64,000 bases of DNA from Macrostomum lignano. Taxonomy: Eukaryota. The position numbers and the translations under genes were made by a program. The notes below the pieces were generated by a model. It made no database searches. It was given only the letters and a program-made list of their open reading frames with translations, and was not told where the DNA came from. Within the stretch, counting starts at the first letter, position 1. Each line of letters begins with the position of its first letter. The stretch is taken from assembly GCA_002269645.1 (NCBI GenBank), contig NIVC01002503.1, forward strand, positions 102,728 through 166,727, given 5' to 3'. Shown here piece by piece: positions 1 to 64,000 of this stretch.

Positions 1-796
1 AGGGATTATTTAAGTGCTTTTATTGTTTCGAGTACCTGCTTTATCAAAGCTATTCCCTTCGAAGTGAAATTTTAGCTCAGATCCGTCTTTATGAAGCAAA
101 TTTGCGCGTTAGACGTGGAATATTTGAGATATTGCAGCCAGCTTAACACATTCACCCGCCATCAGCTATCGGCCTAAAAGCAGTCTAATGTTTGCTAATG
201 TCTGCGACGTCTTGTCACTGGTCCCATCTGACAGTTCCCAGTCTGCCGTTGGGAGGTTGGGAGATGGCTCGCGATCTCAGAGTGCGAGCCATCTAGAGTC
301 TCAATGAAGTCGCTCCTGATGCACAGGTATCAATGGATTTTGTTGAATCACTGATCAGAGTGATTCCCTGGCATCGAAGGCAAAATTTCGAGGGACAGGG
401 TCAGCCACAGGCTTACAGAAAAATCTGCAGAAATATATGCAGCAGACCTTCAATGTTTCTAGTCAACAGACCTCTTGCCGTTAAATTTGTAGCAAAATCT
501 CAGTTGCCTATAGCAAATTGACGCGTTATATTGTGAATTTAAATTTCAGATTGAAACCATTGACTAAAGCAATGGATTCCTAAGTAATTTTTTAATTGAA
601 AACATCAATCAGTTTTAAGCTTTAGCAACTGCGTTTTCTGTTATTAGAGAGCAAAAATTTACTGATGAATAACTGAATTTAGCACTTGACTCGATTTCAA
701 CCGAAAAGATTTAATGTGTTTCAATTTTATTTTATTTTAGAAATAACGCAAGCATTTCTGTATTTTTACTGAAAATTTCTCCCTTTAAGTGTTTGG

Positions 797-956
797 TGCT
801 CAGAGCCTATGCTCAGACCCTATGCTCAGACCCTATGCTTAGACCCTTTGCTTAGACTCTATGCTTAGACCCTATGCTTAGACCCTATGCTTAGACCCTA
901 TGCTTAGACCCTATGCTTAGACCCTATGCTTAGACCCTATGCTTAGACCCTATATG
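797..956. repeat. 13-bp minisatellite (CCTATGCTTAGAC)n, about 12 copies
   Basis: Tandem units visible directly in the sequence. Confidence 0.9.
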
Positions 957-987
957 CTTTGTACAGACCAGGTCCACTCAATCGAAT

Positions 988-1172
988 TGTAATGAAGTCA
1001 ACTCGCTTATTCTGGAGTAAACTCAGTTGAGGCAAAACCCTCCACGCTCTGTATATTTTATAGGCCAAGGGGCACGGTGGCCCGCGCATGTACATTACCG
1101 TACGTACTGCTAGCTAGGCTTACTAAACAAGCTCCACCCCTACCACGCGGCCCCACCCCATAAGTCATGACA
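988..1172 (-). repeat. 3' LTR of element 1
   Basis: TGTAATG...CATGACA, same as 5095-5279. On the minus strand it is preceded by the PPT GAGAGGGGAAAAG (1173-1185). Confidence 0.95.
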
Positions 1173-1204
1173 CTTTTCCCCTCTCAGAAGAAGTCCGCTT
1201 CCTA

Positions 1205-2389
1205 TCAATCACAGCTCCCGAGTTTCGAGTAGGTCAGCTTCTCAGGTGGCCGTCGCCGGCGTGCAGGCTGCAGTCCGCAGGGCGCGTCTGGCGGCTCCGG
1301 CTCCGGGTGCTCCGCGCCGGTCCCGGTCGAGTCCGCAGCTTCAGCTGGCTCGGTCCCGGCTGCCGGACCGTCAGGTTGGTCGCTCTCGACTCGCCGGCCC
1401 CGCAGTTGGTCGGCATGACGGCGCCAGGTCAGGCCGTCGCTCGTTTCGACTCGGAAGCTCAGCGGCCCAGTCTGCTCGAGAACTTTTGCTGGTTGCCAGG
1501 CCGCCGCATTAGGCCGGTAGTCCCTGGCCCAGGCCTCCGACCACGGCTCCTCCGGCAGCTCCCGCGACCGCCGGTCGTGCTGTCGTTTCTGGGCAGATTG
1601 CTCCCGCAGTACTCGATCCCGGGCTGACGGCCGCAGCAGGTCCATTCGAGTCCGGAGCTGCCGCTTCAGGAAGAGCTCCGCTGGTGTCCGACCGGTCGTT
1701 GGGTGCGGGCTAGCTCGGTAGCCCAGCAGCCAGTTGCACAGGCGGATGTCGAGGTCCGGCTGACTGCTCCGTGACGCCTCCATGGCCATCTTGAACGACT
1801 TCACCAGCCGTTCCACCAGTCCGTTGGTCTTGGCGTGATATGGACTGCTTCTTGTGTGGCGAATTCCATTTGCTTTGCAGAAATCGCTAAATCCTTGACT
1901 GATGAATGCTGGACCGTTGTCCGATACCAGTTCTCTCGGCAGGCCCCATTGTGCAAACAACACTCGCAGCTTGCGAACCAGCTCGGCCGATTCGAGTGTT
2001 GACACGGCCTCCACATGCGGCCACTTTGAGTGCGCGTCGACTACGAGGAGAAACTGGCGGCCTCGAACCGGCCCGGCAAAGTCAACGTGGATGCGGTCCC
2101 AGGGCTGGTCTGGCCACACCCAGGGGTGCAGTGGAGCCAGCACCGGATGCAGCTTAACGGATTGGCAGGCTTGGCAGCTGCTGGCAACCGACTCGATGTC
2201 AGCATCCATTCCTGGCCACCAGACGAAGGTTCTGGCGACACTTTTCATCCGGGCCATGCCGAAATGTTCCACGTGTAACTCGCGCAGAACTCCAGGTCGC
2301 AACGCTCCCGGAACCAGCACGCGAGTTCCCCAGATCACGCAGCCGTCTTCCACGCTTAGTTCTAGTCGACGACGAAAGTAGGGCTCGAG
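1205..2389 (-). CDS. Integrase part of element 1 pol (zinc-binding region, DDE core)
   Basis: LHVEHFG...CQAC; IHVDFAGP, SDNGPAF and NGLVERLV motifs. The frame opens at LEPYFRRRLELSVEDG, just after a 1-nt shift at about 2390. Confidence 0.9.
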   Translation of the reverse strand, partial: LEPYFRRRLELSVEDGCVIWGTRVLVPGALRPGVLRELHVEHFGMARMKSVARTFVWWPGMDADIESVASSCQACQSVKLHPVLAPLHPWVWPDQPWDRIHVDFAGPVRGRQFLLVVDAHSKWPHVEAVSTLESAELVRKLRVLFAQWGLPRELVSDNGPAFISQGFSDFCKANGIRHTRSSPYHAKTNGLVERLVKSFKMAMEASRSSQPDLDIRLCNWLLGYRASPHPTTGRTPAELFLKRQLRTRMDLLRPSARDRVLREQSAQKRQHDRRSRELPEEPWSEAWARDYRPNAAAWQPAKVLEQTGPLSFRVETSDGLTWRRHADQLRGRRVESDQPDGPAAGTEPAEAADSTGTGAEHPEPEPPDAPCGLQPARRRRPPEKLTYSKLGSCD

Positions 2390-5081
2390 CCCGGGGAACC
2401 GACTCTGGCCAGCCAGTCATTATCATCCGGAGAACATCTCGGAGCTCGTCGTCTCGCTTCGTTGCTGCCGCTACATCCGCCGCCGTCAATGGAAACTCGC
2501 CCGTCAGCTGACAGACCCGATCGTCGTCGTCTGGGCTGTCGTCCTTCATCTGCAGGGGCAAGCGAGACAGGCCGTCTGCATTGCTGTGCTGAGCAGTCTT
2601 GCGGAACCGGATGCTGTAGCTGTACCCTGACAGCAGCAGTGCCCATCTCTGAAGTCGCCCTGCTGCAGTCGGCGAGATGCCAACCTTCGGTCCGAAAATC
2701 GTCGTCAACGGCTGATGATCCGTAATTATCGTGAAGCTCCGGCCGAACAGGTACTGGTGGAACCGCTTGATGGCGAACACGATGGCGAGGGCTTCTTTCT
2801 CAATTTGCGAGTAATTTCGCTCCGCTGCTGACAGCGTCCTTGAAGCAAAAGTCACCGGCCGTTCCGAGCCGTCCTCCATCGTGTGGGACAGCACCGCGCC
2901 GATGCCGACCGATGAAGCATCCGCGGCCACCACCACTGGAAGCTGCTCGTTGAAATGCGTCAGCACGCTGTCCGAACTCAGTTCTTGCTTAAGATGGTCC
3001 CAGGCTCGGTCCTCCGTCTCAGCCCACCGCCAGTCCGTCTCCTTCCTCAAAAGTTTATACAGAGGAGCAGCGATCGTGGAGAAGTCCTTGACATGTCGAG
3101 CATAGTAGTTTGCGAGGCCCAAGAATGATCGCAGCTCTGATACTGTCGCTGGCCTCGGGCTGTTGACTATTGCTTCCACCTTCTGAGGCAGCTTCTTGAC
3201 TCCGTCCTTGCTCAGCAACGAGCCCAGGTATTCGACTTCTTCTTGCAGAAATTTGCACTTGATTCGTTTCAGCCGCAGGCCCGCCGCTCTCAGCCTGGTC
3301 AGTACCTCGCGAAGCGCTGCTAGGTGCTCACTCATTGACGGACCGGACACCAGGATGTCATCAATGCGGCAACAGACTCCCGGCACGCCCTTCAAAAGTG
3401 TTTCCATCAGCCTCTGGCAAATCGCAGGAGCCGAACTGACGCCAAATGGCAACCGGAGGTACTCGAAAAGCCCTTTATGCGTGTTGATGGTCGTCAGCTT
3501 GCAGCTCTCTTCGTCGAGTGGAAACTGAAGATAACATTGTGACAGATCGAGTTTTGAGAACAGCTGACCCCGTCCCATCTGCTCGTAAAGCTCTTCAGGC
3601 GTAGGCAGCGGGTACTGGTCGATGTGAAGCTGAGGGTTCAACGTCAGTTTATAGTCGCCGCACAGTCGGACTGAGCCGTCCGCCTTGAGTACCGGAACCA
3701 CTGGCGTAGCCCACTCGCTGTAGGTCACCGGGCGGATGATGCCTTTGTTGAGCATGTCCTGGAGCTCGAGCTCAAGCTTGTCCCGCACTGCGAATGGCAC
3801 GGGTCTGACCTTGCAGAATCGAGGCTGTGCGTCACTTTTAAGTCTCAGTGCGACTGTCTGATCCTTCAACTGCCCCAGGCTCTCGTCGAAAACATCAGCG
3901 AACTCCTCCAGCATCTGGTCGAGAGGCCCGCTGTTCTGCGCCGGCGCCTGGCTGATCTGGTTGGCAAACAACTGAGTCCAGTTGAGTCGCACCTTTTCCA
4001 GCCAATTGCGTCCTAGCAATGGGCAGGCTCCGGTCTGACTGGTGACCACCAGCGGCAGCTTATCATGCTGTCTTCCGTCGTAGTTGACCCTGACCTCGGC
4101 TGTTCCCTTGACTTGTATTGGCTCGCCCGTCCAGGTCCGGAGTCGCAGGCGTGTTGGTGTCAGTGGAGGTCGTCCGAGCTGCTTCCACACCGACTCCGGT
4201 ACGAGGCTGACGCAGGCACCGGTGTCCAGCTGCATGGTGAGGGGCTGGTCATTCACCAGCAGGCTTACGCTGATCTTCTTGGCCGATGCAGTGACTTGCG
4301 AAATCCAGCCAGTTGCTGCTTCCTCCTCCTCTTCCGTTTGCATTGCGTGCGCTGGTCCGTTCTCTGGCCGTCCGGCTTTCGTTGTGCTGTAGGCTTTCTT
4401 GGCTGAGCGGCAAACTTTCTGCAGGTGTCCAACTTTCCCGCAGTTGTGGCACTTTGCGGTCCTGAAGTGGCAGGCTGCCGACAGGTGGCCTTTCAATCCG
4501 CACCTGTAGCACGCCTTCGAGTCTGGCGCTACCTGCTGGACTGAGCTGACCTCTGAGCTCGATTTCCACTGCTCAGTTTCCGACTTAGCAATCTCCGCCG
4601 CGAGGGCAATTTTCTTGGCCGCATCCAGCGTGAGCTTCTCCTCCATCAGGAGTCGCTGCTGGGTCCGCTGGTCCCGAAGACCACAAACGAAACAGTCTCG
4701 GAGAGCTTCTTCTCGAAACCCGCCGAACTCGCACGAATCGGCCAGATTCCGCAGCGCAGCCAGAAATTGAGCAGCCGTCTCTCCGTCCTTTTGTGCTCGC
4801 TTGTAGAACTTGAACCGTTCAGCGATTACTGGCTTCTTCGGTTTGAAGTACTTTTGAAGGTGCTCGGTGAGGGCGCTGTATTGCAGATCTGTTGGCTTGG
4901 TCGGACTGCAGAGATCCCGCAGGACTGCGTAGCATCGTTCGCCAATCAATGTCAGAAACACTGCCTTCTTCTTGTCGTCGCCTTCTATGCCGTTTGCAAG
5001 CATGTAAGAGTCCATTCGCTCTTGATAGGCGTCCCAATCTTTGCCTTCCTCGTAAGGCTCTAGTTGTCCAACTGAAGCCAT
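2390..5081 (-). CDS. Gag-protease-RT-RNaseH polyprotein of element 1
   Basis: ATG at 5081 (MASVGQLE). Two CCHC knuckles (CYRCGLKGHLSAAC, CHNCGKVGHLQKVC), protease LDTGA, RT CRIDDILV, RNaseH ADASSVGIGAVL and YSQIEKEALAI. Confidence 0.93.
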
Positions 5082-5092
5082 TCTCGTCGCCA
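5078..5092 (-). promoter_or_regulatory. Primer-binding site, tRNA-Ser(GCU)-type
   Basis: TGGCGACGAGAATGG lies 2 nt inside the 5' LTR. It matches 14/15 to the complement of the recalled metazoan tRNA-Ser(GCU) 3' end. The Gag ATG lies within it. Confidence 0.75.
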
Positions 5093-5094
5093 AT

Positions 5095-5279
5095 TGTAAT
5101 GAAGTCAACTCGCTTATTCTGGAGTAAACTCAGTTGAGGCAAAACCCTCCACGCTCTGTATATTTTATAGGCCAAGGGGCACGGTGGCCCGCGCATGTAC
5201 ATTACCGTACGTACTGCTAGCTAGGCTTACTAAACAAGCTCCACCCCTACCACGCGGCCCCACCCCATAAGTCATGACA
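5095..5279 (-). repeat. 5' LTR of element 1
   Basis: Direct repeat of 988-1172. Minus-strand TATAAAA is present. Confidence 0.95.
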
Positions 5280-5396
5280 CGAATGGCGAAAGGCACTCGC
5301 ACAGAACTCTTTGCACGTCAAAGGCCTCAGTGGATGTCTCCAATCCCTGTTTCCCAATGGCCAGCAAAGTTCTCGAGCTTCGGTTGGTAGTTGGAA

Positions 5397-6155
5397 ACAG
5401 TGATGGTCAGTTGATGGTTGGGCACAGTGATGGTCAGTTGATGGTTGGGCACAGTGATGGTCAGTTGATGGTTGGGCACAGTGATGGTCAGTTGATGGTT
5501 CGGACTCAGTGATGGTCAGTTGCTGGTTCGGACACAGTGATGGTCAGTTGATGGTTGGGCACAGTGATGGTCAGTTGATGTTTCGGACTCAGTGATGGTC
5601 AGTTGATGGTTGGGCACAGTGATGGTCAGTTGATGGTTCGGCACAGTGATGGTCAGTTGATGGTTGGGCACAGTGATGGTCAGTTGCTGGTTCGGACACA
5701 GTGATGGTCAGTTGATGGTTGGGCACAGTGATGGTCAGTTGATGTTTCGGACTCAGTGATGGTCAGTTGCTGGTTCGGACACAGTGATGGTCAGTTGATG
5801 GTTGGGCACAGTGATGGTCAGTTGATGGTTGGGCACAGTGATGGTCAGTTGATGGTTGGGCACAGTGATGGTCAGTTGATGGTTGGGCACAGTGATGGTC
5901 AGTTGATGGTTCGGACTCAGTGATGGTCAGTTGCTGGTTCGGACACAGTGATGGTCAGTTGATGGTTGGGCACAGTGATGGTCAGTTGATGGTTGGGCAC
6001 AGTGATGGTCAGTTGATGGTTCGGACTCAGTGATGGTCAGTTGCTGGTTCGGACACAGTGATGGTCAGTTGATGGTTGGGCACAGTGATGGTCAGTTGAT
6101 GGTTGGGCACAGTGATGGTCAGTTGATGGTCGGACACAGTGATGGTCAGTTGCTG
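5397..6155. repeat. 27-bp minisatellite (CAGTGATGGTCAGTTGATGGTTGGGCA)n, about 28 copies
   Basis: Tandem units with variants (ttcggact, ttcggaca). Confidence 0.92.
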
Positions 6156-6800
6156 GAAGAAGACACAGCAACTCAGAATCCAACCCTATTCTGACACACC
6201 AGCAACATGCTCTCTCAGCTCATAAGTCCAGCCATCGCAGGCACTAACGTCGGGAACCAGATCGCCGAGTTTAGATGATCTACTGGCATCGCAAAGTTCT
6301 TAAGTCCTACTGTTCATAAGTAGAATAAAAAGGTTATAAAACATTCTGGACGGGTTACGGAATGACTTGGATCATGGAACTAAGATCCAACTACAGAAAG
6401 TACTTGTATTTGCCATGCAATTTGAATGACAAATTTTCAGATCACAAGAAACGTTCTGCTAGAAAATGAATATTCATTGCCTTAAAAGTAAAGTAGCTAA
6501 CTTACTGTGCGAGGCTACAAACGAACTCAAGTCTTCTCTAAAATATTTCCGTTCCAACTTACTCCCCAGAAATCAATGGGCTACTCAGAACTGTTCAAGT
6601 GACTCTTATTGACTTGCAGTGACAGAACTTAGCAGTAAAAATATCTCTCGCCTGGTCAAATACATGAGCCACAGCGTCCGTGCGGAACGGTGGGAAGCGA
6701 CCTGTGCCTGGTATCGCATATGGCAACTGTTTCAATAGACTGGCTTTGACTGGATTGATTACCCAGCTGACTGCGAACCGGTTCTTTCAACTGGGTATTC

Positions 6801-7048
6801 GCTTTGCATGCACTTGAGCCAGGCAGCAACACATGCCCGTCAGTGCAGATGAATACTGGGGGGGGGGGGTAAATGCTATACAATGGCGCGCCGAGTGCAT
6901 GTACTCATAGTTGAGCAAGGATGAAGTGTGTAGCCGCCATCGATGAGCCCAAAATACGAGCGTAGCCTTGCTCTCGTCCTCGAGCTCGACCTCGTTTATC
7001 ACTGCCTTTCCCCACCTGTGTCCCAGCGGCATCCAACATTCCCGATCC
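6801..7048 (+). repeat. About 250-bp dispersed repeat abutting an (ATCT)n array; inverted copy at 17964-18205
   Basis: GCTTTGCATGCACTTGAGCCAGGC...CAACATTCCCGATC matches the reverse complement of 17964-18205 with a few substitutions and indels. Confidence 0.85.
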
Positions 7049-8928
<1,880 letters not shown>

Positions 8929-9164
8929 CGCTATCTACTATCTATAGCCAGGACCTGCACCGGAGCGGTTACGAAAATTAGATTTCTCGGTAGTTGCACG
9001 TACTCTTTTGCACTACTTGAGTAGTCTGATTTTCGTTCGGCATAGCTGGTTCCAGCAGGTAGTTCCTCTGGATAAAAGCGCTTACCGCGCCCATTGGCTT
9101 TCCAGCTGCCTTAATCGTTTCCGGTGATCTTGTGTGCGTGCTTTCAGCTTGATTGGCTGCGGCA

Positions 9165-9517
<353 letters not shown>

Positions 9518-9944
9518 CGAGTATCTATCAAATCTATCTATAATTGGCACCTTAAGATTTGCATCTATCTATATAAGACAGCTAATATGCTCAGCATCAG
9601 ATGGGAAATCATAAAACAGTTTATTTTTAGAATGGTTAATTTTGGGCATCGCCCTGCGCTGGCGTACACACTGTGTACGCAGGTAAGCACAGTCGATTGC
9701 TTTGAGGAAGTGTAGTCAATGGAAACCCGCTCTATTTTCTATAAATAAATAAATTTAGTCCCAAAACAGAGAGAGTTTATTCAGACTGCTGCAATAGCCG
9801 GCCGTTAGCAATGGAAGATAAAAGCTATTTTTAGCAGTGTTTTTCTCTCAGAGACCGGCCACACGTGATTCTTTGCGGCACAGGCGTTTTTAAACTTGCC
9901 CCAATAAGTGTTACAAACATTGTGTATCTAAAGTCATGTGCTCA

Positions 9945-10195
9945 TAGTGTGCTCACAGTAGTGTGCTCACATTAGTATGCTTGCTCTCAGTAGTGTGCTC
10001 ATAGTGTGCTCACAGTAGTGTGCTCACAGTAGTGTGCTCACTGTAGTGTGCTCACAGCAGTGCTCACAGTAGTGTGCTCACAGCAGTGCTCACAGTAGTG
10101 TGCTCACAGTAGTGTGCTCATAGTAGTGTGCTCACAGTAGTGTGCTCACAGTAGTGTGCTCATAGTAGTGTGCTCACAGTAGTGCTCACAGTAGT
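9945..10195. repeat. 14-bp minisatellite (GTGTGCTCACAGTA)n
   Basis: Direct inspection. Confidence 0.88.
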
Positions 10196-10689
10196 ACATG
10201 CATCTACATTGTTACAAAAGTTCTGCCCTATACCGACCCAGTGCAATGCTAATAATCCTAAAATGAATGAGAAAAAGCCAATAGCAGGGAGGATGACGAT
10301 GGATGAGAGTGAACGGGAGAAGGGAGAGAAGGGGAAGGAGACGAGAAGAAAAGAGTCGCGAATGCTAGGCCGCCCTTTGTTCTAGATTTTATTGGCGAGG
10401 CCGGGCACGCTAAAAGTTATAATAATAATATAGTATGTAGTAATAGTACGAGTAATAATACTAATGATCTAGGCGCCAGAGGCATGCATGGTGATCGGGG
10501 AGGGGAGGGGATACGCGGAATGAATACAAAAAGATTTATTTGTGCTATAGCAGCGTGTGCCGTCTCCTGCGTCAGTTTGACTTCAGCAGCTAGGCTGAGG
10601 GAGGGCAGTTCCAATCCACCGCGAAAATGAGCTGCACGTATTGGTTACCCGTCTAATTAATCTGCTGCCTATAAATGCCCATTCCGGCC

Positions 10690-11390
10690 TCTGTACTCAA
10701 TCTGTAGCCTCTCTACTCAATCTGTAGCCTCTCTACTCAATCTGTAGCCTCTCTACTCAATCTGTAGCCTCTGTACTCAATCTGTAGCCTCTGTACTCAA
10801 TCTGTAGCCTCTCTACTCAATCTGTAGCCTCTCTACTCAATCTGTAGCCTCTCTACTCAATCTGTAGCCTCTCTACTCAATCTGTAGCCTCTCTACTCAA
10901 TCTGTAGCCTCTCTACTCAATCTGTAGCCTCTCTACTCAATCTGTAGCCTCTGTACTCAATCTGTAGCCTCTCTACTCAATCTGTAGCCTCTCTACTCAA
11001 TCTGTAGCCTCTCTACTCAATCTGTAGCCTCTCTACTCAATCTGTAGCCTCTCTACTCAATCTGTAGCCTCTCTACTCAATCTGTAGCCTCTCTACTCAA
11101 TCTGAAGCCTCTCTACTCAATCTGTAGCCTCTCTACTCAATCTGTAGCCTCTCTACTCAATCTGTAGCCTCTCTACTCAATCTGTAGCCTCTGTACTCAA
11201 TCTGTAGCCTCTGTACTCAATCTGTAGCCTCTCTACTCAATCTGTAGCCTCTCTACTCAATCTGTAGCCTCTCTACTCAATCTGTAGCCTCTCTACTCAA
11301 TCTGTAGCCTCTCTACTCAATCTGTAGCCTCTCTACTCAATCTGTAGCCTCTCTACTCAGTCTGTAGCCTCTGTACTCAATCTGTAGCTT
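10690..11390. repeat. 20-bp minisatellite (CTCTACTCAATCTGTAGCCT)n, about 35 copies
   Basis: Highly homogeneous tandem units. Confidence 0.95.
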
Positions 11391-11795
11391 CTGTCTGTAG
11401 CCTCTGGATTTTAATACCATGGCTGCTCATTCCAGATGTCAATCATTCCGCTTCCTTAACTACCCCGTTATCCTTAGCTACGCAGCTCAAAACACCAATT
11501 CAATTCATCAGGGACACAAATGCAGAATCTTTTCTAGTTTTCTATTTAATAAGAGCGGCGCGCCAATTGCAACTGGGAATCCGATTGGGAATGAGATGAA
11601 GACTCTGCAGCTGGGTCTGCATTATGCATTGAGTCGCTGTAGAATTCTTACTGTCTACCCCCACTGCCCACTGGCGCATTGAGGCACAGATTAATAAATT
11701 ATACTGCTAGTCTGCCCTTCAAAAGTATAGGATTGACTCAGCCCACGGTGCTATTTTGGGTTTCATTTCATCATGTTTACCTCTCTGCCTTTCTC

Positions 11796-12676
<881 letters not shown>

Positions 12677-13542
12677 ATTTCGTACTATCTAGCTAAATAA
12701 AATGAGCGAGACCAGGAAGACACGTGTAACTGCTGTGTCCACAAAGTGGGCACATGAAAACAGCTATCTTCAGAAATCTCAGATACAGGGATCTGCAGCA
12801 ATGAATTGCATTAGCAAAGGCATCGTAAATTATCGCACAGTATTTAGGAAGCAATCTCTGTCAGCTAAACGAGTTTTCGGACGACTTTTGGGCGGCAATG
12901 AAACCGGTATATTGAAAGCTTGTTCGCTCTACAACAGAGAATGAAGCAAATTTCTAAGCATAGCAAAATTGTGAATGCAAACTTAAATCTACTTGGAGCT
13001 CGAAACAAAAGCAATGAGAGCGCTGCAATTCGTCTTCAGTTAATTGAGATAAATTTAAAGTATTAATATTGTTTGATGACTCAGTTTAAGCCACTGTGGT
13101 TTCCCTACTTCTCACTCTTCCTCTTTCTCTGTCCCATTCTAGATCTTTACCTTATCCTCTCTCTCTCCCTTCCTTCTTCTCTCCCTCTCTCTTCCTTTCT
13201 CTCTCTATCTCTCTCTTCCTCACCCTTTCCGTCTCATCTCTCCCTACTCCTCTCTCGATTCGCTCCTGCTCCATTTGAAAATCATCACGCATGCAATAGA
13301 GGAAAAAAGTACTTTTATCAAGAAATTTGAAACCCCAATCTCAGGGCAAATTACGTGTTCCTACTGCTCAATGCACAGGTAAAGATAACACATTAGCCTA
13401 ATTATCTGAAAGTATAGGTGGAAAAGCTGAAACTTTTGACCCTGGCTACTAATTAATAATTTTTTCTCGCTATCAGTTTCGACAGTTTGTGCATGAGGAG
13501 TCGACTGAAAGAGCGGGTTGGGGTGGAGGCTGAGCAGCCGGA

Positions 13543-13700
13543 GCTAGCTGGATCAGTCCCGATTGCAGCCGCAGCTAGCTGGAGCAGTCCCGATTGCAGC
13601 CGCAGCTAGCTGGAGCAGTCCCGATTGCAGCCGCAGCTAGCTGGAGCAGTCCCGATTGCAGCCGCAGCTAGCTCGAGCAGTCCCGATTGCAGCCGCAGCA
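13543..13700. repeat. 31-bp tandem repeat overlapping the prominin-like stop codon
   Basis: GCAGCCGCAGCTAGCTGGAGCAGTCCCGATT, about 5 copies. Confidence 0.85.
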
Positions 13701-16484
13701 GCAGCCGCAGCCGCGCAGGATGCAGCAGAAACCGCTGGCCTGCAGAAGCAATCCAAGGAAAACGCAAGCGGCCAGAAGCAGAGCCACCAGACTCAACAGC
13801 AGAGCCAGAGCCACGCTCAAAGACGATTCGATGACTTCCGAGCAGGCCAGAGCCGAGCCCGACTCCACTAGCTGCTGAAATCCCAGACAGGGGAGCAGGC
13901 GCTGCAGAATCCTCTCCCTCATCGGGTCGAGCAGCTGCACCAGCGGCGGCAGGTAGCTGCCTACGGTGGCGTCGTACACCCCGTCAGCAGCGGCCTTCAC
14001 GGATGTCGGACTGCCGAATGCGGCTTTGTAGCCGGCGATGTTCGCGGCCAGCCGCTGGATGGTGCTCGTGGCTGACGGGCCAGTTGCCGTGGCGTTGATG
14101 ACGGCGGTCAGAATTTCTACCCGGCGTTGCAGAAAGCTTAACTTGGACAAAGTTTGACTGCGCAACTCGTTGTTGTAGTGCTTCGCTATGACGGCTTCGG
14201 AAGTGGTCGAGCTGGCGTCGGCGAGTCGGTCGATTGCATCGGTCAGAGCGACGGCGTCGAGTTTCAGAAGCGGCTGGTCCAGCTGGTTGAGCAGGTCGAT
14301 CCGGCTCAGTTCCTCGTCGATTAGGCTGCCCAAAGCTGACACCTCGGCGCTCTCGCCGATGCTGCGAAGATCGGCGGACAGCACAGTCTCTGGTGCCAGG
14401 CCAGCGAGTGCCGCGTGCAGCATATTCTTGCCGTAGTCAAGGTTCTGCTGCACTGTAGGCGAATAAACGAACGCTGTTAAGTTAATAACGTTCATCATTT
14501 GCAGGGCGGTGAACAGGGAGACGCTGCTATTGTCGCACTGAGTGCTCAGTCTGGTGAACAGCTGGTTGGGCCGTTTGCTAAAGTCGAACGGTATGGGCAG
14601 CTGGAGGCTCTTCTCCAGCAGGTTAGTAACACCTGGCCACAGGTGTTGGAGCAGTGCGGAGTCCAGATTGGCGTCTAGGGTTGCTCGACCTTCAGGCGTC
14701 CTTAAGTAGCGACAGAGACGAACGTCGGCCACGCTAGTGGCATAGTAGGCCAGCACTGGAAGGCTGAACGCGAGCGTCGTCACTATGGAGACTGCTAGGA
14801 CGCCGCAAGCGTAAGTTCTCGACGAGCCGCTCAACTGGCGGAAGCTGCCCAAGCAGTGCTGTTGATATTTCCGCAGTTTTGCCCGACGTTCGTCGTAGCG
14901 TCGCAAATCAGCGGCGCTGACCGTCGACACTGGAAAGCCGCCGATGCGCTCGGGCCCAGCGTCCAGGCTGTTGAGGTCCGTCAGTCGCACACTTCTCAGT
15001 CGATGGTCCCGAAGCTCCATGGACATCAGAGAGAGCAGCCAGGATAGGCAGCGAACCAGATCGGTGCCAAGAAGTGCGGCGAACACGTAGAACGGCAACA
15101 AGGCGAGGCTCATGAGCACCACGGCAATGATGAAGTAGGTCCTCGCATCGCGTACAACGGACCAAACCGACTCAGAATCCGCTGTTTGACTCAGGCTTGC
15201 CGTCAGACTGGCACTAGAATTCTTGATTTTGCCAAACTCGTTGGCAATGCCAACGGTCACGGAGTTCAACAGCTTGTTAACCTCGGCATCGATGGTGCGG
15301 AGAGACTGGTTGATGCTGGCGTAGGTTCCCATGAAGTCTGACCGCATCTGAGTGACATTGATGCCTCTCTGCCGCATGAAGGTGATCACCGTCGTGAGGC
15401 TGTCGAACTGCACAAGGCTGGGGCTGACCTGCAGCTTGAGATTTGACAGGCTGGCGAGAATATTCGGACACTCAAAGTAACCCGCGGAGTTGCAGAGCTT
15501 GCTGCAGCTGCTGTTCAGTTCTGAGCGAAGACCGTCCAGTTCCGCTTTGACGCTGGTCAGATCGGCAGCTAAAATTTTCGCCTGAGACTGAATCTTCTCC
15601 ACGGACTCGATCTTTGAGATGAAGGCCTCCAGCTGCACTAGCACAGGCTGCAATTTCAGCAGACCGAACAGTTGCTCAATAATATACCTTGCAAAGCCAT
15701 TGAAGAAGCTCTGTATGACGTAGAAGTTCGCCTGGAATTCGTCAATTAACGTGGCGTTGCTCGACTCGATCAGGTCGTCAATCAGACGATTGACATCGGA
15801 GACGAGCTGGGCGGTGGATGCCCGGAACGTGGCCGTCCTGTTGCTCTCCGTCAGCATCCGGGACTGCAGCTGGTTGCCGCTGTTCCAGAAATCGATGAGC
15901 AGCGCCACAGATACAGCAGCGGTAGCCAGCAGCAGCAGCAGCAGCATCAGCATTGATAGCACCAAGCATCGATGCTGGCTGACCTCGATGTCGCTGTCCG
16001 AGATGCTTGAATCGCACCAGTGCCCGCCAGCGTCTGTTGTGTCTGAGGCGCACGTACTCACCGAGCACCTGTCGCTACTCGACTCGTCGAAGCCCGACAG
16101 ACCGCTAATAGCGTACACGGACACCTCACGGCTGTTAGGTTTGACACGGCCCTCGACCTCCGGATCCTGAGGCCGCTTCATCCGCCGCCGCCGCCGCCGC
16201 CGCCGTCTCCGACGCCTCCACACGCAAGCGCAAAGCAGCGCTGGGGCCAGAATTGCCAGCAGTTGGATGCAGCAGAAGGCGGCAAAGTAGGCCGAGTCCA
16301 GGCGAACCTGGTTGGCAACCAGTTGCGACACTCCGACATCCGCGTTGTCTGGCCAGCTTGTGTCGTTCCGCAGCGTGACATTGGCAAACACAGGCAGCTG
16401 CAGCAGCCGGTGTCGCAGCCACAGCATCAGCTGCTGCAGCAGGCTGTCACTCTCCGGCACCAGCCAGAGGCTCAGTGACGACAT
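13668..16484 (-). CDS. Prominin (CD133)-like pentaspan membrane glycoprotein, 938 aa, single exon
   Basis: Five hydrophobic segments: YFAAFCCIQLLAILAPALLCACVW; LVLSMLMLLLLLLATAAVSVALLI; YFIIAVVLMSLALLPFYVFAALLG; GVLAVSIVTTLAFSLPVLAYYA; LSVALALLLSLVALLLAACVFLGLL. Two large helical loops follow TM2 and TM4, with Cys at prominin-like positions (CSKLCNSAGYFECP, LCRYL, PCLGF...ACSEV) and many N-X-S/T sites. The family call rests on topology only. Confidence 0.68.
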   Translation of the reverse strand: MSSLSLWLVPESDSLLQQLMLWLRHRLLQLPVFANVTLRNDTSWPDNADVGVSQLVANQVRLDSAYFAAFCCIQLLAILAPALLCACVWRRRRRRRRRRRRMKRPQDPEVEGRVKPNSREVSVYAISGLSGFDESSSDRCSVSTCASDTTDAGGHWCDSSISDSDIEVSQHRCLVLSMLMLLLLLLATAAVSVALLIDFWNSGNQLQSRMLTESNRTATFRASTAQLVSDVNRLIDDLIESSNATLIDEFQANFYVIQSFFNGFARYIIEQLFGLLKLQPVLVQLEAFISKIESVEKIQSQAKILAADLTSVKAELDGLRSELNSSCSKLCNSAGYFECPNILASLSNLKLQVSPSLVQFDSLTTVITFMRQRGINVTQMRSDFMGTYASINQSLRTIDAEVNKLLNSVTVGIANEFGKIKNSSASLTASLSQTADSESVWSVVRDARTYFIIAVVLMSLALLPFYVFAALLGTDLVRCLSWLLSLMSMELRDHRLRSVRLTDLNSLDAGPERIGGFPVSTVSAADLRRYDERRAKLRKYQQHCLGSFRQLSGSSRTYACGVLAVSIVTTLAFSLPVLAYYATSVADVRLCRYLRTPEGRATLDANLDSALLQHLWPGVTNLLEKSLQLPIPFDFSKRPNQLFTRLSTQCDNSSVSLFTALQMMNVINLTAFVYSPTVQQNLDYGKNMLHAALAGLAPETVLSADLRSIGESAEVSALGSLIDEELSRIDLLNQLDQPLLKLDAVALTDAIDRLADASSTTSEAVIAKHYNNELRSQTLSKLSFLQRRVEILTAVINATATGPSATSTIQRLAANIAGYKAAFGSPTSVKAAADGVYDATVGSYLPPLVQLLDPMRERILQRLLPCLGFQQLVESGSALACSEVIESSLSVALALLLSLVALLLAACVFLGLLLQASGFCCILRGCGCCCGCNRDCSS

Positions 16485-17379
16485 ACCGTTGGCTTTTGCT
16501 GCCTTCGCTGGTGTAGCTTCGTCGCAACTCTTGGCTCAGTGTCGCTACAGCTGCTAGTCGCCAAACGCGACATCCTTGGGCCGCACCTGACCGGCCGTGA
16601 TTCAATTTATACCCGGAGAGAAGTCGGAGGGGGGAGGCGCAGCGAGAAGGCTTCTTTGGAAACTGAACCTTCTCTTCTTTGACTCTTCAAGAGTGGTTGC
16701 TGGGCGCTGAGTTGCTGAATTGGCCGGAGGTAAAAAAAAATAAATCCCCTGACAGGCAGGAAGCGGAGAGCAGGGACCGAGAAGGCAGCCAAATAGGGTT
16801 GTCAATGACAACAGACGCAGCGCTTATAAAGAAGGAAGAGGTAGTAGAAGGCTTGGGGGGGAGGCAGAAATGAGCAATAAGGCGTACTACGATGTGAGTA
16901 CAGTTGAGAGCAGCTCAACCTTTCTACAATAGTTGGGTAAAGGCGAATTTCTCTCTTGCCCAATTGGGGATCGAGAGATAGGCAGTGGGGTAAGGAAGGG
17001 AGTTGTTGGCCTTAAATGCGTGAGTCAGAGTCACCGCTCACACCTAAGCTTTCACAAGTCTGCCCACCAACCGAGGGGATATCTGGGCCAACGCCAGTTC
17101 CCATTGGGTAGCTGCGGTACGCCATTATTACACTTCGTACTGGCTGCACAATGCAATGGCTCAGCGTTCAGCTGGCGAATGAATGCCACGAGAGGGGACT
17201 GCAGCGCCTCAATAGACGCATTGATCCTCAGTTGCTAGGGGGAGTAGGGTGGTAGGGCGGATATGCGGCTCTTGAGGGCATTGAAACGGCGCGTGACTTG
17301 GAATCGCTGAAAATATTTATTTACCTTGAGGATATCGGGCGCTGTGGAAGCTCTGTCGTCTTCTGGATAGAACAGAACA

Positions 17380-18205
<826 letters not shown>

Positions 18206-18314
18206 AAAAAAGACTTAGCTAATTGCTTCTTCCCAACTTTGTTGACTGAAAGAAAAACTTTTGGATAGGAAATTTTTGCTTTTTAAAATATTTTTTGGAT
18301 GCAATAGATACTTA

Positions 18315-19097
<783 letters not shown>

Positions 19098-19639
19098 TTA
19101 CAAACACAACACTGCCAATTTATCCGAGCTAATAAATAGCTAATAAAACACCTATGAGGCTATAAGTATCACAGTAATATAAGTCTCAATGCAATCCATC
19201 GCTTGTAATCGAGCCATTAAAAGTCCAAAGCAAAAAAATAATAAATTAAGTCTAGAGTGTACTCGGGCTGGCCAGTCGACAGAGCGAGAAGAGGACAGAC
19301 AGGCAGACAGGCAGTGTGGAAGAGGTGGGGAGGCTAGATGAGATTTTCCCCTAGCCTAATTTCGTCTCCAAGGCTATGCCTAGCAGAGCTGGTTTGGGTC
19401 TCCTGAGGAAGTCAAGAGAGAGAGCGGGAAGGGAAAGTCCCCGTCTTGTCCTGTTTCTTCTCTCTATATCGAGGTGAAAGACGAGGACCAGGCTTTAACC
19501 TGGCTGTGGGAGAGCTCTCGATAGATTGCTCGGCAAGTAGGCCATGAGTATATGTAGTAGATAATTATGTCAGGGTGTTTTCGGGTAGGTTAGTACTCGT
19601 ATGTGTTTCTAAGCCCTGATCCCTCGGGTGGGGAGAAGC

Positions 19640-20235
19640 AGAGAGGCAGCGGGGGAAGAGAGGTGAGGGAAGGGGGAGGTGAGATAGGCGGAGGAGAGGT
19701 GAGAGAGGGGGAGGAGAGGTGAGAGAGGGAGAGAGCAGAGGAGTGGTGAGGGAGGGCGAGGGGGAGAGGTTTGAGAGGGAGAGGAGGGGTGAGAGAGGGG
19801 GAGGAGAGGTGAGAGAGGGGGAGGAGAGGTGAGAGAGGGAGAGGAGAGGTGAGAGAGGGAGGAGAGGTGAGAGAGGGAGAGGAGAGGTGAGAGAGGGGGA
19901 GGAGAGGTGAGAGAGGGAGAGGAGAGGTGAGAGAGGGGGAGGAGAGGTGAGAGAGGGGGAGGAGAGGTGAGAGAGGGGGGCGAGAGGTGAGAGAGGGGGG
20001 GAGAGGTGAGAGAGGGGGAGGAGAGGTGAGAGACCGGGAGGAGAGGTGAGAGAGGGGGAGGAGAGGTGAGAGAGGGGGAGGAGAGGTGAGAGACCGGGAG
20101 GAGAGGTGAGAGAGGGGGAGGAGAGGTGAGAGAGGGGGAGGAGAGGTAAGAGATCGGGAGGAGAGGTAAGAGATCGGGAGGAGAGGTGAGAGAGGGGGAG
20201 GAGAGGTGAGAGAGGGAGGAAAGGTGAGAGAGGAA
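19640..20235. repeat. GA-rich 20-bp minisatellite (GAGAGGGGGAGGAGAGGTGA)n
   Basis: Direct inspection. Confidence 0.9.
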
Positions 20236-20809
20236 ACAGAGAAGTGAAGGCAAGGTTGGTAGTAAGCCATGTACCTATTAGTTTCACCCGTCTATTGGGG
20301 AGCACTCACAGGTTGGAAAAGTGTGCAGATTTGCGATTGCTAGAATTTCGAGTTTGATGCTGATCGGGGCTTGTTTTAAGCAGAAAGTTAATTTTTCACC
20401 CCGACTCTACTCTGTCTGCTTTTCTTTCTCTTCCTTCTCTGCTTGACAGGGCTGAAAACCGAAGGACTTGTCCTGCTGAAGTGCTCTCTGATGGAGGACA
20501 TGGGGCAGAGCAAACATTGAGGCCAGGCAATCATGGCGGGAGGGGAATAAAAAGACGGATTCGGTCGCGCATTCGAGGAAATGAATGCGAGGCGAAGAAA
20601 GAGAGATCGCCGTGCTTGAGGGCCTGGTCGGAAGTTGAATGATTGATCGGACAAGGCCGGCCGGCCTCTGTTGACTCTCCGTGGGGGAACTTGAAAGCTG
20701 ACTCGTCTGAGCTTTCGGCTCGATGAGATGTACACTGAGGGATAAAAGACAAACACTAACACAGAGACACGGACAGTCACTAAGACTAGACACTAAGAAA
20801 TCAGGACAG

Positions 20810-21425
20810 ACACTAGGACAGACACTGGGACAGACACTGGGACAGACACTGGGGCAGACACTGGGACAGACACTGGGACAGACACTGGGACAGACACTGG
20901 GACAGACACTGGGACAAACACTGGGACAGAAACAGGGACAAACACTGGGACAGATACAGGGACAGACACAGGGACAGACACTGGGACAGACACAGGGACA
21001 GACACTGGGACAGACACTGGGACAGACACTGGGACAGACACTGGGACAGACACTGGGACAAACACTAGGACAGATACTGGGACAGACACTGGGACAGACA
21101 ATGGGACAGACACTGGGACAGACACTGGGACAGACACTGGGACAGACACTGGGACAGATACAGGGACAGACACAGGGACAGACACTGGGACAGACACTGG
21201 GACAGACACTGGGACAGACACTAGGACAGACACTGGGACAGACACTGGGACAGACAATGGGACAGACACTGGGACAGACACTGGGACAGACACTGGGACA
21301 GACACTGGGTCAGACACAGGGACAGACACAGGGACAGACACTGGGACAGACAATGGGACAGACACTGGGACAGACACTGGGACAGACACTGGGTCAGACA
21401 CAGGGACAGATACAGGGACAGACTC
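20810..21425 (+). repeat. 12-bp minisatellite (GGGACAGACACT)n
   Basis: Direct inspection. Confidence 0.93.
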
Positions 21426-22029
21426 TAAGGCACAGGTGGACAGGCAGGCAGGCAAAAATGCGGACTCTAATTAGCCTTAATGGCACTCAGGCAGGCAGTC
21501 TCGGACCGCAAGCTCCCCCGCAGAGAAGGTCACTTTCATTTTTTAGAAAGGACGCCAGGCTTCCAGCCGGCTAATTAGTGGATCGAAGCAGCTGAGCAAT
21601 TACGGCCGTAGGACGGGGTGGGGAGGGGGCGAGGTCCAGCTGCGCGGGACTAGGACTCAAGTTTCTTGTCAGAGCTGCTGAGTAGGTTTGGGAGATGGCG
21701 CTTGGCTAATTGAGTCGGCCTCCTGACTGCCAAATTCACCCAAACGGTGCAGAGCGCGCTGATTTAAATATCGATTGACGCGCAGTCAGGGCAGGTGAGA
21801 AAGGTTTGACGCGAGAGAGCTGATGAGGAGGGAGAAAATCAATTTAATTGGAAATTGGCGTGGCAATTTTTGCAGCTGCTCCGCCTTCAGTTTTTGGCCG
21901 GCTAGCCAGCGCCCCAGTAACAGATTTATGGCGCTTCGCTGGCCATTTGAGAGGCTAATGGAAAATTCTTAGTATAAGCTTAGCTATTGTAATTATACAC
22001 ATTTCAGGCTGTTATTGTTGCTGCATTGT

Positions 22030-22625
22030 TAGTGTCTGCGTCACAGCGTTTGTCTGAGTGTCTGTCCCAGTGTCTGTCCCAGTGTCTGTCCCTGTGTCTG
22101 TCCCAGTGTCTGTCCCAGTGTCTGTCCCTGTATCTGTCCCAGTGTTTGTCCCTGTTTCTGTCCCAGTGTTTGTCCCAGTGTCTGTCCCAGTGTCTGTCCC
22201 AGTGTCTGTCTTAGTGTCTGTCCCAATGCCTGTCCTACTGTCTGTCCCAGTGTCTGTCCCAGTGTCTGTCCCTGTGTCTGTCCCAGTGTCTGTCCCAGTG
22301 TCTGTCCCTGTGTCTGTCCCAGTGTCTGTCCCAGTGTCTGTCCCAGTGTCTGTCCCAGTGTCTGTCTTAGTGTCTGTCCCAATGCCTGTCTTAGTGTCTG
22401 TCCCAATGCCTGTCCTACTGTCTGTCCCAGTGTTTGTCCCAGTGTCTGTCCCTGTGTCTGTCCCAGTGTCTGTCCCAGTGTCTGTCCCTGTATCTGTCCC
22501 AGTGTTTGTCCCTGTTTCTGTCCCAGTGTTTGTCCCAGTGTCTGTCCCAGAGTCTGTCCCAGTGTCTGTCCCAGTGTCTGTCCCAGTGTCTGTCCCAGTG
22601 TCAGAGTCTTTCCCCATGTCTGTCC
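22030..22625 (-). repeat. Same 12-bp minisatellite in inverted orientation (AGTGTCTGTCCC)n
   Basis: Reverse complement of the 20810-21425 unit, with shared variant units. Confidence 0.93.
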
Positions 22626-24944
22626 CTGTGGCCGCCACAGAGTCTGCCCTATTGTCTTGGCATCGGCTTTGGTGTCTGTCTTACTGCCTCTCCTAAGAAT
22701 CTAAGAATCGAGCTTTTCCCTTAATTGTCATTACGCAAACGCGCTGAAGACTGAAAGACCTCAGACATGCCAAATTATCATACGTAAGTTTCAGTCACTT
22801 GACTACAAGCGATGGTTAGTAGTATCGTTGACTGCATGTGTAATGCGATGAGGCGCCACATAGTAGCTTTACTAAAGAGAACTTTTCACCAAAAAGATAT
22901 GCATGGCTAAAAGTCCAAACACCCCCAAAGCGACTCAATATTGTATACTTCCATTCCATGCTGTAGGCTATTCAAAGCTACGAAGTATATGCATTTTGCA
23001 TGCACAGGCTTGTATATGTTGCTTAGAATCAGTTGAAAATGGTCTTTCCGAATGTAGCTATAAGAATCGATCCCATGTATTTAAAAGGTGCGCGGTAGGC
23101 TGGGGGCTTCATTTTTTCTTACAGTATCGATATATTCAAAAGTAGACTGCATTTGACCTGTCTAGCTCAATATTTCACACAATTGCTCTATTCGCTTTAT
23201 GCATATATTAGTGTCGATTTCAATTGATAGTTTTACACTATACTATACTTGTGGTACGAAATTTTAGCGCCAAATGGAGCTTATATTTTAGCGCCACATA
23301 AAGCCTAAATTTAGCGCCAAATGAAGCCAGAATCAGTTGTGCTACTTTGCTAAATTATAAATCTAATTACAATAGTCTAGCTACCGGAAACTTTTTTGGA
23401 TACCGAACAAATTATATGATCATATTATGGAAGGTAGAAATAGTCAATTTCACTTGATCCAACTACAGTCACCTTCAGTCGTTAGTAAGGATATGCAGGA
23501 CAACAAAGGATGCAGCTGACGGCGCCTCCCTCATCACCATCTCGGACTAATTGAAAGCGAGAGGCGTAGCTGAGATGCACCGGCGTCGCTATAGCTGGAT
23601 TCCTTGTCTGCATTTTTCAGCCCAACTTGAGTCGGTAATTAATTAACTAATTGAAGCTGACGGGAGAGTTTGGCTCACTGAAGTAACGCGTACTATTCAC
23701 CTAAGACCTAAATTGTGATCAGAAACCGCTTGACTTTAACACTACTGACTCTAGCAGCCTCAGTAGTATGAAGTGAAAAGCTATAATTTTATCTTATTTT
23801 GGACGAGATACTAGAGAATGTCGATTAAAACCAATAAATAAGCTGATCAAACGAAACGAAACAATGTCAGTAGAATACACTCACTGCATATTCAGGTTTA
23901 GAAATTCAAACATATTATTTATTAAACAGATATAATTAAATATAGCACTTGAATATTCCTGCACACAAATACAATCCCAGTCATGCACACACACTCGCTC
24001 ATATCCAATGCTTCAGACACACATAAATAGCAAGAGTAAAATAGCTGATAAACCTGATAAAGTATCCATAGATAATATATGATTGTATAAACACGTATTG
24101 TGTAACAAAACAAAAGAGTTGCAAGTTTCGAGTCATAAATGATGATTATATAAAACCTCGAATTAAAAAAACAAATTTCACAAGAGGATCACCTTACGAG
24201 AACTGTTCCTCGTGAATCGGCTGTTTAAAGCTATTTCCAAAACCCCCAGAGGGGGGCTAAAACCGCTAGTCACATATACTAAAAAAACTTCCTCCAAATA
24301 AACGAATCAATCTAGCCGAACTTTTTCTTTTTGTAAATAAACAGAGTGAGGATTTTAAATAAAGCAGCCACCGGAATGAGACCAACTGCAATAATCATAA
24401 CCTGTCCAGGCAGCCTTCATGAAAGAGATAAACTAGAATATTGGGAAATATCTGTGATCATGTGCGAACGCTTGTGATCCTGTTGGATCCTGCGTTAACT
24501 CGGTTCCATTCTAGAGCCTTGCGAGTCGAAGTGAGAGATCTGAATAAACCAATAACAAGTTTTAGAAAAAAGCAGTCTTGCAACATCGTCACAAAATAAG
24601 ACTGACTCTTGGGCACATATACGCACTCATACCCACGATCAGACAGGGTGTACAGCGGCCCTGACTTTCTAATCATCAGGCATGTACACTCTCTGTGTCT
24701 TGGGGGCTCCCCTGGCTAATTTTTATGCGCACAAGCCCCAAATGAATGTAAATCAAACCAGGGGTCCTGTGGCGCTAAAGTCAGACGCGTTTACTATGGG
24801 ATCTGCTCCCATGGGACCTGGTCTGAGGTGTTTGGAATCCACTATCCGGGTTATCCCGGCTATCAATATTGCAGTCGGTTGCAGTCCAGTGGCGCTGAAG
24901 CTGACATCCACTTAGAGAAATGAGAGTCCCCGGGGAAGCATCGA

Positions 24945-25562
24945 TCAGTAAATGAACGAGAAGTCGCGGTACCGATAATCCCACTTGCCCTGCTTCACCA
25001 GGGCAGCCCGGGTTTTGGCGTACTGCTCGGACGTGAAATTCGGATGAATATCGAAGCTCATCACCACCCGGGGCATTGTGGTGTGGAAAAATGTGAACCG
25101 ATTGGTGCGGCGCATGCGCGGCGGCAGCGGCTTCACGGTGGGCTCGGGAACCGTCACGGAGAACGGCTTCCGCTCCGGAACCAGGTGGTGCCTGAGGGTT
25201 GGGAGCGATCAGGGAATGTAATTGATATGTCAAAGTAGCGTGATGATAAACTTTGACGCAGAACAATGCTAAAAAATGCTAACTATCACTTAAACTACCT
25301 AGAAAATCAAAAAATAAATTTTGAGATTTGAGATTTATCGAAATAATAAAAACAGCAAAAAGCAACATCATCATTATCAACAACAACAATAACAACAATA
25401 TCATCAACAAAGACAACATCATCATCAACATTAACATTAGCAACAACATTTACAACAACAACATAACAAATACATTAACAACAACATTAACAACAACATA
25501 AACAACATCAGCATCACTCCTGGGAGCCGTCGACTGGCGGCCCCTGTGAGATGCTCACCGCA

Positions 25563-25593
<31 letters not shown>

Positions 25594-26691
25594 TCAAAAT
25601 CAACAACATCAACATCATCAAAATCAACAACATCAACAACAACATAATCATCATCAACAACAGCAACAACACCATCAACAACGACAACATCAACAACAAC
25701 ATCAACAACAATAAAAACAGCATCAACAAAATAACTAACAAAAAGCAGCGAACAACAAGGAGCGCTCGGGATAAAATCTTACTGAACTTCAGGGAATTCC
25801 ACTATCTCAGGGATTATACTGACTGGAATCGAATGTGTACGAATTTGAAAAGCACATCAACTCCAATAGTTAACTTGAACAAAGATTGCATAGAATCGCT
25901 CACTTGATGCCAAACGGATCTCCGGGCACCTCCATACGCCAGCCGTGCACAGCCAGAGCCCGATCGTAGGCTTCAGACAGCTGCCGGATGCCGCCGCCGC
26001 CGCTGCTGCCAGATTTCGCCGATTTCGCTCGCTCCGCAGGCAGGAGTCGGTGGCCTTGAATCTGCAGGCCACCAGAAGCAGCCATCGCTGACGCTGACGC
26101 CGCCGAAGCCACTCGTCCCGGGGCAGTTTTTGGTCGATAGAATCGAGCAGCCGAAGATGATGCTGGGGGAGGCGGCGGAGGTGGTGGTGGTGGTGGCACT
26201 GGCTGCTGCAGCTGTTGAGTCGGGGCGCAGGCCGCTTCTTTGAAATCGACGACAGTCAGAGGCGTCGGAGTCGTCAGTTGAACTGGCTGCGGCGACGGCG
26301 GCTCTCCGAGTTCCGCTGTCGTTGGCATAGCAACAACTTCGTTGTTGTCGGCGTTGCTGACGTCGACACCTCGTGTACTTTTAGTCGCCGAAGCGGCCCT
26401 AGTGGCACTGCCAGATCTGTTTGACGGCGCGGTGACGGGTCGGGAGCGGCGCGGAGTGGACAGATCCGGCTCAGGGTAGATGGGCCTCCAGCCTGGCTCG
26501 GGCTCTCGCGGGGGCGCCGGCATCTGCTGATGTCGGTGACGCGGTGGCCATCTGGCGTAGGCAGTTGCCGGGCGTCGAGAAGTTGATCGCGACTGCTGCT
26601 GCTCATGAGAAGGTTGAACCGGTGGAGGCGGCGGGGGCGGCAGTGGCTGCTGAACTCGTTGGAGAAACTCCGTCGAATCGTCTGTTTTCAT
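24945..26691 (-). CDS. Two-exon hypothetical protein, 344 aa; Pro/Ala-rich N-terminus and a compact C-terminal domain
   Basis: Exon 26691-25904 ends AA|GTGAG. Exon 25191-24945 follows CCCTCAG|G. The phases join in frame (…DPFGIK-HHLVPERKPFSVTVPEP…FDIHPNFTSEQY…*). Further upstream exons are not excluded. Confidence 0.7.
25355..25745. repeat. (AAC/ATC)n low-complexity tract inside the intron
   Basis: Direct inspection. Confidence 0.85.
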
Positions 26692-26809
26692 GTGCGATCG
26701 ATGAGTAATTTTTTGTTGAAAATCAGCTTTTATTTTAATAGCAGATGTCGAGGATCTGTCCTTCCCTTCCCATTTTCTGTCATTAATACAATGAGCTCTT
26801 GCTCACACT

Positions 26810-27470
26810 CTGGTTTGTCCCTCACACCCTATGGTCTGTCCCTCACACCCTATGGTCTGTCCCTCACACTCGATGGTCTGTCCCTCACACTCGATGGTCT
26901 GTCCCTCACACTCGATGGTCTGTCCCTCACACTCGATGGTCTGTCCCTCACACTCGATGGTCTGTCCCTCACACTCGATGGTCTGTCCCTCACACTCGAT
27001 GGTCTGTCCCTCACACTCTATGGTCTGTCCCTCACACTCGATGGTCTGTCCCTCACACTCGATGGTCTGTCCCTCACACTCGATGGCCTGTCCCTCACAC
27101 TCGATGGCCTGTCCCTCACACTCGATGGCCTGTCCCTCACACTCGATGGTCTGTCCCTCACACTCGATGGTCTGTCCCTCACACCCTATGGTCTGTCCCT
27201 CACACTCTATGGTCTGTCCCTCACACTCGATGGTCTGTCCCTCACACTCGATGGCCTGTCCCTCACACCCTATGGTTTGTCCCTCACACTATGGTCTGTC
27301 CCTCACACTCGATGGCCTGTCCCTCACACCCTATGGTTTGTCCCTCACACTATGGTCTGTCCCTCACACTCTATGGTCTGTCCCTCACACCCTATGGTCT
27401 GTCCCTCACACTCGATGGTCTGTCCCTCACACTCGATGGTCTGTCCCTCACACTCGATGGGCTGTCCCTT
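26810..27470. repeat. 21-bp minisatellite (CTCGATGGTCTGTCCCTCACA)n
   Basis: Direct inspection. Confidence 0.93.
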
Positions 27471-28624
27471 ACACTCCAGCATACTCGTACTTACCAAGGG
27501 TATTGTAGAACTTATAATCTGGCCGCCTAAATCTGGTATCAGTTGGATACTGACCATACGGTGGACAGCCATCGCCACCCTCCGGACCAACTGACAAATT
27601 TTCACACTCGTCAGGCATGTTCGAAACGTCTTCAGCAGTGAGAGACATTTATCTATACTTTGAAACAACACTAAAACTACGATTATTCTCAAGCCAACGC
27701 TGTACGGATGTCCTCGAGTGTCGATTTAATTATGATTTAAAAAACAGGTTTAAATTTTAGTGTTTTAAAAATTTAGATTTTATAGTTAAGATCGCACCTT
27801 GCCACTTTGTCTATATAGGCTAGTTTAGAAAATCTTGAGTACACACAATAATACACTGAGCGATATTCGAAAAGCTGTCACTAGGCTGTTGTCAGGGGGA
27901 GGTTGAGGTGGCTGTGGCCCCCTCTCTCTCTCTTAATTACCTCTACCTAGAGGCAAGGCTAATGCAGACTGTGCTGGTAAGAAATAAAAAATGAGCAATC
28001 TTGGATCGACAGAGAAGAGAAGAGGTAGGAGGCGAGTAGAGCAGTGCGCGTCAAATAGGGAGTTTACTTAACAACTGCACACGAATCTAACTACTCGAAA
28101 GCTGGCTTAGAGAAGCGTAGTTGTTGAGAAAGAAACGAGGGAGGGATAGGAATAGAATAGAATGGTCCAGTGTTTAGAAGGCAGGTCAAAGACTATGAAA
28201 TAAGCTGCATACATTCTGCCTATGTAGCATTAATTATTTTACAACCTGCAGCTACTGTTAGTAATAAAACACGAAAACTATATCAATTTATAAATAAAAC
28301 CGTTTTTGTGCCTTTCTTTATCTTTAATGTTTTAAAACCCGGCATAAATTAAAGCCGGCTAAAATATGCCAATCTATTTATTAACGTTTCACGCTTTATC
28401 GCTCATTAGTGGTTGATAATTAGTCAAGGTAGTAATTAGTAGCCGACAGAGCAGAACAGGTGAATAAGCAAAAGCAAAACACAACCGAATGCTGCTGAAT
28501 TTGACAATTACTAATCGAAGTCAATTACGAATCTTCTAAAGATTCGTAGTGCAAGGTTTTAGTGCAAAAAGCACTAAAGAAAGAACATGATGAACTTGAT
28601 GAACTTGAACATCATGAAGCAACT

Positions 28625-29285
28625 GGGAATATGGGAGGCTAGCCCAGCAACTGAGGATCTGGAGGCTGGCCCAGCAACTGAGGATCTGGGAGGCTGGCCC
28701 TGCAACTGGGGATCTGGGAGGCTGGCCCAGCAACTGAGGATCTGGGAGGCTGGCCCTGCAACTGGGGATCTGGGAGGCTGGCCCAGCAACTGACACTCTG
28801 GGAGGCTGGCCCAGCAACTGAGGATCTGGAGGCTGGCCCAGCAACTGAGGATCTGGGAGGCTGGCCCTGCAACTGGGGATCTGGGAGGCTGGCCCAGCAA
28901 CTGACACTCTGGGAGGCTGGCCCAGCAACTGAGGATCTGGGAGGCTGGCCCTGCAACTGGGGATCTGGGAGGCTGGCCCTGCAACTGGGGATCTGGGAGG
29001 CTGGCCCAGCAACTGACACTCTGGGAGGCTGGCCCAGCAACTGACACTCTGGGAGGCTGGCCCAGCAACTGACACTCTGGGAGGCTGGTCCAGCAACTGA
29101 CACTCTGGGAGGCTGGCCCTGCAACTGACACTCTGGGAGGCTGGCCCTGCAACTGGGGATCTGGGAGGCTGGCCCAGCAACTGACACTCTGAGAGGCTGG
29201 CCCAGCAACTGAGGATCTGGGAGGCTGGCCCAGCAACTGACACTCATGGGAGGCTGGCCCAGCAACTGACACTCTGGGAGGCTCT
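28625..29285. repeat. 28-bp minisatellite (GGGAGGCTGGCCCAGCAACTGAGGATCT)n with GACACT/GGGATCT variants
   Basis: Direct inspection. Same family as 32465-33292. Confidence 0.93.
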
Positions 29286-29924
29286 CATGTGATATCAATG
29301 TAAACTAAGTGATATAGTTCGTAATGAAGTTCGCACCAAAAATATATCGACATGAATCGCAAGATAAAATTAGAATGGAATCTTCGACAACAAAAGTACA
29401 TTTGGAAATAAATGTGCAATAATCGACCCCCAAAAATTCATGGTTGCATATTAATATTCATAAACCAAAGTTTCTTATCAATGTCATAGTTTACTCAAAG
29501 CTTTCATATGAAATAGAACGAAAACTTTCTGAAAACCTCTAATTAGTTTAGTTGAAATTTTATCATCTTTTTGTTCACAGAGAACTATATTATTAAAACA
29601 AAATATGGCAGTTTTTCAAATAGTGGATTACAACAAAACAATTAAGGCTTTTAAGAAATTTATTACTTTAAAGCTTACAAGTTACTAAAACCTCTGATTG
29701 TAGGTCAGAAGGTCTCAACCGAAGTCAGTTTTAAAGTAGTAGAGTACATATAATGCAGAAGCAAAACAGAAAATATTTCAATATTAAAAAAACGCGATAA
29801 CTGGTGTTTTTCAACTTTCTTAGCAATCAGGGTTTCGCTGCAGGTATGCACCGTGTTATTAAATCATTACTCCATCATACTCATAGGGGCATGACAGTGT
29901 CTGCTTGCCTGGCTGTCTATGAGT

Positions 29925-30320
29925 TACTCTACCCTAGTGTCTATGACTCTACCCTAGTGTCTGTGACTCTACCCTAGTGTCTGTGACTCTACCCTAGTGT
30001 CTGTGAGTCTACCCTAGTGTCTGTGACTCTACCCTTAGTGTCTATGACTCTACCCTAGTGTCTGTGACTCTACCCTAGTGTCTATGACTCTACCCTAGTG
30101 TCTGTGACTCTACCCTAGGGTCTGTCACTCTACCCTAGTGTCTGTGACTCTACCCTAGTGTCTATGACTCTACCCTAGTGTCTGTGACTCTACCCTAGGG
30201 TCTGTCACTCTACCCTAGTCTCTACCCTAGGGTCTGTCACCCTACCCTAGTCTCTCTATTCTACCCTAGTGCCTGTCACCATACCCTAGTATCGGTGACT
30301 CTACCCTAGTGCCTGCAACT
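29925..30320. repeat. 20-bp minisatellite (CTCTACCCTAGTGTCTGTGA)n
   Basis: Direct inspection. Confidence 0.9.
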
Positions 30321-30474
30321 CTGCCACATTACCTGTCGCTGCTAGGAAAGAGATTGCAAGGCACTGAATGCACAGTGCCAGTGCTCATTGCTCACCAGTG
30401 TAATTGAATAACCACACGCCAACACCTAGCACACAAGCACGCATACGGTGCAAATCAATAACAGTTCCCTCTAG

Positions 30475-33400
30475 CTACTCTTCAATCTGCATGCACCGAT
30501 GCCCGTCAAGATCTTCGGGCAGCAGAGTCTGGGCGCAGGTGTCGCACACAGCCAACGCCGAGCGCAATTCATCCGGCAACCGTTTGCGCAAGTCTCTCTG
30601 CCTGCTAATGCTAGGCAGGGTGCTGATCAAATCCGCAGCTATCAGTCGCCACTGTTTCCCGCCAAGCAGATTGACGGCTTTGCTGAGAAACTGCTCAGGC
30701 TCTAGCTGGCCTTGCAGGTACTCTGATGAAGCTTTAGCAAAGCTAGTAAACTTTTCTTGGTCAGCCAGACAGGCTTGCAAGCGTTCCAATAGTTGACCCT
30801 GTCTCTGAAGGAGCCCTTCCGGTGGCGAGTAGGTGTACTGCTCGCGCACAAGCAGATCGCACCAAGAGGCATTTCTAGGCGGCGGTTGTTGCTGCTGCTG
30901 CTGCTGGCTTGCAGTAGAATCCGACTGCAACTCTAATTGTTTCTTTTCCTGTTGCTGTTTCTGTTGTTTCTTTTTCTGCTTTTTCCCGCCGGCTACAGAC
31001 TGCGCTGAGGCACTTAATCCGAGAGGCGTGGAAGGAGCAAAATATTTTTCCTGCTGCTGCTGCTGCTTGGGCTGCGAGCGGCCATCTTTGCGCCACACGG
31101 GAGCAGCTGAAGCACCTGAAGAAGAGGACGGACCTCCAAGAGTCGGGAAATCGTCCATCTGCCCGGAGAAGGCAGCCCCCGCCGTAGACTTCTGCTTGGA
31201 ATTTAGAGATTTCTGCTGTTGCTGACTGACAGCTGCCGGCCATTCCGACCAGTCATCGCCATCGCCCACTAAATCAATAGGGGACGAATCGTTTAAAGCG
31301 GCGAAACGATTCTTTGCGCTGTTGCTACTCTTAGTAGTGTTATTATTCCTAGCAGCAATCGGAGCGGAAGAGGCCAGAGCCGGCAGTCCAGGAAAATCTT
31401 CAACTAAAGAGAACTTCTCTTGCTTTTTCTGCTGCGCTGGCTGCTGCTGATGCAGCGAGTCGAAAGATGCGCAGGCAATGGAATTCATTGGCCGGTAGAC
31501 TGTCGGCTCGTCTGGTTGGAGCGCCACCGACGCAGCTCCGCCGCCGCCGCTGCCAAGTTGCTGATAGCGAAGATTCGGGCTGGTCGATACTCGACAGGAT
31601 CTGGGGGCGGCGGCGGTGGCTGCTGTTGCTGCTTGGAAGCCTCGGGAGCCGCTGTCGGCTTTTGCGGCTGGGGCGGCGCTGTAGGGGGCCTCGTCCGCGG
31701 CTTAGGCGTCGGCTTAGCAACGGCCGACGGCTGCGGCGGCGGACCAGACGGTTGCGGCAGCGACGGGAAGTCATTAGCGCTGCTAGTTGACGGCGGCGGC
31801 TTCTTAACCTTTTTATTGGCATTACTACTGATATTTGGTTTGCTAGCGCTACTACTGCTAGTAGCCGATGGCGGGCCCCAGATTGAGTTGGAGGCGGCAC
31901 TAGCAGAGCCTACCGGCCGACCTAGCGTGGGATATTCCTCCTCTAGATTAGCGGCAGAGGACGGTGGGGCATTATTGCCGGACACCAGGCTGGTGAATGG
32001 AATCGCGGCTGGCATTCGCCTTGGGCCGCTGTACACCGGTGGGGGCGGAACCTGCTGCTGCTGCTGCTGTTGGCTGCTCGCTTCCGTCGCAGCCGGGGCA
32101 GTTGAAGAAGCCGACGGTAAGCTGGGGAAATCTTCCTCAGTAGCTTTAGCCGCTTGTCGGCCAATAAATTTAGTTTGAGTTTCTCCGGTAAGGGTGGGAA
32201 ACTCTTCGGGATTCTCAGCGTAGCCGTTCGCGTCGAGCTCGCGCTGGGCGGCCGCCGACTGGGCGAGAGCGTTGGCAGCGAATTCGCGAACACCCGGGGC
32301 AAGGGACACCAGTTGGTCAAGCGCTTCGCGGGCTGTCGGCATGTGCGAGGTGGCGGGAGGGCCGACACCACTGCCGCTGCCTCCGCCGCCGCCTCTAGAG
32401 CCGCTGGGCCCGCTGTTGACGCCGGAGGCTCCACGACGCTGATACCTGCGGGTGCGGGAGGTGCCAACTGAGGATCTGGGAGGCTGGCCCAGCAACTGAG
32501 GATCTGGGAGGCTGGCCCTGCAACTGGGGATCTGGGAGGCTGGTGGCCCAGCAACTGAGGATTTGGGAGGCTGGCCCAGCAACTGAGGATCTGGGAGGCT
32601 GGCCCAGCAGCTGAGGATCTGGGAGGCTGGCCCAGCAGCTGAGGATCTGGGAGGCTGGCCCAGCAGCTGAGGATCTGGGAGGCTGGCCCAGCAGCTGAGG
32701 ATCTGGGAGGCTGGCTCAGCAACTGAGGATCTGGGAGGCTGGCCCAGCAGCTGAGGATCTGGGAGGCTGGCCCAGCAGCTGAGGATCTGGGAGGCTGGCC
32801 CAGCAGCTGAGGATCTGGGAGGCTGGCCCAGCAGCTGAGGATCTGGGAGGCTGGCCCAGCAGCTGAGGATCTGGGAGGCTGGCCCAGCAGCTGAGGATCT
32901 GGGAGGCTGGCCCAGCAGCTGAGGATCTGGGAGGCTGGCACAGCAGCTGAGGATCTGGGAGGCTGGCCCAGCAGCTGAGGATCTGGGAGGCTGGCTCAGC
33001 AACTGAGGATCTGGGAGGCTGGCCCAGCAGCTGAGGATCTGGGAGGCTGGCCCAGCAGCTGAGGATCTGGGAGGCTGGCCCAGCAGCTGAGGATCTGGGA
33101 GGCTGGCCCAGCAGCTGAGGATCTGGGAGGCTGGCCCAGCAGCTGAGGATCTGGGAGGCTGGCCCAGCAGCTGAGGATCTGGGAGGCTGGCCCAGCAGCT
33201 GAGGATCTGGGAGGCTGGCCCAGCAGCTGAGGATCTGGGAGGCTGGCCCAGCAGCTGAGGATCTGGGAGGCTGGCCCAGCAGCTGAGGATCTAGGTCTAA
33301 GTAAGAGAGGGGGATCGGCAAACATTTTTTACTTCAAAGGCTAGATGAGGAACCTAGCGTATGACTGTGATTCAGAGTGGGGAGTGGAGACGAGAGGGCC

Positions 33401-36400
33401 GGATGGCTATTTTAAAGTTTCAAGGGACCCGAGGGTCGGTTAGAGGCGTTTAGCCGGAGTTTTCCGACCACTGATTTAAGAGGACTCAACTGGTCCAGCC
33501 TGTCACCTGATATCGACATCAAGCCGTCTAGTCTCTCTGAGCAGAGCCTTGTCCATAACGCCGCTGTGATGGCTAATTTTGTGAGCGCGCAATTCATTCT
33601 CGGTTGCGAACACGTTGGTGAACTGGTCGGACTGGCAGGGCCCTGGGGTTCGATAGGTTAAATACGGTCGGGCTTAGTTGCTTGGCAGGAGATTACTGAC
33701 AGTCAAATCAGTTGGCCTACTGACACTAAACTATAAATCCGACAACAATTTCGTAGAATTTACTGACATCCTAATTAGAACCTACTGACATCCTAATTAG
33801 AACCTACTGACATCCTAATTAGAATCTACTGACATCCTAATTAGAACCTACTGACATCATACATGCGCAACTTCTGAAATTACGCTGGCCGTGCGACTTA
33901 GTTTTCGATAAATAATGCGACTTACCTATGAAAGAGCCAAGCAAAAACTTTAGGTAAACGGCAGGAGTAACTATGACAACATTTTTAAAGCTAAATGCCT
34001 CGCCAGCTAATTAGTGCTGCGTGCAGATTCCGCGTTTTTTCAACAGCTAATCAGTGTCATCTAGTGGCGGCCTGAAGCAATTAGTAAATTGTCAGTACAG
34101 TGTAGTGAGCATACTACAAAAGTCATGATTCATGAATGTCCAGAAGTAAGTGAAGTGAATACAGTGTGACCTATAGCTCAAGAACGATTTGCTAGACGAT
34201 TTGGCATGGAAGATGAGAGCCCTGACTGATTCAGATGGCTCATCAGATGTAGAATACGAATCCAGTAGAGATACAAGCTGTGAAAACCCACAGATTTTTA
34301 AACCACTGAATTCTAATTCCCGGAACTATTTTTTCATAGATTCTAAATTTGAAGTCATGCTCAAACAAAAACTTGTTAACAGTTAGGAAAAAGGCAAAGA
34401 TGGTAGTAATGCATGTTAAACTAAGATTTGAGGCCTTTGCAAATTCTCTCCATTCCTCAATCTTCTCATCCTCTTTTTCTTTTCTCTCTCATCCCTTATC
34501 CCTTCTCTCTTTCCTCTCCTCTTTCCTCTCTTTCCTCTCCTCTCCTATTTCTTCTGTCTCCTCTCTACATTCTTATCTCTCCTCTCGTCTCTCTCCATTC
34601 CACTCTACTCTCTCATCTTATCTTCCCTCTCGTCTCTCTCCACTCTACTCTCTCATCTTATCTCTCCTCTCTTTTCTACTCTCTCATCTCTCCTCTCTTC
34701 ACTCTCCTCTCATCTCCTCTTTATCCTCTCTTCTCTCATCTACTCTCTCTTTCCTCTCTTCTGATCTCATCCATCATCTTTTCTTTCCTCTTTCCTCTAA
34801 TCTCCTCTTCTCTCTCATCTCTTTTTCCTCCCTCAGCTTTTCTCTCCTCTTCTATCTTTTCTCCCATCGCATCGCTCGCCTCTCCTCTGTTTGCTTATCT
34901 CTAATCTTCTATTCCCTCTACTTTGAAGTAAGAAATTATGCACATATTTTTGCTGAAGATAAGAGGAGAGAAGAGGGCATTGAGGAGAAAGGGTAGAGAG
35001 AAAGGGGGAGAAGAGAGGAGAGTAAAAATGAGAGGAGAGAGAAGAGGGAAAAGGGGGGGAGAGAGAAGAGGGGAGGCAAGGTAGAGAAGAAGAGAGAGAT
35101 GAGAGTTTAAGAGACACCAACCTTGCTAGTTAGGAAGTTTCAAAGAACCCGAGGGGCGAGGGCCAGATAGAGGGGCTTCGCGAGCTGGAGTTTGCCAACC
35201 CCTGCTCCAGAGTTTAAGAAATCAATGGGAAACTGTTGACGCGGGCTTCTGATTTCAAAGATCTTGTCTGTGGTTGAAGGCTTCTATTCTGTTTTTGCTC
35301 TCCTGCCACACTTGCACCTACTACCCCCTGATTGCCTCTGATTGTGACTTACTTCCCTCTTATTGCAACTTAGTTGCTTCTTTTTGCGACTCACCTAATC
35401 CTTTTTGCGACTTAGTTGCTTCTTTTTGCGACTTACCTAATCCTTTTTGCGACTTACCTAACCCTTTGCGACTTACCTAATCCTTTTTGCGACTTACCTA
35501 ACCCTTTTGCGACTTACCTAATCCTTTTTGCGACTTACCTAACCCTTTTGCGACTTACCTGATTCTTTTTGCGACTTACCTGATTCCTGTTGCGACTTAC
35601 CTGATCCTTTTTGCGACTTACCTGATTATTTTTACAACTTAGTTTGCTTCTTTTGCGAATTGTTTTTCTTTTGCTTCACCATTTTCCCTGAACTGCTCTT
35701 TCTTTCGCTTTCCTCTTGCCTTTCTTGGTTCTTGTGTTTTTCTGTTTTTGGTTGACTCAATTTTGCGACTTACCCCTGGTCAGCCACAATTTACGGTGGC
35801 CGGATCGGCCAGGTCGGCCAGCAGTTGCGCATGTATGACTGACATCCTAATTAGAATCCACTCACATCCAAATTAGAACCTACTGACATCCTAATTAGAA
35901 CCTACTGGCATCCTAATTAGAACCTACTGACATCCTAATTAGAACCTACTGACATCCTAATTAGAACCTACTGACATCCTATTTAGAACCTACTGGCATC
36001 CTAATTAGAACCTACTGACATCCTAATTAAACTCTACAGAACTGGCAACCTATCACTGACACCTAATCAAACACTAACCTTCCTGACAAACGTAGTGAGA
36101 AGCGATGAAATGCTTATTCAACTGTTCGTAATTGCCATAGACAGTGCGCTGCTGATGAAATCTTTCAAGCGTTGGCAAATTCTCGCAAATGTGACACATA
36201 AAATGCTGCCGACGAAGATGATTATACCATAATTCGGCGTCGTAAAAACTTTCCTGGCAGATCTGACACTTCGGATGCCCGTGATTGGGTCGCTCGGCTC
36301 GCCAGCGTTTGTGCTCGGACAGTGAACCATCGTCGAATAGCTCTTGCTCGCGTGGAAACAGCTGAATAGAGTGAATAATGGCATACGGGGCTGTCGGGGC

Positions 36401-37971
36401 ATTTTTGCAAGAGATGGGACTCGGAGGGCGATTTCTAAAGAGAGATGGGACTGGGAGGGCGATTTCTAAAGAGAGATGGGACTGTGAGGGCGATTTCTAG
36501 AGAGAGATAGGACTGTGAGGGCGATTTCTAAAGAGAGATGGGACTTGGAGGGCGATTTCTAAAGAGAGATGGGACTCGGAGGGCGATTTCTAGAGAGAGA
36601 TAGGACTGTGAGGGCGATTTCTAGAGAGAGATAGGACTGTGAGGGAGATTTCTAGAGAGAGATAGGACTGTGAGGGCGATTTCTAGAGAGAGATAGGACT
36701 GTGAGGGCGATTTCTAGAGAGAGAAAGGACTGTGAGGGCGATTTCTAGAGAGAGATAGGACTGTGAGGGCAATTTCTAGAGAGAGATGGGACTGTGAGGG
36801 CGATTTCTAGAGAGAGAGAGAGAGAGATGGGACTCGGAGGGCGATTTCTAAAGAGAGATGGGACTGGGAGGGAGATTTCTAAAGAGAGATGGGACTGGGA
36901 GGGAGATTTCTAAAGACAAATGGGACTATGGGGGCGATTTCTAAAGAGAGATAGGACTGTGAGGGCGATTACTAGAGAGAGATAGGACTGTGAGGGCGAT
37001 TACTAGAGAGAGATAGGACTGTGAGGGCGATTTCTAGAGAGAGAAAGGACTGTGAGGGCGATTTCTAGAGAGAAATAGGACTGTGAGGGCGATTTCTAGA
37101 GAGAGATAGGACTGTGAGGGCGATTTCTAGAGAGAGATAGGACTGTGAGGGCGATTACTAGAGAGAGATAGGACTGTGAGGGCGATTTCTAGAGAGAGAA
37201 AGGACTGTGAGGGCGATTTCTAGAGAGAGATAGGACTGTGAGGGCGATTTCTAGAGAGAGATAGGACTGTGAGGGCGATTTCTAGAGAGAGATAGGACTG
37301 TGAGGGCGATTTCTAGAGAGAGATAGGACTGTGAGGGCGATTTCTAAAGACAAATGGAACTATGGGGGCGATCTCTAAAGAGAGATAGGACTGTGAGGGC
37401 GATTTCTAGAGAAATGGCACTGGGAGGGCGACAATTTGAACAGACAAGCAAATGTTATTAAAACACTGGACAAACATTACCTTCAAATGTTCAACGCAGA
37501 TCAGACAAAATCGCTTCTTGTGATCATTGTTAACATGGCGTTTCAAAGCGCTCATAGAGTTGCATTGCAGGCCACAGTCAGAACACGTGTAGCTGATCAA
37601 ATCTGTGTAATAAGTCAGCACTTCTTGATTTTCGAATAGCAAATCTTCGTCTGGCAGAGACATAAATTTGTCCATTTGAAAGCAGTTGTACTTGCTGTGC
37701 GATTTGGTTATCAGTATCTGGCAGTGGGAAATATGATTCTTAGTTATAGAAATGCTTAAATATGCTTTGGAATGCACATATTTTGAGCGTCTATACCAAT
37801 CTTTACCTGAGAAGATTTATGCCGACAGATAGGGCATTCAGCAACTTTGCAGATTACTTTTAATCTAATTGCACATTTGGCGCAGACTGTATGATTGCAC
37901 TCTCCAATGCCATAGTATTGGCATTCTTCTCGGCAGACGAGGCATGAATTGCTATCATCTGGTGTTGACAT
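30475..37971 (-). CDS. ZNF598: ZNF598/Hel2-like E3 ubiquitin ligase (ribosome quality control), about 916-930 aa
   Basis: Manually spliced exons 37971-37807, 37717-37481, 36361-36079, 33642-33507 and 32445-30475, all GT-AG and phase-compatible. N-terminal RING (CLVC...CNHTVCAKC...CPIC), tandem C2H2 fingers (GHPKCQIC...HLRRQHFMCHIC; FTNVFATENELRAHKISHH), repeated EEFPTL/EDFPSL motifs, and a C-terminal helical domain plus CDTC...HRC. There is one frame discontinuity near 31550-31590. Confidence 0.92.
32465..33292. repeat. 28-bp minisatellite filling ZNF598 intron 4
   Basis: (GGGAGGCTGGCCCAGCAGCTGAGGATCT)n, about 29 copies. Confidence 0.95.
33306..33473. mobile_element. Possible degenerate hAT-type MITE, about 170 bp
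   Basis: Ends GAGGGGGATCGGCAAAC...GTTTTCCGACCACTG resemble CAGGGGTCGGCAAAC-type hAT termini. A similar right-end fragment lies near 35140-35203. No clear TSD. Confidence 0.35.
33775..36030. repeat. 22-bp minisatellite (CCTACTGACATCCTAATTAGAA)n, split into 33775-33857 and 35838-36030 by a DNA transposon
   Basis: The same unit occurs on both sides of the insertion. Confidence 0.88.
33858..35837 (+). mobile_element. Non-autonomous TIR DNA transposon, 1980 bp (P- or hAT-like)
   Basis: 14-bp TIR CATACATGCGCAAC/GTTGCGCATGTATG. 8-bp TSD ACTGACAT (33850-33857, 35838-35845). No transposase ORF. Confidence 0.85.
36410..37425. repeat. 31-bp minisatellite (GAGAGAGATAGGACTGTGAGGGCGATTTCTA)n filling ZNF598 intron 2
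   Basis: Direct inspection. Confidence 0.93.
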
Positions 37972-38128
37972 TTCTTGATTTAATTGATAATGAATTGCTG
38001 AAAAAATAATATTACTCTATTGCTATTAATAGTAAATATTAATTATTAATTAAAATGTAAATTAAAAAAACTGTTAATTAACTTTCACCTTGATTATATA
38101 CTTGGATAGCAAAAATTTTTAACATTTC

Positions 38129-38330
38129 CATACATGCAAAACCTCCAAAATTCGGTCGGCTGTGCGACTTAGTTTTAACAAAAAATGCGATGTAGTTTTT
38201 GGCCAAAAATGTGACTTACATGTAAAAGAAAGAAACTCTAAAGCAAAATTAATGCAACTTTGGGTAAACGGCAGGAGTAGCTATGACTGTCTTATTAAGG
38301 CAAAATGCCTTGTTATCTACTTAGTAAAAT
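38129..38330 (+). mobile_element. Truncated end of the CATACATGC MITE family
   Basis: Aligns with the left end of 33858 and the reverse complement of the right end of 38646-38931. No partner end was found. Confidence 0.65.
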
Positions 38331-38645
38331 GTAAAATGTAATAATGGCAAAAACCTACAAATATTGTATAATAATTCTATAAATAAATATAGCTTGTAAA
38401 TATTAATTATTGAATATATTAGTATTCAAAGGCTTATTAAAAAATTATAATATTCAGAGAAATACAGGCTTTTGTACTTGCAAAACTGAATACAGAAGGG
38501 CAAGTTTGCATTGCTACTTTTAATTTGAAAATAACTTTTAATTTTCTTTTTAATGAATACATAGAAATCTCTCAGAATCACAGACCCTCATATCCCAGTC
38601 CTTTTTGAAAAAACAAGGAGTGATTGCAGGTTTTGGCCATAGACA

Positions 38646-38931
38646 CATACATGCGCAACAGTCGGCCAATCCGGCTGACCGATTTGGCGGCCAACCAAGG
38701 TAAGTTGCAAAAATGCCCAGTCTAAAGAATAGACGTAGTACTAATTAGATGACGAGGCATTTAGCCCTTATAAAACAGTTATAGTTACTCCTGCTGTTTA
38801 CCCAAAATTGCGTTAATTTTGCTTTAGGGTTTCTATCACAGGTAAGTTGCATTTTTGGCCAAAAACTCGTCGCATTTTTTGTTAAAACTAAGTCGCACGG
38901 CCGACCGAATTTTGGAGGTTGCGCATGTATG
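38646..38931 (-). mobile_element. 286-bp MITE of the same family
   Basis: TIR CATACATGCGCAAC...GTTGCGCATGTATG. 8-bp TSD CATAGACA (38638-38645, 38932-38939). Confidence 0.88.
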
Positions 38932-41200
38932 CATAGACATAGATAATAGCCATCTCAAACTGGTAGACAGACATAAAATTGATACACAACCATATCTTTA
39001 TATTTAATATTTACTATATTTAATTGTGGTAACTAATGAAGTCATTATTTTTTGTAAAATAATTAAATGTTCCAAAACTAGAGGATATTCAAATATGTCT
39101 AATTTTTTATTATAAAAAAAACTAGTTATGACAAAGATATGATAATAAAAATATACAATTTTGTAGTCCCTTTGTTTGTGCATTTAAGGCCTAAGACAAA
39201 CTTTTGCAAGAAAAGTTGCAAATGTTCTTGGTTTTTTTAGATGCACTTGATCTATGGTCAGGATTATATGCCATTGTATACCAGAACAGAAATTGTTTCC
39301 CTAGCTCATGTATGCCAAACAATAATGTGCCAATGGACTTTTATTGGACATAAATCTGCTAAAACAAGAATTTAAAAAATATGATTAATATTTATTGCTT
39401 GCAAATTTTAATATTAAAATATTGATTAGTAAAAACTGATTAATTTTATACTAAACAATAAAAAACTTAGCTAGTTTATTTTAAATATTTTTGTTTTACT
39501 TTTCAATTCTTAGAAAAGTTTATCACAATTTTTTAAATCAAGTTTTTTGTTTATTTTAGCAATAGCTAGGGACTTGCTTTTTGATCAAAATTTAGCACCT
39601 CTAACTTAATTATGTATATGGATATTATGCAAAACTTGTTGCGTACATATGGTTCTAACTGCTGTCTTGGTATACCAAGTTATATGCCAAGTTATATGCC
39701 AATGGTATACTCTAGGTGGGTATACATGCTAGAATTTTCTATTATACATGTATACCATCTAGAGTCTAGTATTATTAACATTTAGGCTAGCTCTCATTGA
39801 AGTCATAAGTGAATGTGTAGCACTTATATTTCAACATACACATAAGTCAGTTAGAGTAAAAGTCACACAAAGCAATTATGAGTTATGACATAATCAATTT
39901 CTTAGGCAAGTCAGTACTAGTCTCTATTAAAGTTAACAATATGGTTACACAATATAAATGAAGTATTATGCTATGCTTTTGCACTTAATGCTATTATGCA
40001 ATTCAATTCAATGTCAAAATTTAGCCAATACACAAAACATAGTCCAGATCATGCTGGGTGCATGCCTAAACAAAAATTGAATAATTACACTTGTATGCCA
40101 AAAAATTAGTGCATGCCTATTCATTCTCAAAAATACACTAGTGTTACAACAATAAATGACCTTTTTTAATTGCATAATAGACCCTTATTAGCAGATAATT
40201 TGGTTGATTTTTATGTTTTTTGGCAATACTATTTACAGCTAAAAAATTGATATAGGCCTATGAAAATATTTGTTTAAATGCTTTTTTACGAGCTTGAAAA
40301 AACTGGAAAGCTTGAAATTTAGGTATACTTACATTTTTTCTTTTTTTTCTACTTCACAACCAGGATGGAATTCTTGCACAAAAATTGGAATGCATTTTTA
40401 TGTTTGGGAAAAAAATTGCGAAAAATTGCGTACCTGTACAGGCTGCAAAAATGCAACAAAAATTTCGAATTATTTTGCAACTGTTTGCACAGTTTAAATT
40501 ACTAACTTTACAGTACTAAATGTAGAATTACTACAAAAACGTAACATTTTATAGTTCATTATTTACAAACTGTTCAAATTTATTTTTTTACTTAAAAAAA
40601 CTAAGATAATCAGTCTTATATTTATTGTAACGAGTTGTCTAAAAATGAGAGTATAAGACTATTGCAAAACATTATTTTCAAAATTGGTAATGCCAAAAAT
40701 TGCACCACTAAATTTTGTTTAAGATTGTAAAAATTGCGTTTGGTTCAATATAGAATTGCGTGCCAAAAAAAAGTTGCAATTTTCTATTTTATATACTAGA
40801 TGCAAGAATTCCATGCTGGCTTCACAATAGGCCCCTAACTCTTACATGTGATTCTATAAAATGCACACCAATGCATGCCCAAATTTTTGAGTGTATAGGC
40901 CCTACTACATGATCCAAAGTGTGGCTTAAATAAAATAGGGCTAATTGTAACAATAATATAAAATATAATGTTAGGCCTAGGCTATGCCTATAATGGCTAT
41001 ATGACAGAATCATGTCTTGGCCTAGCCTAGGGCCTAGTTGCCAATGATTTTTTTCAAAAATAAAAAATTAAAGTAGGCAGGTAGGCCTAGCCCTAGGCTA
41101 ATATCAGTATCATATCATATGCCTAGGGTGAGGGCTAGGCCTACACTTAAACCATAAACACACAGGAAATATAGCTAGAACTAGGCCTATAAGTATAACC

Positions 41201-41623
41201 GGCAAAGTCCTACTTTGCTGCGTTAAATTATTTTGACAATAAAAAGTTAAAATCACGCTAATTAGAGTTACAGTTACACCACTGTGAAACACCGTCTGCA
41301 CTTTGTCGACCCTAACGACCCCACCGTGCACACCAACACCATTGAGGGATCGTGGGCACATGTCAAGGACAAATTCCGAAGGATGCATGGCACGAGTGAT
41401 GCACTGTTCGAGACTCACCTGAATGAGTTCCTCTGGCGCCGCCTCTTCCCGGAGAAGACGTTCGGCAACTTCATGTACTAGGTTGCTCACTACTATTAAT
41501 TGCTGACATGGGCCTACTCTAACTACTCTCCTAACTCTACTCCAGTGTAACTGTAACTCTAATTAGCGTGATTTTAACTTTTTATCGTCAAAATAATTTA
41601 ACGCAGCAAAGTAGGACTTTGCC
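41201..41623 (+). mobile_element. Internally deleted Merlin (IS1595/ISXO2-like) DNA transposon, 423 bp
   Basis: About 79-bp TIRs starting GGCAAAGTCCTACTTTGCTG. 8-bp TSD GTATAACC. Transposase C-terminal remnant. Confidence 0.9.
41284..41481 (+). pseudogene. Merlin transposase C-terminal fragment
   Basis: FVDP..VHTNTIEGSWAHVK...HGT...HLNEFLWRR is the characteristic ISXO2/Merlin motif. Confidence 0.85.
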
Positions 41624-42280
41624 GTATAACCTAGCTAGATTCTAGATTCCAGAATGCTAGAATTTTAGAATGCTTGTTTAACACCTAAGCCCTATTTAAC
41701 AATAGGTTTATACTTTTGGAATTAACAATAACAATAAATTTAACATATCTATATACTAGATTGGATTGGATAAGGCCTATTGGATAATTGCCAATATTTT
41801 CAATTATATTATACGATTGTACATATTATCTGCCAAATCGAATCTTAGGCAATAGCTTATTCAAATTTAATCAAGTTTATATAGTTGATGGATTCAAGCA
41901 CGTACTCGCTGGATTGTTGAGACAGAAAACGCAATTCAAGGCGTTATGATTCAATGAGTGAGTGGTGCAATACTATTTAGAAAACATTGCGACATTTCCA
42001 GGAAAATGATTAAAATAGAGAGCGAAAAATTAGAAAAAAAAGTTCTTCACGATCTAGTATTTGATTATGTAAAACATCGTTTCTTATTTCGAATCTATTA
42101 GTTTATTACTTTTATTTATAGAGTTGTCATAATATGTTTTGTTTTAGCTTACTATCCTAGTCGCCACGTCATTGATAAAACATGCATGATCAATGGCGGA
42201 ATACATGCATGGAATATAAAATGGTAAAAAAGCTACTACAACGCACAAAGTTTAACAACTTGCCGTTGTTTTCCTGCATA

Positions 42281-44602
42281 TGATGTAACCGCCCTTGTCG
42301 CCTGTCCGCCCCGTAGAGAGACGAACGCATGGCTAGAGGGGGCAATGACCGTAGGCTGCCTATGACCGGGCAATGACCTGACGGACCTCCAGCACCAGAC
42401 TGTCCCGCCCACATGATTAGTAGCTTTGGTAGCGCTTCGTGACCAGAGGGCCAAGGACCCACATGGACCCCACCTGTAGCCAAGGTGCAATAGTTGGTCA
42501 CTCGGTCATGGTATGACCGAGTGGCTGCCACCACTCTATGTGACCTGGCGCACCTGGATCTTTCTACCAGACCTCTCGAGGCTAGAGCCCCGCCTGGATT
42601 GGTTACCAGGGGATTTAGGCTAACAGGGGAGACGCATGCAGCCGAGTACAGGGACTCTGCTTGGGGCATGATCGGGAACTCTGGGCTCAATCCTGGAGGA
42701 TTTCTCAGCAGGGGATCCTTTGTGGCTGTGAGCGAGGCTGACTTGCGACTTTGATTACTAAGAGTAGTATGAGGCGAACATGTACTGTCTACAGTTTAGA
42801 TTGCTCAGGGCGAAGGGACGCGTTAGCATGGGGTTGCAACCTTCCTACTGCCATTCTGTGCCAAGACTCGCTAATCCCTCTACTGCACGCACACGCGGCC
42901 CCGCAGCACGCACTCACAGGCGGGCTTTGCACGGGGAGAGGCCATTAGCTTACCCAAACTTCCTTATGCTTTGCCACCCCGGGAGAAAGGCTTAGCAAGC
43001 CATGAGTGAAATGATGGTGAAAGATTGAATAATGATGAAGTTAGTTAATAGTTAATAATTAGGCCCTTAGGCAAATAAGCAGGCAATTAGGCGGCTTCAC
43101 TATTGAGTAAAATACAGCAAAAGATACGGTATCACAATTGGCTCAGCTCTCTAATCAGACAATGGAAAATAGGCAAACCCCGGATAAGCAAAGGCAATTA
43201 GAGCACAAATTAGTAGTAGGAACTTACCGGCAGCTGCACAGAGAGAGAGAGAGGCGGAGTGACCGAGGGCGGCTGTAGGCTGCAGTCAGGCAGACGGTGA
43301 AGCGGCGATGCGCTGGAGCGACGAGGCGCTGATGTAGATCAGGCGATGCTGATGATGCTGGGCGGTATCAGACCGCTGGCCGATAGGCGAGCTCACTTGG
43401 GGAGCTAAGGATAACTTGGCGGTAACAGACCGCGGACCGGCAGGGATTCGTCTTATAGACGAATGGGTCAGAACTCAATCTGACAGCAAGTCCAAAGAAG
43501 GACGAGGAGAGGAACAGAGATAAACTCAGTTGAGTATTCTCATGCCGAAATCGCTTCCTTTTATAGACCTCACAGCCGCCTCCTCAAGGTCGTTACCATG
43601 GCTCCCTCTCTCTGATTGGCTGCCGGCAGAATGACGTCAGAATGAGTCATGATGAGAAGCATGAGACCGGCATAGCAACATGAGAAATCGGGAAATTGCG
43701 CAATCCGGAGGTGGGGTGGGGGGATAATTGGCGCAGCGGGTGGTCGCGAAAGTGTTGCGCAAGCAAACATTGAGAACAATAGGGCTGGGGTCGAGAACAA
43801 AGGAATTGGAAATCGGGGATAATTGGGGAAAACTGAGAACAATGGAAAAGTAAACATTGGAGAAAAGGTGATAATTAGGTGCGAAAACGAGAACAAAAGA
43901 AAGAGAAAATCGGAGAAAATGTGATAATTGGTGGGGGTCGAGAGAACAAAAGAAGTAAAAACGAGAACAATAGAAGCGGAGGTGGGGTGGTTGTCGCATG
44001 AGAAATTTGGGGAGGAGAACAATAGCATGAGAAAAGGTTGCGCAAGAGAGGGGGATGAGTCATCGATGAGTCATCGGGGGGAAGAAGGGGTCACACGACT
44101 TGCGTCACCGTTTGGGAGTTTGGGAGGGGATGGGGAGACGGTGAGCACACAAAATACTGTAAGTAGACACAGAGAAGGAGGGGACAGCGCAGGAAAAAAA
44201 GTGCAGAGAGAGATAAAAAGAGGGGGGAAAGGGAAAGTACAGGAAGAATAGGGCGGAAACAGAAGAGATAGGGTAGAGGGGGAGGTACAGAAAGGGGTAG
44301 GGGGCTCCGGAAAGGCAGGTGTGGCGGCAGGAGAGACGGGACCAAGGCAGCAGGAGGGGTGCAGCAGAGCGGGAGTCTCCAGGCCCGGTCGGAGACCTGG
44401 CCGAGTCTCGACAGCTCTGTGCAGAGGGTGCACGGGATAGGAGGCACTTTCGAAAAAGTTCCCATGCCCTATCCCGCGACCAGAGCGTGGTTACATCACA
44501 CCCCCACTGCCTTTTGTGACGGAACTGGTTCCGTCATCATCACTGCCCAACATGGAACCACACAGACGGGAGCGGGATCTCAACCGAACGTGAAATCACA
44601 GA
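42281..44602 (-). repeat. 3' LTR of element A (at least 2.3 kb; right boundary undetermined)
   Basis: Matches 61693-64000 with scattered substitutions and homopolymer indels. Confidence 0.85.
43521..44075 (-). promoter_or_regulatory. Putative LTR A promoter/enhancer
   Basis: Minus-strand TATAAAA at 43559-43565 with an Inr-like motif 25 nt downstream. CRE (43632-39), AP-1 (43643-49, 44056-62, 44067-73), C/EBP palindrome (43695-704) and repeated GAGAACAA. Confidence 0.5.
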
Positions 44603-45319
44603 ATTAACAAACCGCGAGCGGGAATGGAAAAAGGCGATAAAATAGAGGGGATAGCAATAAATTCACAAAACGAGATACATAGGTTGAAGTGCAATACAGA
44701 ATTTCAAAAATTTCAACTGTTGCTGTGGCTAAAGTGGGAGGGGGGAAACACAGACAGCGCAATAGTAGGGAGAAAAATAGCGAATTGTCAACAATAAATT
44801 ATCATAATTGGATAGAAGCGCAGCTGGGAAAGAGAGGAAACGGGGAAGGGTGAGGGAAGTGGGGAAAAAGAAGGGGGGAAGGGTTGCTAGCACACAGCCA
44901 AGGGCAGAGCCTCGGGGAGAATGACAATTACACAGGGGAAAAATACTAATGCAGCGCAGTAAATTAATAAGCTAATTTCGCCGGGAGTTCAACCGCACGG
45001 AGGCCTAGCGTCCTTGAAGGCTCGGACCCCGCTTCAGCCAGTCAGAGGGCTTCGGGGCGATCGGTTGTAGGCTGGGAGGCGCCGCGCCGTGCGCTGGCCA
45101 CTGTATAAAAGGTGCCACTGATAACGGGAGCCGGCTGCCTGCAACCTACACGGAGTCGCAGTTTCCAACCAAGGCACTCAGCGCGATTTTCCAAACTATA
45201 CAACTACTCGGTAAGTCCCATCACCAACCTGATTTCCTTTCGCCTATACGTTAAACGAAATCCACCCACTTGCCATGCCTTTCATATTAAACTGAGCCAA
45301 CTGTAGTAGTACAATATGT

Positions 45320-46149
45320 TGTGACGTTGTCAGTTTAAGGTGGTCCCGAAAAGGGCCGTTGGACTGCTGTTCTCCATAGTCATTCAACCCTTCAGTTTCA
45401 CCGTTTCAACTAAACTTTTCCATTCGTTTATTGCGACGTTTACTTGTAGTAGTGCCCAACGATTTTGTGGCAATTTCTAATTCACTGTATATTTTGCTAT
45501 CCTCTCTCGCGACCGTATAAAATTGGCACGATCGATAATTTTAAGTTCTCTCGCCAGCCAATGAAATCACTCGTGCTCGCGCTACCCCCCTCTGCGCTCT
45601 TTTATTAAACCCCCGCCTGGCGGCGGGCACCCCTCACCCCCCTTTTTCGTCTCTCCCCGCTTGTCCCTTGTTTCCTTCCCTGCGGCCTCTTAGCTGTCTT
45701 ATCTGTTTGTCTGGCTGCCTCGAGCCTCCTTATTTCTCACCACGGCCCTTCTGTCTGGGCCAGCCTGCTCACACACTTACTTGACTGTTTCACGCCACGA
45801 CCGACGCCTACTCACCACTACGTTTCACTGCCTTCACGGTGCTCATAGCCACTGCTCACGTCACGTCGCCATTGTGTCATTCGCCTGCCACTTGACTTCA
45901 TATCCAAATTATATTCAACCCATTGCTGCAGCCGCCAGTGCCCAGAAAGCTATAGTCTGTTTATTGCCAGTAACAACCAAACTTAATACTGATATTAACA
46001 ATAAAGACAACTACGGCAGTTCCTGCCTTTATCGCCAAGTGCTCCGCTACAAAATCCGCTTTACAAGAATTGACTTCAACTTATTTCGGGACTAAAACGG
46101 CCCTTTTAAGGGTCACCGCATAGCTGGCCGCTACGCCAATAACGTGACA
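45320..46149 (+). repeat. 5' LTR of element B (830 bp)
   Basis: Direct repeat of 54843-55673. Confidence 0.96.
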
Positions 46150-46155
46150 TAATTT

Positions 46156-46172
46156 TGGAGGTCCCACCGAGA
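46156..46172 (+). promoter_or_regulatory. Primer-binding site, tRNA-Gln
   Basis: TGGAGGTCCCACCGAGA is the complement of the recalled metazoan tRNA-Gln 3' end (…TCTCGGTGGGACCTCCA). Confidence 0.85.
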
Positions 46173-46440
46173 CTCCTACTCAGCACTGCCGGCTCGCAAC
46201 TAAGTCAGCACCACCGAGACTCCTACTCAGCACTGCCGGCTCGCAACTAAGTCAGCACCACCGAGACTCCTACTCAGCACTGCCGGCTCGCAACTAAGTC
46301 AGTGCCATCAAGACTTCTGCTCAGCCCTGCCAGCTCGTAATCAGCGCCATCAAGACTTCTGCTCAGCCCTGCCAGCTCGCAACCAAGCGTCAGCAAGATT
46401 CTGCTCAGCTCTGCCGGCTCGTGACTGAGTGCCGGCCTGC
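46164..46440 (+). repeat. 47-bp tandem repeat in the element B leader
   Basis: Units start at 46164, 46211 and 46258, followed by diverged copies. Confidence 0.8.
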
Positions 46441-46918
46441 CACGTTTCTGCCTGACGGTCCGCAAGGCTGCGAGAGCCTGTGCCACGCCTGAGGTTCGGT
46501 CCGCAAGGCTACGAGAGCCTGTGCCACGTCAGGCCCAGGGGTCCTGACTGCTCGGCCGGTCTTCGCTCGTCGCCGCGAGTCGTCGCTGGTCGTCGCCCTG
46601 AGCAACGCGCGCTGTCAACTGCGTTGAGCTCGAGCTTACGCTCTGCCAAGATAGCTCCGCTGCGTGTGCCAAGCCACGCCAGGTTACGCTGTGCGCTGAT
46701 TGTTTGTAGGGACTATTGCCTGACAGTTAGTCTGGGTGGTTTGCGTGATAGGACTCTCCCCTATTATAGGCTTTTTGCGGTTTGCCCCTGTCAGGCACGT
46801 ATTTTGTTAGTAGGACGCAATCTCTCTCGTCTCTCTCGCGTCATCAACCTCAATTCGTTTTCTCTGGAGCCTTATTTTCGTTCACGCTTGATTCATTTGT
46901 CTCACTCAACCTTACACA

Positions 46919-48040
46919 ATGTCCGACAACGGGGACAACCATGCCGCAGCGTCATTGGCTGACGGAGATGCCGCCGTGCCAGATCAGGACGCAGTCGATG
47001 CCGGCGAGCAGCCAGCAGGCGCAGCTGCTGCCGCCGCGCCAGCTCCTAGTGAGCAACTCTTGTTGACTCAAACCTTAGCCTCTCTTCACCGGATGCTCGA
47101 AGAGCGTCTCGCTGTTTCCTCGCCATTAGCGCCAAATTCCTCGCCGCCTGCGAAGCCAGACATACGCCTTCGCCCTCCAATCGCTTATCAGCCGAAGATG
47201 AACTTTGATACGTGGGAAGCTCAGCTTACTTCGTATCTAGCCACTTGCCGCGTTCCTGAGGACCAGAAGTCCGCCATTCTCGTATCTTTGCTGTCAGCCG
47301 AATGCCAAGAGGTATATCTTAATTACCGGTGTGACCAGTTGCCTTTCGAATCTGCGCTTCGGCTGCTCAGGGAAAGGTACACCGATGCCAAGAAGAAGGA
47401 CAAGGCCTACGTAGAATTAGTTGCTGCCGCCCAATCTCATAATGAGCAGATGTCTGATTTCTTCGACAGACTGGTCTCCTATTCTAGACTAGCGGGTCTC
47501 TCGCTCGCTGAAGCGAAGCCCCTACTCAAGGCCAGATTCTGCCATGGGCTGAGGGATAAGGACCTCGCCGAAAAGCTCCTCTTATGGGATCAGGAAACCG
47601 ACAGTGCCACCTCTGCAGAAGAGCTGATGCAGAAGGCCAAAGATCTTGTCGGGGTCCGCCAGCTTCTGAACGTGCCTTCTACTATAGCCAAGGTTCGTGC
47701 CATAGAACCTGACGCTGAGAAGAAAGCGTTAGAACAGAGGGTCGCTGAGCTTGAGAAGATGGTGACCGACCAAGCCAATAGATTAAGCCAGACCACTCCG
47801 CCTGTCACTACCAATCAGGGGCCCGCTCGCACAGAGCCCACTGGGGGCCCACCACAAGTTAGCCAAACCTATAGACAACCTAGGCCAGCTCCTCGCCCTC
47901 CGCGGGCTTGCCATCGATGCGGCCAGACCGATCACCTGATCGCTGACTGTCCATCGCCCTCGCCGAGGCCACAGTCGCCAAAGCAGCCCCGGGGAGCCAA
48001 AATCAGCAGCCCAGCCGTGGAAAAGTCACGACTGAACTAG
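46919..48040 (+). CDS. Gag of element B, 373 aa, one CCHC knuckle
   Basis: Capsid-like region (FDTWEAQL...ARFCHGL), a coiled-coil, and CHRCGQTDHLIADC. Confidence 0.92.
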   Translation: MSDNGDNHAAASLADGDAAVPDQDAVDAGEQPAGAAAAAAPAPSEQLLLTQTLASLHRMLEERLAVSSPLAPNSSPPAKPDIRLRPPIAYQPKMNFDTWEAQLTSYLATCRVPEDQKSAILVSLLSAECQEVYLNYRCDQLPFESALRLLRERYTDAKKKDKAYVELVAAAQSHNEQMSDFFDRLVSYSRLAGLSLAEAKPLLKARFCHGLRDKDLAEKLLLWDQETDSATSAEELMQKAKDLVGVRQLLNVPSTIAKVRAIEPDAEKKALEQRVAELEKMVTDQANRLSQTTPPVTTNQGPARTEPTGGPPQVSQTYRQPRPAPRPPRACHRCGQTDHLIADCPSPSPRPQSPKQPRGAKISSPAVEKSRLN

Positions 48041-51000
48041 GAACCATTGCCACATGGTCTCAGAATTACGGGTTCATCCAATCTGAGCACCTGCCAGAGA
48101 AATTGTTCGTTCACATTAGCCAACTGTCTCCCAGCCTGCGTAGCCTAGTCGAGCAGCACCGCCTTAGGGGGACTAGGGTGAAATTCCAGCGCCAGGTCGA
48201 CCCCGGGCGCCAGCACGACAAGGCCTGTAATGTGCAACCTCAGCCAGGGGACAGTGATCCACAATGCCGACAAGGGGGGTACACAGCTGACACCTTTGAG
48301 TCTAGCTATTTCGTGCAGCTAGGAGTAGGAGACTCTAAAGTTCTGGCCTGTCTAGACTCAGGCGCCAATGCCAGCATCATGGGTGCTGACGTGAAAGCCA
48401 AACTGGTCGCAGCTGACCCCGTCAATAACATATTCACGCCTAGTGCCAATAAGCAGCGTGCCACCGCCTTCGGCGGCTCTCAGGTAGACATCCTAGGGTC
48501 GCTACGCTGCGAAATCAACTTAGGTAATACGACTAAACAACATGTATTCCTAGTCACTGCTTACTGTACCACGGAAGCCCTGTTAGGCATGGATTTCCTG
48601 CGCAGCTTCGAGATGCTGCTAGACTTCAACTCTGGCCGAGCTTTAGTAGCAGGGGTGTCGGTACCAGTCATTGAGGGGGACAAGGGGATTTTCCAACTCC
48701 GACGAGTGATGGCCGCCGGCACCGTAGAATTGCCCCCGCACTCGGAAACCTTGATCCCCAGTCGTGTCCTCGACTCTTCGCCGTACACCTCCGGTATAGT
48801 CATGTCCCGGATCCTCGGACCAGAGACCGAACAGTTGGTAGCCAAGACTCTAGACTCAGTTAGCGATACTAACCACATACTAGTGCGCGTGCTCAACAGT
48901 GGGGAACAGCCTATTCAGATAACTAGGGGGCAAGAAATTGCCTCATTCCAGGAATTAGATAGTCATGAGGTCATAGCTCAGACGACCCTGAAGGAGTCTG
49001 ACTTTAGCCTGGACAATGTAGCTAACCTCACCAGCCAACTCAGTAAGCTGCCGCCGCCTAGTAGGGAGTTAGCCAAATGGCTGACAACGCAGTTCCAACT
49101 AGACCAAGCCAAATTGTCTAGGGGCCAACTCGCCACCGTTTTGAAACTGCTCAACTACTTCAATAGCCAAATTTCTAGATCAAACGCAGATTTAGGCCAC
49201 ACCAATTTACACGAGATGGGCATAGAGTTAATAGATCCTAAGGCCAAGCCTGTTGCGCAACCATACAGGCGCACCACGCCAGCACAAAAAGAATTCTTAG
49301 ACCAGAACATAGCGCAGATGCTCGAACAGGGGGTCATTGAGGAGTGTGACTCTGACTGGGTGTCGCCTATCGTTCTGGTCAAGAAGAAGGACGGCACTCA
49401 ACGCCTTTGCATAGACTATAGGGCCGTCAATAAGCTCATCAAGCCGTGTAGCTTCCCTCTGCCACTCATAGAAGAATCTTTTGACAGCCTTGCCGGGGCC
49501 ACTGTATTCTCTAGCCTTGACCTGACCTCCGCGTACTGGCAGGTAGGGATCAAAGAGGAGGCTAGAGATTACACCGCCTTTGCCTGCCCCCAAGGCACCT
49601 TCCGCTGGAAGGTAGTACCATTCGGGATCAAGACGGCACCTGCCAATTTCGCGAAACTGATGCACAAGGTGTTTAGACCTCTCCTGATGAAGGTCAGCCT
49701 CATCTATTTAGACGACATTATCATTAAGGCTGTCAACAACGACCAAATGATCGCGCATCTCGCGCTGGTCCTCTGGCAGCTTAGAAAAGCCGGTCTCAAA
49801 ATTAAGCCGTCTAAGTGTGAGCTGTTTAAGGACAAGGTCGCATTCCTGGGGTTCGTTGTGTCTAGCCGGGGCATTGAGGCTGACCCAGCGAAGACTCAGG
49901 CTGTCCAAGACTGGCCTAAACCGCTTTCTAAGAAACAGCTTCTATCATTCTTGGGATTTGCGAATTATTACCGGAAATTCGTGCCGCGATTCTCAATCAT
50001 CGCCACGCCTTTGTATGCCTTAGCCAAAAAGGATGCTCCGTTTCTATGGCAACCGCATCATGAACGGGCTTTCCAAGAACTCAAACATAGCCTCTGTTCA
50101 CCACCGATTCTGGCGTATCCAGACCTCTCTGCCAAAGGGCGCGAATTTATTTTGGACTGCGATAGCTCGCTTGACGGCACTGGGGGTGTGCTGTACCAGC
50201 TCGGGCCAGATGGCCAAGAGCAAGTTATAGCTTACGCATCCAAAAAATTCAACAGTAGCCAGAGAAACTACTGCGCCACCATGAGGGAGTTGCTAGGGCT
50301 CGTTCTGATGCTCGAGCATTTCCGTCCTTATCTATTAGACAAGCCTTTCACTGTCCGGGTGGACGCGGCCGCGCTCAAATGGCTGCATTCTAAGAAGCAT
50401 GCCACTGGTATGCTGGCCCAATGGCTTGCCACCATTGAACTGTACCCGCTGAAGGTCCAGCAGTCCACTCTAGAACGAATAGCCGAATACGATTTCACAG
50501 TCCAGTACCGTCCAGGCGTTGACCACGTGCCTGCTGACGCTCTTAGTAGACTGCCAAAATTCAGAGCCGATCACTTTGACTGCCCGACGTGCAGCCAGAT
50601 TCCGGAATTTAAAGGGAAATTCCTGGACCAAGACCCAAAGCACCGGCGTACGCCCCCCTCTAGAGAACTGCGTCAGGTGTGCGTCCAGACCATAGGCATT
50701 AGCGTAGCGTGTCAGACTGACACAGATGCCCCGGCTGAACCAACGCCGAATGTCCGCGCTACTGCTAGCGGTGCTGTTCCTAGCCCAGAGACTGAATCCC
50801 GTCAACCTGAAACCGAATCCCAAGTGCCACCTGAGCTCATCTGGGCCCAGAATGCCCAGGACTCCTGTGTTGACATGGCGCGCCTAATCGCCAGTGTCCA
50901 GTGTAAGACTGAGCCATTGTCCAAGGCCGAACTGCAGGGTTGTAGCCGGGAAATGCGCTCACTCTGGGCTCAATTCAATGACCTTGAAGTAGTCGAGGGT

Positions 51001-52683
51001 CTATTGTACTTAGCCAAATCCTCCAAAGCCAAGACTGCCAACAGGCGCCTGGTGGTGCCTGAGACCGCAGACGTCGGTCATCTGGTCCTTCAGTATCATG
51101 GCCAGTTGAACCATTGCGGTATCACCAAGACGATGGCCGCCCTGAAGGCGCGCTTCGTTATTTCCGACTTAGATACTATAGTCAAGGGGGTCCTGGCCGA
51201 ATGCACCGTTTGCGCTAAGACTAAGAAGTCAAAGCGTAAGCTCAAGGCCCCTATGCAACCAGAACTGTCCGGCTACCCGAACCAGGTTGTCCACGTGGAC
51301 CACGCAGGCCCGTTCGAAGAGTGTGACGGGTACAAGTACCTGCTGGTTATGATCGACAGGTTCACCGGGTTTGTTGAAGTAGTCCCTGTTCCCGACGTCA
51401 GCGCAGAGACCACTGCCACAACCATCCTGACTGAATGGGTTGCCAGGTATGGGGTGATGGAGCAGCTGGTGTCTGATAACGGAACTGCCTTCATCAATAG
51501 TACCATGATAGAATTAACTAGGCTCCTACAGATTGACATGGGTCGGATCACAGCCCGTCGCCCTCAGGCTAACGGTAAAGCTGAGAGGATGATCCAGACG
51601 GTGAAAGCCCAGATTAGAGCCATCTGTCTTGAGAGACAATGCGACTGGCCCCTTGCCAGCCGCCTGGCCGCCCTGTCAATCCGTGCCACAGTCGCCGAAT
51701 CCACCGGATTTACTCCAGCCAAACTTTTCTTCGGGCGTGAGTTCGAACTACCGCTCGACCTCTGTCACAATCCACCGCCAAATGAACACTACCAGCCGGA
51801 GAGGTACGCCCACCAGTTGCACCGCACGCTAGTCGAAACCTCTGCCCTAGCCCGCCGCACTAGGGGTAAAGCCCAGGAGAGGCAGAAAAGGTATTACGAC
51901 CGCCGCGCCCTCCGCGCTGAGTTCCACGAGGGAGAGTTAGTCTGGGTCTTGAACCCGAACCACAAGGGCATAGAACCCGCTGTGTGGTTGGGGCCATACC
52001 GAGTAGTGCAGCGCTGCTCCGAGCGGACTTACCGTTTAGTCCCCGAGTATGGTCTCCTAAACCCAGCAGATCGGGTGCCAAATCCGCGCCATAACATTTA
52101 CAACATTGACCGCCTCAAACCGTGCATCAGACAGCCCACTTACCAAGACGTAGTTGACCGGTATGGTGAGGCCACCCATGCCAGGTCTCCAGCGCCTAGT
52201 GTGAACCCGCCCAGCGGACCCGCGAGCGAGCTTAGCCTCGTCACCATTCCCCAGCCTTCCTCTGCCCGGCCAGAGAGCCCACGCAGAGCGCCAGGGCCAA
52301 ATCCACCACCGCCAGCTTCAGGCGCCTTTGAGGAGGGGGCGGGAGCTGAAGCGGGAGAAGGCCAACCATTCGCCGAAGCTGGCGATGCTGTAGTTATTGA
52401 GGGACAGCCACAACCAGACACTGACACTGACAGCACAGACACTGACACCAGCCACAGCCAAGACAGCTCAGAGTCGCTGTACACGGCTTCCTTGGGGGAC
52501 CCTTCCTCCGAGCAATTAGAACCACCTGAGATTGCTGCGAATCCAGTCGCTGCGCAAGCAGCTGAGCCACCAGCCCCGGCTGACGTACCCAGATCCAGGT
52601 ACGGACGCCCCATCCGCCCGCCTGTCAGGTACCGGACCTGTCAAGTGTCCGACCTGCTCCAGCAGTGGGGAAGCAGACACTAA
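47947..52683 (+). CDS. Pol of element B: cold-shock domain, protease, RT, RNaseH and integrase with GPY/F; probably expressed by -1 frameshift
   Basis: The frame is open from 47947 (after a TGA), upstream of the TTG used in the ORF track. Motifs: YGFI/LFVHIS, LDSGA, YLDDII, CDSSLDGTGGVL, H..H..C..C, HVDHAGP/SDNG/AERMI and LGPYRV. Confidence 0.93.
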   Translation: MSIALAEATVAKAAPGSQNQQPSRGKVTTELGTIATWSQNYGFIQSEHLPEKLFVHISQLSPSLRSLVEQHRLRGTRVKFQRQVDPGRQHDKACNVQPQPGDSDPQCRQGGYTADTFESSYFVQLGVGDSKVLACLDSGANASIMGADVKAKLVAADPVNNIFTPSANKQRATAFGGSQVDILGSLRCEINLGNTTKQHVFLVTAYCTTEALLGMDFLRSFEMLLDFNSGRALVAGVSVPVIEGDKGIFQLRRVMAAGTVELPPHSETLIPSRVLDSSPYTSGIVMSRILGPETEQLVAKTLDSVSDTNHILVRVLNSGEQPIQITRGQEIASFQELDSHEVIAQTTLKESDFSLDNVANLTSQLSKLPPPSRELAKWLTTQFQLDQAKLSRGQLATVLKLLNYFNSQISRSNADLGHTNLHEMGIELIDPKAKPVAQPYRRTTPAQKEFLDQNIAQMLEQGVIEECDSDWVSPIVLVKKKDGTQRLCIDYRAVNKLIKPCSFPLPLIEESFDSLAGATVFSSLDLTSAYWQVGIKEEARDYTAFACPQGTFRWKVVPFGIKTAPANFAKLMHKVFRPLLMKVSLIYLDDIIIKAVNNDQMIAHLALVLWQLRKAGLKIKPSKCELFKDKVAFLGFVVSSRGIEADPAKTQAVQDWPKPLSKKQLLSFLGFANYYRKFVPRFSIIATPLYALAKKDAPFLWQPHHERAFQELKHSLCSPPILAYPDLSAKGREFILDCDSSLDGTGGVLYQLGPDGQEQVIAYASKKFNSSQRNYCATMRELLGLVLMLEHFRPYLLDKPFTVRVDAAALKWLHSKKHATGMLAQWLATIELYPLKVQQSTLERIAEYDFTVQYRPGVDHVPADALSRLPKFRADHFDCPTCSQIPEFKGKFLDQDPKHRRTPPSRELRQVCVQTIGISVACQTDTDAPAEPTPNVRATASGAVPSPETESRQPETESQVPPELIWAQNAQDSCVDMARLIASVQCKTEPLSKAELQGCSREMRSLWAQFNDLEVVEGLLYLAKSSKAKTANRRLVVPETADVGHLVLQYHGQLNHCGITKTMAALKARFVISDLDTIVKGVLAECTVCAKTKKSKRKLKAPMQPELSGYPNQVVHVDHAGPFEECDGYKYLLVMIDRFTGFVEVVPVPDVSAETTATTILTEWVARYGVMEQLVSDNGTAFINSTMIELTRLLQIDMGRITARRPQANGKAERMIQTVKAQIRAICLERQCDWPLASRLAALSIRATVAESTGFTPAKLFFGREFELPLDLCHNPPPNEHYQPERYAHQLHRTLVETSALARRTRGKAQERQKRYYDRRALRAEFHEGELVWVLNPNHKGIEPAVWLGPYRVVQRCSERTYRLVPEYGLLNPADRVPNPRHNIYNIDRLKPCIRQPTYQDVVDRYGEATHARSPAPSVNPPSGPASELSLVTIPQPSSARPESPRRAPGPNPPPPASGAFEEGAGAEAGEGQPFAEAGDAVVIEGQPQPDTDTDSTDTDTSHSQDSSESLYTASLGDPSSEQLEPPEIAANPVAAQAAEPPAPADVPRSRYGRPIRPPVRYRTCQVSDLLQQWGSRH

Positions 52684-52696
52684 CCGCCAGTTTTTC

Positions 52697-52990
52697 ACGC
52701 CCCGGGCAAGGCGTAAAACTACCTCCTGTGGCACCTGTCAGCCACAGGTCTCTGCGGCACCTGTAGACCGCAAGTTCACGCCCCGGGCAAGGCGTAAAAC
52801 TACCTCCTGTGGCACCTGTCAGCCACAGGTCTCTGCGGCACCTGTAGACCGCAAGCTCACGCCCCGGGCAAGGCGTAAAACTACCTCCTGTGGCACCTGT
52901 CAGCCACAGGTCTCTGCGGCACCTGTAGACCGCAAGCTCACGCCCCGGGCAAGGCGTTAAACTACCTCCTGTGGCACCTGTTGGTCACAG
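52697..52990 (+). repeat. 81-bp tandem repeat with internal hairpins, about 3.5 copies, in the 3' UTR of B
   Basis: Units start at about 52697, 52777, 52858 and 52939. Confidence 0.88.
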
Positions 52991-53099
52991 GTCCCTGCGG
53001 CATCTGCCAGCCGCAAGCCACAAAACACAAGCCACAGCTGTTACTCACTGCCAGATACTAGTGTGCACAACTTCCACAGCTGTACCAGCCAACAGCCAA

Positions 53100-53792
53100 C
53101 CACCGTAGTCAAGGGGATAAACTGCGGCGACATTGCAATTTGATAATTTATATAGCTAACTAAAATAAATAAAATAAAAATAAAACACTAGCAGAATTAG
53201 CATAATATGCCGACAGTATAAATACTATATTGTTCTAACGCAAGAATATATATAATATCGCAGCACCCAACTCCGACTGCACCTGGTCGGCGTTGCCGTA
53301 GTCTATAGAATACACTACGGCGCTAGAAACAAATAGTAGATAAGACATTAGCCTTAGCTCAAATATTCAAAAGTAAACTAAAAAATTAATGCATAAATAT
53401 GGCATAAAATAATGCATATATTGGTCGAAAAATGAGTACGAGATGAATACTATAAATATAATAGTTGTCAAAATATTCTGTAGACGTCCTCTGCCTGCAT
53501 CGGCGTTGCCATAATCGATAAAATACACTAGGGCACGTATAAACATTATAGCAATGGCAAAAATGATTAAAATAATTGATAGCAATGGCACCCGTTCGGT
53601 GTTGCCAAAGTCGATGAAATGAATAAGTGCGTCATCTCTGACGCTAATAGTAATACCCCGAAACCATGTAATGTGCAATATACGGTTAGTAATTAAAGCA
53701 TAACTACTGGCGACTAGTGAAACGCATAAATAACTCAAAAAGGAAAATAAAAACTGAAAAAAAGCAACCATTGAAAACTCGAAAAAATGCAT
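53100..53792 (-). other. Four Tudor-domain-like fragments, antisense to element B
   Basis: WFRGITISVRDDALIHFIDFGNTERVP, LVYFIDYGNAD, VVYSIDYGNADQV and (weaker) AVYPLDYGGW, separated by AT-rich spacers. Confidence 0.7.
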
Positions 53793-54014
53793 ATAGGAAC
53801 ATAGCTAGCTCAGTGCAGCGCGACCCTGGTCAGCTCATTGACGAGTGCAGCGTAACGCTGCGCAGCTGGCTGATCAGGTCAGCGTCGTTTACTTCAAAAA
53901 TCAACTGCAATTGATCATTAAATTTCGCAAATTCCATAAACACTAGGTAGATATAATACTTGTGGGGTAAAAGTAAGCACTACACACACACACACCGCAC
54001 CGCACGCACGCTCT

Positions 54015-54360
54015 CTCTGCCTTTGGCGCGTAGCGCCGTCCTCCGCCTGGCGCGCTGCGCCGTCCTCTGCCTTTGGCGCGTAGCGCCGTCCTCTGCCTTT
54101 GGCGCGTAGCGCCATCCTCTGCCTTTGGCGCGTAGCGCCATCCTCTGCCTTGGCGCGTAGCGCCATCCTCTGCCTGGCGCGTGGCGCCGTTCTCTGCCTT
54201 GGCGCGTGGCGCCGTTCTCCTGCCTTGGCGCGCTGCGCCGTTTCCTGCCTTGGCGCGCTGCGCCGTTCTTTGCCTTGGCGCGCTGCGCCGTGTCTCCGCC
54301 TTGGGCGCTCTTGCGCCGGTTTCTCCCTTCCGCCTTGGCGCGCCGCGCCGTGTCCCGCCG
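54015..54360 (+). repeat. About 26-bp GC-rich tandem repeat (CTCTGCCTTTGGCGCGTAGCGCCGTC)n
   Basis: About 12 degenerating units, each with GGCGC-GTA-GCGCC. Confidence 0.85.
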
Positions 54361-54842
54361 CCCTTGACGCTTGGCGTCGTTTGCCCGCAGTTGTCCGGAC
54401 TGTGCCTCTGTTCCGTGCCTCTGCTCTGCATCCTTTGCCTCATCCACCTTGTCATCCTTGTTCTGTGTTTGCCTCATCCATCGTATCACTTCTGCGCGTC
54501 CTTTGTCGTTTTTGTGTTCGCGCGCGCCGCGCGCTCCGTCGTGCACTACTTTCCGTAACCATTGTTGTATTTTGTAATGTTTTTGTAACACCACCATGTT
54601 GTATTGCTCGTGCTCACCGTGTTCTACTGCCCTGTAATGTTCTGCTCTCGTAATAGTCTGTAGCCTTTGGAACTTTGTAATTTTGTCCGGTAATCATATG
54701 CTCATACAAACTGACTCAACCCCACTGTAATTCACTCTGCTATAATTTCATAAACTGCGGTCACGTTGTGTTTTTCTTGCCGTCACCCCGCGTGTTGGTT
54801 TTCTTTTTGCGCGACCCTATCCTTTTTCGGAAGGGAGGCGGG

Positions 54843-55673
54843 TGTGACGTTGTCAGTTTAAGGTGGTCCCGAAAAGGGCCGTTGGACTGCTGTTCTCCAT
54901 AGTCATTCAACCCTTCAGTTTCACCGTTTCAACTAAACTTTTCCATTCGTTTATTGCGACGTTTACTTGTAGTAGTGCCCAACGATTTTGTGGCAATTTC
55001 TAATTCACTGTATATTTTGCTATCCTCTCTCGCGACCGTATAAAATTGGCACGATCGATAATTTTAAGTTCTCTCGCCAGCCAATGAAATCACTCGTGCT
55101 CGCGCTACCCCCCTCTGCGCTCTTTTATTAAACCCCCCGCCTGGCGGCGGGCACCCCTCACCGCCCTTTTTCGTCTCTCCCCGCTTGTCCCTTGTTTCCT
55201 TCCCTGCGGCCTCTTAGCTGTCTTATCTGTTTGTCTGGCTGCCTCGAGCCTCCTTATTTCTCACCACGGCCCTTCTGTCTGGGCCAGCCTGCTCACACAC
55301 TTACTTGACTGTTTCACGCCACGACCGACGCCTACTCACCACTACGTTTCACTGCCTTCACGGTGCTCATAGCCACTGCTCACGTCACGTCGCCATTGTG
55401 TCATTCGCCTGCCACTTGACTTCATATCCAAATTATATTCAACCCATTGCTGCAGCCGCCAGTGCCCAGAAAGCTATAGTCTGTTTATTGCCAGTAACAA
55501 CCAAACTTAATACTGATATTAACAATAAAGACAACTACGGCAGTTCCTGCCTTTATCGCCAAGTGCTCCGCTACAAAATCCGCTTTACAAGAATTGACTT
55601 CAACTTATTTCGGGACTAAAACGGCCCTTTTAAGGGTCACCGCATAGCTGGCCGCTACGCCAATAACGTGACA
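54843..55673 (+). repeat. 3' LTR of element B (831 bp)
   Basis: One extra C in a C-run and one C>G relative to the 5' LTR, by eye. Confidence 0.96.
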
Positions 55674-57385
55674 ATGTCTTTTCTTACGGTACTAAGAGTG
55701 AGAGGCCAACACAGACTTATTTTTATGAATTTGATTGACGCACAACAAAGACTCGTATATGATTAGTAAAAGGTGGCATATTAGAAAAACAAGTTTTTAT
55801 TAGAAAAATAGTGAAATTAAAAATAGTGGCACACACAGAAACACACACACAGGCCTCATTCACATCTCCGAAACCCTCAAAACTTAACAGCCGAAAGAGT
55901 TTGAAAGAGGAATTAATCATTAATTTGACTGCCACCAGTTTGATGTACTATTATAAAAGAGAAAGGGAACCTACCACCACCTTGGCGCATTACTAAAGAA
56001 AAGAAAAGGAGGATCCGCCACCATTTTGAGAGAGGTTGCTAGGGAAAACTGCCACCATTTGTACATTACCAGGGAAGAGAAAGAGGGACCTCGTCACCAA
56101 TTAGAGTGGATTGCACGGGGAAACTGTCACCATTTGCCCTTCTACCAGAGGAGAGGAAGACGAAAAACTGCCTTCACTTTAAGGTGTATTATTAAAAGAA
56201 GGCGGGGAATAAGGCTACCACTACTTGATCACCTAGAGCTCAAGAGAAGGAGAGGGAATGAAGAAATGAAGAAACCCCCAAGAAGGCCACTATCACACGC
56301 CATAAAGTTAAGATCCCCATCTATCTACATCCTAATAATTTGCTAGTTTCCTAACTCCTATCTCATCCCTTAAATTCTCATTTTCAGGATTCCGGCCGCT
56401 AGTAGCCGAGCCCATCCTTGAAGAGGAGTCCGACTGCGAAGCGCCCGAAGACAGCCATTCAGAGCCGGACGCCCCTCTGATTCTGGGCCGGCTGCGCCAT
56501 CTGGTGACATAGGCGCCGCGGCTCCCGGGCCATGCGACCGCCGAGCCGCCAGCGAACCAGCGTCCGGGGCCGGTTGGCATTCGGTACCACCGCCGTTGTC
56601 AGCCCGAGCGCACGCTCCGCCGCCGGTCGCCGCGGTGGCGCCCGTGGCTGCCGCTCCACAGCCCTTGCCAACCCCTGTGGTGGAGACCGACGGCTCCTGG
56701 CACTTGGTCGTGCTGTCGACGGCCCTAATAGCCGGTCTCACAATGCACTGGCTACTGCTCTTGGAGCTATTTCTGCGGCTTCCCAACTGCTGATGCTGGT
56801 GGTTCTTAATGCTTACTTAACTTACTAATTCTAAACTATCTGTCCCCATAACTTGACTTTAATTACTTACCTGACTTTACATTGACTAAACCACTGGCCT
56901 ACTCTAAACTAATTGCTGCCCCATTTGCCTGATGAACTTAATTACATTGAATGCCCCCCCCCCTATTGCCTCATCGAAACCAATTAAAAGTTTCCCAAAA
57001 TCGGACTTTCACAAAGTGTGAACAAACACACGAAATCAGACCTAAAGGTGCTAATTTCCTACGGTCCCAGACTTCCATTGTTCCCAGAAAATCTTAAACA
57101 GCGGGGCAGGACCTCCTGTGGAGCAGACCCATAGAAATTTCACTAGTTTCCAAGTTAATATTTACTGATAGGGAATTAACGCATACTGTACGGGCCTAAT
57201 TTTCGAGCTAAAATCTTAGATATTTAAACAACACCAACGAGCACGAGGTCACAACATAAATTCGAGTAATAGAGGGCATACGTAAATACGCGAAAAGCGA
57301 TCTCCAACGGGGCAACACGAGCAAAATTTCGACACGCGAATCGGGGGGGGATTAAGCAATCACTGGCTAGCTACCGATCTGTTAC

Positions 57386-57910
57386 TCAGCGGGGGTCGAA
57401 TGGGAGACTCACACCTAGCAAGTAAACCTTTTCTGTTCGATAGTCTATGATAGCATGCGTACTGGCTAGAAAAGCACTACCCAGGAGGGAAACTGCTGCT
57501 GAATTGCCAACGACCAGAAAGGGGATTCTCACCTCTTCTAGCCCAATAACTGCTGTGAGGGTGGCCTGGCCTAGCATCTCTAATTCATTGCCCGTGTAGG
57601 ACACGGCCCTCACACATGGGGGCTCCAGGGCCTCCACACTCTGTCCGGCAATTTTAGTAAAGTCTTTGACTGTTAGCAAAGACAGCGCACTGCCCCCATC
57701 TACCAGGAGGCGGGTGGGAACATTCTCAATTGGCAACTCTACAACAATATCTCTCCCGCGTTGTCCTCCAGCTGGTCGTGGCTGATAGAAATCGGGTACC
57801 TTCTCAAATCTAAACTTCTTGCTGGGCGGACGTGGCAGGTTAAGCTGGGCCCTAGAGGGGGAACGGGGCTGAGTTCGGGCCGGGCCATTCAGCCCTCCCA
57901 CGGGTTTCCC
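57386..57910 (-). CDS. Retroviral-type aspartic protease of element A, ending in a stop right after the domain
   Basis: LLVDGGSALSLL and LLGSAFL...IDY...VYL match the retropepsin pattern. Entered via the slippery G_GGA_AAC (57910-57904). Confidence 0.8.
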   Translation of the reverse strand, partial: GKPVGGLNGPARTQPRSPSRAQLNLPRPPSKKFRFEKVPDFYQPRPAGGQRGRDIVVELPIENVPTRLLVDGGSALSLLTVKDFTKIAGQSVEALEPPCVRAVSYTGNELEMLGQATLTAVIGLEEVRIPFLVVGNSAAVSLLGSAFLASTHAIIDYRTEKVYLLGVSLPFDPR

Positions 57911-59225
57911 GAACCCGGGGGCTCTTCAGGCGTGGAAGGAGGAGGCATCAGAGCTGCTGCGCGCGCAGCTGGGCGAGCCTCTCCTGCCTCTCCCTGGTAG
58001 CCTCGTCTAACATATCTCTGCCCCACTCCTCTAAATCTTGCCTATGGCGATCAGGTGGCGCACGAAGCTGCAATTGCTGCTGCTGCACACCCGGCGCCGG
58101 CGGCGTGGGCGCCTCCTGAATTGCAAGCGGCGGGGGGCTGGGGTTGGCGCCAGTTCCTACTGCTATTAGAGCCGCCCTGCCCTGCCTCCAGTTCCTGTTG
58201 GGAGTGGCGGGGCGAGGGGGCCTCATCTGCTGGGGCAGCTGGGCAACAGACTCTGCTGTCGCCTTCATAGTTTCATTGAGCTGCACCAGCTGGTTGCGCA
58301 GATCCTTTTGCGTTTGCTCTAGCGCGCCCAACCTCTCTTGCATCTCTGATAGGCCGTCACCGTCCTCCTCCGTCTCGTCAGCTTCCTGGTTCACCATCCT
58401 GACCCACTTGCGAGGGGCTGGGTGGCTGCTGAGGTTGCAGACGGACTTCGGTGCGGGACTCAGACCTGGGCGGGCCACTACTGTCCCATTTCCCGGCTAA
58501 GTCTGCGGCTTCTAACAGGGCTTGCTGCTGTTCTAACACCTGCTCAATTGTCTGCCAGCGACGGCTCAACAGATCTTGTCTGACCTGGCGGGGGAGCTTA
58601 GCGTGTTCCAAGTAGGTGTACACGATTGCTTGTTCTCTCTGCTCACCCTGAATCTGAGGAAACATGGCCGTTATCTGAGATCTTATCATAGCAGCAAAAG
58701 CACTATGTGATTGGCCGGGTTTCTGGCTCAGATTCTTCAGCTTATTCCTCTTAGCCAGATCAGTGTTGGCCTCGCCCAACTGCTCTCCTAATCTAGATAC
58801 GAACTGCTCAAAGGGCAATTGCCCGTCCAATCCTAAGGCTAAGTTCTGAAATTCACCTGGGAGGTGCGAGATGAGCACCTGCTTCCTAGCCTGATCTCCT
58901 ACAGTTCTCTCCGCGTCCAGCTTGTAGATCATTCTCTCTACCCATTGCACAAAACAGTGTTCGCCGGGAGAGAACTTTTCTACGTAGATTTTCGGCCTCT
59001 GGGCGTCTTGGCCCATGTTTAGCTGGTTAAACGCATTGGCTATAGCGGCAACTAAGTCTCCTAGCTGCGGGACTGCCTGAGGAGGATTCTGGGCTGCGTC
59101 CGGGGAGCAGCGGCGGCTGCTGCGTCACCCTGATTGGGAGCGGGAGCTGCTACTCCTTCATCTGGTTCCTCAACTACTACTGCTTCTGGAGGCTGAGGGA
59201 CCTGGTTACCAGCGGCTGCGGCCAT
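57895..59225 (-). pseudogene. Gag of element A, broken by three 1-nt frameshifts (about 59100, 58500 and 57950)
   Basis: ATG at 59225 (MAAAAGNQVP), capsid-like VEKFSPGE..FVQWVERM...LSQKPGQS, a coiled-coil, and a C-terminus ...PPGSGNPWEG*. No zinc knuckle was seen. Confidence 0.75.
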
Positions 59226-61671
59226 TGCGGCTGCGGGGCGGCAACTGCTGGGGTGTCAGCGGCCGAGGTGGTTGACCAGGGGCGTCTGCGCACACAGCTT
59301 CTACGACCCTATCTCACGCGCCCGTGACATGTGAATGCCGGATAGCTGGGGAGTACCACCACCGGGAAGGAAAAGAAAAGAAAACCGGGGCAACTACAGG
59401 TAAAGACCGAAAAGTTGATCCGAAACACACCAACACACTCACACACACACAAACACAGACAAAACCCACACACTTGCGGCGTCGAAGAAAACAAATTGAA
59501 AAACGGTGGCTCCACATAATTCCATTTAGGCAGTCCTAACGGCTTCACTCGGCAAAGCACACTGACTCAAACTGCGGCTACCACTACCAGTTGTCTATGG
59601 CACATCCTGACAGGGAAAAATTGGCTATTCAGAGAGACTTGACCTTCATTTTGCGGCCATGCTAGGGAACCCAGATGCCGACCGTAAACGGACTTACGGC
59701 ACCTGTACAAATTCTCCCCTAGGGTTGCGCGCCGGACCCCATTTCCTTAAGAAAGCTACTACGAAGAAGCGTTGGCGCCTGGACCCAAAAACCCAAGTGG
59801 CGGGAGCAATCCCCATGGAGGTCCTCCCACTTTACTGCCCTTGCACAGCCGGAAAACCGTCGGAGTCCAGTGGGGCTTCCACCTCAGGACTACCAATCTT
59901 GTACACGCAGCTTCACAAAAGGCGGAATCCAGCTCCCCTACGTCTAGCAGAATCCACAAAAACCAAGACTCCCCCTTCTGTTCAGAGCGAAGGCGGCGCA
60001 GCGGGAGTCCAGACTAAACTGTCCCCGAAGTTTTCAGGTTAGGCGGATTACAAGCCTGAAACTCTCGCCCGCTTTCCTAGGATAAACAGACCTAAGTGAG
60101 TATCTTCCTGAAATGCTTGCCCCTCCGATACTCCACCTTTGCTGCAGCTCGAAATAGCATACTTGGGACCTTTATCTGATGCGGAGAAAGTCCTACAGTT
60201 GTCAGCCTCTCCACTTTACTGTACTTGAACGCCCGGTTCTACCAGGAGACAGCGTACCTCCATCTAGGTTATTCCAAGTTGCCAGAGACGTCAACCCGTC
60301 TTATTGACCTTGCGGGGCACTGGGGTGGCACTCTATGTACCGGGGCTTTACATTAGGGGACTGCATGCAACCCTGCGTCTAAGCGCTTAGTGGGCTGCAG
60401 TGGCCAGAGGGGAAAAGAGTTGCGCAATAGCGCCTTCCTGGGCCAGGCTGACAAGTCGGGCAGGAGCGCCGTTCTACCGGGTCGGGCTGATTGGCACACC
60501 CACCTCCCCTATCAGACTGACAGCAGGGGGAGGAATTACTAAAGGAGGAGAATGCAGCAGGAAACATTACGAGATCACTGGGGCCACCAGACTTCCAGTA
60601 CACCATTCCAATACTCACTGAACTCCACTATCAATAGGATACTATGGGATCTACTATTTCCAGCCACTGCACCAGCCCAAATGCAACCAAAGCAGTTACT
60701 ACGGTCTGCAATACAGTGGGGAGAGTCAGCAGACACGTTGGGATCGAATCCCAGCCATGAAGGCACCAGGGGTTACCGCAGAATTCAGGTCCGGGCTGAT
60801 CGCAGGTATTCCATAGGAGGTGACACTTTTTTTAGCCCGAGATTTTTGAGTCACACTGATACCCTACAGAGATACAATCACACCGCTATTCCCATTCCTG
60901 CGAGACTTTGGTATCCCCAATGTTTCCAAGGCCATGACTACTGCTTCCCTTACTATGCATATATAGCGAGTTCCCCATAGCCCTTGATAGCTGTTCATTC
61001 TAATGGACAAACAAAACACGCTCCGGTCTCTACGCATTTCTAGGATTAACTGAGCGATCAGGGAGAGCGACTGTTACACTCCCCCGAGTAAAAGAAAGAG
61101 GTAGGACAAAGGAAAGAAATGCTTCGCTTCCAGCTTCCCTGTGCTTGCGTGATGAGGCTTCCGTACCTGGCTGGCTGTCCACCTCAACACTCACACAGTT
61201 CTGCTGTAGGCTAGGCGAGAGAAAGAAAGGGAGGGGAAATAAAGCATATTACCATGAAATAGAAAGTGAGTCCGGAAAATTCACTTTCGCAGTTCTTCAC
61301 ACACTCCGTTACCAGGTAGCTATTCTGATTGTAATCAAATCCGCTCGTCTACCACTTCACACTTTCTAGCGCTGAAACTGATCGGCTAAATTAATTTTAA
61401 ATTGAATCAGGGGCTTTTGGCGAATGAATGAATTTGGAAATTTCGAATGAATTGAACGAATTCGCAGCCCGAAAAATTTGAAAAGTTACATTAATATTTT
61501 TGGATTTTGTTGCCTCACGCCATGGGAGAAGAGAATGACGATTGGCGATTTTTACGATTGGTAGATTTAGACATGGCACTCTTTGCGCTTCGGCCACCAT
61601 TCTGAGGGATGCCACAGGTGCGCTTGTCACATCTAAACCACCAGTCCGAAACTCAGCGCTGTTTGCACCAG

Positions 61672-61689
61672 ATCCCACCGCTGCCACCA
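61672..61689 (-). promoter_or_regulatory. Primer-binding site, tRNA-Leu
   Basis: The plus strand reads ATCCCACCGCTGCCACCA, the 3' end of the recalled tRNA-Leu(AAG/UAG) including CCA. Confidence 0.85.
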
Positions 61690-61692
61690 TTT

Positions 61693-64000
61693 TGATGTAA
61701 CCGCCCTTGTCGCCTGTCCGCTCCGTAGAGAGACGAACGCATGGCTAGAGGGGGCAATGACCGTAGGCTGCCTATGACCGGGCAATGACCTGACGGACCT
61801 CCAGCACCAGACTGTCCCGCCCACATGATTAGTAGCTTTGGTAGCGCTTCGTGACCAGAGGGCCAAGGACCCACATGGACCCCACCTGTAGCCAAGGTGC
61901 AATAGTTGGTCACTCGGTCATGGTATGACCGAGTGGCTGCCACCACTCTATGTGACCTGGCGCACCTGGATCTTTCTACCAGACCTCTCGAGGCTAGAGC
62001 CCCGCCTGGATTGGTTACCAGGGGATTTAGGCTAACAGGGGAGACGCATGCAGCCGAGTACAGGGACTCTGCTTGGGGCATGATCGGGAACTCTGGGCTC
62101 AATCCTGGAGGATTTCTCAGCAGGGGATCCTTTGTGGCTGTGAGCGAGGCTGACTTGCGACTTTGATTACTAAGAGTAGTATGAGGCGAACATGTACTGT
62201 CTACAGTTTAGATTGCTCAGGGCGAAGGGACGCGTTAGCATGGGGTTGCAACCTTCCTACTGCCATTCTGTGCCAAGACTCGCTAATCCCTCTACTGCAC
62301 GCACACGCGGCCCCGCAGCACGCACTCACAGGCGGGCTTTGCACGGGGAGAGGCCATTAGCTTACCCAAACTTCCTTATGCTTTGCCACCCCGGGAGAAA
62401 GGCTTAGCAAGCCATGAGTGAAATGATGGTGAAAGATTGAATAATGATGAAGTTAGTTAATAGTTAATAATTAGGCCCTTAGGCAAATAAGCAGGCAATT
62501 AGGCGGCTTCACTATTGAGTAAAATACAGCAAAAGATACGGTATCACAATTGGCTCAGCTCTCTAATCAGACAATGGAAAATAGGCAAACCCCGGATAAG
62601 CAAAGGCAATTAGAGCACAAATTAGTAGCAGGAACTTACCGGCAGCTGCACAGAGAGAGAGAGAGGCGGAGTGACCGAGGGCGGCTGTAGGCTGCAGTCA
62701 GGCAGACGGTGAAGCGGCGATGCGCTGGAGCGACGAGGCGCTGATGTAGATCAGGCGATGCTGATGATGCTGGGCGGTATCAGACCGCTGGCCGATAGGC
62801 GAGCTCACTTGGGGAGCTAAGGATAACTTGGCGGTAACAGACCGCGGACCGGCAGGGATTCGTCTTATAGACGAATGGGTCAGAACTCAATCTGACAGCA
62901 AGTCCAAAGAAGGACGAGGAGAGGAACAGAGATAAACTCAGTTGAGTATTCTCATGCCGAAATCGCTTCCTTTTATAGACCTCACAGCCGCCTCCTCAAG
63001 GTCGTTACCATGGCTCCCTCTCTCTGATTGGCTGCCGGCAGAATGACGTCAGAATGAGTCATGATGAGAAGCATGAGACCGGCATAGCAACATGAGAAAT
63101 CGGGAAATTGCGCAATCCGGAGGTGGGGTGGGGATAATTGGCGCAGCGGGTGGTCGCGAAAGTGTTGCGCAAGCAAACATTGAGAACAATAGGGCTGGGG
63201 TCGAGAACAAAGGAATTGGAAATCGGGATAATTGGGGAAAACTGAGAACAATGGAAAAGTAAACATTGGAGAAAAGGTGATAATTAGGTGCGAAAACGAG
63301 AACAAAAGAAAGAGAAAATCGGAGAAAATGTGATAATTGGTGGGGGTCGAGAGAACAAAAGAAGCAAAAACGAGAACAATAGAAGCGGAGGTGGGGTGGG
63401 TGTCACATGAGAAATTTGGGAAGGAGAACAATAGCTGAGAAAAGGTTGCGCAAGAGGGGGATGAGTCATCGATGAGTCATCGGGGGGAGAAGGGGTCACA
63501 CGACTTGCGTCACCGTTTGGGAGTTTGAGGGGATGGGGAGACGGTGAGCACACAAAGTACTGTAAGTAGACACAGGGAAAGGAGGGGACAGCGCAGGAAA
63601 AAAGTGCAGAGAGAGAAAAAAGGGGGGAAAGAGAAAGTACAGGAAGAATAGGGCGGAACAGAAGAGATAGGGTAGAGGGGGAGGTACAGAAAGGGGTAGG
63701 GGCTCCGGAAAGGCAGGTGTGGCGGCAGGAGAGACGGGACCAAGGCAGCAGGAGGGGTGCAGCAGAGCGGGAGTCTCCAGGCCCGGTCGGAGACCTGGCC
63801 GAGTCTCGACAGCTCTGTGCAGAGGGTGCACGGGATAGGAGGCACTTTCGAAAAAGTTCCATGCCCTATCCCGCGACCAGAGCGTGGTTACATCACACCC
63901 CCACTGCCTTTTGTGACGGAACTGGTTCCGTCATCATCACTGCCCAACATGGAACCACACAGACGGGAGCGGGATCTCAACCGAACGTGAAATCACAGAA
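61693..64000 (-). repeat. 5' LTR of element A (truncated by the window end)
   Basis: Repeat of 42281-44602. Confidence 0.85.

Follow-up and report, generated by a model that had tools for sequence, protein, structure and literature searches.

Antisense fragments of host Tudor and zinc-finger genes in the 3' UTR of a Ty3/Gypsy retrotransposon of Macrostomum lignano

The element and its 3' UTR

The window, the whole stretch of 64 000 nucleotides of Macrostomum lignano DNA that was analysed here, contains a complete, young Ty3/Gypsy LTR retrotransposon. An LTR pair, a target-site duplication, a primer-binding site (PBS) and a polypurine tract accompany gag followed by protease, reverse transcriptase, RNase H and integrase, and the LTRs are 99.76% identical to each other over 831 columns. 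Residues 20−260 of pol match proteins named Macrostomum lignano with 100% identity. The 3' UTR holds an A-rich stretch of 0.9 kb, bounded by 81-bp and 26-nt tandem repeats, and it is here that five short blocks, or islands, are found. We refer to this stretch as the cassette. The features, in positions of the window, are as follows.

45320−46149, plus strand: 5' LTR with TG...CA ends, just preceded by the 4-bp target-site duplication ATGT (LTR comparison)
46156−46172, plus strand: PBS, adjoining the LTR on its inner side, presumably of tRNA-Gln type (from the sequence)
46892−48040, plus strand: gag frame with a PNMA-like capsid and a CCHC knuckle (ORF and Pfam)
47947−52683, plus strand: pol frame with cold-shock domain, protease, reverse transcriptase, RNase H and integrase, in Ty3/Gypsy order (Pfam)
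52695−53018, plus strand: 81-bp tandem repeats, the 5' edge of the cassette
53048−53135, minus strand: island 4 block, which reads AAVYPLDYGG and has 26 copies in a genome search
53287−53327, minus strand: island 3, 37/41 nt identical to the last Tudor domain of the multi-Tudor gene G (host DNA comparison)
53488−53534, minus strand: island 2, a G-type Tudor piece, 38/47 nt identical to the C606 copy of gene G at the same site as island 3
53587−53636, minus strand: island 1, 45/50, 45/50 and 44/50 nt identical to the copies of gene P on C3307, C2379 and C1210
53637−53810, no strand assigned: A-rich spacer containing indels, with an identity of approximately 0.90 across 16 copies
53811−53937, minus strand: island 5, two overlapping pieces comprising the ATG and first approximately 32 codons of an orphan gene with a C2H2-like zinc finger
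53998−54390, plus strand: GC-rich tandem repeats of approximately 26 nt, the 3' edge of the cassette
54829−54842, plus strand: polypurine tract (from the sequence)
54843−55673, plus strand: 3' LTR, followed by ATGT (LTR comparison)

In this copy gag and pol occupy separate frames (46892−52683), while other copies of the family have single open frames of 1923−2062 codons. The cold-shock domain of pol (48040−48240, residues 32−98; Pfam CSD, E 9e-7, above the cut-off) lies between the gag knuckle and the protease; cold-shock-like sequence is also present in the sister families P0003 and P0005, and none of the papers listed in our literature search pairs such a domain with LTR elements. Eight non-autonomous copies (L009, L016, L020, L021, L024, L028, L030 and L115) have lost nearly all of gag-pol and retain the cassette. 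Elsewhere, the window holds a second Ty3/Gypsy gag-pol with integrase (1205−5129, minus strand), an open frame of 955 codons for which Pfam gives no family at the cut-off (13668−16535, minus strand), a host-like ORF matching the ZNF598 PAH domain (E 4.5e-12) and, weakly, C2H2 (30475−31701, minus strand), a weak PNMA-like gag frame (58378−59124), and near-identical duplicated segments at 42281−44603 and 61693−64000, 19.4 kb apart.

Host genes represented in the cassette

The islands had been described, from the sequence alone, as four peptides encoded on the minus strand, and they are present as described: islands 1−3 share a frame, islands 1 and 2 are spaced by 96 nt, and the islands are GC-rich (49−56%) compared with the AT-rich spacers (21−33% GC). 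The proposal that they are captured snippets of host Tudor genes is supported, as regards origin, by DNA comparison with host Tudor loci (150 of 167 candidates, which gave 144 matches, with at least one copy fetched per apparent gene), in which the Tudor islands are approximately 81−90% identical to two specific genes, P and G, and antisense to the element RNA. Both are intact multi-Tudor genes (PF00567); the element holds fragments of host coding sequence while the host genes remain whole. BLAST against 419 kb of host Tudor loci gave E-values of 1.4e-12 and 2.5e-9, or approximately 3e-9 and 5e-6 when scaled to the genome by arithmetic. In fixed 48-nt windows compared with 41 host Tudor motif contexts (median 24), the best gene against the next gene scored 43 versus 31 for island 1, 39 versus 31 for island 3 and 35 versus 29 for island 2; the matches are gene-specific rather than a generic Tudor likeness. 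Homology breaks sharply at the island edges. Across 48 loci every principal island match is antisense to the element RNA, the same-strand matches being solely 28-nt echoes that stem from a palindrome at the G site.

Island 1 corresponds to the first Tudor domain of P. The source sites of island 3 lie in gene G at G000:C197:~261.3 kb and also on C606 and C2574, with a secondary match (27/31) to gene D on C719, which encodes a B-box and several Tudor domains, a layout we take to be that of Qin/RNF17. The Tudor islands fall on what we take to be the codons of the aromatic cage of the Tudor domain. Multi-Tudor and B-box plus Tudor genes are linked generally to the piRNA pathway. A published table ties such Tudor genes to piRNA (PMC12147562), and PDB searches for the orthology of G and P returned generic Tudor matches or none. 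Most host genes have three copies here, which fits an allotetraploid species with a redundant assembly; M. lignano is described as a hidden allotetraploid, and its assembly as redundant (PMC12801592).

Island 5, a fifth captured block from a non-Tudor gene, had been overlooked. Its source copies are on C94, C2623 and C337, with identities to C94 of 76% (97 nt) and 86% (43 nt), and to C337 of 84% (44 nt). The zinc-finger protein has no Pfam family at the cut-off, Atlas matches all at 0.80 or below, homologues in this species only or as short pieces, and a structure model with pLDDT 44 and no fold match. A broken paralogue is present on C255, and a 29-bp tandem repeat ending in the acceptor-like TTCTGCAG reaches the ATG of the gene (L101:4723-5400, L103:4746-5400). 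As the islands derive from at least three different genes, the suggestion of a single decayed captured gene is excluded. We conclude from these sequence comparisons that the feature is a real multi-gene antisense capture cassette and not a Tudor protein.

Island 4 fared less well as a Tudor fragment. Four genome searches returned element copies only, and its best match among the 41 host Tudor motif contexts was 23/48 nt (median 18). It is identical to island 3 at 21/29 positions and may be a drifted duplicate of it. A search for a host source of the spacer at 53637−53810 gave nine non-element matches at two mismatches, below the control of 16, and the four of these that were inspected were matches of 18−20 nt only. 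Folding gave short stems only, with six 100-nt windows at z −2 to −3 and no long hairpin over the islands; a structured RNA or pre-miRNA source, for which a long island-spanning hairpin was sought, was set aside. A plasmid sequence search gave no match and was uninformative.

The sequence-only reading had also noted a 141-aa ORF and raised the possibility of a mini-Tudor decoy made by antisense splicing. The ORF exists, with 145 codons from stop to stop (53370−53804), 141 from the first ATG, a TGA and then 43 codons, but it is private to this copy: in 12 of the 13 near-identical copies with an island 2 anchor a stop lies 21 codons after island 2, and the stop variant is read in contigs of all four sequencing runs compared. 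A continuous antisense ORF was rejected as a candidate on account of the stops in related copies. The Pfam TUDOR profile touches island 1 (E 1.9e-4) at 21.9 bits, under its cut-off of 23, and no other island, while the 43-aa and 36-aa frames have no Pfam family; membership of PF00567 was rejected, the match spanning profile positions 68−97 of 121 in an ORF that is broken in 12/13 copies. The polypyrimidine/AG (approx. 53160) and GTGAGT (53043−53048) are present as sequence. No joint occurs at these sites, each of four runs from four studies yielding one unspliced contig over 52928−53762; none of these runs is recorded as RNA, a status only guessed here, and as their contigs reveal neither strand nor RNA origin the indication against splicing is a weak one and nothing follows on expression.

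In a comparison of the three host copies, all from this species, the target of island 1 in P stands out as a divergence hotspot. In the target window 8/50 positions are variable, against 45/1410 elsewhere in the exon (p 3e-4), 11/260 in the flanks (p 0.005) and 0/50 in the second Tudor domain of P; five other Tudor motif windows have 0, 2, 0, 0 and 1 variable positions of 50. Six codons differ, four by amino-acid changes (A/S, H/N, L/I and F/Y) and two silently. A duplicated exon downstream in gene P (L081:7724-7890; also L080 and L109) carries a stop within the targeted motif and is the best match of some element islands. From this dead exon the P target differs at 10−13 of 50 positions, against 8−10 of 116 outside the target in a gapped alignment, and the exon could act as a decoy target. 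The zinc-finger copies (L101:3961-4722, L103:3981-4745 and L139) differ in 57/106 codons early in the gene and in 7/145 after. Another host Tudor gene (G000:C266:191-195 kb and C263:46-50 kb) has near-identical Tudor domains in tandem, one every 630 bp.

Retention and turnover of the cassette

The region is multicopy rather than unique to this copy, with 63 matches at the 40 loci scored of 55 candidates. Among copies found by a pol query (40 scored of 53 candidates), 38 of the 40 keep at least one island, so that capture is a feature of most copies, as for captures of the TART-A/nxf2 type; in the remaining two the sequence is interrupted immediately after pol. A Tudor island is present in 46 of a set of 48 loci, found mostly via cassette queries and thus of biased ascertainment; a zinc-finger island is likewise present in 46, and 44 loci have the two together. 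Both kinds persist in subfamilies with a divergence of 15−31% at four-fold sites of pol, in which the spacers have for the most part been rearranged or can no longer be aligned. Nine copies from three sister families (60−66% protein identity) have no Tudor or zinc-finger island. In sister-family copies L144, L147 and L150 a short A-rich patch lies 3' of pol, in which no island was recognized against the host loci compared.

We aligned 16 of 19 intended close copies, counting codon positions from alignment columns. The earlier expectation that islands should be better conserved than spacers fails for substitutions and holds for indels: identity is 0.90 and 0.90 for the Tudor islands, 0.81 and 0.94 for the zinc-finger pieces and 0.85−0.93 for the spacers, whereas the Tudor islands have no indels and the spacers 1.8−2.4 per 100 nt. 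Island variation falls mostly at third codon positions, and variant codons are silent in 18 and non-silent in nine cases for islands versus 66 and 248 for spacer frames (p 1.6e-6); these counts are not independent, given the common descent of the copies and the redundancy of the assembly. Cassettes differ by 14−26% between copies with 0−5% four-fold pol difference, which indicates either a more rapid turnover of the cassette than of pol or its exchange as a module. One copy with 99.4% identical LTRs also has a divergent cassette, so the variants are not merely old decay. In P-type islands 8/13 variable sites overlap sites that vary between host copies (p 0.03), 9/17 minor element alleles also occur in a host copy, and subfamilies differ in which host copy their zinc-finger islands resemble.

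Possible action of the cassette and known parallels

As the captured fragments are reversed, only sense-strand RNAs could pair with the host mRNAs. We computed the pairing of U-starting sense 30-mers and found that, with at most one G:U, it is unbroken from g2 as far as g18−22 for the three P copies, g21 for G and g19 for D, a single guide at 53287 fitting both G and D with one G:U each. For the two zinc-finger types pairing reached g19, again with at most one G:U, and g12, compared with g8−10 for controls from pol and the LTR. There is no excess of G:U-compatible mismatches (48 versus 51 transitions). M. lignano has piRNAs of approximately 30 nt with sense ping-pong partners (PMC4604429). Sense piRNAs exist but not on Macpiwi1, whose piRNAs are mainly antisense to transposons (PMC4604429); these are the wrong strand for pairing with host mRNA, and a model of this kind thus depends on the sense pool.

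We consider it probable, at roughly 60%, that the 3' UTR is an anti-silencing cassette, whose islands would give rise to sense piRNAs that base-pair with host mRNAs and cleave them. Slicing of the element RNA by the host would yield sense piRNAs, those made from the islands would cut and so lower the mRNAs of silencing factors, and the feedback would grow with the strength of the host attack. P, G, D and the zinc-finger gene would, on this reading, act in transposon silencing and the element would gain from their reduction. With the aromatic-cage codons as the target, a single guide could serve against several Tudor genes, and the host would be left to escape mainly via silent or conservative changes, a limit that may explain why the non-coding islands vary in a codon-like manner, at third positions. 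The anti-silencing reading is favoured by the gene-specific matches, the second and unrelated target, the uniform orientation, the retention of islands across subfamilies, their lack of indels and excess of silent changes, the overlap of variable sites with host copies, the P hotspot, the computed pairing, the sense ping-pong partners in this species and the precedent in flies. Several observations count against it. The best 30-nt window is only 24/30 for island 2 and 25/30 for the zinc-finger island of this copy, and the oldest subfamilies pair only to g11−13 in the computation. No hotspot is seen at the targets in G (0/46) and D (0/50), and the zinc-finger copies diverge over approximately 110 codons, beyond the 32 captured. 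In flies, captures at 79−82% identity have almost no host piRNAs (PMC13534243). We offer more tentatively, as rather short of an even chance, a fuller version in which the cassette is a modular, re-tunable array of piRNA-sized antisense guides, through which the sense piRNAs made by the host would knock down the orphan zinc-finger gene as well as several Tudor genes, the latter at the constrained codons of the aromatic cage. Element subfamilies and host gene copies would then chase one another codon by codon, and the array would flag the orphan as a new transposon-silencing factor.

The same aim could be served by another effector, with full-length element RNA pairing directly with host mRNAs and no piRNAs involved; duplex over the zinc-finger start codon might block translation, or short duplexes might feed Dicer and RNAi. 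The zinc-finger island spans the ATG and approximately 30 codons and is only 72−85% identical over 78−128 nt, which is more in keeping with a long duplex than with slicing, and the antisense orientation requires no processing. Dicer and RNAs of approximately 20−22 nt occur in the species (PMC4604429). The Tudor islands, however, are 41−50 nt long, or approximately one to two piRNA lengths, and lie mid-coding, and there is no long hairpin over the islands, so we regard direct pairing as unlikely. Also rather unlikely is a neutral origin, whereby one old capture seeded homology-driven template switches at reverse transcription and the islands are passengers. That island identity is not above spacer identity would fit such an origin, as would the resemblance of the islands to mosaics and duplicates of one another, the absence of Tudor islands in two copies and of the zinc-finger island in two, and the nine sister-family copies without either. 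It leaves unexplained the zero indels, the retention of both target types in the deepest subfamilies, the restriction to a few codons per gene and the P hotspot.

Antisense micro-peptides or a spliced mini-Tudor acting as protein decoys would account for the third-position bias in the Tudor frame, and an ATG starts island 5 in many copies while donor- and acceptor-like motifs exist. Against this, an in-frame ATG upstream of island 1 is present in only 2/16 copies, a stop lies six codons upstream in 4/16, and most copies stop directly after island 1. No other near-identical copy but one of 13 could have the long ORF open past the stop after island 2, the splice-like signals are not kept across subfamilies, and the contig over 52928−53762 is unspliced in the four runs of guessed RNA status; the approximately 15 residues available are also too few for a Tudor barrel. 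With no conserved ORF, start, donor or acceptor, the spliced decoy proposed earlier now seems very improbable. We give equally little credence to a tuning that benefits the host, in which the islands enable transcripts of host Tudor or zinc-finger genes to initiate antisense piRNAs directed at the element, or damp an over-active pathway. It follows from the orientation that piRNAs from host mRNA would complement the element RNA, but the copies that carry the islands are actively spreading (LTR pairs 99.2−99.8% identical), a setting in which selection favours the element, and the P site of the host diverges away from the match.

Among the papers found, capture of silencing genes as a counter-defence has been shown in animals only for fly telomeric LINEs. 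If the anti-silencing reading is correct, an ordinary flatworm LTR element with reversed, guide-sized inserts from several genes would point to a general strategy and a new route via sense piRNAs. The cassette would also single out three or four host genes, including one orphan, as the adversaries of the element, and it suggests a screen for 40-nt host matches in transposon UTRs, largely missed by protein-level searches. The reading can be tested with small-RNA data of a kind already published for M. lignano, a transgenic model species.

Sequence borne by an element and complementary to host mRNA is familiar from plants, where Pack-MULEs, Helitrons and Athila siRNA854/UBP1b are sources of trans-acting small RNA. 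These plant captures differ in using the siRNA pathway, in being mostly longer and in having no focus on a single protein motif. The Ty3/Gypsy (Ty3/Mdg4) elements described from M. lignano have the same domain order and LTR anatomy as the element here (PMC12801592); the main text of that paper contains no occurrence of Tudor, captured, antisense, piRNA or cold shock. Our literature search, with most subscription papers outside its coverage, found no report of Tudor-gene capture or of such a cassette.

The closest parallels come from flies. In the capture of nxf2 by TART-A (Ellison et al. 2020; PMC7785250), pieces of a host gene likewise lie in a retrotransposon 3' UTR, in four blocks of 63−228 bp at 93−96% identity. 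They are fixed in the family, and the host target region evolves faster (PMC7785250); here, a divergence hotspot is seen in P only. TART-A is a telomeric LINE of Drosophila melanogaster with one captured gene (PMC7785250), whereas here a flatworm Ty3/Gypsy element has pieces of at least three. The guides of TART-A are antisense to the element and are backed by piRNA and degradome evidence (PMC7785250), while the pieces here are reversed, with computed complementarity and Tudor pieces of 41−50 nt, so this would be a variant rather than a plain member of the type. Drosophilid telomeric elements have repeatedly captured aub, piwi and CG12520, with up to eight amplified fragments per element (PMC13534243), and they share with our cassette a lineage turnover of captured regions, approximately 90% identity, one uncharacterized target and, here indicated for P only, accelerated host evolution. 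Those captures are of 140−235 bp, from PIWI genes and in Jockey-type LINEs, in contrast to the Tudor motif codons and orphan zinc-finger start found here, and the word Tudor does not occur in the main text of the paper (PMC13534243). By analogy, the mode of action of the M. lignano cassette would probably resemble that of the TART-A/nxf2 and aub/piwi captures.
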